This document shows positions 1-64,000 of a stretch of DNA of 64,000 nucleotides, in pieces. Position 1 is the stretch's first letter. The number at the start of each line of letters is the position of its first letter. The translations under genes were made by a program, and so were the position numbers. The DNA lies in the IMG/VR virus record IMGVR_UViG_3300048919_000265. One strand, written 5' to 3'. The stretch comes from a virus. The notes beneath the pieces are model-generated. The model worked only from the letters and a program-made list of their open reading frames with translations, did no database searches and was not told where the DNA came from.

Positions 1-873
1 GTCTCTAATCCCCAAAAGCCGCTTACTGCTACTACTATCATATAGTCGTACTACCTTAACAGAGTTCTTGTACTGCCTCTTAAACATCGCGAACAATATG
101 TTTATGAATGAATTCAAATGATGTAGTTCTTGGTACTCCTTTAGATATATTATCATAGGTCGTTGCGGATACTTGCTCAACGGCACCTTATCATAAACGT
201 CTCTAGCAAGTATAGGTTCAAATTGCTTTAAACTTCTATTGAGATGTCTAGCATTTGCTATTATCTCTAAGTAGGCGTTTTCTAGCACCTCGTCATACTC
301 TGTCAACTGCTGCAACGACAGTTTCAGTTGTTGCGATAGCTCTTCTTGTACTTCTAATTTGTGATATGTGCTCCTTTGAATTGCGTACAAGGAAATGAGA
401 TTTTCAGATAGTCTTCTTATTTCTTCGGACTGATCTGGATCTTGTAGTAACCTAAAGGCTATCTGTTCTCCTTCAGAGCTAATCTTAGTTTCCTCTAAAT
501 ATCGGGCTTGCATCAACGGATCTTCGAAAATAATCCCATACATCATGTCATAATCCAACAATGTAGGATCCATTCTATAAGTTTTAGCAATATGCGACAC
601 CGATGATAACAAAGTGTCATCCAATCCAATATAAACATACTTCAATCCAAGGATATCTTTATATAGTTCCAAGTCTGAATATGCTTGGGACTTCCTCAGA
701 AAATCTTCCAATATAACCACAGTAGTAGTCTTCTCCAATATTTTAGAAGAAATTTCCCTCAAAGTATTAACGATCTTGACATCGTATGCAGCCAAGTCCG
801 CCACGTTTGTTTTCATACGACTACGTGTAAATGTATCAACCAGTAAAATAACATTAAATGATGCAGTGTCCAT
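1..873 (-). CDS. Hypothetical protein, 3' end beyond window (MDTASFNVILLVDTFTRSRM...)
   Basis: Not in the ORF track. Translated by hand from ATG at 873, which overlaps the upstream TAA (TAATG) and follows the RBS GAGGTGAGG. Open for 291 codons to the window edge, with a coiled-coil-like middle. Confidence 0.8.
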   Translation of the reverse strand, partial: MDTASFNVILLVDTFTRSRMKTNVADLAAYDVKIVNTLREISSKILEKTTTVVILEDFLRKSQAYSDLELYKDILGLKYVYIGLDDTLLSSVSHIAKTYRMDPTLLDYDMMYGIIFEDPLMQARYLEETKISSEGEQIAFRLLQDPDQSEEIRRLSENLISLYAIQRSTYHKLEVQEELSQQLKLSLQQLTEYDEVLENAYLEIIANARHLNRSLKQFEPILARDVYDKVPLSKYPQRPMIIYLKEYQELHHLNSFINILFAMFKRQYKNSVKVVRLYDSSSSKRLLGIRD

Positions 874-2192
874 TACCTCACCTCAAAGAAAGAGTCATAC
901 AACTTAGAAGTCAAATCAAAATGACTTATATTTACTTTTGCTATCCTATCTATATTACGAATGCTAGCTTTAATATCCTCAACCGACACTAAACTATAAT
1001 GCTGCTGAAAATTTATGTGTTCTGTTAACACTAAGTCTGCTTTAGAAACAACTGAAAATAAATCCGACGCTTCTGTTATATCAACGGCACTACTAGTCGA
1101 GGTCAATAACACCTTGCACTTGTTTCTCTTAATAATTTCATATGCAATACAGAAATCTGTCTGACTCACATCAATTAAGAGTAAATCACAATTAAACCTA
1201 GATATATTAGCTAACACATGCCTTAGTACATGAAATCTAAGTTTATAATCAAACTCACTCAAAATTGATATAGTGGATTCCTGCGTAACTGATTCTCCTA
1301 GCAATACTTTTTGAATATCATGATTCTCAAACGGAACTCTAGCACTTTCTAAAATATAGGACAACCCCTTATTTTTAGTAAGGTCCAATAATAAACTTTT
1401 TATATTTTTAGTTGCAGCAGAGGTTGCGGCCGCAGCAACAAATGTAGTAATTCCGCTTTTGGATAGTCCGCTAACTAAGCCCATTGTCACTTTCTGTGTT
1501 GGTTCAAAAAACGAAACACTGCCTAAGTCTACATCGACCTTATCTGGAAAATATGTCCTAGCATCCTCGACTAATATCTCTCCTGACTCGGCAGCTAGAA
1601 CATTGTCTTGCATTTCTACATAATTTGTTACTTTCCTATAACTAAAAGGTTCGATAATAGCTAATTCAGTATCTTCAGCTTCATACGCATAATTGGAGTC
1701 ATTACCTCGTTCTACACGGTAAACACTTTTAAATGTGTTGCTGACACGAAGCTCTTCTGTTATACCTAATAGAGAATTGTAAAGATCACCGAAACTTAAC
1801 TTATCATTTGATATTTTTAAATTGAAATTTGGAGTGCGTAAAAATGTACTACTAGCAGCCTGAATTGGCACTTCATCCATAACAAATTTTATGAATTCTA
1901 CACCTTCAACTGGCACCTCCGATTTAGAAACGAAAAATATTACCTCAGCTACATTAAAATATGAACTACCCAGTAACAACTCCTGTAAGATTTGCATGTC
2001 TTCACGTACATTCATATTAACACTGTTATACACATAAACAAGTTTATCTATGCGATAAATATTATTCTTTAGTTCTGAAGTTTTTCTATATAACGACTCC
2101 TCCATGTATTTAACATCGAGAGAACCTCGATCGTTTAAGAATTTACCTAACTTCTGTGTGTCCTCACCCGCAACTAACATCAAGCTTATCAT
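873..2192 (-). CDS. CpaE/TadZ/MinD-like P-loop protein with degenerate N-terminal receiver-like domain
   Basis: Deviant Walker A region GLVSGLSKSGITTF followed by SLLLDL, and later DLLLIDVS, as in the MinD/ParA/CpaE family. RBS AAGGAG. Confidence 0.55.
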   Translation of the reverse strand: MISLMLVAGEDTQKLGKFLNDRGSLDVKYMEESLYRKTSELKNNIYRIDKLVYVYNSVNMNVREDMQILQELLLGSSYFNVAEVIFFVSKSEVPVEGVEFIKFVMDEVPIQAASSTFLRTPNFNLKISNDKLSFGDLYNSLLGITEELRVSNTFKSVYRVERGNDSNYAYEAEDTELAIIEPFSYRKVTNYVEMQDNVLAAESGEILVEDARTYFPDKVDVDLGSVSFFEPTQKVTMGLVSGLSKSGITTFVAAAATSAATKNIKSLLLDLTKNKGLSYILESARVPFENHDIQKVLLGESVTQESTISILSEFDYKLRFHVLRHVLANISRFNCDLLLIDVSQTDFCIAYEIIKRNKCKVLLTSTSSAVDITEASDLFSVVSKADLVLTEHINFQQHYSLVSVEDIKASIRNIDRIAKVNISHFDLTSKLYDSFFEVR

Positions 2193-2233
2193 ATTATCTC
2201 TCCTTATATTGTTCTAAGTATGTAGGGGAGGAA

Positions 2234-3223
2234 CTAATCCCTCCTATTAATTTTTACCCCAACTTCAACTGATTTAGCAAAATCATCATCCACAACAGTT
2301 CTAGATCTCCCATTCATTGCCACAACTTTATAAACGTTAACTATATCTTTTGTAGAATTATCCAAGTCTGCTCCGTCTCTTGCTCGAAGTATTGATAAAT
2401 CTATAGCCTCCAATCCGTAAAATTCCCGTAAATACTCAATGAACTCTTCTACATTCATATAATCTGTACTACGAAAACAGGTAGGACCTTCTTTCAATAT
2501 CCGCTTAATGTCTTGAAAGACAGTGCCCAACTCATATCTTTGATAATTAGATTTTGTACGAATTTGCAAATGCATGATATTAACAATAGAAACGTCTTCA
2601 CTATAATCTAATGCCGCTTGCACTATGTCTAACAGTGGTCGAGCTAACTTTTTATCTGGTATTTTCCTTAATTTTTCAATATAACTTGTGGCCTCAGGAG
2701 AAGTGCTAAACTTCTCCGAGGATGTTGTGGTTCTGTACTCTAAATTGTAATTGCCCAAGAGTCTAAATATCTTTTCCATCGCTTTCCTAGTTCGTGCCGA
2801 TTTAATATCATTATTAGAACCAAATCTAAACTTAAGAATCACCATGTTCGACCCATTCGAAAACTCAAACACGGGAATAGATTCCTCTGAAGTAATTTGT
2901 ATTTGGTCACCCGAACTAATATTGCGAAGATAAAAGAACTTAGAAAAGGAATCAGAATTATATCCTTCATACTCTCGTATTTTTTCGTCTTCCTTAAATT
3001 CAAATATCCTTATAACAAACAAACCTATAATGAAAAAGATTATTAACTGCAAGATGATTGGTATAGACCAATGCACACCCACAGAACTGAAGGTCGGAAC
3101 CGTAAAAAATGCTATAAATCCATTTAACATTAAAGATAATAAGATTGTTAATTTAACCTTATCCCGACCTACCACCTTGCTCGCCTCGGAAGACGTTTTA
3201 TGCACATCTTCTGCGAACTTCAC
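2234..3223 (-). CDS. Membrane protein (2 N-terminal TM segments plus cytoplasmic domain)
   Basis: Two hydrophobic stretches in about aa 25-75, then a soluble domain. RBS GGAGG. Confidence 0.7.
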   Translation of the reverse strand: MKFAEDVHKTSSEASKVVGRDKVKLTILLSLMLNGFIAFFTVPTFSSVGVHWSIPIILQLIIFFIIGLFVIRIFEFKEDEKIREYEGYNSDSFSKFFYLRNISSGDQIQITSEESIPVFEFSNGSNMVILKFRFGSNNDIKSARTRKAMEKIFRLLGNYNLEYRTTTSSEKFSTSPEATSYIEKLRKIPDKKLARPLLDIVQAALDYSEDVSIVNIMHLQIRTKSNYQRYELGTVFQDIKRILKEGPTCFRSTDYMNVEEFIEYLREFYGLEAIDLSILRARDGADLDNSTKDIVNVYKVVAMNGRSRTVVDDDFAKSVEVGVKINRRD

Positions 3224-3235
3224 ACTTCCAACCTC

Positions 3236-6200
3236 CTAATTCTTATAACGTTTAATATCTTCCTCTAAGGCCCCGTGCGTGAAATCATTGCCGCTATCCG
3301 ATTTACTTATCTCCGAGCTAGCAGAAACATAGGTCTCAGTTCTAATAGGTTTTCTGTTTCTGCGTAAAGTCCTACGAATATACTCATCATCCACAGCAGC
3401 ATCTTCCATCTCGCTAAGTGATATACTTAGATCATAACGATTAGTTTGATCTTGTGGAACTGCAACTACTTCCTCATTTTTATTAAAAATGTTAGTTGTT
3501 TTAACTTTGAGGTTATCCACCACTTCACCTAAGTGCACCTTATCAAGCAACCACTTTAACTTATCATTAATTTTTGAATTCCCCATCTCCGTCCAGTTAA
3601 ATATAATAGCGGATACAATTTGAGAAAGGATAAACAAAATTAAACCAAAGATTATGCACAAGCCATAAATAACCACATAAATATTGAAATACGTTGATGC
3701 CCCTAAACTCCATACAAAAACAGTAAAACATAGCAACAATATCAAACTAACTTTTATATACCCAGCCAAAGCAGGCCATACCTTTTCACCTGCCACATAC
3801 CTACCTATCAATAGAAGACCTAGACCGATGTATAACACAGGGACAAGAAATTGTGTGCACAATACAATCAAAAATGCAAACAATAATACAAGTAGAAACA
3901 CTAACAGAGTAAAAATATCAGTTTCATTTGCCACATATGTAGCGACATCCATATCCTCTGCTATAAATCTACTGTAATCATCTGTCATTGCAGCCAGCAT
4001 TACATCCTTCATAGTAAATTCTTGATAGTTCAAAGAAAAAGGATATAGCCAGTTCGCATACTCGCTTGCTTTTTGATTCAGAATCGTTGTAGCGTAAATA
4101 GATATTATTTTAATTAAATTCTCGTCAGACATCATCCCAACTTGCGGCTTAAAATCAATAATAAACTTCTTAGTTTGATAATTAACATCTGTTATCAAAT
4201 TGCGATATTTTTCTTTACTCTCCTGTGTGTTGGACAAAAATCCGTTCTGCTCTAGGGTTTGATACCATAGGGTTTCCTTAACTTCTGGAGTTGGTTTGCT
4301 TATTATTTCATTTAACCCCAAGAAATCCCCTGGTGTTTGGAATACAGACTTTAGTTTCGCTAATTCTTCAGGACTAGCGCCATCATTCGCCTTACTGAAA
4401 TCCTCTGGGGTAAGAAACGGTATGCTATTAATATAACTATAGACAACGAAACTGTCCTTCTCTAGTCCATCTTTGTACTTAGTACTATGCTTTGGTATAT
4501 TGTATACCTCTAATAACTTGTTCAGTGTTCCAGTAAAACCATCAACTACTTCATAATAAGGAGTATAATAATCTAAAACTGAGCTATTCATCTTCTGTGC
4601 CGTATAAACATAGCGACTAGTTCCTTGATCAGGATCGTAAGCCCCTGTTATTGGATTATTAGCCATGAGAGTGTCCACATTAACTTTCAATGTATCGCCC
4701 TCTAAGTAAATCCCGTTCTTAGAATCCAACATAGTTACTTTACCAGAAGATAATTCCCTAACTGATAACTTATATCTGTCCGCAACAGTCTGCAAATCTT
4801 TATCAGACAGCTTATACAGATTCAAACTTGTGGTAGAAATACTTAACTTACCATCAGGTCCAATTGTTCCATCTTTACCATACGTGGTAGCATACTTTTC
4901 AGCTTTAGTAGCAAGTACCTGATAAGACAAGTTTTTGCTAATATTGTTAGCTGCTAAGTTATACACTCCTGGTAAATACACAGGAAACACTCTAATAAAG
5001 AGGAATATAGTTGTAGCAGCAAACACTGAGAAAATCAGCATGTACAATAAAGTCATACGCATCCTCATAAACTTCACTAATAATATTAGTGCTAATAACA
5101 CGAATACATACCAAAAATAATCTCTAACAACCGTCATAACCTTACCAAGAATAGGATCTTGATACTGATTCTTTATACCTAAAACCCCATCAACTTTACC
5201 TAAAGACTCTAATATGTCCCTAGAAAATTTAACGAAGTTACGCTTAAATCGATTATACTCGTCATCACTCATTTTGGTATAAGACTCTGTCATATTTCTA
5301 TCATAGGCTGAAGCATAAATACTTCCTCCTAATCCTTCCACCAAAATGTTACGAAATATATAATCTTCTCTAAGTCTACCGTTGAAGTTAGCACTCTCGC
5401 TATTTCCACTATTTATATACGACCAATACATATTATAAGCTATCAAATTACGAAGGCTTCTATTAGTATCTTGTGAAGTCGTATACGGAAACACTGGTAC
5501 TTTATTAGGCAAGACTGCGGAATTTATTACAACTGCCCGCATATCATCCGTGTAAAAATTTAACATCCCTGCACGTCTGTCCCACCATCCTGGAATACCT
5601 GCTTCACTTCTTGCTAACATTGGAGATTTGCCTTGCCCAACATCAACAAAATCCCTATAAATTGCAATTGATTGTTTAGCATGACTAATGGATAGGTTTT
5701 GATCCCCTTGAACATTAATGAATATAGGCTTCGAATCTAATGATTCCCCTTCAGTCATCAACAGAAACTTACCTTCATCTTGCGGACTACCTAATTTTAA
5801 ATCCTTAGATCCTTCTGGTATGTAAATAGAAGGATAACCATTCATAAATGCTACAGTATATGGATTATACCCCATCGTCTCGTCATACAGCATTGGATTA
5901 GCAGCAGCTGGAATAATTATCATATTATCATCTGCAACAATATCTCCAAATGCATTAATGAATACAGACCTACTATCAGCGTGCTCTATATTAGCGGCTG
6001 TTATATTCTGTTTTATAAAATTCTTTAATAATGCAAGTCCTGTTATAGGATATCCATCGGCATACCCAAACTCAAACAAGGAAGAAGTCCAATCAGTAGA
6101 ATTAACTTGTTCATCTGCCATAGTTACTACAGGTTTAACTGCTTCTCCAGCCGTTAAATTGGTCGGAGTAGTTGAAGGCTGAACAGCTTCTGTAGTTTTA

Positions 6201-7612
6201 GCAGTAGCGGAATCCTCTGTAGCATCTTCTCCAGTTTCTGTCGTTTTTGTAGCAGTCTCTGCTGTATTGCTCTCCTGAGTTTGTTGTTGTTGCTGAGCTT
6301 GCTGCTGTTGCCAGTTAACTGAATTCTCCTTGTAAAATCCCCATGAATTTGCATCGTCCCCAACCTGTTTAAAATCTCCTCTATGGGTTACAAATCCAGA
6401 CACATCTTCAGAATCCACTCTATTTATGAATTCCTTAATCGTCAATCTTTTGCCACTTCCCGCATAGGTTGGAAAACTCGCCTTATCAGTAGAGGCATCC
6501 CCAAAAACTGAATCCCACCAACCGGCATCCTCAATGACATATAGCGGCTTACGATAGTCTTTCAATTGGTTATACAAATTCAATATCTTTTTAGATTTAG
6601 TAGCATCTCCCGAAGTCAGATATGCTAAGGCATCCAAGTACTCTTTATCACCAGCGTGGCTAGAGAAAGGCTTGTAGACGGAAGTAGCTGCAATCATGGC
6701 AACATAAGTATCTCGCAATTTAAATTTATTATCCCCATCACCATGTCCTACGGTTGGTTTCCACGCATCAGCTTCGTAATCTGTAACTGAAGCCCCTTCT
6801 TTTGGTTCTACCCATGCTAACTTCTGGATGCTCTTCACAGCACTGTCGTCATAATCGACATTACCAACTTGCACACTTTCTTCTTCCGATAACTGCTTAC
6901 CTTTATCCAATAACTCCGAATATTTTGAGTTACTAATTATACTATTAGCAGCTGTACTAGAAGTTAAGACCGAGGTAGGATCATTATCCATTGTGTTACT
7001 ATCTGTACCTAGCATTGCTTGCATTTCTGCCTGTTCTTGAGTCAATACCTGTAACACACTATAAATGTACCGCAGATTATCTTTGTTATCTGCAATAAAT
7101 TTTTCCGAATCCGCACCTGCCTGGTCATACTCAGCTCTAAATGTTTTTAATACTTCCTCTAAATAGTCAGGCACAGTCGAATTCAAATATTGACTAACAG
7201 CCTTATTAAATCCGCTTGTACCGCCAGTGCCAACAGAAAGCTTCAGCGCTTTATAGTAAAACTTTTCATCGGCTGCAGCTGTTGAATCCTTTGAATATCG
7301 AAGATTAAACTCTGAGTAATTCTGTATTAACTCATCTCGATAAATTTTCTTCTCTGCTTCACTAAATTCTAGGCTAGGAGCTTTAGTCATTAATTCGGTC
7401 CATCTAGTAGATAGCGTTAAGTAGTAGAGATTATACAAGAGACCATATTGCCCCTCATACTTATTCTCAAATGCAGAATTATATCCCTTTATTTTACTTA
7501 CAATCATCCATTTTAGATCTTCCGTATTTGTGGGATCAGCCCTACCAACCGGTAATGGAACACTCATAATAAGAATACATATAGAAAGGAGCACCACCAT
7601 AACCTTTCTCAT
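3236..7612 (-). CDS. Large exported polytopic membrane protein (1458 aa), function unknown
   Basis: Signal peptide MRKVMVVLLSICILIMSVPLPVGRA; hydrophobic clusters near aa 840-885 and 1235-1345; Q/T/E low-complexity linker. Confidence 0.75.
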   Translation of the reverse strand: MRKVMVVLLSICILIMSVPLPVGRADPTNTEDLKWMIVSKIKGYNSAFENKYEGQYGLLYNLYYLTLSTRWTELMTKAPSLEFSEAEKKIYRDELIQNYSEFNLRYSKDSTAAADEKFYYKALKLSVGTGGTSGFNKAVSQYLNSTVPDYLEEVLKTFRAEYDQAGADSEKFIADNKDNLRYIYSVLQVLTQEQAEMQAMLGTDSNTMDNDPTSVLTSSTAANSIISNSKYSELLDKGKQLSEEESVQVGNVDYDDSAVKSIQKLAWVEPKEGASVTDYEADAWKPTVGHGDGDNKFKLRDTYVAMIAATSVYKPFSSHAGDKEYLDALAYLTSGDATKSKKILNLYNQLKDYRKPLYVIEDAGWWDSVFGDASTDKASFPTYAGSGKRLTIKEFINRVDSEDVSGFVTHRGDFKQVGDDANSWGFYKENSVNWQQQQAQQQQQTQESNTAETATKTTETGEDATEDSATAKTTEAVQPSTTPTNLTAGEAVKPVVTMADEQVNSTDWTSSLFEFGYADGYPITGLALLKNFIKQNITAANIEHADSRSVFINAFGDIVADDNMIIIPAAANPMLYDETMGYNPYTVAFMNGYPSIYIPEGSKDLKLGSPQDEGKFLLMTEGESLDSKPIFINVQGDQNLSISHAKQSIAIYRDFVDVGQGKSPMLARSEAGIPGWWDRRAGMLNFYTDDMRAVVINSAVLPNKVPVFPYTTSQDTNRSLRNLIAYNMYWSYINSGNSESANFNGRLREDYIFRNILVEGLGGSIYASAYDRNMTESYTKMSDDEYNRFKRNFVKFSRDILESLGKVDGVLGIKNQYQDPILGKVMTVVRDYFWYVFVLLALILLVKFMRMRMTLLYMLIFSVFAATTIFLFIRVFPVYLPGVYNLAANNISKNLSYQVLATKAEKYATTYGKDGTIGPDGKLSISTTSLNLYKLSDKDLQTVADRYKLSVRELSSGKVTMLDSKNGIYLEGDTLKVNVDTLMANNPITGAYDPDQGTSRYVYTAQKMNSSVLDYYTPYYEVVDGFTGTLNKLLEVYNIPKHSTKYKDGLEKDSFVVYSYINSIPFLTPEDFSKANDGASPEELAKLKSVFQTPGDFLGLNEIISKPTPEVKETLWYQTLEQNGFLSNTQESKEKYRNLITDVNYQTKKFIIDFKPQVGMMSDENLIKIISIYATTILNQKASEYANWLYPFSLNYQEFTMKDVMLAAMTDDYSRFIAEDMDVATYVANETDIFTLLVFLLVLLFAFLIVLCTQFLVPVLYIGLGLLLIGRYVAGEKVWPALAGYIKVSLILLLCFTVFVWSLGASTYFNIYVVIYGLCIIFGLILFILSQIVSAIIFNWTEMGNSKINDKLKWLLDKVHLGEVVDNLKVKTTNIFNKNEEVVAVPQDQTNRYDLSISLSEMEDAAVDDEYIRRTLRRNRKPIRTETYVSASSEISKSDSGNDFTHGALEEDIKRYKN
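6160..6310 (-). repeat. Low-complexity poly-Gln and Thr/Glu/Ala-rich linker within the 1458-aa protein
   Basis: QQQQAQQQQQTQESNTAETATKTTETGEDATEDSATAKTTEAVQPSTTPT; (ttg)n/(ctg)n runs at about 6275-6310. Confidence 0.9.
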
Positions 7613-7803
7613 AACATCACCTTACCTCTAATAATCTCTGGTATTTTCAGTATACCTAACCTAATATAATTATGATAGGCATTAAAAGATGCTAATCTAC
7701 TCCTAGCTAAACTTTGGTATGAAGTTGTAATTAATTTCGTAAAATTACTATTTCCTGATGATCTATAACAAAACAAACTTTCTAACCTGCTTAATGCCAT
7801 CAT
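7609..7803 (-). CDS. Small basic hypothetical protein (64 aa)
   Basis: Strong RBS GGAGGG before ATGATG. Fills the gap and overlaps the next start by 4 nt. Confidence 0.55.
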   Translation of the reverse strand: MMALSRLESLFCYRSSGNSNFTKLITTSYQSLARSRLASFNAYHNYIRLGILKIPEIIRGKVML

Positions 7804-7856
7804 TACCCTCCTACAATAAAAATTATATTCAGCGCACAGTTTAACGCCGTATGTAA

Positions 7857-7878
7857 GTTAGGCAGAAACCTGCCTAAC
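7857..7878 (-). terminator. Stem-loop downstream of the 395-aa membrane gene
   Basis: gttaggcag-aaac-ctgcctaac, a perfect 9-bp stem; U-tract is weak. Confidence 0.5.
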
Positions 7879-7883
7879 AAGTG

Positions 7884-9071
7884 TTACTTCTCAGACTTAG
7901 GTACCACAAAGAAGTTAGCATCCGAAATCTTATCTTTACGAACAATAAGATGAATGGTCAAGTTATCACTAGTGCTACCATCCGAAGTCTTAGCTAAGTT
8001 TAAACCCTTCAAGAAATCGTTCTTGATATTAGCAGAAACACTAGAACTTTGTCCGATACTAGTACTATTATTAACAATAAGATCATAGCTAAGGGCACTA
8101 ACATCCGCATCATTTGATACAGTAATTTGGTTCTTTGTACTATCAGCTGCACTTTTTCTTGCTAACTCTTGCAATTTACCATTACTGGAACTATAAGACC
8201 CACCAACAACATTAGTCCAAACCCAGTTTTCTACATTTTTACCTACAACAAGTCTGGAGTCCGTATCCAAGATATTCATGCGGCTAAGAACCTTACCATA
8301 AATATCTCTAGAGATTCTTTCTGCCAATTTACCCGTTTCTGTATTATTTGTACCAATAGTAAACTTATAAGAATCACCTGTACTTAACACGCTATTAACA
8401 TAAGACTCAAAATTAATGTCTACTGCCTTATCAGCAGCGGCAGCTAAAGCATCAACTACTACACCATATGCCTTGGCAAGTGTACCACTATAACCAATTG
8501 CAAAAAAGAAAACCAACAAAACCGTAGGAATGGCAGTTTTCATCATGTAAGTTAATACAGAATCATCATCTTGCAAATTATATGCCATTTTATCGGGATT
8601 ATAATCGGAATAAGCTCTAACATTCGGAAGAAGTCCATAGAAAAATCCGATAATGACGTCGAAACCTACACCTCGATTACCATTATATAAATCACGACCC
8701 ATAGCTCCGAATCCGAAAAATTTATTACCCTTTGCACTGTTTTTCATATCCCATACATTATCAAACAGAGCGCGGCTACTTAAATACAATAATGTAATAA
8801 GCCGTTGATAAAAAACCATGCACAAACCAATCAAACAAAATATACTTATAATTGAGTTCATCAACCAACCAACCCAATTGAATTTGTTTATCACTTCCCA
8901 GGACCCCTGGAAAGATTTAGTCCTAAACAAGTCTGTAATACTTTCTCCTTCTGCATGAATCAGTCCGTGGCTACTACCAAGCAACACGAGACTAATAACC
9001 CCTACAACCATTAAGACAAACATCCTGTCTAAAGTTCTTTGATTGGGGAGAGGCATTGTAGCGCTATACAT
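7884..9071 (-). CDS. Exported/membrane protein (395 aa)
   Basis: N-terminal hydrophobic signal plus further TM segments (WVGWLMNSIISIFCLIGLCMVFY; IPTVLLVFFFAIGY). Confidence 0.7.
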   Translation of the reverse strand: MYSATMPLPNQRTLDRMFVLMVVGVISLVLLGSSHGLIHAEGESITDLFRTKSFQGSWEVINKFNWVGWLMNSIISIFCLIGLCMVFYQRLITLLYLSSRALFDNVWDMKNSAKGNKFFGFGAMGRDLYNGNRGVGFDVIIGFFYGLLPNVRAYSDYNPDKMAYNLQDDDSVLTYMMKTAIPTVLLVFFFAIGYSGTLAKAYGVVVDALAAAADKAVDINFESYVNSVLSTGDSYKFTIGTNNTETGKLAERISRDIYGKVLSRMNILDTDSRLVVGKNVENWVWTNVVGGSYSSSNGKLQELARKSAADSTKNQITVSNDADVSALSYDLIVNNSTSIGQSSSVSANIKNDFLKGLNLAKTSDGSTSDNLTIHLIVRKDKISDANFFVVPKSEK

Positions 9072-9086
9072 CGAGTTTCCTCCCTA

Positions 9087-9431
9087 TCAGATAAATATTA
9101 AGTCGATAACCTTAAATATACTTCCGTTAATCATAAAACAAAAAATTGGGAAGCTAAGAAATGTATACGGAATAGCAAACATAAAATATCGTCCTAAAGT
9201 GATTTTATTTTTACTCTCCAATAATCTTATTAGCCCCAATTTATAAGTTACTTTTTGCAAATACAACAATTTAGTCTCATAACCGGTTCCAGATTCGCGA
9301 ACACTAATATCATTTAACCATTTTTTATCCAAAGACATGTAAAATAGTCCAGAATATAAAACTACTACAGTCACCATTAATCCTAACAAACCCACGATAG
9401 CAGTGACGAGAAAAATAATCTCCAAAATCAT
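9087..9431 (-). CDS. Small membrane protein (114 aa)
   Basis: Two hydrophobic segments; RBS AGGAGG. Confidence 0.7.
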   Translation of the reverse strand: MILEIIFLVTAIVGLLGLMVTVVVLYSGLFYMSLDKKWLNDISVRESGTGYETKLLYLQKVTYKLGLIRLLESKNKITLGRYFMFAIPYTFLSFPIFCFMINGSIFKVIDLIFI

Positions 9432-9437
9432 AACCTC

Positions 9438-10037
9438 CTAATTAAAATATCCTTTAACGATGAATGTTGCCAACACATATGAAATTAACATGAGAGGCAA
9501 TACTAGTTTTCCGTTAACTCGTTCTCCTGGTCTTAGAATTCTTAAAGAGATGTGTGAAATAATTTCTGATAACTTTAGGTTAAGAAATTTTATTCGTTTA
9601 TGCAGTACTATCCTAAGCCAGGCAACTTTTCTTGCAAACATTGTTACAATAGCAAGACCTAACATTGTGTACAATAAATAAGCTACAACATAAATCAAAT
9701 GCTCCTTCCACACTCCCGATACCATACTACCTAAAAATCCTAAACTAATAACACTCGAGAGGAAGGTCTTCCTAAAATAACGCAAAGGCTTTTCTCCCTC
9801 CCATAATCGGTAAGGGTAAGGGAAAGATCTAAAATCAGATCTTTCCCTACAATCAGGAATCATCTTATAACACCACAAATTAAACTTATCCATTGTAGTA
9901 GTGACTCTTCCTTCGTGATATTGCGGATAATATATTCTATCTGGTGTAGAAGTGCCATCATGGCAATAGCGAATACTTATATAAAAATAAGTATAAAATC
10001 TTCTACGCAAGATAAGAAACATGCATAACCCACACAC
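9438..10037 (-). CDS. Membrane protein (199 aa)
   Basis: Several hydrophobic segments; RBS AGGAG before a GTG start. Confidence 0.65.
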   Translation of the reverse strand: MCGLCMFLILRRRFYTYFYISIRYCHDGTSTPDRIYYPQYHEGRVTTTMDKFNLWCYKMIPDCRERSDFRSFPYPYRLWEGEKPLRYFRKTFLSSVISLGFLGSMVSGVWKEHLIYVVAYLLYTMLGLAIVTMFARKVAWLRIVLHKRIKFLNLKLSEIISHISLRILRPGERVNGKLVLPLMLISYVLATFIVKGYFN

Positions 10038-10073
10038 GACCTTAACTCCTAATTCTACGTGATCTAAAATATT

Positions 10074-13000
10074 TTAAGCACCTCCAGATTTGATTACGTC
10101 TAATAAAACATAAATAATAATAAACATAATCAAATTAGATATAACCAGTCTGTAAATTGGTATAGGAGTATCTAAATTGTACATCCGTAAAGAAATGAGT
10201 CTTATAACATCAACTCCCTTCCTGTCGGATCCTCTTATTGGATTCTTTATTAAATCCAAGATGGTATAGCCAATCTTGTAATTAACAATTGCGAAACAAA
10301 TCCAAGAGATTATAATCAAATAGCTTAAAAAATAACACAAGGATAATCTAATGAATGATATTAGATCTCCTCTAAACGCTTGCTCGTACATATTAAGAAA
10401 CTCTTGTTTGAGGTCTGCGCTTTTAGATAACACGTTAAAGTTACTCTTATTTAGCATGAGAAACATATCATCTTTTTCTCCTAATGATAGGCTTTCATCA
10501 AAAAACGGAACGTTATCAATATATCCCTCAGAAAGAGTATTAGTGCTAAGCAATAATTGATAAGTTTTAGTGTCCTTATCAATAACACGTGCAAGTAGAT
10601 TCTTATCTAGCGAAATTCTAAATATCACTGATTTCAAAACTGGAACCTTCTTATTACTGTACGATGTTTTAGAGTAAGCTCCTGTTTTATCACTTGTGGC
10701 TATAAAAGCTCCACTACTTGAACTCTCATTACCAATAAGAGTCTTGTTTAAAACCATGCCGGTGATCGGAACACCTAGTGCTGGATTCTTTATGAACGCT
10801 AACAGTGGTATGTCCTGGTTACTAACTTTAACAACATAACCAGTAAACATTTTACTAACCGCATTCTTAACTGTATCCGCATTAGTCGCATCTCTAACCA
10901 CTTTTTGCCAAGAAGTTAAGTTAGTTTGTGGTTGTGAGACAAAATAATCTCCACTCTTTACAAACTCCATATCTCCTACAATCAACTTACTTCCGTTCTC
11001 AAGAGTATTGGGATCGACTGTACCTACGTTTTTAGAAATCATTGAATCGATCAACCCTTGATTCAATCCTGAAAAATAGACGTTACCAACTTGCAAATAT
11101 GGAGATGTTTTACGAGAAACTAACACCCCTCCATCTGTTACACTCCAGTAATTAGAATCTATAACAAATTTCACATGGGCATTCACAGTTTTACCTTTAA
11201 CTTGCTCTAGGGTATAAGAAGCAGAACGGTTAGACGCATTGAAATCTTTAAACGGAGTGCTTTGGACACCGTACCCTTTTGTCGCACTGTCTAGAAAGTA
11301 TATTGCTTTCTGCATAGCCCCCGATGGTAATTGTCCAGTAACACCATCAGAATCTTTAAATGGTACCATTGCTTTGTCATAGTTCTGTGCACTCAGCGAG
11401 ATTGGGCTAAATATAGTTCTTAAAATATTATATCTACTTTCAATAGCATTACTGGAAACAGAACCCTTATTCCCATTCGCAAATGATACATTGCCTTTAA
11501 TCTCATAAAAAGTTTTACCGCGCTTAGTTGTGCTAATTGCTGTACCACTAATAACATTAGTGTCAATCAATGTTATTTTATTTCCCGATATAGAATCTAC
11601 GTAAAATTTATAACCTCCGGCAGTAACATAACTCTTCTCCCAATAATCTCGCTTATTCTCTGCTGTGCGTGTTTTAATTTTTACAGATCCGTCATACGAC
11701 ACTGGGAAATTTCCATCAGTTGGATCGACCATTCTATAAACCGCATCATTCTTGGTAACAACATAAACAGAATCTCCAGTATTATAAGAACGACTTCCTT
11801 GTGCCACATCTCCGGTTCCTTGCTCTACATCCAGCCTCCGATCACCCATGAGATAGCGCCAAAGAGTACCGTTTTTATACTTACTTCCACCAGATTCAGG
11901 AACCATGCCCATGTTTTCTGATGTTTTACCTTGCGAGTTATTAAACATAGCGTAAACCCACAAAGGATACTCCTTTTGTGGGAAATTATCCGGAACTGGA
12001 TAATAAAAACTAGAGCCGTTACCAGCATCAACATACTTTCCATTCCCTTGAGGTATGGTATTATAAGTTTGCGTGCTACCCATAAAGCGAGTAACCCAAC
12101 TACTAGGTATCTCAGCCCCTACCTGCTTAAATATACTACCTAAAAATCCACTGGAAACCACATTATCTTTGTCATAAAGGACAGTGACATTAGGAACTAG
12201 ATACCCGCTCTTTATATATCTCGTGCCTGAAGTCCCGTAAATTATATTCGCAAACGCATTAGACAGTTCTAAATTGTTATCCCACCAGTCTGCTAATTGC
12301 TTGTCTTCGGGACGTTCAAACAAAAACTTATTGACCTCTTTCAAAGACGGATTAGGATTAGAATACAATGGAGCTGTAAAACTAGTATTCTTATCAGGCA
12401 TCTTATAAACTAAGTGAAGTATAAGTGTAAACTTCATATCCTCACCTTTACCAGATTCGTCTTTCTTGCTAAAGGTTCTAATTAGAAAATTGCTTGCAGA
12501 AGTAAGTTGAGATATATTTACAAATTCAGAAGTTACTGTTGGCGCCGCTGCACCAACATCTCCCCCACCCGCAAACTTACCTTTAAATTTAGCCACATAC
12601 GTACTCGCAATTTTATTACCCGTACTACCTAATACAGGCGCTAGATGCTCATCATAGATATTTTTAGTTAAGTATAAGCTATTCGGATCCAAAGACGAGA
12701 TATACGCATTACTCATTAGCATTTTTATAACATCTAAATTATAATAGATTTCTCCGCCCACACTACTAACCATCACATCCTCAGTTTGAATAACATGTGA
12801 GCCGACCAGTGCTATATTCTTGTCCTGTAAAAGTATAGCCATTGCACCAGTTCTCTTGTTCTTTAATAGCTTATCTTCCATGATAACGATATCACTTTTT
12901 ATGTTTTTGAAAGAACTGGCCGGGACCAAAACAACTTCCTGTCCACTATCCGTATACTTGGTCACCGCTGTTATATACTTAGTGCTGAACAAGCTATCAG

Positions 13001-14852
13001 TAGCAACTTGCAAATTCCCGTCTACCGTACGCAAAGCGGTTGTAGCATTACTAGCATTAACCTTAAATTTAACTTCCCACTGATACTTGCTTTTCGCACC
13101 TGCTGGCACAGTAGCACTTATCAATTCCGGAAACTTACTTTTGTTAAATTCCTTGCTAGTCATTAATACGCCTTTATATTTATACTTACGATAATCATCA
13201 AACACCTTTTTTATCTCATACTGGTTTGGGGAAGTCACAGCAGGAGCAGCGAAATTAGTCTTTTTGGTATAAACCTTAAACCCAAACCACCTGCTCTCCT
13301 CAATACTAGCTTGCGGCTTCGCTGTACTACTTTCTATCAGATCAACCGCTTCTGTTTCAGCTTCTGGTATAGGAGAAACTGAATACGACCCTGACTCATC
13401 CTTAAGCTGTGTTGTTTCCTCCACCTTCTCAGAATTAATGCTTACCTGAAGCTGACTAAATCCTTTTTGGAGCCAAAAATTATCCGAATCAGTTAATTGT
13501 ATCTCGGAAAATTTAGTTCTAGCTTCCTTATTAGCCAATCGGTATAATAATTTGTAAGAAAATTCCACAGTCAAATTTCCATACAAATTTCTGTATTCCG
13601 TAGGATCTTCAAAATTCAAAATACCTTTAGCCGTTAAGAACATTACAGTTTTACGATCCGCATCTGTCAATCCATCCAAATAATTAGCACCATATTTATA
13701 GGTAACTATTTTTGCTTCTGTATCTGTCATATCCTTTTCAGTTAAGCGAAGCATACTTTCTACATACTTCAAAGCAGTCATAGAATCAACTGCTTCGTTC
13801 ACGAAATAATTTGGAGTCGTCTTATCTATAACAACAGTAGATCCCTTGTTCGCGCTACCTCTGCTGCTGCCGTCTGCGATACCTGTTATATTATAACTCT
13901 TACCCAAAACCCGGCTACTACTTAGATAATCAACTAAGTCATTTGGCTGATCTTTTCCTGCCATAGCCATGAATGGTGCTAATCCATTATACCATAAGGG
14001 ATAAATATTAGAGCCTTTACTGGAGGAGACTTGAATCTTTTCATATCCCTCCTTAAAGCGTAAATCTTTAATATTCGACATGTCGATAATTTTCTTATCG
14101 ACTAATTCTTTTAAGTATAACTCATAAACATTAGGACTAACATAACTATAATAATCCCCTTCAGGAAATTCACGCTCAACATCCTCTTGCGCGCCATAAG
14201 GAGTGTAGGCATACTCGTGACCTGTTTCCGAAACTACTTGTCTCTCCCTCGGTCTATACTTCTTTTCCCTATTCCCATCTTCGTCTTGTGTATAATAAAT
14301 CTCTGATGCTTCGCGCCAAGAAGAAATGTTAAACACTAAAGGGCGACTTTCTATAACCCCATACAACGCTTTATAGGCACCCATCAAAAAATCACTTCTT
14401 GTGACACTAACATTAGGTTCATTACGATCATACAAAACTGGTTGCTTGCCTACTGTAACACCCGAAGCTTTTATCGTTACCTCCGGATCTCTGCTTACAA
14501 TATTATGCTCTATAAGCCAATTCAACTCTTTGTCCGATAAGCTCGTTGTTAAGGGTTTAAAATTCTGGGAAGAAAAAACTCCCTGCCCTTCAGCAGACTC
14601 TGATCTAGGAATAGTCAAATTATTACTATTCCGTTCTATATTATCCTGAATCACTTCTTTACTATTGGATGCAGCCACAAGTTTTTTCCCTTGCTCCGAC
14701 AATCTATCAGTTGTTATCTTATAATCTATCTCCCGTTGTTGATTGTTAATACTTCTTACTCCGGTCACAGTTGAAGCAGCTTCTGCAACTCCCGAGAACA
14801 AAAATAGCGAAACTAACATCAGTGCTACACTACGGTGTTTAATCTTCATCAC
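10074..14852 (-). CDS. Large secreted cell-envelope protein (1592 aa) with possible degenerate SLH-like motifs and C-terminal membrane anchor
   Basis: Signal peptide ending AEA. Segments ELNWLIEHNIV...VTRSDFLMGAYKAL and TVMFLTAKGILNF...LTVEFSYKLLYRL resemble S-layer-homology repeats. Two C-terminal TM segments. Confidence 0.6.
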   Translation of the reverse strand: MMKIKHRSVALMLVSLFLFSGVAEAASTVTGVRSINNQQREIDYKITTDRLSEQGKKLVAASNSKEVIQDNIERNSNNLTIPRSESAEGQGVFSSQNFKPLTTSLSDKELNWLIEHNIVSRDPEVTIKASGVTVGKQPVLYDRNEPNVSVTRSDFLMGAYKALYGVIESRPLVFNISSWREASEIYYTQDEDGNREKKYRPRERQVVSETGHEYAYTPYGAQEDVEREFPEGDYYSYVSPNVYELYLKELVDKKIIDMSNIKDLRFKEGYEKIQVSSSKGSNIYPLWYNGLAPFMAMAGKDQPNDLVDYLSSSRVLGKSYNITGIADGSSRGSANKGSTVVIDKTTPNYFVNEAVDSMTALKYVESMLRLTEKDMTDTEAKIVTYKYGANYLDGLTDADRKTVMFLTAKGILNFEDPTEYRNLYGNLTVEFSYKLLYRLANKEARTKFSEIQLTDSDNFWLQKGFSQLQVSINSEKVEETTQLKDESGSYSVSPIPEAETEAVDLIESSTAKPQASIEESRWFGFKVYTKKTNFAAPAVTSPNQYEIKKVFDDYRKYKYKGVLMTSKEFNKSKFPELISATVPAGAKSKYQWEVKFKVNASNATTALRTVDGNLQVATDSLFSTKYITAVTKYTDSGQEVVLVPASSFKNIKSDIVIMEDKLLKNKRTGAMAILLQDKNIALVGSHVIQTEDVMVSSVGGEIYYNLDVIKMLMSNAYISSLDPNSLYLTKNIYDEHLAPVLGSTGNKIASTYVAKFKGKFAGGGDVGAAAPTVTSEFVNISQLTSASNFLIRTFSKKDESGKGEDMKFTLILHLVYKMPDKNTSFTAPLYSNPNPSLKEVNKFLFERPEDKQLADWWDNNLELSNAFANIIYGTSGTRYIKSGYLVPNVTVLYDKDNVVSSGFLGSIFKQVGAEIPSSWVTRFMGSTQTYNTIPQGNGKYVDAGNGSSFYYPVPDNFPQKEYPLWVYAMFNNSQGKTSENMGMVPESGGSKYKNGTLWRYLMGDRRLDVEQGTGDVAQGSRSYNTGDSVYVVTKNDAVYRMVDPTDGNFPVSYDGSVKIKTRTAENKRDYWEKSYVTAGGYKFYVDSISGNKITLIDTNVISGTAISTTKRGKTFYEIKGNVSFANGNKGSVSSNAIESRYNILRTIFSPISLSAQNYDKAMVPFKDSDGVTGQLPSGAMQKAIYFLDSATKGYGVQSTPFKDFNASNRSASYTLEQVKGKTVNAHVKFVIDSNYWSVTDGGVLVSRKTSPYLQVGNVYFSGLNQGLIDSMISKNVGTVDPNTLENGSKLIVGDMEFVKSGDYFVSQPQTNLTSWQKVVRDATNADTVKNAVSKMFTGYVVKVSNQDIPLLAFIKNPALGVPITGMVLNKTLIGNESSSSGAFIATSDKTGAYSKTSYSNKKVPVLKSVIFRISLDKNLLARVIDKDTKTYQLLLSTNTLSEGYIDNVPFFDESLSLGEKDDMFLMLNKSNFNVLSKSADLKQEFLNMYEQAFRGDLISFIRLSLCYFLSYLIIISWICFAIVNYKIGYTILDLIKNPIRGSDRKGVDVIRLISLRMYNLDTPIPIYRLVISNLIMFIIIYVLLDVIKSGGA

Positions 14853-15303
14853 CGCCCAAAAATTTCTTTTTAATTCTCAATTTTATTGGAATATTTTTAA
14901 AACTTAATAATAAATCTCTATTACACTCAACAATTGTAAGATGATATTCAATAAACTCCTTGTGCTTTATAATTTCTCTAAGGGTTTCTTCGTACTCACG
15001 AGGAATTTGAAAATCCGCTTCCCTCACCGTAGAATCCATTTTCGCGCCATTCACATTCAATATAAATTCCTGATAAATCTTCTCTAATATCAGGCCTTTA
15101 AGCATTTCTTCACGCTCAGTTCTCTCACGATACTCTTTTTCTAAACGTTTATCTCGCTGATACCGATATAACCTAGTTTCACGATACTTATACTGAATGC
15201 CTACCATTATGCGTTGGAGAGGTCGTAGACTAGGTGGGTCTATCTGCCCATCTAAGTCTACGACCTCTCGTAATTTAATTCTCATCCCTAGCCTCCTTAC
15301 CAA
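14839..15303 (-). CDS. Hypothetical protein (about 150 aa)
   Basis: ORF track; likely start is ATG at 15285 after GGAGG. Confidence 0.65.
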   Translation of the reverse strand: MVRRLGMRIKLREVVDLDGQIDPPSLRPLQRIMVGIQYKYRETRLYRYQRDKRLEKEYRERTEREEMLKGLILEKIYQEFILNVNGAKMDSTVREADFQIPREYEETLREIIKHKEFIEYHLTIVECNRDLLLSFKNIPIKLRIKKKFLGGDED

Positions 15304-16507
15304 ACTTAGCCATATCTGATAACTCCTGTTGCGTTAAGGTACTTATCTTACCAAACTGAGACTGTTGCCTAAGAGCTTGCGTACTTTTAAATTTAGCGGA
15401 AGCCTCCGCATTTTGCGTGACAGCATTAACTTTGCTGTCAGTTATGATGCTGCCCACACTCTTCCCATTCAATACCTGGTGCATCTTAATCACAGCCAGT
15501 TTAAAATCAGCTTCGGTGCATTTATTTACATCTAGTGATCCTACAATTCCAGCTAACTTATAGATAACGGAATCCTCTAAAACTTCTTGAATCGAATTTT
15601 TATCCTCCTTAGAAAATTCAGACCCCGATCCACCATACACTAATAAAACAGTGTTCACCATAAAATCTTTAAATTGTATTATAACTGTATCCAAACTGTG
15701 TACAGATAACAAACTTTCAAGCGACTTAGCAGTAGCGTACATACCTTCTCGCATACTCCGATACAAGTCAATAAAAACTTCATTAGATATAAAACCTAAA
15801 TATTTACGTAATTCTTCTTCATTCGGTTTATTTTTAATGCTAAACTCAAGAAGATCAACTAAGTTCCTTGGGATCCCTGCCGCAGACTTTATTAACATCT
15901 CTTCTGTTTCTTTATTAGTTTTGGTAATCCCTAACCGTAACAGTGTCTTATCAAACAAAAACTTAGCTTCTGTCCTATTCAAGCGGGTGAATCTATAGGT
16001 AGCACCCATCGCTCGACTTCTTAATTCTGGCAAAAGTTTATGTTCCTTAGTAGTCGTTACCAGCACTTTAGTGCTATCGTCCAAACGATCAATATGCTCT
16101 AGAAATGGTAATTGCTCGTTTTGCCCTAACGCATGAAATTCTTCCAAAATATACACGTTATAACCATAACTACCTTGCAATGTGAATATTTCTTTTATAA
16201 CATCGTTAATGTCCTTCTTACTATCTAACTTAGCCATATTAATCTTAACCAAGTTCATTGATCTGCCTGTAGAATTGATAGCTCTAACATTAGCTTTACA
16301 ACTATCACACTCTAAGCAAGGCTCATTGTTTTTCAGATTGGTGCACGTTAAATACAAGCCTGTGATATCTGCACAAGAAGACTTACCAGTGCCCATCACT
16401 CCTGAAAAAATAGCGAAACTTTTTAGGGTCTTAAGTTCCAATGAGCGTTGTAACAATGCAATAACTGCCACATTTCCTACAAGTTGTGAGAATTTTGTTA
16501 ATCGCAT
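15275..16507 (-). CDS. dnaX: DNA polymerase III gamma/tau-like clamp-loader AAA+ ATPase
   Basis: F..LVGN start, Walker A GVMGTGKSS, zinc module C...PCLECDSC, Walker B YILEEFHAL, SRC-like LRSRA, C-terminal collar helices. Confidence 0.88.
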   Translation of the reverse strand: MRLTKFSQLVGNVAVIALLQRSLELKTLKSFAIFSGVMGTGKSSCADITGLYLTCTNLKNNEPCLECDSCKANVRAINSTGRSMNLVKINMAKLDSKKDINDVIKEIFTLQGSYGYNVYILEEFHALGQNEQLPFLEHIDRLDDSTKVLVTTTKEHKLLPELRSRAMGATYRFTRLNRTEAKFLFDKTLLRLGITKTNKETEEMLIKSAAGIPRNLVDLLEFSIKNKPNEEELRKYLGFISNEVFIDLYRSMREGMYATAKSLESLLSVHSLDTVIIQFKDFMVNTVLLVYGGSGSEFSKEDKNSIQEVLEDSVIYKLAGIVGSLDVNKCTEADFKLAVIKMHQVLNGKSVGSIITDSKVNAVTQNAEASAKFKSTQALRQQSQFGKISTLTQQELSDMAKFGKEARDEN

Positions 16508-16530
16508 AAATAACTCTCCTTAAATGAAAT

Positions 16531-16559
16531 ATAGCGGTGGGGATAATCCCCACCGCTAT
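16531..16559 (-). terminator. Rho-independent terminator-like hairpin after the 608-aa gene
   Basis: atagcggtgggga-taa-tccccaccgctat, a perfect 13-bp stem; ATTTCATTT follows on the minus strand. Confidence 0.75.
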
Positions 16560-16585
16560 TTGAGTACACAGCCGTATTGCTTCTA

Positions 16586-18412
16586 TTATTGAGCAACGCG
16601 AGCGGCAGCGCGAATATCAGTAATCGAGTTTTCGATTTGTTTGAAATCAACATTAGTATCAGCGAAAGTAATATCGCTTTCATCCAGTTGATGTTGTGCC
16701 AAACCAAGACGCAGGCGAATCAATTGCTCATTGCTTACGAAGTTAGCTGGTTTCTTAGTTGTAGTACGACGAGTAAGTTCACGCAGACGTTCAACAGTCA
16801 AAGCACCATTAGAAGCATCAACAATTGTTTTGAACGCTGGATTATTCAAAGATGCCAATTTGCTCAGCTCAGGATCGTTCAACACGCGTTCGTCAGTAGT
16901 GAGAACTGTTTTGAAACGTGGATTGCCCATAACTCCTGCAGCATTTGGTTTAGCTTCCTTAACAGGAATAGCGATATCGGAAAGAGGCTCTCCTTCTTTT
17001 GCATCGAAGAAAGGACGAACAGTAATTTGCTCGCGCTCATTGATGTTACGTGCAAAGAAAGTAGAAGTAATCTTACCTTCTGCATCAACACTTACCTTGT
17101 TTGCATCTTCAGGAGCCAACAGACTGTATTTACTCTTGTCGTCTCGGTTCTTGCGACCATGAACCAAATTGTGGAAAGCAGAAACATTCAGCTTCTCAAT
17201 TTGCGTTTCGTCCAGCGGTTGGTTGTAGTTAATTGTTTCATAAGTGCGCAGTGGGAAATAGTTAGAATCAATAAACAAACTACGACGTTTGCTAGTTTTC
17301 AACAATGGAACAACCACTTGTTGACCTGTAGGTTGACCATCTTTAGTTTTGTAACGAACAGTAGCTTTTTGTGTTACCACACCAGCAGCTGCTCCACCAT
17401 GAGTAAGTTCGCTTTCTGCAATCTCACTACCAAAATACAAGTCGAGGATTGTAGGATACAGTTCTTTAGACAATACTTGCGTAACCAGAGTACGATTAGA
17501 CTCATCAGCTTGAAGGCGACCTGGTTTCAAGAAGTCTGTCATTTCAACGATACCCCCAGCTGGGATAGTCAAAACCAAACCTTGGATTTTACCAGGCTTA
17601 GCTTGACGAACGTTAATACGAGTCTCAGTTTGTAGATACTTCTTAGCAACTTTTTCGCCTTGTTCATGCGCCTGTTGCACTTCTGCTGGAGCTGTAGCAC
17701 TAACTACAACTTTACCATTTTCCAAACGAGGTTCTGCTGTCGTTATGAACTCAATACGTTTGTCGGTAGCAGTAATGTAACCAATCAAACGACCTTCAGT
17801 GCGATTAAACTTTTGCAGAGAATAAGCGTCTGCAGCTTCCATTTCAGAAATTTGAGAAGAAATTTCAGCACGCAATCCAGATGGTTTACTTTCAGTTGTG
17901 CTAGGCTCTTCGTTAAACGCATTCATTGCAGTGGGTGCTGCATTACCTTCAGTCAAACCTTGCTGCAAATCCTCCAAACCTGTTGAACTCAATTCTGCCA
18001 AACCTTCCAAACCCTTCAAACCGTCTCCCATTACTTTCAGCTCCTTAGCTATTTCTTTTGTTTTGTTAATTTTTCCTGCAGGATATAACTTTTCAATATA
18101 TTCAACACCCGAGAATTGATCTTTACCATTCCATTCCCGAATATTGAACTTTCTTCTGCGAATCTGTTTGGCAACAAGAACTCCATCACTAGAAACTATG
18201 TGTGCTTTATCAATATCAGTCACACTATCTAAGGGCCGGTCACTTGCTACCCATTTCGCACCATCAATAACAATGGGGACTGCAACCTGTAACTTCTCCT
18301 CAGAACTCAACTCCCTGAATTTTGACAACTCAAGAGTGTACTTCAAGTCCATCTCATGAAGAGTCCGCAGTTCACTGTGCTGCATCATAAACTCCATCGT
18401 AATTTCAGTCAC
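16586..18412 (-). CDS. Orphan protein with highly-expressed codon bias (608 aa; possible internal start at 18031)
   Basis: Long ORF enriched in CGT/AAC/TTC/GCT/ACT codons downstream of 18031. Internal AAGGAG-9 nt-ATG at 18031. Has its own terminator. Confidence 0.8.
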   Translation of the reverse strand: MTEITMEFMMQHSELRTLHEMDLKYTLELSKFRELSSEEKLQVAVPIVIDGAKWVASDRPLDSVTDIDKAHIVSSDGVLVAKQIRRRKFNIREWNGKDQFSGVEYIEKLYPAGKINKTKEIAKELKVMGDGLKGLEGLAELSSTGLEDLQQGLTEGNAAPTAMNAFNEEPSTTESKPSGLRAEISSQISEMEAADAYSLQKFNRTEGRLIGYITATDKRIEFITTAEPRLENGKVVVSATAPAEVQQAHEQGEKVAKKYLQTETRINVRQAKPGKIQGLVLTIPAGGIVEMTDFLKPGRLQADESNRTLVTQVLSKELYPTILDLYFGSEIAESELTHGGAAAGVVTQKATVRYKTKDGQPTGQQVVVPLLKTSKRRSLFIDSNYFPLRTYETINYNQPLDETQIEKLNVSAFHNLVHGRKNRDDKSKYSLLAPEDANKVSVDAEGKITSTFFARNINEREQITVRPFFDAKEGEPLSDIAIPVKEAKPNAAGVMGNPRFKTVLTTDERVLNDPELSKLASLNNPAFKTIVDASNGALTVERLRELTRRTTTKKPANFVSNEQLIRLRLGLAQHQLDESDITFADTNVDFKQIENSITDIRAAARVAQ

Positions 18413-18487
18413 TAGTTAATACCACCACCCCCACGTATATTCATCATGAGATAATCAGCCACTGTCTTAAAATACGGTATTGCGTTC

Positions 18488-18515
18488 CTGGCTGTGATTC
18501 GACAATCACAGCCAG
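18488..18515. other. Perfect 12-bp hairpin between the rpoA-like gene and the 608-aa gene
   Basis: ctggctgtgatt-cgac-aatcacagccag; no downstream U-tract on either strand. Confidence 0.7.
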
Positions 18516-18522
18516 AAAATTG

Positions 18523-19218
18523 CTATTCCTCAAGAGAGAGCTCAAAACCTTGATTAACTTCTTCCTCCTCTCTATAGAACTCCGGATCTTTCTGAGAAAT
18601 CCTAGATTGAACCATAGAAACATTTTTAAGCAAAAGACTCAAACTATCCTCAAGCAAACTCATTTCATCTGCTGTATCAGAGTCGACACAAAGGATCAGC
18701 CATTCATCCAACAGAGAAGCTTCTTTAATATCGAAAGTGAAGTTACGTACATTAGTATGGCGCGAATTAAACACCATGTAATCCTCCCTACGTTCTCCAC
18801 TTTCTATTAAGAAATCAGCGTTGCTAGCATGATCCATTTCGCCAGAAGCTTTTCTAAACACAATAGTAAGTGTAACAGCACGATCCTCTAATGATGTCAT
18901 AATAACACTATCTGGACCAGACACTACAAAATTATCAGACATCATTTCGCTACTTCTAAGACTCTTAGTGAAAGTAAACTTCTCCTTAATGAAATTTCCT
19001 TCAAGTCCTTCAGTGGGCACGTACCTTAAAGATGTAACACCTGCCATAATGCTAGGCATATCTTCGGGAATCTCAGCAGTTGTATGCACCGTATTAAACT
19101 TCCTATCTAGTGAAATTGCAATAGGTACCCAAGCCGATAATCTTGACATAGCTATTTGTCGTAATGCATTGCCTACAGCTACACCCACTCCTTTAGGCAA
19201 TCGTACTTCGAGTTTCAT
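18523..19218 (-). CDS. RNA polymerase alpha subunit N-terminal-domain homolog lacking the alpha-CTD
   Basis: GVGVAVGNALRQIAMSRL matches alpha GYGTTLGNSLRRILLSSL; IPEDMPSIMAGV ~ VVEDVTTIIL; TIVFRKASG ~ LTAQRGRG; NSRHTNVRNFTFDI ~ DSIYTPVSRVSYQV; WLILCVDSD ~ KLTLDVWTD. Ends at 231 aa with an acidic tail. Confidence 0.75.
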   Translation of the reverse strand: MKLEVRLPKGVGVAVGNALRQIAMSRLSAWVPIAISLDRKFNTVHTTAEIPEDMPSIMAGVTSLRYVPTEGLEGNFIKEKFTFTKSLRSSEMMSDNFVVSGPDSVIMTSLEDRAVTLTIVFRKASGEMDHASNADFLIESGERREDYMVFNSRHTNVRNFTFDIKEASLLDEWLILCVDSDTADEMSLLEDSLSLLLKNVSMVQSRISQKDPEFYREEEEVNQGFELSLEE

Positions 19219-19775
19219 TATACCACCTCTACAATGTAAGTTTCTTCGCTGTTGTTACCAAAATACAATAAGATAGAAGCAAGAGCAAGCAAATCATTAG
19301 CTTCTAAACGTTCCAATTCTTCATAATTAAACTGGGCGAAAACCCCAATACTAAACCCATCTGTGCTATCTCCATTCTCAAGCACTCCCTTAAGTTCCGC
19401 TACAATATCCTGCAAAACTAATTGCTTCTTTGGTATCTTAGACTCTCTTCCCAAAGAAGTCTCAATTTTAATACAAGGACTGATATCTAACTCTGTACGC
19501 AAAACGTTACACAACATATTAGCCATGTCTTGATAAAAATACTTTAACACCAACGAACACTCGTACAGAAACTGATCTTTACCTCTCAAGTAATCCAATG
19601 CTTTTTTATACACAAATATATCTCGCCCGTACAGATCAGAAACTATTTGCAGATGCAATTGGCTTTTTACATAATTTTCAAAGGTAAACGTCAGATCTCT
19701 GTTGAAAAAGTGCATGTGTATAGGCTTGACGCCACTAACAATAAACATCATAAACTGACTGTACGGAACTATCAT
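19218..19775 (-). CDS. Hypothetical protein (185 aa)
   Basis: ORF coupled to both neighbours by stop/start overlaps. Confidence 0.7.
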   Translation of the reverse strand: MIVPYSQFMMFIVSGVKPIHMHFFNRDLTFTFENYVKSQLHLQIVSDLYGRDIFVYKKALDYLRGKDQFLYECSLVLKYFYQDMANMLCNVLRTELDISPCIKIETSLGRESKIPKKQLVLQDIVAELKGVLENGDSTDGFSIGVFAQFNYEELERLEANDLLALASILLYFGNNSEETYIVEVV

Positions 19776-20821
19776 CAGAACTCCCTCAAATTCAGTAATT
19801 CATTTTTTACAACCTTTTCTTGATCAAAAGATAGATTGCGATCTGCAGCAAACTCACCACTCTTTAGTTCCCAAGCCCGACGCCGTAAATCTTCAATCTC
19901 TTCTTCCAAGGCTGGTAATTTCGACTCTCTGATTGTCTTTAGACTGGCATAATCGTTAGTCAATGACAATATCTTAGCAAGTCCAAATTTATCAATCTGA
20001 GAGATTGAAGCTCCCGTAAAATCAATACCCTCAGCCATCCTAGGATAAACAAGATTAAGATTGTTCAAAAGAAAGACAGCATCCTCCTTCACTAGCCTAC
20101 CATTATCTAATAATTGTTTTATAAACAACTTAAGGGCTGTGGGATTACGGGTGACATTAACGTTAAAGGTGGACATTCCTTCATTCAGGAAGTTGCAGAA
20201 CTCCTCATACAGAGTTGCACCTTTTAACTTCGTGTGTTCAGAAGAAAATGCATGTACTCTATCCGAACCATCACCACAGAAAACTTTATGTGCAGATATC
20301 GTATTAAACATAATCTTTTTACCACGAACAACACTATAATTAAAATTATGCCAAGTAACTCTATTAACATTACTATTGAGAGGCTCCATTGTGACTTTAC
20401 TATCAACATTATGTGAGATATCATAGTCTGCGGTATAAATGGAAATTTTGCTATATTGATCTCTGTTCTTCTCCACAGCACTAAAGATAAGATCATCCGC
20501 TTCAAAACCCTTTACCTTGTACGCAGGTATTCCACACTGCAACAACCGTTCATACAAAAATTCAGCTTGACTATTTACTACATGAGCACTAGGTCGATTT
20601 CCTTTATAATCAGCACTGATAGTTTTGCGATCAGTACTACTATCAAACATAACAGCAACATCTGCCATATTAGATAAATTCAGAACTAGGGTCTTGAGTA
20701 AGTACTTTACCCCACCTAATGGATAACCATGAGCATAAACTTTGCTATACTCATCTATATTTGTAACAGAATGCAAATAACCATGTGCATCATGTAATGT
20801 TAAGTGTCCCTTCACTACCAT
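19775..20821 (-). CDS. Stand-alone 5'-3' exonuclease/flap endonuclease (Pol I N-terminal/FEN family)
   Basis: VMFDS..RK.ISADYKGNR, GFEADDLI, TADYD and CGDGSD acidic motifs. Confidence 0.88.
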   Translation of the reverse strand: MVVKGHLTLHDAHGYLHSVTNIDEYSKVYAHGYPLGGVKYLLKTLVLNLSNMADVAVMFDSSTDRKTISADYKGNRPSAHVVNSQAEFLYERLLQCGIPAYKVKGFEADDLIFSAVEKNRDQYSKISIYTADYDISHNVDSKVTMEPLNSNVNRVTWHNFNYSVVRGKKIMFNTISAHKVFCGDGSDRVHAFSSEHTKLKGATLYEEFCNFLNEGMSTFNVNVTRNPTALKLFIKQLLDNGRLVKEDAVFLLNNLNLVYPRMAEGIDFTGASISQIDKFGLAKILSLTNDYASLKTIRESKLPALEEEIEDLRRRAWELKSGEFAADRNLSFDQEKVVKNELLNLREF

Positions 20822-20829
20822 TCAACTCC

Positions 20830-22065
20830 TCAAACCGCCGGTGTTATATCCAAACAGAAAGTCTCTATTAAATCAATGACCCTACTAAAGGTAAGATTAT
20901 TCTTTTCAAAATCAGGATCTATGACAGTTCTAGACTCAGAACTGAAACTTAGTTTCTTCAAACTTTCTACTAGTAGTTTACTATTAACCAATGTAAACAT
21001 ACAAAACCCAACATTATGCAACCGGTTAAACACACCTTCAAGTTCTTCTTTTCCCAAGATAATACCTTCCTCTTCCGGAAAAAGCTGAGCACACAAAAAT
21101 TCATAATCATTATCTAACCTAAACAGTTTGTAATACAATTGAGTTATTTCCTCGGCCACACCTGAATCAATAACCCCTCTACCTAAAAGAGTTTGCATAA
21201 TGTCCACAAATTCTTTGCTCTGGTCATCAAACAAATCACTTAAATATTGCACCTTTTCTGGAATCTCTGATAGATCTAACTTTACTGTACTTAAGCCCAT
21301 ACTAGATATTAAATACTTCTTAAAGTCTATACCACCGATAGCATCAGAAACAGTAAAAATGCTAGAACTTTTGGTTTGTTCTGTGTTGGGATAGTGAAGC
21401 CTTAATATCTCAACACCTTCCAATCCCACATTCCTTAATTGTGCCTTATTTGCCCCTGTTGCAGAGAACATTCTTTCTACCACACTTAATAAAAATCCAG
21501 GACCGAGACTTGCGATTCTGTGTAGCTTTTCACCAAACACACTGATTTCTTTAAAACTGTTTAATTTTATTAAACGTATATATGTCTTCAACACAGATTT
21601 ATAATACTGCTTATAATGCAGCAAAATCTTCAACTCATAATCCCCAAGAGTAACAACTCCAGGACTACCATCAAACTTCCTAAAACTGTTGACAACTGTT
21701 TTAGTACTATTGCTGGTTTCCGCAATATGTTCAATATCTTTTTCGATTCTACTCATTAACTCCTGCTTTTGCTCATCCGTCAATCCTTCGATATCACATT
21801 TATAACTCCGCTTTAATGGCTCAACTGCATTAGATTTGATTAAGTCAATTTGTCTACTCAGCTTTCTTATTTCCGGAGAAGCATACTGTACTTCTATCTG
21901 GGTGTCCAAAAATTCTGCTAAATATTGTAACTCAGATTTAAATTTTTGTAAACCCTTGCCATCTAAAGGATTGTTCATGACAGAAGACAATCGGACGACA
22001 CTGGAGTTATTTAACTCTAAAAGGGCTGCAGTTGCTCCTGTCACCCCGAAAAATTCTCCTAGCAC
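20830..22065 (-). CDS. Hypothetical helical protein (411 aa)
   Basis: ORF track; no motif recognised. Confidence 0.7.
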   Translation of the reverse strand: MLGEFFGVTGATAALLELNNSSVVRLSSVMNNPLDGKGLQKFKSELQYLAEFLDTQIEVQYASPEIRKLSRQIDLIKSNAVEPLKRSYKCDIEGLTDEQKQELMSRIEKDIEHIAETSNSTKTVVNSFRKFDGSPGVVTLGDYELKILLHYKQYYKSVLKTYIRLIKLNSFKEISVFGEKLHRIASLGPGFLLSVVERMFSATGANKAQLRNVGLEGVEILRLHYPNTEQTKSSSIFTVSDAIGGIDFKKYLISSMGLSTVKLDLSEIPEKVQYLSDLFDDQSKEFVDIMQTLLGRGVIDSGVAEEITQLYYKLFRLDNDYEFLCAQLFPEEEGIILGKEELEGVFNRLHNVGFCMFTLVNSKLLVESLKKLSFSSESRTVIDPDFEKNNLTFSRVIDLIETFCLDITPAV

Positions 22066-22481
22066 TACTTTTTCCCCCTACTCTTACTCATCTTTTTCAG
22101 TATAGCCAGCTGATCTTTCTTCATATTTTTAGGGTCCACAGACACCTTTTTAACGACTGGAGCAGAAATTAGATCCTCATCCTTATCTATACGGATTGCA
22201 GGAGTAGGGGAATAATTCCCTACTCCTGCGCTGAGCATTGCTTCTATAGTTCGTTGTAAAGAGCCTATAGTGTTATTAAGCATCTCTATAGTTTGTCCAG
22301 AACTCGCAACAGAGTTTCTCAAACTTTCGAATTCCGACGCTGCAATCCCACTAGCTCTCTCATTAAATAGATCCGAGATATACTCTGACAGTAATCCATC
22401 ATCACTATAACGAGCGTATGCATCCTCAGCTTCCTTTGAGACAAGGATAAGTGTGAGATCAACTTTAACTTCGCGGCCCAT
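22065..22481 (-). CDS. Putative ParR-like adaptor/DNA-binding protein
   Basis: Small gene directly downstream of the actin-like ATPase. N-terminal strand-helix-helix pattern, central coiled coil, basic C-terminus. The call relies mainly on context. Confidence 0.45.
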   Translation of the reverse strand: MGREVKVDLTLILVSKEAEDAYARYSDDGLLSEYISDLFNERASGIAASEFESLRNSVASSGQTIEMLNNTIGSLQRTIEAMLSAGVGNYSPTPAIRIDKDEDLISAPVVKKVSVDPKNMKKDQLAILKKMSKSRGKK

Positions 22482-22495
22482 ACTTATCCCCCTAA

Positions 22496-23899
22496 TCAGT
22501 TGTTAGTGCCAGCCTCTTTAATGATGCTAGCTTGCAAAGACGCATTAGCTTCTGCCACATCTTCCAATTCAACTAATTCAGAAAGCTCAGATGTAGCAGC
22601 TACCTCATCCAATTCTTCCTCGAACTCCGAAAATTCAATAATTCCTTCAATAACCAACCCTGCAGGGATTTGATTACCTGTAATATGAACGAACTCTGTA
22701 TTTGGTGTCAGTTCTTTGAATCGTTCAGCAAGATAATCGGCAATACTAATCCCATTAGGATACGCATCCGGCTCAGATTCTTCAATCGGAACTTCTGTTT
22801 CAATTGGAGAAAGATAAGTTCGACCAAACAAACGACCACTAATACTTACAGTATTCAAATCTCTAATACCGACTTCCGTTTGAGTATCAAACACTTTATC
22901 AATTAGATCATCAACAATACGGTAAGCAAATGTTCTCTTAACCTGCTCGATCAAAGGCATTACACTAATTAGGCTTCCGCCGTCCTTAATTCTACCAGTT
23001 CTCAAAGCATTTTCAAGTACACCAAGTCCTAAGTCCCCACCGCCGTATTTGTCAACATACAAACGGTTAAGTTCTTCTCGAAGTTGCTTGCCTCCGTACT
23101 TCAAGGTTTTTTGAGCCGTAGAAAGACTAATACCGTCATTCAGTATTTCAGCACCTATGCTTCTGCCCCCACCTTCAATATGTAAGGTACTTTCTGGAGT
23201 CTCTTCCTCCCCCATCGCATAGTACGCTTTAATTGCAGCTTCAGGTTCAGTTCTGGTAATAATAGCCTTAAAAGAAAAATCAATGTGAACACCAGAAGGA
23301 ATGTGTAACCATTTATAAGACTGCAAATTATGCCGCAAACCCTTCAAATTAGTTTCATTCAAATCATCCGGTGGTAACGCGACCGACAAATAAACTTCAA
23401 CTTCAGTTGGGATCTCGCCTTCATACTTTTGACAAGTACCAATCCCCATCATATCCAACAAGTTATAATAAAATGTAGCATCTTGGCTTTTTTGTGTTGT
23501 AGACTTAAGTCTATTCTCTTTGAGCTCCACATCAGTAGCTTTAATACCTCTCACAAGACGTACATTCTCAAACAACACTTCCCCGTCGATGCTTGTATTC
23601 ACAATACGGGAATCCAAATTATCATAAATAAAATCACCTTTAGGTGCAATAGCTCTATTATCTGGCACCGTTTTAGAAGCAGAAGGAATTGCATAAACAA
23701 CCGAAAGCTCTTCTAGAAAATTCCCAATTTGATCGAAATCCAGAATAGTCACACGAAATTGTGTAGATCCTCCATCTAAACCCGCGATAACACGAACCTT
23801 CCGTCCTTCTTTATTCTTAAAATTAATTACTCGATGCAGCTTCTCTTCCCCGGGTTCTACTGGAATCTTCCGAGAAGTAGCTTTCTTCAACAAATCCAT
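22496..23899 (-). CDS. ParM/StbA-family actin-like ATPase
   Basis: Phosphate-1 AGLDGGSTQ, connect-1 EPEAA, phosphate-2 HIEGGGRS, YGG and adenosine-like ISGRLFG motifs; long acidic C-terminal tail. Confidence 0.8.
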   Translation of the reverse strand: MDLLKKATSRKIPVEPGEEKLHRVINFKNKEGRKVRVIAGLDGGSTQFRVTILDFDQIGNFLEELSVVYAIPSASKTVPDNRAIAPKGDFIYDNLDSRIVNTSIDGEVLFENVRLVRGIKATDVELKENRLKSTTQKSQDATFYYNLLDMMGIGTCQKYEGEIPTEVEVYLSVALPPDDLNETNLKGLRHNLQSYKWLHIPSGVHIDFSFKAIITRTEPEAAIKAYYAMGEEETPESTLHIEGGGRSIGAEILNDGISLSTAQKTLKYGGKQLREELNRLYVDKYGGGDLGLGVLENALRTGRIKDGGSLISVMPLIEQVKRTFAYRIVDDLIDKVFDTQTEVGIRDLNTVSISGRLFGRTYLSPIETEVPIEESEPDAYPNGISIADYLAERFKELTPNTEFVHITGNQIPAGLVIEGIIEFSEFEEELDEVAATSELSELVELEDVAEANASLQASIIKEAGTNN

Positions 23900-23924
23900 G
23901 ATTGAAACCTCCTACTATTTTCTA

Positions 23925-23933
23925 TGTTATAAT
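23925..23933 (+). promoter_or_regulatory. Extended -10 element (TGnTATAAT) facing antisense to the pil-like genes
   Basis: Exact TGTTATAAT on the + strand in the intergenic gap. Function untested. Confidence 0.3.
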
Positions 23934-23973
23934 AGCTTTTAGAAGCCTGCCTAAAGGGTTAAAAGTTTCAGAC

Positions 23974-25260
23974 TCAAAGAACAAATAATTGCACTTTAAC
24001 ATAACTTTTACCTCCTATATTGGTGCTACCTAATTGCTTAGTTTTATAAATATTAAAATTCTGACTCAAAACCTCAGAAAATTTATCTAAAACTTTTTCA
24101 TCTTTCATATAAGCATGGATAGTAAATCCTTCTTTGTCAAAAGATATCTGTGTCACTTTACCATCCATAGATATCTTATTCACTAGGTTAACTGTATTAC
24201 TATAGTAACCAGCCCCAGATCGAAGAGTGGAAAGCTGTCTATCCAATCTAGCCTCATACGCTTTTATATAAACCATATCCTTACCACTATCCGCTACAGA
24301 CCTCGCCATAGTAGAAGTCGACTCCGGCAGATTGACATTGAGAAATACACTAGTACCGAACAGTAAGACGAATAGTGCTACGCATATTGTAAGTACTTTA
24401 CTTAACCAGGGTATAGCGGGATCTGCTACAACATGCTCCACCTCTTCGTTCTTTTTACCTTTTAACTCAATCAAGAAGTTTCGTAACTTATTTGGCTTGA
24501 CTTCGACCACGGAAAACTTATCTGAAATCTCCTGAATCTTATTCTCAGAAACAACAGACTCTGTAAGGGTCTTTACTCTTTCCGTATTCGTAATTAATGG
24601 TCGGAAGAACTCTACTTCAGATCCTTCTAGTGTTAATGAGGGATCAGTAACTAAAGTGAATAAGGAAGGAGCAAGCATTATTTTATCTGCACTGCTCAAA
24701 TGATTGTAGTTTGACAACTCCATTCCCAAGTCTAATGAAACTGAGACCGAATTCGTAGCATTTAACAACTTAGACACTTTATATTCTGCACTCAGGTACT
24801 TAATCTTAGATTCTAAAACTTGGGCACGGCATATAACCAACTCTAACAACGAATTACCCTCAATCACTGCTACAGATAAGTTCTCGTTCACACTACTATC
24901 CACTACTAAACAGCGCTCGGCAGATAAAGTTTTATAAAAATCTACTGCGCTATAAACATTCAATACTTCGACGTTTAGAGCCTTAACCAGCGTATTTAGA
25001 GAAGAAAGATCTTCCCTACTAAATCCAATAAATTTTTCCTCACCGTCACATATATAACTATCTAATACAGGGCAATCTCTATTAACTAATAGTGGTTGCA
25101 TGATAACATTAAGATTAGGTATACTATAAGCTTGCAAACAATTAAATATATTCCCCATAATATCTTTCGTGTAATCAAAACATTCCATAAAAATAAGCTG
25201 TTTATCCTGAACTAATCCCACTTCTACTTTATCATAAAACCTTAGTAGACCATACACCAT
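23974..25260 (-). CDS. PilM/PilN-like fused type IV pilus alignment protein
   Basis: Cytoplasmic N-terminal domain, one TM (WLSKVLTICVALFVLLFGTSVFL), coiled coil, then a PilN-like alpha/beta C-terminal domain (VTQISFDKEGFTIHAY...LDKFSEVL). Lies downstream of the PilB-like gene. Confidence 0.45.
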   Translation of the reverse strand: MVYGLLRFYDKVEVGLVQDKQLIFMECFDYTKDIMGNIFNCLQAYSIPNLNVIMQPLLVNRDCPVLDSYICDGEEKFIGFSREDLSSLNTLVKALNVEVLNVYSAVDFYKTLSAERCLVVDSSVNENLSVAVIEGNSLLELVICRAQVLESKIKYLSAEYKVSKLLNATNSVSVSLDLGMELSNYNHLSSADKIMLAPSLFTLVTDPSLTLEGSEVEFFRPLITNTERVKTLTESVVSENKIQEISDKFSVVEVKPNKLRNFLIELKGKKNEEVEHVVADPAIPWLSKVLTICVALFVLLFGTSVFLNVNLPESTSTMARSVADSGKDMVYIKAYEARLDRQLSTLRSGAGYYSNTVNLVNKISMDGKVTQISFDKEGFTIHAYMKDEKVLDKFSEVLSQNFNIYKTKQLGSTNIGGKSYVKVQLFVL

Positions 25261-25759
25261 GGTTTACCTCCTTCAACCTAACAACCACTACCAACCGATT
25301 GCTACCATAATCAATCTTTATGTCTTCCAATAACAAATTAAAGCTTTCTATCATTTGTAGTGCTTTGTTTATTTCCGTCCCAGAATATTCAAACTGTAAT
25401 CCGTCATAATCAGTTACTTGTGATAGATCTAGCACTGGAGCTCCTATTGCAGGCCCACCTGCTTTTAACTTCACACTATTAACTTTCTCAAGTTTGACAA
25501 TTTTTAAGTCAAGCATTTTAGAGAGAACTTTCTGAACGTCTAGATAATCTTTATTGCCCGACTCTTGTCTAAATTGTTCTTGCTTAGATAAAACACTACT
25601 CTCAAATGTAGAGACATTATACTGATTGCTATCTAATTCTGATTTTTCATCATAATACTTAACAATCTTTCCAGAAACAGAATCAATACTGTATGGTCCT
25701 AGAGTCAATAGACATATTAGTATCACAATTAAAAATCCCCTAATACCCATCGTTTTCAT
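25232..25759 (-). CDS. PilO-like bitopic membrane protein
   Basis: N-terminal TM, coiled coil, C-terminal LQFEYSGTEINKALQMIESFNLLLEDIKID pattern; context. Confidence 0.45.
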   Translation of the reverse strand: MKTMGIRGFLIVILICLLTLGPYSIDSVSGKIVKYYDEKSELDSNQYNVSTFESSVLSKQEQFRQESGNKDYLDVQKVLSKMLDLKIVKLEKVNSVKLKAGGPAIGAPVLDLSQVTDYDGLQFEYSGTEINKALQMIESFNLLLEDIKIDYGSNRLVVVVRLKEVNHGVWSTKVL

Positions 25760-26163
25760 AAGAACTCCACCTCTGCACCATCATCCAGCAAACTTTGGGA
25801 GGAGACAAGCACTTCATTATCTGTAAATGTAAAAGTGGTCTTGTTATTTAATACTTGTTCTATAAAATCGCTCATTCGATGTTTAGATATATTATTCAAA
25901 AAAGGCTCTACCACTTCTCCCTCTGCAGCCAATCCAGAAATCAATCCCACGATACCGGTATCTTTTTTAGGTACCTCCTCCAAGAATACATTCTTTAGAA
26001 AACTAAAGGTCTCCTCCTTCTCTTCCTTTAATTCCCTAGGTTCGTCTACAGTCTTAGCTGTGTGGTCTTTGATTATCCGTACATCCCGATCTGTTACTTT
26101 TGACTCATTTACTAAAGTATTAATATTCTTTTTCTTATTTCTGCCTATAGGCATATTTACCAC
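25756..26163 (-). CDS. Hypothetical protein (135 aa)
   Basis: ORF track; coupled to neighbours. Confidence 0.65.
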   Translation of the reverse strand: MVNMPIGRNKKKNINTLVNESKVTDRDVRIIKDHTAKTVDEPRELKEEKEETFSFLKNVFLEEVPKKDTGIVGLISGLAAEGEVVEPFLNNISKHRMSDFIEQVLNNKTTFTFTDNEVLVSSQSLLDDGAEVEFL

Positions 26164-26166
26164 ATC

Positions 26167-27789
26167 CTATAATATACTATCTAAACTAGTAACTATTAAT
26201 TTACCTTCACTAATAGCTCTAGAAATACCAAACTCCAGAGTATGCTTTCGCTTAAATACAAGATCCTTAATATGGGATTCCATATGAAACGGTAGATCGA
26301 ACTTAAGAAGGTCTGATATCACTTCGTCCGTAAACACCAGCCTCTCCACATATGGTTGAACCTTTCCTTTCAGATTTCCCATCTTGCATTGCTCACAGCC
26401 AGTATTAGTGTAGAACTGCTCCACCCCATACTCTATTAAAAAATCTTTGTACCTTGCTCCTCTACCATCAGGATACAGCTCTGGTAAAGAACTAACCAAC
26501 GCCTTATTCCTACAATGTGGGCACTGCACATTAAACATTCGTTGATTGATACATATATTCATCTGAGATATAATATTTCTAAAATCTTTTCCATAGAACT
26601 CATACAACTTGTGAGGCAAATTCCAGATTCTCCGCACATGAGTTGTAGTTACTACATGAACACCACTAACTACTAACATGTTCATGGCCTGGGCAGCTTC
26701 TGAATCAGCTATTTCGTTTATAAATGCCACATTAACATCGTGCTTCTTTGTTAATCTTGTTAGGTGCATTAGGTGCTCTTTATCCATACCATAATCCACC
26801 TGAGTAAAAGGCATTAGAACTTCCACAGGACTGGAATAATCCACTATTGTTATTGGATACTGAATCATCTCATTACCTATTGCAAAGGCCGTAGTATTTT
26901 TACCAGTTCTGATGTTACCTGTGATTAAAGTTAGCCCTCCGATCTTTTTACTAATTGTCATTAGGTCGGCCCGAATGTCCTCATCAAACCCTAATTGGTG
27001 TATTCTCTTGGAAACCGTGCTTAGTGTTTGAATACGGCAAACACATTTAAATCCTCCTAAAACTTTAGTAGCAGATACCCGTAACGATACATTTTTGTCT
27101 TCGAAAAGATCATTAGTTACCGTTTCGATTCCACTAATATTATTTAAATCCTGGGGATTAGCATTAGTTCTAGTAGAAATCAGCTTAAATATGATATCAG
27201 AGTTCATCAACCCATCGAATTCAAAAAGATCACAATACTCAATATCGTTACCAATTCTAAACTTAACTACATACTTAGGGGTTAGATTATGGTGTTCTAC
27301 ATCAATATGAACATCCGTTGCTCCTAGAGATATGCCTTCAAGCACCAACCTCTTAAATAATATATCGTAATCCCAACTACAATACTTTCGCCCTCGTAAC
27401 TCCATAAAATTCACCGGTGTTACCCTGACAAATTCTAACTGTCTGACATTCCTCAACTCAATACCAAGCCTCGTAAGATCTGATTTATTGTCAGATGCCA
27501 ATATTATCCTTACACGTAAGGCATCCGTATATTCCAACAAAACATCGTACTTATCTTCGATTCTCGATAATTCTGCTTCCGTGAGAGTATCTACGTTTCT
27601 AGTACGCACACTTTTAACATCCTCGAAAATATAATTATACTCTTGGCGTAACACGCCAAGAAGAATATCCCTACTAACAAACTTGTAAACTTCTAAGTTT
27701 AAGATTAATTCGTCCTCATCCAATAGGTTATTGTTATTGAATAACGTCACAACTTCCGACGATAATTCAAAAGATTCAAGACTAATCAC
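26167..27789 (-). CDS. PilB/GspE/ComGA-family secretion/pilus assembly ATPase
   Basis: GATDVHID, LRVS...CRI, Walker A GNIRTGKNTT, SPVE Asp-box remnant, Walker B AFINEIAD, His-box SGVHVVTTTH, CPHC...CEQC zinc site. Confidence 0.85.
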   Translation of the reverse strand: MISLESFELSSEVVTLFNNNNLLDEDELILNLEVYKFVSRDILLGVLRQEYNYIFEDVKSVRTRNVDTLTEAELSRIEDKYDVLLEYTDALRVRIILASDNKSDLTRLGIELRNVRQLEFVRVTPVNFMELRGRKYCSWDYDILFKRLVLEGISLGATDVHIDVEHHNLTPKYVVKFRIGNDIEYCDLFEFDGLMNSDIIFKLISTRTNANPQDLNNISGIETVTNDLFEDKNVSLRVSATKVLGGFKCVCRIQTLSTVSKRIHQLGFDEDIRADLMTISKKIGGLTLITGNIRTGKNTTAFAIGNEMIQYPITIVDYSSPVEVLMPFTQVDYGMDKEHLMHLTRLTKKHDVNVAFINEIADSEAAQAMNMLVVSGVHVVTTTHVRRIWNLPHKLYEFYGKDFRNIISQMNICINQRMFNVQCPHCRNKALVSSLPELYPDGRGARYKDFLIEYGVEQFYTNTGCEQCKMGNLKGKVQPYVERLVFTDEVISDLLKFDLPFHMESHIKDLVFKRKHTLEFGISRAISEGKLIVTSLDSIL

Positions 27790-27817
27790 ATTGTTTCCTC
27801 CCGCTTAACTTCTTCTA

Positions 27818-28561
27818 TCACAATCTCCGCCTAACAAACTCGTACAACATTTTACGATGCAACTTGGTTTTCTTATCAACAGTAGTCTCAATCATTATTT
27901 GCAGATCAATATCATCAGCGTTATTATTAAAATAAGCTAATTCAATCGCATAATTTCTTAGACTGAAATGAAAAGAACCCACACCCCTTAGTTTTTCAAG
28001 GTGCGGGTCTTCAATTTTAGTTTCCTCTAAAGTACTTCTTAGCCGAACTGTTTCAACTGCTTGAAGATCAGATTCTGAAAAAACAGGGTAATATTTTAAA
28101 CTTCCCACTACACTAAATTTCCTGAAATCAATAAAAGAATCTTCCTCTTCTTCATAAGGTTTGTGGTATGCACTAAGGACAATTCCGAATAAATCTCGCT
28201 TTATAAACAGATCAGTCATTAGGTCAAACTTGGAGACATAAACATCAATATTATCAAAGTTTACTCCTCTGAGCATTTCCGAAACCCCTTTGGAATCCTT
28301 CAATCCCAAAACTACTCTTTTAGGATACCTACTGTCTATGGAGATCCCGTCACATAATTTCAAGAATTTAACTAATAGCCTAGTATTTTCAGGCAATTCA
28401 TCCAAAACAATCAAAAATCCATAAATCTCGGAAGGGTTACTAATATCTATCCTAGATATTGCAGTCTCTAATTTCCCGTATCCTTGAAATTGAAAACTGA
28501 ACTCTTCACTTTCCTTATTAAGATGATTTAAATAGCTCGGACTCACACCCACAACAATCAT
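27818..28561 (-). CDS. Hypothetical protein (247 aa), possible pseudo-receiver N-terminus
   Basis: ORF track; alternating beta/alpha N-terminal pattern only. Confidence 0.6.
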   Translation of the reverse strand: MIVVGVSPSYLNHLNKESEEFSFQFQGYGKLETAISRIDISNPSEIYGFLIVLDELPENTRLLVKFLKLCDGISIDSRYPKRVVLGLKDSKGVSEMLRGVNFDNIDVYVSKFDLMTDLFIKRDLFGIVLSAYHKPYEEEEDSFIDFRKFSVVGSLKYYPVFSESDLQAVETVRLRSTLEETKIEDPHLEKLRGVGSFHFSLRNYAIELAYFNNNADDIDLQIMIETTVDKKTKLHRKMLYEFVRRRL

Positions 28562-28570
28562 TCTCTAACC

Positions 28571-30103
28571 TCACTTTATATCAACAACTTCCAACCTTGG
28601 TTTCTTTGCTTGATAAGGCTTAATATGAACAGTAAGACCATCACGCAATAAAGTCTTACTCTCTATTCTGAAACTACTACCCCACATATATTGCTTTCCG
28701 CCATATCTAGTCGTGATTGGAGCTTTCCCATTATTAACCCAAATCTTAGTCAACAAGGCAAACGGAGAATGCACACCAGCAAACTCGTTATAGCGACACA
28801 TATCTTGAATCATCACGCTGTTAGGATTGTTTACATTATGAGGTACCAAAATTGGAGCATTACCCACGCTCTTGATAAAAAATTGACTATCAATCAACTT
28901 TATATAATCTCTAAAATTCGGAAATTCTCTATAATCAACATGTATACCGAACGCAGAATTATGTCCGCCACAATCACAAAATTGCTGAAATAATTCCAAA
29001 TAATTTCTGCCATGCTGATCCCGTAAACTAGCTTTTATATTGCTTCCCGAATCTGCATAGACGATGGCTGTTTTACCATACTGATCGCCCAACTTATTGG
29101 CAACCAATCCAGTATAATTGTGTAGTTTATCCTCCGGTATATCTAGGCTTCTTGCGACAGACGATAAATTACCTAGCACAAAATTATTAAGTACTTCGTG
29201 CTCTATCAAATCTGTTGCTTTCTTCACAGATTCCCTCGATTTAGTCCAAACCTGATCGATCTGTTCAACAATCTCATACATTGGCGTAACTCCAATTCCT
29301 GGACGCCAATACAAGAACTTGTTCAACAGATCAAAGTTTTCAGATCTAAACAAACTATTTATCTTTGGAGTCATCTGAAATTCAATAAATCTTCGAGAAA
29401 ATACACTATAATCGTTCATCAAGTGTTGTACCATCGTAGGCAATCTTAACTGACTGTCTTCCATTGCTTTATAATACAAACTTCTTCCGAGCTTAGAAGA
29501 CATATCAACACAGTCAGCATACATACTGCAAAGGGCCAACGCTGCCAGTCCTCGAGGCTCTGGAGTCTTTAGCTTACGAAGTAGTTTCTCACAAATAACA
29601 TAAGTTAGTGCTCCAGCACTGAGCGTAAGTTCTTCCGTATTAGTACGATTTTCAAAAGTTGTGTTTACCATCGCACCTTCAAAATCAGAATAACTAAAAA
29701 CCGATTCGTGATGATCAATTAAAATTGTTTTGACACCCATCAAGTTCAGCCTGTTTATCACGGCAGGAGACTGAGAGCCTGCATCGCAAATGATCATTAC
29801 TTCAAAATACCCAGTCTTAGCTTTTAACTCAGCAGAGGAATCAATACTATGCGTACGATTACTATAATGAAAAATCTCATAATTTTTAAACTCTAAACGT
29901 TCGAAAGTTTCAATAATAATCTGAATGCAGACTGCCCCATCAGGATCATAATCCCCATATAATAATGTCCTTCTATTGTTCTTTACCACGTCCTCTAAGG
30001 CGTCAATAACCTTATCCTCCGTACTAAGGTAAGGACTCGAATAGGATGGAATATCTAACATATCCATCTTATTCAATTGTTGCAGCGAATAATAAAAATC
30101 CAT
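28571..30103 (-). CDS. recJ: RecJ-like DHH single-stranded DNA exonuclease
   Basis: YGDYDPDG, ICDAGS, IDHHE, LSAGAL, ASLRD and CGGHNSAFG (DHHA1) motifs. Confidence 0.9.
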   Translation of the reverse strand: MDFYYSLQQLNKMDMLDIPSYSSPYLSTEDKVIDALEDVVKNNRRTLLYGDYDPDGAVCIQIIIETFERLEFKNYEIFHYSNRTHSIDSSAELKAKTGYFEVMIICDAGSQSPAVINRLNLMGVKTILIDHHESVFSYSDFEGAMVNTTFENRTNTEELTLSAGALTYVICEKLLRKLKTPEPRGLAALALCSMYADCVDMSSKLGRSLYYKAMEDSQLRLPTMVQHLMNDYSVFSRRFIEFQMTPKINSLFRSENFDLLNKFLYWRPGIGVTPMYEIVEQIDQVWTKSRESVKKATDLIEHEVLNNFVLGNLSSVARSLDIPEDKLHNYTGLVANKLGDQYGKTAIVYADSGSNIKASLRDQHGRNYLELFQQFCDCGGHNSAFGIHVDYREFPNFRDYIKLIDSQFFIKSVGNAPILVPHNVNNPNSVMIQDMCRYNEFAGVHSPFALLTKIWVNNGKAPITTRYGGKQYMWGSSFRIESKTLLRDGLTVHIKPYQAKKPRLEVVDIK

Positions 30104-30131
30104 GTTTTCCTCCTCGTTGCACTTAAATCAC

Positions 30132-32426
30132 TTACAACCTACCGAGAGCGGAAGATAGGAAAGAACCTCCACCGAAGTCATCGGTATCATCACTCTTCTC
30201 TGTTTTATTGCTAGTATTGAATTCTCCACCAAACACTTCTCCTAAATTAACTTTCTTTGGTTGTTCTTCTTTAGGTAGAATTACAGGAGCCTGACCTCCC
30301 TCTTCTAAAAATTGTTTAGCAATTCTCACATAAGGGGAAGGGTTCTCTACCGGATAAAACATACCTAAATAATCAATAGCTCTTGTAACAGCCACATAAG
30401 CTAGCCGATTTTCCACTTCTGTAATTCTCTCAATTTCCTCAGTAGTTCCAGTTTTAATACCTATTTCCACACTTGGGAAAATTGAAGCAGAAAGATAAAT
30501 CATAAAAACTTTCTTATACTCCAGTCCCTTCAATCCGTGAAAAGTACTTAGTGTCACTCCTGATTCTGCCTGTCTCCAACGTCTAGTTGTTTGTAGTCGA
30601 CTATTTAATTCCTCAGAAAGTTCTGAATAAGTTTTATCGCTCATAAAGAAATCATAAACCCGATCAGTATACATGTTATCATAGTCAATATCATTATTTA
30701 TATGTTCCTTCTTGTAATTCCAGAAGTTTTTCTTAATCATTTCAAATAACTCTGGAAAATAACATTTGACTGGTTCTTTACCTACCCGTGCAGATAGCTC
30801 GAGCAACTTCTCCATTTGTTTAGAGAATGGAGCATAAGTATCATACTTTCCGTAATCTACTGTACGGAAATGTAGTCTAGTATGCTCCTCCGCAAACTTC
30901 CTTTTCTCTGGACTCCATTGCAATATCTCGAATAAATCCTTTGATTTAATAGGAAGTACTTTGTGCAAACAGAGATGACTATGCTGCTCAGCAGGATCAT
31001 ACAACAAGTCTAATACATCTGTCACATGCTTATACAACTCATGCGAAAATGGACTATAACCACTAAGGGTGTTAAACGCTATACCACGAGCCTCTAACAT
31101 CTCAGACAATAAAACAGAGTAGACTTTATCTCGATAACAAATAACCGTATCTAATCTCTCTTCGACAGACATCGATTCTATAATACCAACTAGTCTCTCT
31201 AATTGTCCTTCTGGAGTATTATATGGGAATAGTTCAACTTTACCTCCATCTTTAACAGAGGTTATTTTCTTCCCAAATCTACTCTTATTTTCATTAATCA
31301 CTCTAGAGGCAAGTCTCACTATTGTTTCCCTACAACGGCGATTCCGATTCAACACATAAACTTGTCCGCCTTCGAAGATCTGACTAAACAATAGGACATT
31401 ATCCACATCGGCGCCCTTAAAGGTGTAAATACACTGATCTTCGTCCCCGATTGCAAGCAAGGATTTATTATCGCCAACAATAATTTTTAATAAGCTCATC
31501 ATCAATGGTGTAAAATCCTGAACCTCGTCAGCTACCACATAATCAAAGTAAGTTTGAACTCTCTTCAGCGCTTGCTCATTTGTAGTCCACAACTTGTATG
31601 CCGAAGTTAACATCTCTATATAATCAAACTTAAAAGATTTACGTTTACGTGTTTCATAAACACTAAAAACCTTATCCAACACTTCTGCATCCAATGTTAT
31701 CTCTGGGAAGTTAGCTCTTACCTTTGGATGATTATAATCCATCATGCACTCTTTGCTATAGTTATACAGCGAGAAAAGAGAGTTGAAATCTGGCAACACG
31801 TTCTCTAATTTCATAAAATTAGCAACCATTGGCCATATACTTCTGAGAATATCAACACTTTGATTGTCACTTAAAACCTTAAAACCTGCCATGCCAAGTT
31901 CGTTTGCATATTCAGATCGCCAACGATCACAAAAGGCATGGAGTGTGACGGGATAAATTTCTCTATCAATATCTAGACCTTCCACCCCGCTTGCCATTAA
32001 CTTACCTGCAATTCTACTTTGCATGGCAGCCATTGGTTTTACGTTATGATTATTATACACCAAGCATAACACCCGATTACCATACAATTTATTTCCCGTA
32101 GCAAGTTGATGAATAACTTTTCGTTTAGCAATTTTTGCTTGTGTTTGTGTTGTCTTACCTCCACCAGCAGGAGCTATTATAAGTTGAAATTGTGGCTCAG
32201 CAGTCATAGCTAACGCAGCATCAGGGGACAGATCAAATCCTAATAACTTATAGAAAAGCTTCACTAGATTTAATTGCGCTGCCGGTGCCGGCAACCTACA
32301 GTCATATTGTGGAGGTATATATTTTAAAACATCATCAATGGCCATTTCGTCTATATTATAAGGGGTTACAGTCTCAAATTTTTTACCAATTCCATTATTC
32401 ATTCCCGCTTCTTCCAATGCTATCAC
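30132..32426 (-). CDS. uvrD: UvrD/PcrA/Rep superfamily-1A helicase
   Basis: APAGGGKTT, ADEVQD, GDEDQCIYTFKGA, NRRC, TFHGLKGLEY and RLAYVAVTRA motifs. Confidence 0.92.
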   Translation of the reverse strand: MIALEEAGMNNGIGKKFETVTPYNIDEMAIDDVLKYIPPQYDCRLPAPAAQLNLVKLFYKLLGFDLSPDAALAMTAEPQFQLIIAPAGGGKTTQTQAKIAKRKVIHQLATGNKLYGNRVLCLVYNNHNVKPMAAMQSRIAGKLMASGVEGLDIDREIYPVTLHAFCDRWRSEYANELGMAGFKVLSDNQSVDILRSIWPMVANFMKLENVLPDFNSLFSLYNYSKECMMDYNHPKVRANFPEITLDAEVLDKVFSVYETRKRKSFKFDYIEMLTSAYKLWTTNEQALKRVQTYFDYVVADEVQDFTPLMMSLLKIIVGDNKSLLAIGDEDQCIYTFKGADVDNVLLFSQIFEGGQVYVLNRNRRCRETIVRLASRVINENKSRFGKKITSVKDGGKVELFPYNTPEGQLERLVGIIESMSVEERLDTVICYRDKVYSVLLSEMLEARGIAFNTLSGYSPFSHELYKHVTDVLDLLYDPAEQHSHLCLHKVLPIKSKDLFEILQWSPEKRKFAEEHTRLHFRTVDYGKYDTYAPFSKQMEKLLELSARVGKEPVKCYFPELFEMIKKNFWNYKKEHINNDIDYDNMYTDRVYDFFMSDKTYSELSEELNSRLQTTRRWRQAESGVTLSTFHGLKGLEYKKVFMIYLSASIFPSVEIGIKTGTTEEIERITEVENRLAYVAVTRAIDYLGMFYPVENPSPYVRIAKQFLEEGGQAPVILPKEEQPKKVNLGEVFGGEFNTSNKTEKSDDTDDFGGGSFLSSALGRL

Positions 32427-34057
32427 TCCTGAAGAAATTCTTCTGTTATGTCAAACGACTCCCGAAGCAAGGGGTGAGGTCCTCCAAAAACAGAGATATA
32501 CTTACTTCTTTTTCTAAACTCCTGTAGCTCTATAATTCTACTGAGGCGCTTGACTATAAACGAACGATGTTTATAAGTTTCTTCCCACCATAATCCCAAG
32601 GTTACAAAATTTAAACCTTCCGGATTCAGTAAATAAGGTCCTCTATTATTAAAGTATGAGATAGGTAGACCTAATGCGTGCTGATGGTGATAGGGCTTCA
32701 CGCGAGAAACTCGATATCCTGTCTTTGACACCTCGATAATAGCATTTCTAACAAATTCCTTGAATCCCGGTAAAATATTAATTGGATAAAAAGAAGATAC
32801 ATCATTAATATTAAACGTATGATAAACCCTCGTTAATTCATTGTGTACAGGATACACTAATCCTGGAAGCTGTAAGCTAAAAGAGTCTATGTGGCCTACA
32901 AATTTGACTCCATCACTCTCGAACAGAAATGAATTAGTAACATCTACGGTACTATCAAACTTATTTATCTTGCGCTCTAGTATTTTAAATAATTCTAAAA
33001 GAGCGTCATGCTCAGGTCTAACCAACAGTGGATTTGCATCATTCATATTATATTCGGATTCCAGAGGAATAACATGAATTTTATCTAAATCAAATTCTGC
33101 TTGTTCTACATTAGAAACTTCTGGTAAGTTAGCATCAATATAACTTACTCTTACTTTAGCTCTCATGTCCTGTTTATTCAAGAAAATCAAAAATTGAAAT
33201 CCGTCATTAAATCGCAACATTACGTCCGGCAATTCTAAAATATACTTAAACTGATCTTCAACAAGCATCCTACTTCTATTAAACAACAGCAATGACAGTC
33301 TGTTTAAGAAACTAACAGTGTCATTAAACGACAAATGAGAAACTATTCCATGTTTATAGTATAAATAAGCTGCAACCACTGACACATGCTTTCCACTAGA
33401 AGTAATAAGTACTTCATTACCCGTATACTTAGAAAGTACTTCTTTTTCCAGCTCAGATAATTTCAACATTGTAGCGGAATTGTTGTTATCATAAGCCTCC
33501 GCCAATTTTTCTAACGAGCTTGTTATATCTATAGCCTCTAGGCCTAACTCCACAAGATCTTCTTTAATTCCTTGAATACCGGCCTCTTTACTACGTTGTT
33601 TTTTCAAATCACCGTTAGTGGCAAAAGGTAAACTTTCTGGATAAGCACTTAATATCAAGTTATTCCATTTAACCATTTCCTCATAACTGGTAAAACTTTT
33701 ATTCACCACAAAATAATCAGGTGCGACTCCAGCGGGCATGTTTTCTTTTATAAACTGCTCACATTGATTTAACACTTCCTGATCGTCTTCATCCGGCTCA
33801 ATAAGTAATAAATAGTTACGAGCATCAAGATCGCGTGAAAGTCTAGTCCGATCCACTAAGATTCCGAAGCTTTCATACAATTCCTTATTAGTATCTGATT
33901 CATAACTTTCGAAATCAACTAAATAATTATTAGTTTGGTCTGGATATTTCTTGATGATATTATAAATATGCCTGTGTATAGAATAATCAAAACCTTCTAT
34001 ACTTTCTTCATTTTTTAATGATTTAAACTCTTCCTCAGATATAATGATATCCTGCAA
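32423..34057 (-). CDS. Hypothetical protein (544 aa)
   Basis: Long ORF overlapping the helicase start by 4 nt; no motif recognised. Confidence 0.75.
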   Translation of the reverse strand: MQDIIISEEEFKSLKNEESIEGFDYSIHRHIYNIIKKYPDQTNNYLVDFESYESDTNKELYESFGILVDRTRLSRDLDARNYLLLIEPDEDDQEVLNQCEQFIKENMPAGVAPDYFVVNKSFTSYEEMVKWNNLILSAYPESLPFATNGDLKKQRSKEAGIQGIKEDLVELGLEAIDITSSLEKLAEAYDNNNSATMLKLSELEKEVLSKYTGNEVLITSSGKHVSVVAAYLYYKHGIVSHLSFNDTVSFLNRLSLLLFNRSRMLVEDQFKYILELPDVMLRFNDGFQFLIFLNKQDMRAKVRVSYIDANLPEVSNVEQAEFDLDKIHVIPLESEYNMNDANPLLVRPEHDALLELFKILERKINKFDSTVDVTNSFLFESDGVKFVGHIDSFSLQLPGLVYPVHNELTRVYHTFNINDVSSFYPINILPGFKEFVRNAIIEVSKTGYRVSRVKPYHHQHALGLPISYFNNRGPYLLNPEGLNFVTLGLWWEETYKHRSFIVKRLSRIIELQEFRKRSKYISVFGGPHPLLRESFDITEEFLQE

Positions 34058-34071
34058 ATTTTACACCACCT

Positions 34072-34755
34072 TTAATAATCCGTCACTTCCACCAGAGAAG
34101 TAATTTCAGTCGCATGATTTTTTTCTAATCTGAATTCTCGACGAGGCAAGTTTTTATATCCATCTGCAGATTGTTCTACCATCATTATCTGCATACCTTT
34201 ACTAATAGCCAATTCTATTAACTCCGCCAGTTTACCTAAGTTATCCGAATCACTAGCAGCAAAAGCTTCATCCATTGGAATTATCACACAACCAGCACTC
34301 TCATTTATACCAATAGCACTAGAAAAACTTATCAATTCTTGTAATAATTTTCCTTCATTAATATGTGGTAGACGAGTCCTTCCTTTTTTATCAATAATCT
34401 CTAAGGTTGTTTTAGAGTTACGATTTTTAAAATCACTTTTAACCTTAACTTTAAAACCTTCATACGGAAAAACGTATGAGACATTTTCAGTTATCCGCTC
34501 GGACAAAAACAAAAGACGTCTGTCCTTAAATGCTAAATCTTCGGATATGAACTTCTTATGTAGCCTAACAAGGGCTGTCGCGTAAATATCCGTGTCTCTA
34601 CGCAATTTAGTCGCCTTGCTCAAACGGGCCTGTATCTCTTTTCTTTCACGATTAGCTTGTATCCCCTTCTCGAGAGAATACTGTAAGCTACTTAACTTAT
34701 TCCTAAAGGACTGTAGTATAGCCCGTGAGGCGGTAATATCAATATCAGGCAGCAA
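34072..34755 (-). CDS. C-terminal half of a split Rad50/SbcC ABC-ATPase
   Basis: Coiled coil followed by signature-position NEGKLLQELIS, Walker B/D-loop IIPMDEAFAASD and terminal strand IMMVEQ. No Walker A. Confidence 0.7.
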   Translation of the reverse strand: MLPDIDITASRAILQSFRNKLSSLQYSLEKGIQANRERKEIQARLSKATKLRRDTDIYATALVRLHKKFISEDLAFKDRRLLFLSERITENVSYVFPYEGFKVKVKSDFKNRNSKTTLEIIDKKGRTRLPHINEGKLLQELISFSSAIGINESAGCVIIPMDEAFAASDSDNLGKLAELIELAISKGMQIMMVEQSADGYKNLPRREFRLEKNHATEITSLVEVTDY

Positions 34756-35839
34756 AGTCCTTCCTCCTTATAACAACAATAAATGTCCCATTCTCTAATT
34801 CCAACTGCACAAAAGTTCGCTTTATCTTAATAGTAATAAAGTCATTAGTTATAGCACCTACAACATCTTTCAGAACTTTAGTTGGAAAAACTAGTGTAGG
34901 TATTGCATGTACTGACCCTAGCTCAACTGGTACTGCGGACCCTAATGTCAACTCCTCCAATCCTGAAATTTCGCTTCTCTTTGCGTTGATGGATTCCACA
35001 TCACTATCCACTTTAAATTTAGCAGAAAATCTGATCGACCCTTCCACCACGCGTGCCACCTCTTGCTCGAAATCAAGAACGATAGTATCAGTAAATCCAC
35101 ATGATTTAACTAAGTTACACACATTGGACAACTTAGTCTTCAATTTATGACTATATTTCTCCCTGAGAACCATACTTAAATCGGATTCTATACTAGCCCT
35201 CGATTGCTTAGCAATAATGACTGTATCTTGTCCTCGACCTATTATAAAATTCTGATACCCATAAACATCGTCTGAGAATTTGAGCAAAAAATTAGCAACA
35301 TTGGTATCTAGATTAAAATTCTCGCACCCTGCTTTATAGTACAGTTGCATACCTTTCAATTCTACAACCACCATACCATTATTTACGTTGATAACTGAAG
35401 TTAAATTCTTGATGACTTTTAATGCGCGTTCAACCTTGAATAAATTTATAGGAACAAAATTACCACTGTTCTCCATCAACTCAAGTCTACTATAAATGGT
35501 AGATATGTCACTTGCTTGATAAGTACTATACATATTATACTCTCCACCGCGAGTAGGTTTAATTGTTAATTCAACATTATTGTTTTCCCCGACAAATAAA
35601 TTTACTACACCATCACTGATTAAGGACATAAAATAATTACGGTCAACTCTAACACAAACATTCTCTGTGAAATCCTCTCTAGATATTACCTCTAATGAAT
35701 AGTGAGAGTAAACTTCCACATTATTAGCGATAATCAATACATTATGCTTTAATATTAAGAAATCCAAGAAATCAACTAGTCCTTGTGAAAAGAAAGATTG
35801 TAATTCTCTCGCATTGCGTACATTAAATGTCACCTGCAT
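34745..35839 (-). CDS. Probable divergent DNA sliding clamp (DnaN/beta-like)
   Basis: 364 aa, about beta-clamp size. The N-terminal domain resembles DnaN: MQVTFNVRNARELQSFF; VLIIANNVEVYSHYSLEV; VRVDRNYFMSLISDGVVNLFVGENNNVELTI. Beta-rich three-domain periodicity. DnaX is in the same window. Confidence 0.5.
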   Translation of the reverse strand: MQVTFNVRNARELQSFFSQGLVDFLDFLILKHNVLIIANNVEVYSHYSLEVISREDFTENVCVRVDRNYFMSLISDGVVNLFVGENNNVELTIKPTRGGEYNMYSTYQASDISTIYSRLELMENSGNFVPINLFKVERALKVIKNLTSVINVNNGMVVVELKGMQLYYKAGCENFNLDTNVANFLLKFSDDVYGYQNFIIGRGQDTVIIAKQSRASIESDLSMVLREKYSHKLKTKLSNVCNLVKSCGFTDTIVLDFEQEVARVVEGSIRFSAKFKVDSDVESINAKRSEISGLEELTLGSAVPVELGSVHAIPTLVFPTKVLKDVVGAITNDFITIKIKRTFVQLELENGTFIVVIRRKDFAA

Positions 35840-35841
35840 GC

Positions 35842-36162
35842 TTAATCACCACTTTCACGTAGCAAAAATAATTCTATGTCCTTCAAAACTTTTATGAATA
35901 ATTCCCGGAACTCCTTGTGATACTCTTCTTCTATATAAACCCTATCCAAGTCGTATCCCAGAAGAGTTCTGATTGCTATCCCTTTACTTTCTAAGATTGC
36001 TATTTTATCCTCATTAAAAGCGGCAAAATACTGCTTAAGATCCTCGATTCTTTGATCAGCTTTCAATCGATTTTGATCGCTAAGTGCTTTCTTAGTTGTT
36101 AATTTATGACGTAGTTCCTTAATATTAATCCCACCATCTGTAACATTACTCACCGTTTCCAC
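35842..36162 (-). CDS. Small coiled-coil protein (106 aa)
   Basis: Heptad-rich helical sequence lying between the SbcD-like gene and the clamp-like gene. Confidence 0.65.
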   Translation of the reverse strand: METVSNVTDGGINIKELRHKLTTKKALSDQNRLKADQRIEDLKQYFAAFNEDKIAILESKGIAIRTLLGYDLDRVYIEEEYHKEFRELFIKVLKDIELFLLRESGD

Positions 36163-37283
36163 CGCACTTCCTCTAATAATTTACTCAATTCCCTCTCATA
36201 CGTTGTAAATCCTTTATCCAATAATTCTTCAAAAAGATCCAAATACGCAGGATGGGCAGTAAGAGATATTCTAAGATTCTCTATTGGATCATCCACAACT
36301 GGCACATACTCACCAACGAAGTACTTAGTCTCCTTAGCTTCCATTCGCTTAGATTGCTTCATCTCTATAATTTCTTCGTTAACACAGGCTTCCCTTGGTA
36401 GAAGATCGAACTTGTTATGTTTTATCTCTTTAAGTTCTCCGTCTTCCACAACAACAACTGGAATGTTGCGCTCTAACCTAGCATTGTTAATCTCTAAGTG
36501 GTTTGTTCTGCCCAAAGTAGATAAGTAATGCAGCCAGGTGGAAAAGCCTGTCGACTCGTCTGTATACTTGTATTGTCCATACAGCATATGCATATGCGCT
36601 AAAAATGCGTAATGATATCCCTGCAAAGCCTGTGTGTTATCGAAATAAACAGGGGTATGCTCAAAAATCTTTATACCCATTTCTCGTTCAGAATCTTCTA
36701 GAATAGCCTTAGCATACAGATCCATATGAAAAACGCCAATATTGGTCTTACCATCTAACCGAGGCCTTGTTATTGGACACCCATAATGATTAAATAAAAA
36801 TCGCACATTTCCATCTTCTAATTCATCAACTAATTCAAAAACATTCATTCTTCCTCGTGGTTGCCATATCTTATGGCTAAGACTTTTCATTATCTTAGAA
36901 GACTTTACTTCTCTAATTAATGTCCAGAAAGGATTATCTTTATAATATGTTAATTCGTGATTACCAAGGGTAACATATATACCAGTAACTTCATTCCTCA
37001 ATTGAATCATCTTATTGTTCTCAGAAATTGCCATAAATAAATCATTGTATGATCTATCCCAAATATCCCCTGCAAAAATAGGGAACACTTGATCGGCATA
37101 TTCATAGCAACTTCTATTAATTTTCACTACTTGCTCGAACGCATGTTCCATTTCTTCCAAGTAATTAACTCTGCCATCGAAGTTTTTATTTCTTCTATGC
37201 AAGTCAGTTACTATAGGGTATGCATTGACCGTCAATGTGTTGTACCTCCCCATAAATAACGCAAGGAACTCTTTTCCCGACAC
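36150..37283 (-). CDS. sbcD: Mre11/SbcD-family metallophosphoesterase nuclease
   Basis: TDLH, GDIWD, GNHE, FH and AHMH motifs. True start is probably TTG at 37235 after GGGAGG. Confidence 0.85.
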   Translation of the reverse strand: MSGKEFLALFMGRYNTLTVNAYPIVTDLHRRNKNFDGRVNYLEEMEHAFEQVVKINRSCYEYADQVFPIFAGDIWDRSYNDLFMAISENNKMIQLRNEVTGIYVTLGNHELTYYKDNPFWTLIREVKSSKIMKSLSHKIWQPRGRMNVFELVDELEDGNVRFLFNHYGCPITRPRLDGKTNIGVFHMDLYAKAILEDSEREMGIKIFEHTPVYFDNTQALQGYHYAFLAHMHMLYGQYKYTDESTGFSTWLHYLSTLGRTNHLEINNARLERNIPVVVVEDGELKEIKHNKFDLLPREACVNEEIIEMKQSKRMEAKETKYFVGEYVPVVDDPIENLRISLTAHPAYLDLFEELLDKGFTTYERELSKLLEEVRWKR

Positions 37284-38409
37284 TGTTGATAAAATTTCTT
37301 ATCTCCGATAAATCCACATCGAGTTCCTTGACCGACTGTAGATTTGTATTTGCCTTCTCAAATTCCACATGAACTGGTATGAGCTCCTCATAAATATCAA
37401 GCATGGTTAGAATCGAACCCACATCGGATTTGACAACTTCTGCTTCTAGAAAGGCTGCACACAGATCAACCAACTCTAAACTACATTCCAATTCTAATGA
37501 TAAGTCTGGTAACATTCTACTAATTCCGTCCATTGAATCTTGCATTTCTGCATAAATATCTAAAACCTGTAACAACTCACCCTCATTATTTTCAGAAAAT
37601 AAATACTCACTACCCTCACAAAACAATCTTCCTTCTTCAACAAAATCTAGTAACCAAAGTAAATTATCATAATTCTTGTTATCAAATACAGAATAATCTA
37701 CTTGTTGCATACCTCTATACGCGTCCAGTAAATTTTGATAGGTATCAATTCCTGCCCCCATATTCACAATTCTTTGTGCCAATCTGTCCGTATCTACATA
37801 CTGATAGCTCTTTAATTGATGCTCTAAGCTTAGCACTATATCATCCAACACATGCATATTTTCGCCTTGTAATTTGGATTTCTCTGCAGTAGTGGCAATC
37901 AAATGATTAAGAGTCTCATTACTGGTAAGCAATTTTACCAGGTTATGATTCGCTTTAGTATTACTGTTAACTAATAACAAACTCTGATCTAAATCTAGAA
38001 TATTAGCAATATAAGATTCCTCTGGATCAACAATCAACGAAAGATTCCTAACCATCCTAGGGTCTGGAGTCCGTGACACGGTGAAAGGATGCACATTGAA
38101 TTCCTCGGTAAAATAATATTGAGGACCGTTACGATAAACTTTAACAGCAGCACAACTGTTATCACTAAATAGATATACCGCCATAGCATGATCTGCACCA
38201 AACGCTATCAATTCTCCTAATTCTTTACGAGTATAAAAAGTAGGACAACCTGCTACCTTGAGCATTTTAAAATATACGCTCTTACCTGTATTATTAGGTG
38301 CTGTTATAATATTAAGTCCCTCACTAAATTCAAATTCAACATTACCTAATGATTGACAATTAATTAACCTACATCGGGAAATTTTTACTGGTTTAATATA
38401 ATCTAACAT
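37204..38409 (-). CDS. N-terminal half of a split Rad50/SbcC ABC-ATPase
   Basis: INCQSL...FSEGLNIITAPNNTGKS Walker A, Q-loop LDLDQ and coiled coil; ends at the hook-like PCVIYG...GQC. No Walker B. Confidence 0.75.
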   Translation of the reverse strand: MLDYIKPVKISRCRLINCQSLGNVEFEFSEGLNIITAPNNTGKSVYFKMLKVAGCPTFYTRKELGELIAFGADHAMAVYLFSDNSCAAVKVYRNGPQYYFTEEFNVHPFTVSRTPDPRMVRNLSLIVDPEESYIANILDLDQSLLLVNSNTKANHNLVKLLTSNETLNHLIATTAEKSKLQGENMHVLDDIVLSLEHQLKSYQYVDTDRLAQRIVNMGAGIDTYQNLLDAYRGMQQVDYSVFDNKNYDNLLWLLDFVEEGRLFCEGSEYLFSENNEGELLQVLDIYAEMQDSMDGISRMLPDLSLELECSLELVDLCAAFLEAEVVKSDVGSILTMLDIYEELIPVHVEFEKANTNLQSVKELDVDLSEIRNFINSVGKRVPCVIYGEVQHIDGQCIPYSN

Positions 38410-38454
38410 AACAAAAGTTATTCCTCCTTCCTATGCAATTTTAGTAACGTTTAT

Positions 38455-38493
38455 AAAAGAAGGGTGAGCCCACTTGCAGCTCACCCTTCTTTT
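38455..38493. terminator. Bidirectional rho-independent terminator
   Basis: aaaagaagggtgagc-ccacttgca-gctcacccttctttt, a 15-bp perfect inverted repeat with A/T tails on both sides. Confidence 0.85.
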
Positions 38494-38500
38494 TCATCTC

Positions 38501-40006
38501 CTATTCGCTCAATTCAATAACTTCTGCATCCAAATTAAGCGTTTCCGGTTTAATCTCTTCAATACCGTCTGTCGCATCAAGTGTCTGACCTGCCGTGCCA
38601 TTCATGACCTCTTCGAGATTTAATTTAGCCTCAGTGGCAGCTTTAGCTTCGTCAAGGCTTCCTGCATCTTTATCGGACATTCCATGCTCCGCAGCAGTAA
38701 TCAAATTCATGACTTCCTCTCCGCCATAAATCAGCGACAAAATATCAGAATTGCTTTCCAGAACTTTCTCAGTCATAAAAGTATTTTCCAACTCTTTATT
38801 AGCATCAACAGCAGCCAACAATTTCTTCTCAATAGTTTCGTCAAATTTACGAATATAAACTGAATACATAAACTGACTTTCCATATCTTGAGATTCATCC
38901 AGAGCTTGTCTAACTGCTGTAACAAACTTATCATAGAACGCTTCATCTTTCAATTTGGAATCAGCTATAGCATAGCGAGTTCCTTTACCAATTGCCATAG
39001 CATCATTTGGATCATCAACTGTAACCGGACAAATCATATCCAACTCTAAGAAATCCCAATGAATATCATGCTTATTTGAAGTGCCGTTAGTAAAGTTAGC
39101 AAAAGGCTCATCAAATTCACTGGTCTTCTTAGTAGTATGGTACAATTTCTTAACTTCTTCAGCCGTGATAGTTTTATACATCTCACTATCTTTCAAAGTC
39201 AAGTCGTTTTCCAGCAGCATAGCCATTACAACCATATAGTTAGAAGGTCTATCTTCACTAATGATGATTTCATCATAAACTTTCTTGATATTATCTTTAA
39301 AATCCTTTTCAAGAATGTTAGCCAAATCAGGAGCCGTCTTAAAGAAAGGAATATTAGTTTTCAGCTCATATGGTTCACCAGCTTTAGCCTTTTCAATACA
39401 ATCTTCAATATTAACTCTGTGTTCATACGCAATATCTCGATACAACTTATGCACCTTGAGTGCAACAGGCCACTCACCAATAACCTGATTCGTGACAGGA
39501 TCACGATCAACTTCAATCGCATAATCGTTAGCATACTGATTACCTGTAATACGTGGATCTGAAATAGAAACAACTGGGACCGTCATGATTCGTGGGAATC
39601 TGTATAACCGGAAAACTTTCCAATCTTCTTTCGTAAATACGGTATAATCACTTGTATTCCATTCGTCAACACCTGAACGACGCATCAAGGCCTTCTTGGT
39701 AATTTCACTCTTCTCTGCCATACGTTTAACAATCAACGCAGCAGAAGTTGCAGAAATCGGTGGACGCCATTTATTATCTTCATTCCATTGTTCGTTTGCT
39801 TCACCTGTACCTGGATCAAAATCCAGTGCAAGATCCATAATAACTAGAATCTTCTCGCGCAATTTAAGCGCACGTTTAATTCTAGGCAACCGCTTCAACT
39901 GGATTCTAGACTGGGCTTTCTCATTCCGTAATTTTAATGCAGAAGAAGGCTTAATCTTCCCCGCATCCATATCCTCAAAAATCTGATCAATCAAACTCGA
40001 ACTCAT
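38501..40006 (-). CDS. Abundant orphan protein with acidic C-terminus (501 aa); candidate ssDNA-binding/recombination protein
   Basis: Strong RBS AGGAGGT, own terminator, acidic tail (EEIKPETLNLDAEVIELSE); sits between the primase and Rad50/Mre11 genes. The function is inferred. Confidence 0.55.
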   Translation of the reverse strand: MSSSLIDQIFEDMDAGKIKPSSALKLRNEKAQSRIQLKRLPRIKRALKLREKILVIMDLALDFDPGTGEANEQWNEDNKWRPPISATSAALIVKRMAEKSEITKKALMRRSGVDEWNTSDYTVFTKEDWKVFRLYRFPRIMTVPVVSISDPRITGNQYANDYAIEVDRDPVTNQVIGEWPVALKVHKLYRDIAYEHRVNIEDCIEKAKAGEPYELKTNIPFFKTAPDLANILEKDFKDNIKKVYDEIIISEDRPSNYMVVMAMLLENDLTLKDSEMYKTITAEEVKKLYHTTKKTSEFDEPFANFTNGTSNKHDIHWDFLELDMICPVTVDDPNDAMAIGKGTRYAIADSKLKDEAFYDKFVTAVRQALDESQDMESQFMYSVYIRKFDETIEKKLLAAVDANKELENTFMTEKVLESNSDILSLIYGGEEVMNLITAAEHGMSDKDAGSLDEAKAATEAKLNLEEVMNGTAGQTLDATDGIEEIKPETLNLDAEVIELSE

Positions 40007-40089
40007 TTTTCACTACCTCCTACTAATTATGGAATGAGTTTCTTCCCTTCTCACTCTCTCACACTAATATAATTCGTTAATCAATCATT

Positions 40090-40917
40090 TTATGGTTTGA
40101 ATCTTAGGACTAAATCAGCCTTATTGATTATAGCCTCTTTAAGTTTACGTTGATACTCTTCCGCATAATCCGTCTTTAGAATATCATCTACATCCTTTTT
40201 AATGTTCTGTGTCACAAGTTTGAACCCAGGATGAATCTTTTTAAGGCGTTCTCTAACCTTTATCCCCGCCTCGTCATTATCTTGTAAAAGAAATACATTT
40301 TCTATAAACCTCAATTGAAAACACACTTCTTCACTCAAACTTGAACCTAGCAAACAACCGGCATTAAATCCACATGAATCTAAAGACCACATGTCAAACA
40401 CACCGTCCACTAATAATATGTACCCGTCCTTAACCGCTTTTTCAAACCCCTTAGGAGGAAAATACATATACTTACCGCGATTAAATACTGAGGATCGGGA
40501 ATACCTATAATAATGTCCCACACTCCGCTCGTTAGGGTCCTTACTCTTCATTTTCTCAAATGGCTCGAACCCAACGAAGCCTACGATACTTCCTGCTACA
40601 TTACTGATAGGTAGAACAATATAATTTTGCCAAACGCATTCTCCACCATACGTATACATATCTAAGAATGGATCAGTACACCCCTCCCCAAACATGTCTT
40701 TCATATAATCTTCGTGTGGAACGAAGAATGCTCTAGCCTTGAAAAGAGAATCTGCATTTTCCATGCCACGAACCTTTTTAGCAAATAAAGATAAGTAATA
40801 CTGTAAAGTGTCCAAATCCTCGGTGTATATCTTTTCTATACCTTTGGTAACAATTTCTGTAAAGCTCATGATATACAATACACTGGTGTTTCGAGGAAAG
40901 TATTTGTGTGGGCACAA
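40090..40917 (-). CDS. DnaG-type primase catalytic core (Toprim) without zinc-binding domain
   Basis: VLPI.N..G.IVGF, YRYS....FNRGKYMY, LLVDGVFD, LGSSL and QDNDEAG motifs. Probable start is ATG at 40870 (ATGA overlap). Confidence 0.8.
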   Translation of the reverse strand: MCPHKYFPRNTSVLYIMSFTEIVTKGIEKIYTEDLDTLQYYLSLFAKKVRGMENADSLFKARAFFVPHEDYMKDMFGEGCTDPFLDMYTYGGECVWQNYIVLPISNVAGSIVGFVGFEPFEKMKSKDPNERSVGHYYRYSRSSVFNRGKYMYFPPKGFEKAVKDGYILLVDGVFDMWSLDSCGFNAGCLLGSSLSEEVCFQLRFIENVFLLQDNDEAGIKVRERLKKIHPGFKLVTQNIKKDVDDILKTDYAEEYQRKLKEAIINKADLVLRFKP

Positions 40918-41663
40918 GTTAATACATTCACTCCACCAATGCTCTCCTTCCCTTCGTACTTAAGTTCTAATTTTTTCTTACCTAATACAAAATTAACTTT
41001 TTCACTCCTGTGAGTATAATGTTCTTTACTAAGAAACACGACAAATGAAGGCATCTTCTTACTATTAGTAAGTTCTCTAATAACATCGAAACATTTATTC
41101 ATAAATTCATTATCAGGCTTATAACTGTCAACGAATTCTTTAATTGATAATGATGATTTCAAAACCACAATGCCTTCTACTTCAAAACCTTTGACATTAT
41201 TAGTAACAACCTTACCATCAACTAATCTTGTGACATCAGTTACAAAACCACATTCCAACACATGTTCAATAAGACCCAAATGCTTTCCTAATGTGGGAGA
41301 ACAATAGGGATTAGTTCTTGCTAAGATGTCATTATAATCAATGCTAACACTTCTCCCTTTAGAAACTTCCGCACTATTAACCATGTCCCCAACAAACACA
41401 TCTAAGTCCTCTATCTCACCAACATCAGATAAATTACTTTGAGCAAGGGCATCAAAAATCTTAGTCAATAAGTCACACTTATCCTCATTACCTACATAGT
41501 TGTCTAAAACTTTTGACTTTAATACATCTAGTTTATGGTTACCTTTCTCGTTCATCGCAATTAATTTGAACAAAAACTGCTTGCGAGAAAGATTACTTCC
41601 TTTATCCGCGTAAGAAGCTTCTAAGTCTTTCCAAATATCGAAGATACTATCAATAACACTCAT
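40866..41663 (-). CDS. Hypothetical protein (265 aa)
   Basis: ORF track; ATGA overlaps on both sides. Confidence 0.7.
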   Translation of the reverse strand: MSVIDSIFDIWKDLEASYADKGSNLSRKQFLFKLIAMNEKGNHKLDVLKSKVLDNYVGNEDKCDLLTKIFDALAQSNLSDVGEIEDLDVFVGDMVNSAEVSKGRSVSIDYNDILARTNPYCSPTLGKHLGLIEHVLECGFVTDVTRLVDGKVVTNNVKGFEVEGIVVLKSSLSIKEFVDSYKPDNEFMNKCFDVIRELTNSKKMPSFVVFLSKEHYTHRSEKVNFVLGKKKLELKYEGKESIGGVNVLTCAHTNTFLETPVYCIS

Positions 41664-42190
41664 GACATCGCCTCCACTACATTATTGACTAAATCAACCT
41701 TATATTTAATTCCATTAACAATCACCCACGTGTACATGTGATCGATCCCCAGATCTAAACCTAACCCAGTCTTCAGCTTGTTCTTTTTAAAAGTGTCATA
41801 TAAATAAAGAGAAACAGCTTGGCAATTACCACCCGCACTAAATAACAGATTAGGGTCGGATTGTGCTGCCTTATAACTGAATTTAGAGGAATCAATTATC
41901 TTCTCAAACTTATCTCTTTCATCTTTAATTGAGAAGATTGGCGCATTTTTAACTGGTTCATAATACTTCAATTTAACAAGATTCCAATCTCCACCAAGTT
42001 CCACCCATTGATATGATAAAACTTTACCAAAGTCTTCACCTTTACGATCCGCTAATTCTTTTTCAACATTTCCATGAACCAAGATTAGGCTTTTTGCTAT
42101 GGTGAAGAGAAGTAACATAACTAAGATGCTTAGAAACAAAAAACTCGCGATCCTTTTGTATAAGCTCGACGGCTTTCTTACAATATTCAA
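41660..42190 (-). CDS. Membrane-anchored transglutaminase-like (Cys-His-Asp) protein
   Basis: N-terminal TM; GNCQA...DHMYTWV...YKVDLVNN triad spacing typical of transglutaminase-like cysteine proteases. Confidence 0.6.
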   Translation of the reverse strand: MNIVRKPSSLYKRIASFLFLSILVMLLLFTIAKSLILVHGNVEKELADRKGEDFGKVLSYQWVELGGDWNLVKLKYYEPVKNAPIFSIKDERDKFEKIIDSSKFSYKAAQSDPNLLFSAGGNCQAVSLYLYDTFKKNKLKTGLGLDLGIDHMYTWVIVNGIKYKVDLVNNVVEAMS

Positions 42191-42833
42191 TCATCCAAAC
42201 CTCCTCGCCTCTGCATTTTGAGCTAAGGAAGTTAGACATATCACTAATCTCTAAAAATGGTAACTCTTTCTTCCACTCATTAGACCTAATATCTTCCAAT
42301 AGTCCAGGAGAAAAACTAAACGCTGCCATCTGGTAGCTAGTGCATTCTTCATACTCCTGTTTGCGGAAACTATCAAAATTCTTTTTAAAAACGTTCAGGT
42401 GATTCACATGCTGATTATAGACATCAAATTTCTTTTTGCCAGCCCTAACAATTGTTCCTCTATCTGTTATCCTTTTATCGCCAATGTACCCCTTACACTC
42501 AAATAAATATATTACTTGAGGTGTAAAAAGGATAAAATCTACTTCGGTTAAAAATTCAGTATCAGCTGTGTCTAAATCCTTCAACACTAACCCTTTCGCA
42601 TAAAACCATTTTTCAGTCAACTTTTGATTAAGATTCATAAACTCCAAGATAGCGATTTCCAATACTGTTTCGCAAACCTCACCCGCAACCGTATTCCTAG
42701 TCTTAACCCGAGGATCAGCCTTCTTTAATTCCTCAGATCCAATTATTTTACTAGCAAGTGAAACCGAAAAATTATACCCCCGGTCTCTATACACTTCCAA
42801 CAATGTTTCACGCGTCTTGTCCTTGAATAACAT
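42063..42833 (-). CDS. NERD-family PD-(D/E)xK nuclease
   Basis: GEVCE...TEVDFILFTPQVIYLFECKGY motif. Confidence 0.75.
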   Translation of the reverse strand: MLFKDKTRETLLEVYRDRGYNFSVSLASKIIGSEELKKADPRVKTRNTVAGEVCETVLEIAILEFMNLNQKLTEKWFYAKGLVLKDLDTADTEFLTEVDFILFTPQVIYLFECKGYIGDKRITDRGTIVRAGKKKFDVYNQHVNHLNVFKKNFDSFRKQEYEECTSYQMAAFSFSPGLLEDIRSNEWKKELPFLEISDMSNFLSSKCRGEEVWMIEYCKKAVELIQKDREFFVSKHLSYVTSLHHSKKPNLGSWKC

Positions 42834-44595
42834 CTAATACCCCCACAGATCTTATAAAGACCGAATTGCTGTCAACATCTAATTTGAGTGAATCAAATCC
42901 ATCCATTTGAATATTTTCTCTAGTAGCGTATTTAATTGCTGCATAAGATGCTAAAACTTTCGCTAGACTCCTATGTTTATTACTTGTATTAATAAATTTG
43001 AAGAACATAACTTCATCATAAAACTCTTCTCTAATCATGTCATTATAAATCACAACACCACGATAGCCTGCTTCCGCATATTGGTGCTGTACTTGTAATA
43101 CCTTCTGCTTTAGCACATTGACTATGTCTTCCTTGATAGTGCTATCTGCCAGAAAGTATGCAACCTCATTAGCCTTATCACTATAAATACTCAATACAGT
43201 CTTTTCACCAACAACTTCCGTTCCGGCATATAAGGTATATGTTTCTGGAACTGGCCAATACTCTTCCCCTGCTTCATCCGGAACACAGATACTTATCTTA
43301 TCTGCATTTGCAGTATAGCTAGCTTCTGCTAACTGTTGTAAATCAGTATCAACTTCTTTATAATAAGTACCGTACTCAAAAGATAGGGCAAGAGGTGTCC
43401 AATCATCAACAATAATCGAAGATGCTTGATTAAAAACCCAAGCGTCCTTAAGAACTTCTTTCTTCATCTTAAACACCGGCTCATCATGACGGACAATATA
43501 AAGGCTAACATCCTCTTTCGTGTATCCTAGATCGTAAAACATATCTAAGATGGCATTACAAGTTAAGATAACTATCTGACTTGTACCTGTTTGTACAGGC
43601 GTATTCAAACATTTATTTATAGCGTCTTTCTTTGTATACATAGTAACAGGCTGTTCATACCCAAAATACCCTGTAACAGGGATCATCAGCCCTAGATCAA
43701 AACAATCAGATATTCTACGATAATACTCCGAATATCTCGGACAGGTATCTAAATACTTAGCAAATCTTCCTATAAACTCTTGGTCTCGCGGTGTCTGTCC
43801 GTGTCTTTGTCCATACAAAGTTTGGAGCACGTTAACCTTATACAAATCTCTCTCTGCCATAAACTTGTCGTGATTATGCGGCACATTTTCCCACTCATCA
43901 AGGATTGCTGAAATACCCTCGTACTTATCATCATACTTATCCATGATAGGTCCATTCCAACTATCACGTAATAGTAGATTATACGCAATCCGTAAGTCAG
44001 ACTGTTCAAAATCTCCCCAAGCTAACACATATCCATCTTCGGCAGCATAACAGCTAGTGTACTCTCGGGGAATACTAACCAAGTCAGAATCATGATAATT
44101 AAATCTTAAGTTCTGCTGTTGCTCTGCTATAAAGTGTAACTTATACAAAGTTGAACCGGTAGAACTAACTTTATCTGATTCAGAAAATAACCGTGGCAAT
44201 TTTTCCATCCTTGCGCATCTTGATTTTAATGATGAGTAAGTCATATAATAACCCAAAAACTCCTGAGCATAACCATTCTCGTACAAAGGACCTAGCACTT
44301 TTTTCATATCCAGACTTGCGCGCTCCACACCTTTTTTACTGAACCGCTCGTATGGACATCCTTCTACATTCACCAAGTAAGGAAAGACTGACTCGGAGTT
44401 AAGACTATTATATTCATAACTAGAATTAGCAGCCATAGTTCTCTTTGCTAAAGTTAAATTAGTATCTCTTCTCGCCTCTTCGTGCTTTAGTGTCAGCATC
44501 AACTTATTCTTATCCACATAAACGAATTGCTCATGATTAATTCGTTCTAAATACAGATCTAAATCTATCATACTACTCCTAGTAAGCTTAAGCAT
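42808..44595 (-). CDS. polA: Family A DNA polymerase, polymerase domain only
   Basis: QNLRFNY, motif A WGDFEQSDLRIA, motif B RDLYKVNVLQTLYG, NTPVQTG, motif C VRHDEPVF. No exonuclease domains; about 150-aa extra C-terminal domain. Confidence 0.88.
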   Translation of the reverse strand: MLKLTRSSMIDLDLYLERINHEQFVYVDKNKLMLTLKHEEARRDTNLTLAKRTMAANSSYEYNSLNSESVFPYLVNVEGCPYERFSKKGVERASLDMKKVLGPLYENGYAQEFLGYYMTYSSLKSRCARMEKLPRLFSESDKVSSTGSTLYKLHFIAEQQQNLRFNYHDSDLVSIPREYTSCYAAEDGYVLAWGDFEQSDLRIAYNLLLRDSWNGPIMDKYDDKYEGISAILDEWENVPHNHDKFMAERDLYKVNVLQTLYGQRHGQTPRDQEFIGRFAKYLDTCPRYSEYYRRISDCFDLGLMIPVTGYFGYEQPVTMYTKKDAINKCLNTPVQTGTSQIVILTCNAILDMFYDLGYTKEDVSLYIVRHDEPVFKMKKEVLKDAWVFNQASSIIVDDWTPLALSFEYGTYYKEVDTDLQQLAEASYTANADKISICVPDEAGEEYWPVPETYTLYAGTEVVGEKTVLSIYSDKANEVAYFLADSTIKEDIVNVLKQKVLQVQHQYAEAGYRGVVIYNDMIREEFYDEVMFFKFINTSNKHRSLAKVLASYAAIKYATRENIQMDGFDSLKLDVDSNSVFIRSVGVLDVIQGQDA

Positions 44596-44604
44596 AGCTT
44601 CCTC

Positions 44605-45210
44605 CTAAACGGCTCTATCAGGTTTTAGTTGTACAAACTCCTTACGAAGTACACCTGCTAGTGCACGTTTTTCATCTATGAATCTTCTGTAATCTAAAAA
44701 AGCTGGTAGTTTATCCACTGTTAATATCCGATAATCTCTGTCTGTCTGAGCAAGTTTATACAGATCGGTTCCATGCACTACCAATTGTTTTTCGTTCTCA
44801 ACAACATACAGGACCTTGCCTTCCAAATACCAGGCATCTACATACTTACCATTCAGCTTCATCGTAAAGAATGCCCGTTCTCTAACAATTCTAAACAATT
44901 CTACAAATAATTGTGCGTCGAAATGTAAATTAGAATGTTGCTCTCTATAAATACTACCGTCAGAAGCAAAAGAAACTTGACTCCATTTAGTCATATTAAG
45001 ATATGGAGGTAAATTCAAACATTCTATATCCGTAATAGAATGAATTCCTTCCAGTTCCCCAACCGAAATTTTGACATCTATGCGATCGACATGAATATCA
45101 AATTTATAAATCCGATTACTCTTTGGATCTATTCCCTGCAGGCTTATGATGGACTTATTAACATTAAGAGACGCTAATTTTATAACCGATTTAAGAGTAT
45201 GCGCAAACAT
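44605..45210 (-). CDS. Hypothetical protein (201 aa)
   Basis: ORF track; coupled to the upstream gene. Confidence 0.65.
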   Translation of the reverse strand: MFAHTLKSVIKLASLNVNKSIISLQGIDPKSNRIYKFDIHVDRIDVKISVGELEGIHSITDIECLNLPPYLNMTKWSQVSFASDGSIYREQHSNLHFDAQLFVELFRIVRERAFFTMKLNGKYVDAWYLEGKVLYVVENEKQLVVHGTDLYKLAQTDRDYRILTVDKLPAFLDYRRFIDEKRALAGVLRKEFVQLKPDRAV

Positions 45211-45584
45211 TAAATCACCCCTTTAAACTTTTCCTTCACATTCAATCCCTGTTCATATATAAGGATGATATGCTCCGTAAAGCTGTTTTTAGAAACCGGG
45301 TTAAATAGTCTTGATTTAGCCACCGTGAAAACAAAATCTCCATTAATTTTCTTCCGAGGATACACGCACACACTTCCATTATACGTCACAACCCAACTAT
45401 CAATAACTTCATATCCATCATGATCTGACATACCAGTCTCAAGTGAATGTTTAAAAGCAGACAAACTTCTAGTATACTTTATCTTATAATTAACGGAACC
45501 ATCCAAAACATGCAATATTTCTTCCAACCGTTTATGATTAGGCTTGCTGATCTTTCCAGCAAGCAATGAAAATAAGCTAGCCAT
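45210..45584 (-). CDS. Hypothetical protein (124 aa)
   Basis: RBS AGGAGGAG before ATG at 45584. Confidence 0.7.
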   Translation of the reverse strand: MASLFSLLAGKISKPNHKRLEEILHVLDGSVNYKIKYTRSLSAFKHSLETGMSDHDGYEVIDSWVVTYNGSVCVYPRKKINGDFVFTVAKSRLFNPVSKNSFTEHIILIYEQGLNVKEKFKGVI

Positions 45585-45602
45585 ACGTACTCCTCCTAAT
45601 TA

Positions 45603-47732
45603 TCACTCATCCATAAAAATCATCTTTTTAAACTTTAATGGTTCTTTAGATCCTTCCGCATACCGATCAAACAAAACTCCCAATTTACTACTTACAGTTT
45701 CTGGGAATTCTTCAGCACCCACCTTACGGGCTTGTGTATCTGTTACACCTTCCATAAGATAATACCGTATTCCACTAGCCAAGCCATTTAAATCTGTTAT
45801 AGTGGTAGTAGTCAATATGAATCGTATATTAGCCGCGGAACAGTCTTGCAATACCTTCTTAAAATTTTCTATTTTATTATTCTTAGAATCACGTCCCCAT
45901 CCAAGAACCTTGTCTAATCCAACAATCCAATTAAACACGGGCTTCAAATGGTTATATGTCATCATTTGATCTTTACAACCATTAGCTTCTGCTAATTTTA
46001 TATAATTAATAATTAACTTTTTGCGAGCCTCCAATAAATCTTCACCACTAAGGCCCCCTAACTTTAAACCTTGCACATAAGAATTCTCAGTACTCAGAGT
46101 TAAAACATGATAGCAACGATACCTATTTAACATAGTATCATAAGAAGATCCCTTATCAAAACACATATAGAAAATTGTGTCAGTATTATCATCAGTATGA
46201 CGTTGTTGAGAGAACACCTGTTCCTCGGCTTCCAGCGCTATTTTTCTATAATAGACTGCACCGAGATATGCAGTTATTGCAGGACTATCTGCATCCCTAC
46301 CATCTAGGATTTTAGGATTTAACTCTTCAAGACCTATTTTAGTGGTCACCTTTTTATCCGCAGAAATGACATTCACGAACACTGATGATCCCATAGCCTT
46401 AAGGTTCTCTTTAATCATTTTGGAGTACCTGACGACATTAAGAGAATTATCGCACCACACCATCATATTCTCTATCTCATCACCTGTAAATTCAAGTCTG
46501 ACATAGTTATCGTCATCTTTATCCCGCATAACAAACGATGGTTCCCCTAAATAAATCTTTTTGTTGCTTCCACCCTTAGAAGAAATAAGTTCTCTGAACT
46601 CTTCTTCATTCAACAAGGACTCTTCATTATAAAATGAGAATTTATGTCTAAACCCAACTTCTGTACCAATGCGATCCAGCTCCAATAGCATTTCTTTGAA
46701 TTCTTGATCCCCTTGGTATGGAACCCTATAATGCACATTATCTTTTTTATCTGCGTTACCTGGTTTAGTGTTTATAATTAATCGACCTTTGGCACCGAGA
46801 TTCATGTTAGCTTCGGTGTTACCAAGCAGTTTATTAGAAACATCAGGCATACATCCAAGTGCCATGCGAACGTTGATATTGTTCAACGTAGCAGTTGGTA
46901 TTTCCCCTGGTTCCTGTGAAGCCAACAACAAGTGATAACCTGTACTACGACCAAGACGGGCAAAATCATCCAAAAGGTCTTGAATTATTTTTGCTTTCTT
47001 AGCTGCATTTTTAAAGAGAGTTTGGAATTCGTCTACAACAATAAGATTACGCGGATAGTTTAAACCCGTGTACTCACGGAACTTTATTAAGTTATCTGTG
47101 CCACCATGCTCCGAAAACATAGCATTTACTTGTATCATCTCATCGCGCAATTCTGTGAGCACACTAATTATATATTCCGCATCAGTAGTTGCCGCTATAG
47201 ACGAAGTATGGGGAAGTATTCCTCCTGAAACCGCATACTTCTTAAAACCCGCTATCTTGGCATCTGCTAATGTGATCTTTAGCTCCCAAGGTGCGTACTT
47301 TAGTGCTAGTGCCTGTATAATACTATCAAGTAAAACAGATTTACCACCACCTGTCATGCCACCGGCAATGGCATGGATGTCCTTATCATTGAGTTCAGCA
47401 CTAGATGGATACCGGCTATCCCCATTTTTATAACCCAGTCCAAGAAGATTTATCCCCTTATGGGAATTACCCTCCCAAATTGGGAAATTATTTTTATACA
47501 GAATAGGGCCGTCAAAACGTAATATCCTCTCTGGCTCTGCATCTCCTTTTTTAAGTCTGCTAAGTGGTTTAGGAATCCTGACTTCTCTAGGATATTGACT
47601 TTCCTGAGAGTGTTTCAGAAAATACTTCGCTACAAACTCATCAAACATTAAGGGGGAAGAACCCCCACGTATAAAGTCTTCCTCTACCAACTTTGTTTGT
47701 TCTAAGATGCTAGTTTCATCAATGGAGTACAT
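45603..47732 (-). CDS. FtsK/SpoIIIE/EssC-family ATPase (one intact plus one degenerate domain)
   Basis: HAIAGGMTGGGKS, LADAK, IVVDEFQ, RLGRSTGYHLLLASQ, RMAL. A second degenerate repeat starts at YLGEPSF. No TM segment and no gamma domain. Confidence 0.85.
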   Translation of the reverse strand: MYSIDETSILEQTKLVEEDFIRGGSSPLMFDEFVAKYFLKHSQESQYPREVRIPKPLSRLKKGDAEPERILRFDGPILYKNNFPIWEGNSHKGINLLGLGYKNGDSRYPSSAELNDKDIHAIAGGMTGGGKSVLLDSIIQALALKYAPWELKITLADAKIAGFKKYAVSGGILPHTSSIAATTDAEYIISVLTELRDEMIQVNAMFSEHGGTDNLIKFREYTGLNYPRNLIVVDEFQTLFKNAAKKAKIIQDLLDDFARLGRSTGYHLLLASQEPGEIPTATLNNINVRMALGCMPDVSNKLLGNTEANMNLGAKGRLIINTKPGNADKKDNVHYRVPYQGDQEFKEMLLELDRIGTEVGFRHKFSFYNEESLLNEEEFRELISSKGGSNKKIYLGEPSFVMRDKDDDNYVRLEFTGDEIENMMVWCDNSLNVVRYSKMIKENLKAMGSSVFVNVISADKKVTTKIGLEELNPKILDGRDADSPAITAYLGAVYYRKIALEAEEQVFSQQRHTDDNTDTIFYMCFDKGSSYDTMLNRYRCYHVLTLSTENSYVQGLKLGGLSGEDLLEARKKLIINYIKLAEANGCKDQMMTYNHLKPVFNWIVGLDKVLGWGRDSKNNKIENFKKVLQDCSAANIRFILTTTTITDLNGLASGIRYYLMEGVTDTQARKVGAEEFPETVSSKLGVLFDRYAEGSKEPLKFKKMIFMDE

Positions 47733-47734
47733 CT

Positions 47735-50365
47735 TTACTTTCCTCCTGCTCTTCGCTGCTTCTCCTCATTCCATATTTGGGCGAACATAGTTTTCAAATC
47801 CTTAGCTGCTTGCACACTGCTAAACCGAACTTGTGACTCTGCTTCCTTAAATTCCAGGACCTTAACAACCCAATCCAGAATGAGCGGTTCCAGGGATGAT
47901 AACGTATTTTGTGAAGGTCGAATGTTCTCCGGGACATCACTTGATCCACCAATAATATACTTTTTAACCCCATTAATTTCTCTACTTGCGAAACAGCCGA
48001 TAACCTTCCCATTGTGCGTAAAGGCTACCTTGTTATCCGTTTCTTGGAAATGTACTATAGAAGGGTGTGTTGTATCTTCAATCAGCTCAATTGGTTTATC
48101 TGACGCGGGTACCACTGATTCCTTCTCAACAGTATTAGTTACAATAGGCGCTTTGCTTTCTTCTATCTTTGTCTCAGTTGCACCAGCGAAAGAATTCATA
48201 CCAGCCAATCTAGACGCTATTCCCTCAGCAATGGCAGCACTCTTAGTTTCTTGCTCTACTGAGACATTACTCCACAATTGACCTTCGTTAACGTAACCAT
48301 TACTTAACATTGTTTCTAAGTAAATATTGGCGGACTCTGTCAATTGTACATCCTCCGACATAAATTCGATTTCTCGTTCATCGAATTTGGCAGAAGCCTT
48401 CAAAACGATAGGTGCAAGCAAAGTAGCAATATTAGTTCTGACGTAAAGTTCTTTGGGTACATTCGCAACCTCAGTCATCTTATACTGCAACTCTTCTTTA
48501 TTACGGAAGGCTAGCATTTCTCCCCATTTAGATAATTTAGTATCTGAATACAGATACTCAAACAATATACTTAGGGTGGACAAATTGCTAACACTATATT
48601 CTAATTTTAAACCTTTAACTGTATCAGACTCATAAAAAACAGCTTCCTTAGCGGTGGAAGCTTCTGCTGACTCATTTGCAAGTCGGAGAGCTATTTTGCT
48701 GTTAAGCACATCACTACCTGCATTAACAACTAATTTACCGTTGTTATACTCAATACCTTTAATCCAATCAGAGTTGTTTTCTTTCAGACGACTGATAACA
48801 TCAAGGAAACTCAAATAAACAACCTGTCTTGTTCCACCTTCAAAATATTTCTCACACGCGAGACCAATAGGAATGTTTATTTTTGCATTACTGATATTTA
48901 ACTTCTTTCTATACTCGAGGTCTCGGAATTTATCATCATACGTGATAACTCCCTTAATTCCCATCTCATATAAACCATCGATCAATACAGGCTTCATATT
49001 ACTAATATTGCCTGTATTGCTTCTTATGATGAATTTGTTCATATCTAAGTAGTTATTGAAGTCACCTAATTTAAGCACAGTTGGTTTCATTTCGCCCCAA
49101 CGGGATAATTTGATTATTGCTTCGACATGAGCAGCGAAACCCATGCCACCTTGCTCGGCAGCCAACATGATAAACTTATTAAGCAACAACGGTCCGTCTA
49201 CTATACCCGTACTTTGATTTGGGAAATACTCTGCGCTTCCATATTCTCCATCGGAAGATGCAGCTCTTTCATCATCCTCATCCTCATCCGCGTAAGACAA
49301 TGGGAAATTTCCACAATGCATCCAATTTAATGTGGAAACTCGGTTAACAAATTCAGACAATAATTCTACCATTCTAGGTGAAGCAACGCATCTAGAAAAT
49401 AGATCTTCTGGATTATGATCAGGGAAAGTCTGCTTAATATCAAACATAATCAATTCAGTCAGTGCATGCATAAAATCTTGCTCATTTGGTTGCACTTCTA
49501 AATCATTATTATCTACAGACCCCTCAACTAATCTGAAATCTATTCTCGGGATATCCTCTAATTCTTCCTTGGTAGGGTTTATCCCTAAAAGGGACGCAGC
49601 AGAAACTAACTGCTCTCTCATTTGACTTCTGTTATATCGGAAGATGTCCTTATAATAAGGAGTAAAATAAATAAAGTGTGGATAGGGTTTAGCTAAGTCT
49701 TTTCCAGTTGGGACGAGTTGCGCTATCGAAACATCCATACTTCGCAATCTATCATAAGAAGGCAGTTCCATAAAAAATGTATCATAGGGACTACGCATAA
49801 ATTGCGTCCTATTTATGTCTGAGCGAATATACTTAAACTGTGGCCCCATCTTACTGTTCCAGTCACGTACCGCAGGAATAGTAACTGCTGGATTTATGTA
49901 CGTCATTTCTGGAGCCAGCACTTTAAACTTTTCTTCGCCCTTGATATAATTGTCAAGTAATAAATAAGTCTCTTGAAACTTGATAACTACATCTGCATCA
50001 ATGCCTGTATTAGTAGACGATTTAGTTAATTGTGCTGCAATTTGGGACGCGTATTCTTTAGTAAAAGTAGGTTTGTTTTTACAAAAATTATACAACGTGG
50101 TTATATCCAACGTACCATTAGGACTACCTGAATCTGGGACAACCGATAATGGCAGTCCTGCTCCTAGGCGAGGTTCCTTTGCAGGGTCCAAAGTCGTAAT
50201 GTTTACACGCTCGCCATAAGTTTGTAAAGTAGTTAAAACTTGCTCCTTACCCAGCATCTCCCTAAAGTCTACCAAACGAACTTCTCCATCAATATTAACT
50301 TTACTCAGAAAAACTACATTCACTGAGCTTCCTTTATACAAAGGCAAAGGAACATAATAAAGCAC
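47735..50365 (-). CDS. Large hypothetical protein (876 aa)
   Basis: GTG start after GAGGAGG; acidic stretch DEDEDDE; no motif recognised. Confidence 0.75.
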   Translation of the reverse strand: MLYYVPLPLYKGSSVNVVFLSKVNIDGEVRLVDFREMLGKEQVLTTLQTYGERVNITTLDPAKEPRLGAGLPLSVVPDSGSPNGTLDITTLYNFCKNKPTFTKEYASQIAAQLTKSSTNTGIDADVVIKFQETYLLLDNYIKGEEKFKVLAPEMTYINPAVTIPAVRDWNSKMGPQFKYIRSDINRTQFMRSPYDTFFMELPSYDRLRSMDVSIAQLVPTGKDLAKPYPHFIYFTPYYKDIFRYNRSQMREQLVSAASLLGINPTKEELEDIPRIDFRLVEGSVDNNDLEVQPNEQDFMHALTELIMFDIKQTFPDHNPEDLFSRCVASPRMVELLSEFVNRVSTLNWMHCGNFPLSYADEDEDDERAASSDGEYGSAEYFPNQSTGIVDGPLLLNKFIMLAAEQGGMGFAAHVEAIIKLSRWGEMKPTVLKLGDFNNYLDMNKFIIRSNTGNISNMKPVLIDGLYEMGIKGVITYDDKFRDLEYRKKLNISNAKINIPIGLACEKYFEGGTRQVVYLSFLDVISRLKENNSDWIKGIEYNNGKLVVNAGSDVLNSKIALRLANESAEASTAKEAVFYESDTVKGLKLEYSVSNLSTLSILFEYLYSDTKLSKWGEMLAFRNKEELQYKMTEVANVPKELYVRTNIATLLAPIVLKASAKFDEREIEFMSEDVQLTESANIYLETMLSNGYVNEGQLWSNVSVEQETKSAAIAEGIASRLAGMNSFAGATETKIEESKAPIVTNTVEKESVVPASDKPIELIEDTTHPSIVHFQETDNKVAFTHNGKVIGCFASREINGVKKYIIGGSSDVPENIRPSQNTLSSLEPLILDWVVKVLEFKEAESQVRFSSVQAAKDLKTMFAQIWNEEKQRRAGGK

Positions 50366-50415
50366 ATTAATAGCCTCCTCATAATCCGATTAAAATCGTA
50401 CCCTAAATAACAATA

Positions 50416-50443
50416 GGGAGAGGCGCAAAATCGCACCCCTCCC
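50416..50443 (-). terminator. Terminator-like hairpin after the WXG100-like pair
   Basis: Minus strand gggaggggtgcg-attt-tgcgcctctccc, 12 bp with 3 G.U pairs that form only on this strand, then TATTGTTATTT. Confidence 0.6.

Positions 50444-64000: not shown

Follow-up and report, generated by a model that had tools for sequence, protein, structure and literature searches.

A CTD-less RNA polymerase alpha subunit of large plasmid-like Bacillota elements that also encode a fused beta-beta' polymerase

Gene Content of the Alpha Locus

The window, i.e., the whole 64,000-nt stretch of DNA that was analysed, has a GC content of about 36%, and nearly all of its long ORFs lie on the minus strand. The gene under study encodes an alpha-like protein; it and its neighbours are listed below with the evidence used.

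15275–16507, minus strand: DnaX-like clamp-loader subunit, conserved block (domain search)
16586–18412, minus strand: conserved protein of 570–616 aa, directly downstream of alpha in each long locus read (synteny)
18488–18515, minus strand: 12-bp GC-rich hairpin without a U run, right after the alpha stop codon (sequence)
18523–19218, minus strand: element-encoded RNA polymerase (RNAP) alpha N-terminal domain (alpha-NTD), 231 aa (profile, model, family alignment)
19218–19775, minus strand: conserved 185-aa protein without a known family, directly upstream of alpha in all loci read (synteny)
19224–19229, minus strand: Shine–Dalgarno-like GAGGTG within the 3' end of the upstream gene (sequence)
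19775–20821, minus strand: 5'-3' exonuclease, conserved block (domain search)

The alpha ORF starts with an ATG codon, with GAGGTG 5 nt upstream, and its start shares one base with the stop of the preceding gene. Judging from these junctions, translational coupling of alpha with the upstream 185-aa gene is likely. The original prediction placed the gene outside the rpsM-rpsK-rpsD-rpoA-rplQ context, and the ORFs read in the window bear this out.

The order exonuclease–185-aa protein–alpha–~600-aa protein–DnaX is shared by all long loci read, even where alpha identity falls to ~23%, and the contigs that carry them reach 447 kb; in one locus, three additional genes are located ahead of DnaX. The 185-aa protein contains a near-invariant YVKSQxH motif. 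As an RpoL/Rpb11-like partner of alpha it was ruled out, having no detectable alpha or Rpb11 likeness (profile probability 1.5%). The downstream protein, which is 608 aa long in the window, has no significant match in Pfam, NCBIfam, PHROG, phage or plasmid searches; it is a possible further component of transcription or replication. Other genes around alpha encode a PilB-like ATPase, UvrD, a DHH protein, SbcCD-like proteins, a primase and an FtsK-type ATPase.

The hairpin that follows the alpha stop codon may be terminator- or promoter-like. GC-rich hairpins on the minus strand are found in each of the gaps at 7613–7883, 16508–16585, 18413–18522, 38410–38500 and 50366–50534, and the stem is mostly followed by an AT-rich word, not by a U run. 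Such hairpins may act as terminators of a non-canonical kind, or else as hairpin promoters for an element RNAP.

Several side observations concern the remaining gene content. A putative private replisome would comprise the DnaX-like subunit (15275–16507), a clamp-sized protein of 364 aa (34745–35839) and a PolA-like, polymerase-only gene (42808–44595). In relatives, the neighbourhood of the RNAP gene includes a large polymerase of family A (L022:1475–5743), and the element of the cultured isolate described below encodes a DnaB helicase and its own Hsp70 (L026:7395–9182). On the minus strand at 45603–53008, an FtsK-type ATPase is located near two ORFs of ~100 aa and a coiled-coil protein, an arrangement that is syntenic in the isolate. 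This module is reminiscent of type VII/WXG100 systems, the WXG100 likeness having been judged by eye only. The region 58400–64000 appears to be variable cargo with ORFs that resemble, by eye, a short-chain dehydrogenase and an amino-acid permease; no homologues of this cargo were found on the syntenic isolate contig.

Structure and Family of the Alpha-like Protein

When a single sequence is compared, the likeness of the ORF to alpha subunits is weak but real. A search of PDB sequences gave a best E of 1.3e-4, and all 38 matches were alpha subunits; the Pfam RNA_pol_L domain matched with an E of 0.011, and the NCBIfam RpoA model with an E of 5e-11 over residues 7–219, at 42 bits against a curated cut-off of 277. 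The profile of the 113-sequence family matched solved alpha-NTDs end to end with an E of 1e-20. The AlphaFold model (pLDDT 96.5, pTM 0.87) was superposed on alpha-NTD over 199 residues with a Z of 19.7 and an rmsd of 2.7 Å (Foldseek E 1e-13), and in the structural superposition its residues 1–207 correspond to residues 21–228 of the Thermus thermophilus alpha. Profile and model thus agree with the similarity to alpha-NTD over about 205 aa that had been noticed from the letters of the sequence, and the profile comparison proposed at that time has returned an alpha-NTD fold. Identity to cellular alphas is 14–20% in structure-based comparison.

At its N-terminus, the protein lacks the ~20 residues with which cellular alpha begins. 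At the other end, the ORF stops ~20 residues past the last helix, which leaves no room for a linker or a C-terminal domain (CTD). The protein is confirmed as a complete alpha-NTD, with dimerisation and insert subdomains, minus the first ~20 residues and minus the CTD.

A sequence search of 1.84 billion representatives with the alpha ORF gave 118 matches, nearly all of them proteins of ~200 aa; four were ordinary full-length alphas. The result is a family of more than 110 divergent CTD-less alphas of 182–232 aa. The absence of a CTD claimed for the 231-aa window protein holds for the family as well, in which no member is longer than 232 aa. The acidic tail described together with it is present in the window protein and shared with a few close relatives; it is not a family-wide feature. 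As a functional substitute for the CTD, the tail was rejected because it is not conserved in the family: the median number of residues past position 200 is seven, and more than 20 such residues occur in only 5 of the 113 members on which the profile and the residue counts are based.

Identity across the family is 20–25%, which indicates very fast divergence, and Arg20, Pro32, Gly126, Asn133, Ser152 and His154 are family-specific near-invariant residues. In a quick tree, 43 element alphas were separated from five cellular alphas by a branch of 1.97 with an SH-aLRT of 99. The element alpha is therefore not a recent copy of a host rpoA.

Distribution of the Elements

Lachnospiraceae bacterium 47-T17 is the one species genome in which the conserved alpha block was found. 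Syntenic homologues of ~30 window proteins are located on one of its contigs, which is 103 kb long and has a GC content of 37%; the contigs with the host rpoA and rpoBC genes, by comparison, have 50–52% GC. Surveys of 401 Lachnospiraceae genomes and of 399 genomes of the class each revealed the element alpha in a single genome, the same one both times; two further matches in these surveys were full-length host alphas. For the RNAP gene described below, Paraclostridium bifermentans is a cultured carrier. Searches of IMG/VR, INPHARED phages and PHROGs revealed no relatives. In PLSDB, no match was found for alpha, the 608-aa neighbour or the PolA-like gene, and the element RNAP matched only ordinary rpoBC at low identity. 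The carrier is a large element of Bacillota, here called plasmid-like.

The Fused Beta-Beta' RNA Polymerase

In the 47-T17 genome, the beta and beta' families were each matched twice: by the host rpoBC and by a single frame of 2751 aa on a contig with 37% GC. Judging by gene order shared with Paraclostridium, with no overlap at the junction, this contig appears to continue into the contig that carries alpha. A search with the 2751-aa protein revealed 262 fused beta-beta' proteins (clusters), some with more than 800 member sequences, and one of them is assigned to the element studied here.

Outside the window, ~18.6 kb past its end: fused beta-beta' protein P0220, presumed partner of the alpha (protein search)

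The longest contig of P0220 and that of the window alpha are both given as 212,527, and therefore P0220 is taken to be the RNAP of this element. The alpha P0004 and the RNAP P0218 are encoded in one record, ~72 kb apart. In the elements, the distance between the alpha and beta-beta' genes is about 63–72 kb, and they do not form one operon; in relatives, the two genes co-occur on one contig or in one genome.

The P0220 type is a single chain of the bacterial type, with domains in beta-then-beta' order and an external-1 domain; the Rpb2_45 and Rpb2_6 domains were also found. Its identity to host rpoBC is about 21–35%, depending on the segment. The catalytic Asp triad is kept in all 120 element RNAPs listed (NAD[FY]DGD in 118, variants in two), and neither the second Zn site nor the lysines of beta that bind substrate vary among the 74 element RNAPs aligned. 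By its residues, the element beta-beta' is catalytically intact. The original suggestion to look for rpoB and rpoC on the element has thus led to a fused enzyme with an intact catalytic centre, and the search for a sigma gene to a protein of ~790 aa that is only weakly sigma2-like.

Other features of the enzyme can be noted. The rifampicin-pocket segment of P0220 (residues ~430–455) differs strongly from that of the host enzyme, so that the element RNAP may be insensitive to rifampicin. P0220 and most of the proteins P0132–P0230 have a long acidic tail followed by a terminal (M/L/I)-x-x-F, which is kept across ~33% identity and may serve as a tag for docking or sorting. The four elements read (L029, L030, L035 and L020) all have three ORFs of 63–93 aa ahead of the RNAP gene, behind a gene of ~300–380 aa and a ligase-like gene; one of the three might encode an omega-like or other small subunit.

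The Alpha-Beta Interface

The DGRTG loop of beta, which presumably docks on alpha-I, is nearly invariant in the element RNAPs, and therefore these enzymes still seem to need an alpha. We take Asp1084 of the E. coli beta to be the partner position of alpha Arg45, which the DGRTG and Asp1084 sites would both contact. Only 16 of the 74 element enzymes have Asp at the position of Asp1084, and the window element's own beta is one that retains it. On the alpha side, Gln21 of the window protein is located at the Arg45 position of E. coli, and this position is occupied by Gln in 70 and by Arg in 4 of the 113 family members. The R45A substitution in the E. coli alpha abolishes alpha2-beta formation (PMC3294249). 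Besides Arg45, residues of cellular alpha in the His66–Glu67, Tyr152 and Asp174–Tyr177 regions are replaced in the family.

The changes at the Arg45 and Asp1084 positions can be read as a relaxation on both sides of the interface, and the pattern would fit an enzyme that is still dependent on alpha, with a re-tuned contact. The divergence of alpha and that of the RNAP track each other in five pairs with a Pearson coefficient of 0.98, where two of the five pairs were joined by equal contig size. The pairing of P0044 with P0212 is based on equal contig size plus neighbouring run numbers. This correlation may equally be expected from co-inheritance of the whole element.

Loss of Promoter-Reading Parts and a Sigma-like Candidate

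The flap region of the element RNAPs aligns with that of the host beta and is shortened at the tip: it spans 25–41 residues (median 29.5) vs. 46 in the host, and the tip segment is gone. The N-terminal zinc ribbon of beta' is absent in all 74 element RNAPs. Beside the alpha CTD, these are the parts with which upstream promoter DNA is read together with sigma70. Together, the losses of the alpha CTD, the flap tip and the zinc ribbon suggest an orthogonal enzyme that would ignore UP elements, activators and the -35 box.

In all four relatives read, the RNAP gene is followed, a few genes downstream, by an ORF of ~790–910 aa; three of these ORFs were aligned, and P0253 is the homologue in this element. 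The feature match of the 790-aa protein to a Sigma70_r2 cluster is 0.91, and 7 of the top 50 rows of the structural comparison are sigma2 or sigma-like domains at residues ~91–185 (Z 3.9–5.1, from a model with a pLDDT of 62). No HMM match and no significant Foldseek match were found for it. The protein is a weak candidate for a sigma-region-2-like factor, not an assignment.

Proposed Role of the Alpha and Alternatives

Since the element has its own fused catalytic subunits beside alpha, it probably builds a private transcription enzyme of the cellular type. We propose, with a probability of roughly 0.6, that Bacillota plasmid-like elements assemble a private RNAP of the bacterial type on this alpha, and that the enzyme is set apart from host sigma70 and UP control. 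Two element alphas would dimerise via their conserved helices, and the dimer would dock the fused beta-beta' via a co-evolved interface to give an alpha2-(beta-beta') core that functions separately from the host RNAP. Such a core could dispense with the CTD because the private enzyme would use neither UP elements nor host activators. The loss of the flap tip and zinc ribbon suggests that promoters are recognised with neither a -35 element nor sigma region 4, probably by way of the ~790-aa sigma2-like protein. The fold of the alpha, its missing CTD, the fixed synteny, the co-occurrence with an intact beta-beta' and the residue changes all belong to the observations that favour this proposal; against it stand Gln at position 45, which is the signature of Francisella alpha2, the Asp1084 kept by the window beta, the location of the two genes outside one operon, and the weak sigma signal of the 790-aa protein.

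The same signature leads to an alternative in which the element alpha takes the beta'-facing alpha-II position of the element polymerase and a host alpha, with Arg45 and a CTD, takes alpha-I, as in the alpha1/alpha2 of Francisella. Francisella alpha2 (RpoA2) has Gln at 45, forms no homodimer and needs an Arg45 partner (PMC3294249); thus, pairing with a host alpha is conceivable for the element protein too, and it would agree with the DGRTG loop and the Asp1084 equivalent kept in the window beta and with the finding of no second alpha-like ORF in the element DNA examined. However, the variation at the Asp1084 position, with Asp in 16 of 74 enzymes, fits a rewired interface better than a conserved host alpha, and a protein with 14–20% identity to cellular alpha would have to pair with the alphas of hosts as different as Lachnospiraceae and Paraclostridium. 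We consider this pairing unlikely. A heterodimer could also be formed entirely from element proteins, with an unrecognised Rpb11/RpoL-like second subunit as in archaea and eukaryotes. Gln45 would then suggest subfunctionalisation, and candidate genes exist among the several small conserved ORFs that flank the RNAP gene and in the 185-aa gene coupled to alpha; however, the profile of the 185-aa neighbour does not match alpha (probability 1.5%), and a second copy was not detected with the family HMM in either the window or the isolate element DNA examined, which makes such a platform very improbable.

The original prediction offered two options, service to an element-encoded RNAP or entry into the host RNAP. 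The former is well supported by a beta-beta' that is encoded on the element and co-occurs with alpha in relatives, while the latter has lost ground. In the latter case, the element alpha would remove one or both CTDs from the host RNAP and damp UP-element- and activator-dependent transcription. An assembly domain without a CTD is what this would take, and in engineered oriented heterodimers an alpha lacking Arg45 does occupy one position of the E. coli RNAP (PMC3294249). Nevertheless, invasion of the host enzyme is disfavoured because the contact residues of cellular alpha, i.e., Arg45 and the His66–Glu67, Tyr152 and Asp174–Tyr177 regions, are replaced and every case checked had a cognate beta-beta' on that element; moreover, a cultured isolate maintains the element, and searches of IMG/VR, INPHARED and PHROGs gave no phage relative. 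It appears improbable that the host polymerase is the target. Finally, the very fast divergence, with 20–25% identity across the family, might be expected of a vestigial or repurposed alpha fold without a role in a polymerase, but this is hardly credible given that more than 110 lineages have retained the full length and the gene position and have acquired near-invariant residues of their own, and that the fold is intact.

The proposed private RNAP can be extended to the elements as a whole. On balance, we lean slightly towards regarding them as undescribed, widespread secondary replicons of Bacillota with a complete orthogonal bacterial-type transcription machine and their own replisome. As part of this joint reading, and with the same slight preference, the machine would consist of the CTD-less alpha, the fused beta-beta', and a non-canonical sigma-like factor and promoters of its own.

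The usual assumption is that plasmids are transcribed by the polymerase of the host. If the proposal is true, a complete RNAP of the cellular type, with its assembly platform, would be seen in a bacterial mobile element for the first time, in a way comparable to what large eukaryotic DNA viruses do, and Bacillota cells would contain a second lineage of bacterial-type RNAP that evolves independently. Such a lineage would be a natural test of the roles of the flap tip, the zinc ribbon and the CTD, and of the way in which alpha-beta rewiring separates two polymerases that share a cytoplasm; a further candidate use is as an orthogonal expression system. Members of the family are frequent in metagenomes, with 262 RNAP clusters, and the family is directly testable since cultured carriers exist (Lachnospiraceae 47-T17, and Paraclostridium bifermentans for the RNAP gene).

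Comparison with Known Systems

In a literature search with limited coverage of subscription journals, no description of this alpha family or of the element RNAP was found. The protein is a variant of a known subunit; what is surprising is a bacterial element that encodes both alpha and beta-beta'. The element alpha has the whole alpha-NTD fold in common with bacterial RpoA (T. thermophilus 4g7h, C. jejuni 4noi); unlike RpoA, it lacks the CTD, the linker and ~20 N-terminal residues, has Arg45 replaced, is encoded outside the alpha operon on a mobile element, and is additional to the host rpoA. Chromosomal beta-beta' fusions are known in Helicobacter and Wolbachia, where they form the cell's only RNAP and work with an ordinary alpha and sigma70. 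The element RNAP is likewise one chain in the cellular order, whereas it is a second enzyme, about 21–35% identical to that of the host.

Francisella alpha2 is similar in that it, too, is an additional alpha that evolves fast and has Gln in place of Arg45 (PMC3294249). It is chromosomal, bears a CTD and works in the only RNAP of its host, whereas the element alpha is element-borne, CTD-less and has its own beta-beta'. According to the main texts of their descriptions, Inocles (PMC12340149) and Hodors (PMC12934698) are also plasmid-like Bacillota elements of 200–400 kb with mostly unannotated genes. These main texts mention no RNA polymerase (PMC12340149, PMC12934698). The Hodor module is described there as containing Rep_3, ParA/ParB, SecYEG and a 7300-aa surface protein (PMC12934698). 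The InoC-type domain PF13814 had no match in the draft genome of the isolate that carries the element.

Among mobile RNAPs, those of the phiKZ/AR9-type jumbo phages are likewise two-barrel, cell-related enzymes that belong to the element itself (PMC7598289, PMC7824862). The multisubunit RNAPs of jumbo phages lack alpha (PMC7598289), and in the phiKZ/AR9 type beta and beta' are split; here, beta-beta' is fused, has the bacterial-type external-1 domain, and is accompanied by an encoded alpha. The NCgl1702-like and YonO-like enzymes share with the element RNAP the single-chain two-barrel organisation and the occurrence in mobile elements of Gram-positive bacteria, and they lack the flap (SBHM) insert (PMC7824862). 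In contrast to them, the element RNAP has a shortened flap, an external-1 domain, the full beta-then-beta' order and an alpha.

Follow-up and report, generated by a model that had tools for sequence, protein, structure and literature searches.

Organization and Conservation of the Locus

The analyzed window, a 64,000-nucleotide stretch of viral DNA (IMG/VR record IMGVR_UViG_3300048919_000265), carried on the minus strand between positions 34072 and 38409 five closely packed genes, each with a separate ribosome-binding site (RBS). They followed each other in the order: N-terminal half of a Rad50/SbcC-type ATPase (N-half), Mre11/SbcD-type phosphoesterase, 106-aa helical protein, 364-aa clamp and C-terminal half of the ATPase (C-half), an order already given in a preliminary description made from the DNA letters (Table 1). 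The three genes located after the C-half, i.e., an orphan without matches in Pfam or PDB, a UvrD-like helicase and a DHH/RecJ-like protein, occupied this position in the related loci as well. The neighborhood consisted of replication and recombination genes and thus gave no support to the role in DNA defense which had been suggested as one of the options.

Table 1. Genes and sequence motifs of the split-Rad50 operon and its downstream flank (positions in the window).
Feature	Position	Strand	Basis or remark
Rad50/SbcC N-half, 401 aa	37204–38409	minus	ABC N-lobe, helical arm, C-terminal Cys motif
Walker A NNTGKS, N-half residues 39–44	38278–38295	minus	motif search
Q-loop DLDQ, N-half residues 139–142	37984–37995	minus	motif search
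Hook-like motif C-x2-[Y/H]-G-x-V-x6-C, N-half residues 383–396, CVIYGEVQHIDGQC	37222–37263	minus	family alignment
Mre11/SbcD-type metallophosphoesterase, longest ORF 377 aa	36150–37283	minus	Pfam Metallophos; overlaps 3' end of N-half gene
Small helical protein, 106 aa	35842–36162	minus	conserved position in all loci
DnaN-type three-domain beta sliding clamp, 364 aa	34745–35839	minus	AF2 and Foldseek
Rad50/SbcC C-half, 227 aa	34072–34755	minus	N-terminal helix of ~90 aa and ABC C-lobe
Signature-like NEGKLLQELIS, C-half residues 133–143	34327–34359	minus	motif search, profile alignment
Walker B and D-loop IIPMDEAFAASD, C-half residues 158–169	34249–34284	minus	motif search, profile alignment
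H-loop position Gln195 in MVEQS, C-half residues 192–196	34168–34182	minus	profile alignment
544-aa orphan	32423–34057	minus	conserved 3' of C-half
UvrD-like helicase	30132–32426	minus	Pfam UvrD-helicase; conserved context
DHH/RecJ-like protein	28571–30103	minus	Pfam DHH; conserved context

The comparison covered loci from independent samples (L001–L009, L011–L013 and one ENA contig), and 12 related loci, including one from a Clostridium paraputrificum isolate, carried all five genes in identical order at a protein identity of 26–59%. The genes were contiguous in the nine loci examined at the DNA level and, with unchanged order, in one more ENA contig read from its gene listing. In L008 and L009 the N-half was separated from the other four genes by 5 to 10 unrelated genes before the phosphoesterase gene. 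The two ATPase genes co-occurred in every locus examined, with three or more genes in between, so that the separate occurrence of the halves, which would have spoken against a common function, was not observed. Since the five-gene arrangement recurred in 12 related loci, the stops can be regarded as real, and the conserved split is therefore not due to a frameshift or to misassembly, in line with the earlier judgment that a simple frameshift was unlikely. The homologs were divided in the same way, with an N-half of 376–446 aa and a C-half of 209–260 aa. Instead of being present on a single chain connected by a continuous antiparallel coiled coil, the two lobes are encoded here by two genes. 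The carriers, which encode Rad50/SbcC as two genes, are giant extrachromosomal elements that form one family and reside in gut Clostridia. No published report of a natural Rad50 split of this kind was found, and a fused or intact form was not seen among the longer proteins searched, albeit this is weak evidence.

The Two ATPase Genes

The N-half combined an ABC N-lobe with a helical arm (residues ~165–377), which included a hypervariable acidic stretch at ~240–335, where the indels were concentrated. The residues G42, K43, S44 and Q142 were invariant in 21 family members. Rad50 N-lobes were the top matches of the family profile (E = 1.9e-6), the protein itself matched Pfam AAA_23 (E = 9.5e-6), and the AF2 model of the N-lobe, with pLDDT up to 93, was aligned to the N-lobes of SMC/Rad50/RecN/RecF heads with Z of 9–10.

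The C-half gene starts with TTG preceded by a strong RBS (AAGGAGG). Its 31-sequence profile matched Rad50 of Pyrococcus furiosus (E = 5.1e-4, profile positions 10–217) and of Thermotoga maritima (E = 6.6e-4), and the best eight matches were all Rad50; the similarity was modest, and the single-sequence Pfam matches stayed under the curated cut-off. In the alignment to P. furiosus Rad50, the profile element seGk was in register with LSGGE, and lylDEaf, followed by the D-loop, with LILDEPT, the signature being a variant S/N-E-G-K. Invariant among the 31 sequences were G135, D162, E163 and Q189. Gln195 stood opposite the His of VILVSHD in the alignment with P. furiosus Rad50, and this replacement of the H-loop His by Gln, already recognized in the preliminary description, was found in 29 of 31 members, the remaining two (P0043, P0044) having His. 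In ABC ATPases, the H-loop His plays an important part in hydrolysis; because of its replacement, the enzyme may be a slow ATPase or may bind ATP without hydrolysis.

Walker A was present solely in the N-half and the hhhhDE Walker B solely in the C-half: motif searches of the whole proteins revealed neither a Walker B in the former nor a P-loop in the latter. This distribution, together with Rad50 as the top match of both profiles, substantiates the earlier assignment of the two genes as complementary parts of a single ABC ATPase of the Rad50/SbcC type. The ABC head would be built in trans from two chains. A precedent for such assembly comes from P. furiosus Rad50, in whose solved heads the N and C parts are deposited as individual chains (1f2t_A/B, 1ii8_A/B, 3qkr_A/B). 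These chains are co-expressed fragments that reassemble, the split having been introduced artificially by crystallographers.

Phosphoesterase, Small Helical Protein and Clamp

The probable start of the phosphoesterase is a TTG at position 37235, after a GGGGAGG RBS. The protein contained the motifs DLH, GD, GNHE, NH, FHxD and HMH followed by a helical C-terminal tail, thereby possessing all five calcineurin-like motifs (TDLH; GDIWD for the consensus GDIFH; GNHE; NH or FHxD; AHMH), whose residues were invariant across 7–10 homologs. Pfam Metallophos was matched above the curated cut-off (E = 2.2e-6; 28.7 bits against 21.5), and the gene adjoined the N-half in most loci. Among the seven family members searched, one matched PHROG 100 (SbcD-like, E = 2.5e-5), one matched NCBIfam Mre11_Halo (0.0077) and five weakly matched PdeM, while the family produced no sequence match in PDB, including Mre11 structures, and hhalign to T4 gp47 aligned motifs I–III with just 14% probability. 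The motif and Metallophos evidence is consistent with the Mre11-type nuclease which had been proposed to lie between the halves; the weak family matches and the context hint at Mre11/SbcD rather than, e.g., PdeM.

The 106-aa protein gave no match in Pfam, PHROG or Atlas. As read from the family alignment alone, it should form two helical stretches around a conserved Gly-containing segment.

The clamp belonged to a family of 192 representatives at 50% identity. Its AF2 model, based on 141 sequences, had three tandem domains (pLDDT 93.1, pTM 0.87), and the best 500 Foldseek matches all had E ≤ 0.001; among the PDB matches listed, all were bacterial beta clamps aligned over the full length with E ~5e-15 and TM of 0.60–0.67. 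At the sequence level the similarity was weak: the protein itself did not match the Pfam DNA_pol3_beta families, five of its 141 relatives weakly matched PF00712 (best E 0.0016), and the profile matched a beta clamp in PDB with E = 0.11. What had been described as a clamp-like gene is thus predicted by the model to encode a true beta-clamp fold.

Cysteine Motif, Arm Lengths and Location of the Break

The CxxC zinc hook was absent from the N-half family, which had C-x2-[Y/H]-G-x-V-x6-C instead (read as CxxY in the preliminary description). The residues C383, G387 and C396 were invariant across 21 sequences, and in the AF2 model they belonged to a small beta motif of three strands. Its first part, CP[IV][YH]G, resembled the CPTC hook of T4 gp46.

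The preliminary description had assumed a split at the hook, which is unsupported as stated: the arm of the N-half, from the lobe to the Cys motif, comprised ~215–280 residues against ~90 in the C-half, and the N-half length did not co-vary across the loci with the lengths of the small protein (94–106 aa in its family) or of the C-half (219–227 aa at both extremes of the N-half length). Because of the unequal arms and the absence of co-variation, the apex of the coil may be located within the N-half.

Proposed Complex and Alternative Explanations

The most plausible interpretation, which we consider likely, is a DNA-end-processing nuclease of the Mre11-Rad50 (SbcCD/gp46-gp47) type with Rad50 made as two polypeptides. 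The N-half would provide the lobe with Walker A and Q-loop and most of the helical arm, and the C-half would contribute the ~90-residue helix and the lobe with signature, Walker B, D-loop and Gln H-loop. Pairing of the initial part of the N-half arm with the C-half helix as an antiparallel coiled coil would unite the lobes in one ABC head, and two such heads might enclose two ATPs between them in the manner of ordinary Rad50, with an Mre11-type dimer docking onto the heads and the coil base. Two complexes are probably linked, in the fashion of a zinc hook, through a shared metal site formed by the invariant cysteine pair with which the N-half ends. Such a complex would open or trim DNA ends for further resection by the UvrD-like helicase and the RecJ-like exonuclease, which would form a resection module used by the element for its repair or for recombination-dependent replication. 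The beta clamp is presumably the DnaN-type clamp of the element and may, in addition, tether or stimulate the nuclease.

The presence of the motif resembling the CPxC(G) hook at the very end of the N-half would also fit a Rad50 in three or more pieces, in which the break is located just after a true apical hook and the descending arm is made up of the 106-aa protein together with the helix that opens the C-half, both pairing with the long N-half arm. The distance from Q-loop to Cys (236–266 residues) roughly corresponds to the 188–209 residues of small protein and C-half arm combined, and the small gene was always present between the phosphoesterase and the clamp. However, the N-half varied by 70 residues with no co-variation in the two supposed partners, and the conserved Gly-containing break in the middle of the small protein is at odds with one long helix, making this structure unlikely. 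Its most elaborate form, a multi-piece "nicked" Rad50 with an arm composed of N-half, 106-aa protein and C-half, a relocated two-cysteine hook and physical coupling to the element's own beta clamp, is quite doubtful; if true, it would amount to an Mre11-Rad50 machine that is tethered to a clamp and closed non-covalently.

The halves might function in different complexes, or the ATPase might come from a different SMC-like branch (RecN, RecF or a defense type) and be accompanied by a non-Mre11 phosphoesterase, since the modeled N-lobe fits the heads of SMC, RecN and RecF no less well than that of Rad50, the phosphoesterase weakly matches PdeM in five of the seven members searched and lacks matches to Mre11 structures, and the N-half stands apart from the other four genes in two loci. 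This is nevertheless improbable: judged by its motif content, neither half would be able to bind and hydrolyze ATP alone, Rad50 ranked first in the sequence profiles of both, the two genes were never found without each other in the loci examined, and their neighbors are replication and recombination genes rather than defense genes. Finally, a broken gene is the commonest cause of two partial ORFs from one family, and the two ATPase genes might accordingly be decaying, functionless fragments of sbcC, but the three other conserved genes in between, the strong RBS before each half, the absence of an intact copy among the longer proteins searched and the invariant catalytic residues of both halves at 26–59% identity across 13 loci render decay extremely improbable.

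Comparison with Known Systems

The favored two-polypeptide Mre11-Rad50 complex shares with bacterial SbcCD and archaeal Mre11-Rad50 (P. furiosus Rad50, PDB 3qku, 1ii8, 1f2t) the motif order and the spacing between signature, Walker B and H-loop, and would likewise have a head composed of N-lobe and C-lobe with an antiparallel coil and a phosphoesterase nuclease as a partner. In contrast to them, the lobes of the split operon are naturally separate gene products, C-x12-C replaces CxxC, Gln replaces the H-loop His and the arms are unequal.

T4 gp46/gp47 likewise represents a coiled-coil ABC ATPase and a phosphoesterase nuclease encoded together on a mobile element, with small ORFs between gp47 and gp46 and the gp45 clamp gene in the same gene string, and the gp46 signature SEGE is also of the SEG-x, not SGG-x, type, comparable to S/N-EGK of the C-half family. 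On the other hand, gp46 is made as one chain of 560 aa, in which the CPTC hook lies at residue 288 and the H-loop has His (ISHKD), the T4 clamp is of the trimeric gp45 type in contrast to the three-domain DnaN type of the operon, and the similarity of the T4 proteins to those of the operon was marginal (hhalign probabilities of 3–20%).

The archaeal Mre11-Rad50-HerA-NurA operons also encode an end-recognition nuclease together with a resecting helicase and a second nuclease, while in the split operon UvrD-like and DHH/RecJ-like genes are found, as well as a clamp of the bacterial beta type. A sliding clamp acting on this type of nuclease has a precedent in the PCNA of P. furiosus, which binds to Mre11 and enhances cleavage by the MR nuclease (PMC6009593); no clamp-binding motif was identified in the split-Rad50 operon. 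Another rearranged gene architecture of the Mre11-Rad50 complex is represented by the Mre11-Rad50 fusion proteins, Mimivirus R555 and its relatives on viruses and plasmids (PMC3175470), which are the product of a fusion of two subunits, in contrast to the fission of one subunit in the split operon.

Gene Organization and Flanking Genes

The window is AT-rich (GC 35–41%) and represents a part of a 212,527-bp contig, with nearly all ORFs of at least 120 aa located on the minus strand. Five ORFs packed end to end occupy positions 34072–38409 in the same order as proposed in the preliminary description: an N-terminal ATPase half (N-half), a phosphoesterase, a 106-aa protein, a clamp and a C-terminal ATPase half (C-half). 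A Shine-Dalgarno-like sequence stands before each of the five genes; the C-half starts from a TTG codon located 8 bases after AAGGAGG, within the 3' end of the preceding gene. The phosphoesterase most likely starts from TTG at 37235, after GGGGAGG, in agreement with the starts of its homologs and with an overlap of about 30 bases with the end of the N-half.

Coordinates of the split ATPase cassette and its flanking genes in the window
Feature	Coordinates	Strand	Length (aa)	Remark
Gene upstream of N-half	38501–40006	minus	501	directly upstream of N-half
N-half	37204–38409	minus	401	
Phosphoesterase ORF	36150–37283	minus	377	
Small protein	35842–36162	minus	106	
Clamp	34745–35839	minus	364	
C-half	34072–34755	minus	227	
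Orphan	32423–34057	minus	544	directly after C-half
UvrD-like helicase and DHH/RecJ-like protein	28571–32426	minus	764 and 510	

The orphan following the C-half had no sequence match in Pfam, PHROG or PDB, carries a conserved C-terminal FGGPHP motif and was kept at this position in all related loci (512–667 aa); it may be a member of the same module. The UvrD-like and DHH/RecJ-like genes follow the orphan in those related loci that extend that far. On the other side, a gene of 453–536 aa occupies the position upstream of the N-half in nine loci with available DNA where the N-half adjoins the Mre11 gene.

Identity of the Two ATPase Halves

The N-half contains a Walker A motif (NNTGKS) and a Q-loop (DLDQ) and matched AAA_23 in Pfam at E = 9.5e-6. 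The best matches of its 15-sequence family profile were the N-terminal lobes of Rad50 (E = 1.9e-6 to 2.5e-5), with OLD, SMC, RecF and AriA ranking lower. In the AF2 model (overall pLDDT 69.9, pTM 0.39) the lobe was confident, with blocks up to pLDDT 93, and the arm was poor. The lobe fold aligned to the N-lobes of the SMC, Rad50, RecN and RecF heads at Z 9–10, placing the protein into the SMC/Rad50 superfamily; within this superfamily, both its sequence profile and its nuclease partner favor Rad50/SbcC.

The single C-half sequence produced sub-threshold matches to SbcC_Walker_B (E = 0.003) and to the last 200 profile positions of the SbcC-like PHROG 77 (E = 0.005), while the ESM Atlas returned solely unnamed clusters of like size, mostly labeled viral. 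With a 31-sequence profile, the best eight matches were all Rad50, including the proteins of Pyrococcus furiosus (E = 5.1e-4, profile positions 10–217) and Thermotoga maritima (E = 6.6e-4). In the alignment to P. furiosus Rad50, seGk...LISfs corresponds to LSGGE...LAFRL, lylDEaf to LILDEPT and QiilieQ to QVILVSH, the latter bearing out the earlier reading of the H-loop residue as Gln; two members of the family (P0043 and P0044) have His at this position. The signature of phage T4 gp46 (T4 gene 46, L010:9303–10985) is SEGE instead of the usual SGGx and resembles the S/N-EGK of the C-half family. Direct hhalign comparison of the three families with the single T4 gp46 and gp47 sequences aligned the expected motifs, albeit with probabilities of only 3–20%. 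Motif scans of the proteins found no hhhhDE motif in the N-half and no P-loop in the C-half; therefore, neither of them could act alone as an ABC ATPase.

Conservation of the Split

The comparison covered 12 related loci with DNA, one of them on a 188-kb contig from an isolate of Clostridium paraputrificum, and one ENA contig listed without DNA, all from independent samples. The homologs of the N-half (20 clusters, 27–42% identity) were all 376–446 aa long and the C-half homologs returned by the search (29 clusters) were 219–260 aa long, with two more loci encoding C-halves of 209 and 210 aa. The recurrent gene order was N-half, phosphoesterase, a protein of about 100 aa, clamp, C-half, an orphan of about 550 aa, UvrD-like helicase and DHH protein. 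The halves are separate genes throughout these loci, and the Rad50/SbcC split is real: its conservation rules out a frameshift, already deemed unlikely in that description, or an assembly artefact. A C-half profile search of longer proteins (456–2000 aa) found no fused form, which is weak evidence.

In two loci (L008 and L009) 5–10 unrelated genes are present between the N-half and the phosphoesterase, with the block from the phosphoesterase through the small protein and clamp to the C-half unbroken. The inserts (L008:409–4499 and L009:879–4242) include a deoxynucleoside kinase (dNK), an HTH regulator, DUF1653 and Fic, and these accessory genes mark the N-half/Mre11 junction as an insertion hot spot.

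Phosphoesterase, Small Protein and Clamp

The phosphoesterase is calcineurin-like (Pfam Metallophos at 28.7 bits, above the 21.5-bit cut-off), with the motifs DLH, GD, GNHE, NH/FHxD and HMH invariant among relatives. Its more specific, putative placement with Mre11/SbcD is less well supported: among the relatives, one matched an SbcD-like PHROG at 2.5e-5 and another Mre11_Halo at 0.008, five relatives weakly matched PdeM, alignment to T4 gp47 covered motifs I–III with a probability of 14% (hhalign), and the family profiles matched nothing among PDB sequences even at E ≤ 10.

The position of the small protein is conserved, its sequence weakly so. From an alignment read by eye, the protein appears to have a helical stretch on either side of a conserved segment that contains Gly; no explanatory match was found in Pfam, PHROGs or ESM Atlas. 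In one relative an additional unrelated 108-aa ORF (L004:8684–9010) is located between the Mre11 gene and the small helical protein.

The clamp protein of the window had no Pfam match. Its family includes 192 representatives at 50% identity, and an AF2 model built from 141 sequences was confident (pLDDT 93.1, pTM 0.87). Foldseek returned at least 500 matches at E ≤ 0.001, and those listed were all full-length bacterial beta clamps (E about 5e-15, TM 0.60–0.67), in keeping with the clamp-like gene described previously. By its predicted fold, the 364-aa protein is a three-domain DnaN-type clamp, an identity that rests on the fold search, since the sequence profiles reached a beta clamp among PDB sequences at only E = 0.11.

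Position of the Break in the Coiled-Coil Arm

In the Rad50 hook, two cysteines of each chain are given to a shared zinc site. The N-half terminates with the motif C383-x2-Y/H-G387-x-V-x6-C396, in which both cysteines and the glycine were invariant in 21 sequences and which AF2 shows as a small three-strand motif. Its CP[IV][YH]G core recalls a hook, represented in T4 gp46 by GGLCPTCLS at residue 288 of 560. Of the earlier proposal that the chain is split at the hook, the hook-like Cys motif at the end of the N-half stood, while the location of the break at the hook is unproven: the arms are unequal, with 236–266 residues from the Q-loop to the first cysteine against only about 90 before the C-half lobe, and the partner lengths do not co-vary.

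The length variation of the N-half is concentrated in indels at residues 240–335, approximately, an acidic and poorly conserved stretch overlapping the low-confidence region (240–330) of the AF2 monomer (pTM 0.39), a model that was left out of the arm-topology reasoning. Despite this variation, the small protein remained at 94–106 aa and the C-half at 209–260 aa, with respective lengths of 94/226 aa next to the shortest N-half (376 aa) and 95/219 aa next to the longest (446 aa), which speaks for a self-contained variable stretch. The numbers fit an arm with an ascending part at approximately 165–297, a turn within the variable region and a descending part made of 330–377 followed by the C-half helix. 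Such an arm would have about 133 residues up and about 138 down, close to that implied for T4 gp46 by its hook position, and the break with the Cys motif would then be located part-way down the descending arm. A fully extended N-half arm paired with the small protein and the C-half also fits, with the small protein and the C-half arm giving a rough length sum of 188–209 residues; given the absence of length co-variation, the apex may lie inside the N-half.

Possible Function and Significance

The N-half and C-half most probably rebuild a single ABC head through paired helices, with the heads dimerizing around ATP, a phosphoesterase dimer acting as the nuclease and the cysteine pair joining two complexes. 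Among the profile matches, the solved P. furiosus Rad50 heads were two-chain assemblies (1f2t_A/B, 1ii8_A/B and 3qkr_A/B) of co-expressed fragments, indicating that a covalent link between the lobes is not required. The downstream location of the UvrD-like and DHH/RecJ-like genes suggests an end-resection module with a logic akin to that of the archaeal Mre11-Rad50-HerA-NurA; combined with Mre11-Rad50, the two genes would seem to make up a full set for end resection. The DNA defence role considered in the preliminary description found no support in the genomic context and was rejected.

Short conserved tails terminate the C-half ([VI]-x-D-[YFI], window 34075–34092) and the Mre11 gene product (L-x-x-h-x-W, window 36153–36170). 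Both tails might serve to dock onto the clamp, albeit neither fits the usual clamp-binding consensus QL[SD]LF. The clamp may simply be the replicative clamp of the element; its fixed position inside the operon, the gp47-gp46-gp45 gene arrangement of T4 and the demonstration that PCNA stimulates P. furiosus Mre11-Rad50 (PMC6009593) make a clamp-nuclease link worth testing. The operon clamp gene would then be a bacterial-type counterpart to the archaeal PCNA-Mre11 link.

Nearly all jumbo phages encode homologs of SbcCD (PMC7824862), and fusions of Mre11 with Rad50 have been described (PMC3175470). The literature searched contained no report of Rad50/SbcC being split naturally, and the Inocle paper mentions none of the split-Rad50 operon genes. 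Current Rad50/SMC models rely on the coiled coil being uninterrupted and foldable and on the ring being closed, features thought to pass on ATP-driven head movements and to retain DNA. A family whose chain is naturally broken within the arm or at its end, and has remained so over deep divergence, can serve directly to test which of these features are needed; it additionally has Gln at the H-loop and a cysteine pair that is relocated. Annotation pipelines will miss the module because four of its five proteins fall below family cut-offs. Similar sequences were absent from INPHARED phages (by DNA or by protein) and from PLSDB plasmids (by protein), and peptide patterns gave no match in IMG/VR. 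A relative of the whole cassette is present in a cultured isolate of Clostridium paraputrificum (NZ_CACRTV010000057.1, 188,469 bp), which provides a candidate host and a strain for studying the system.
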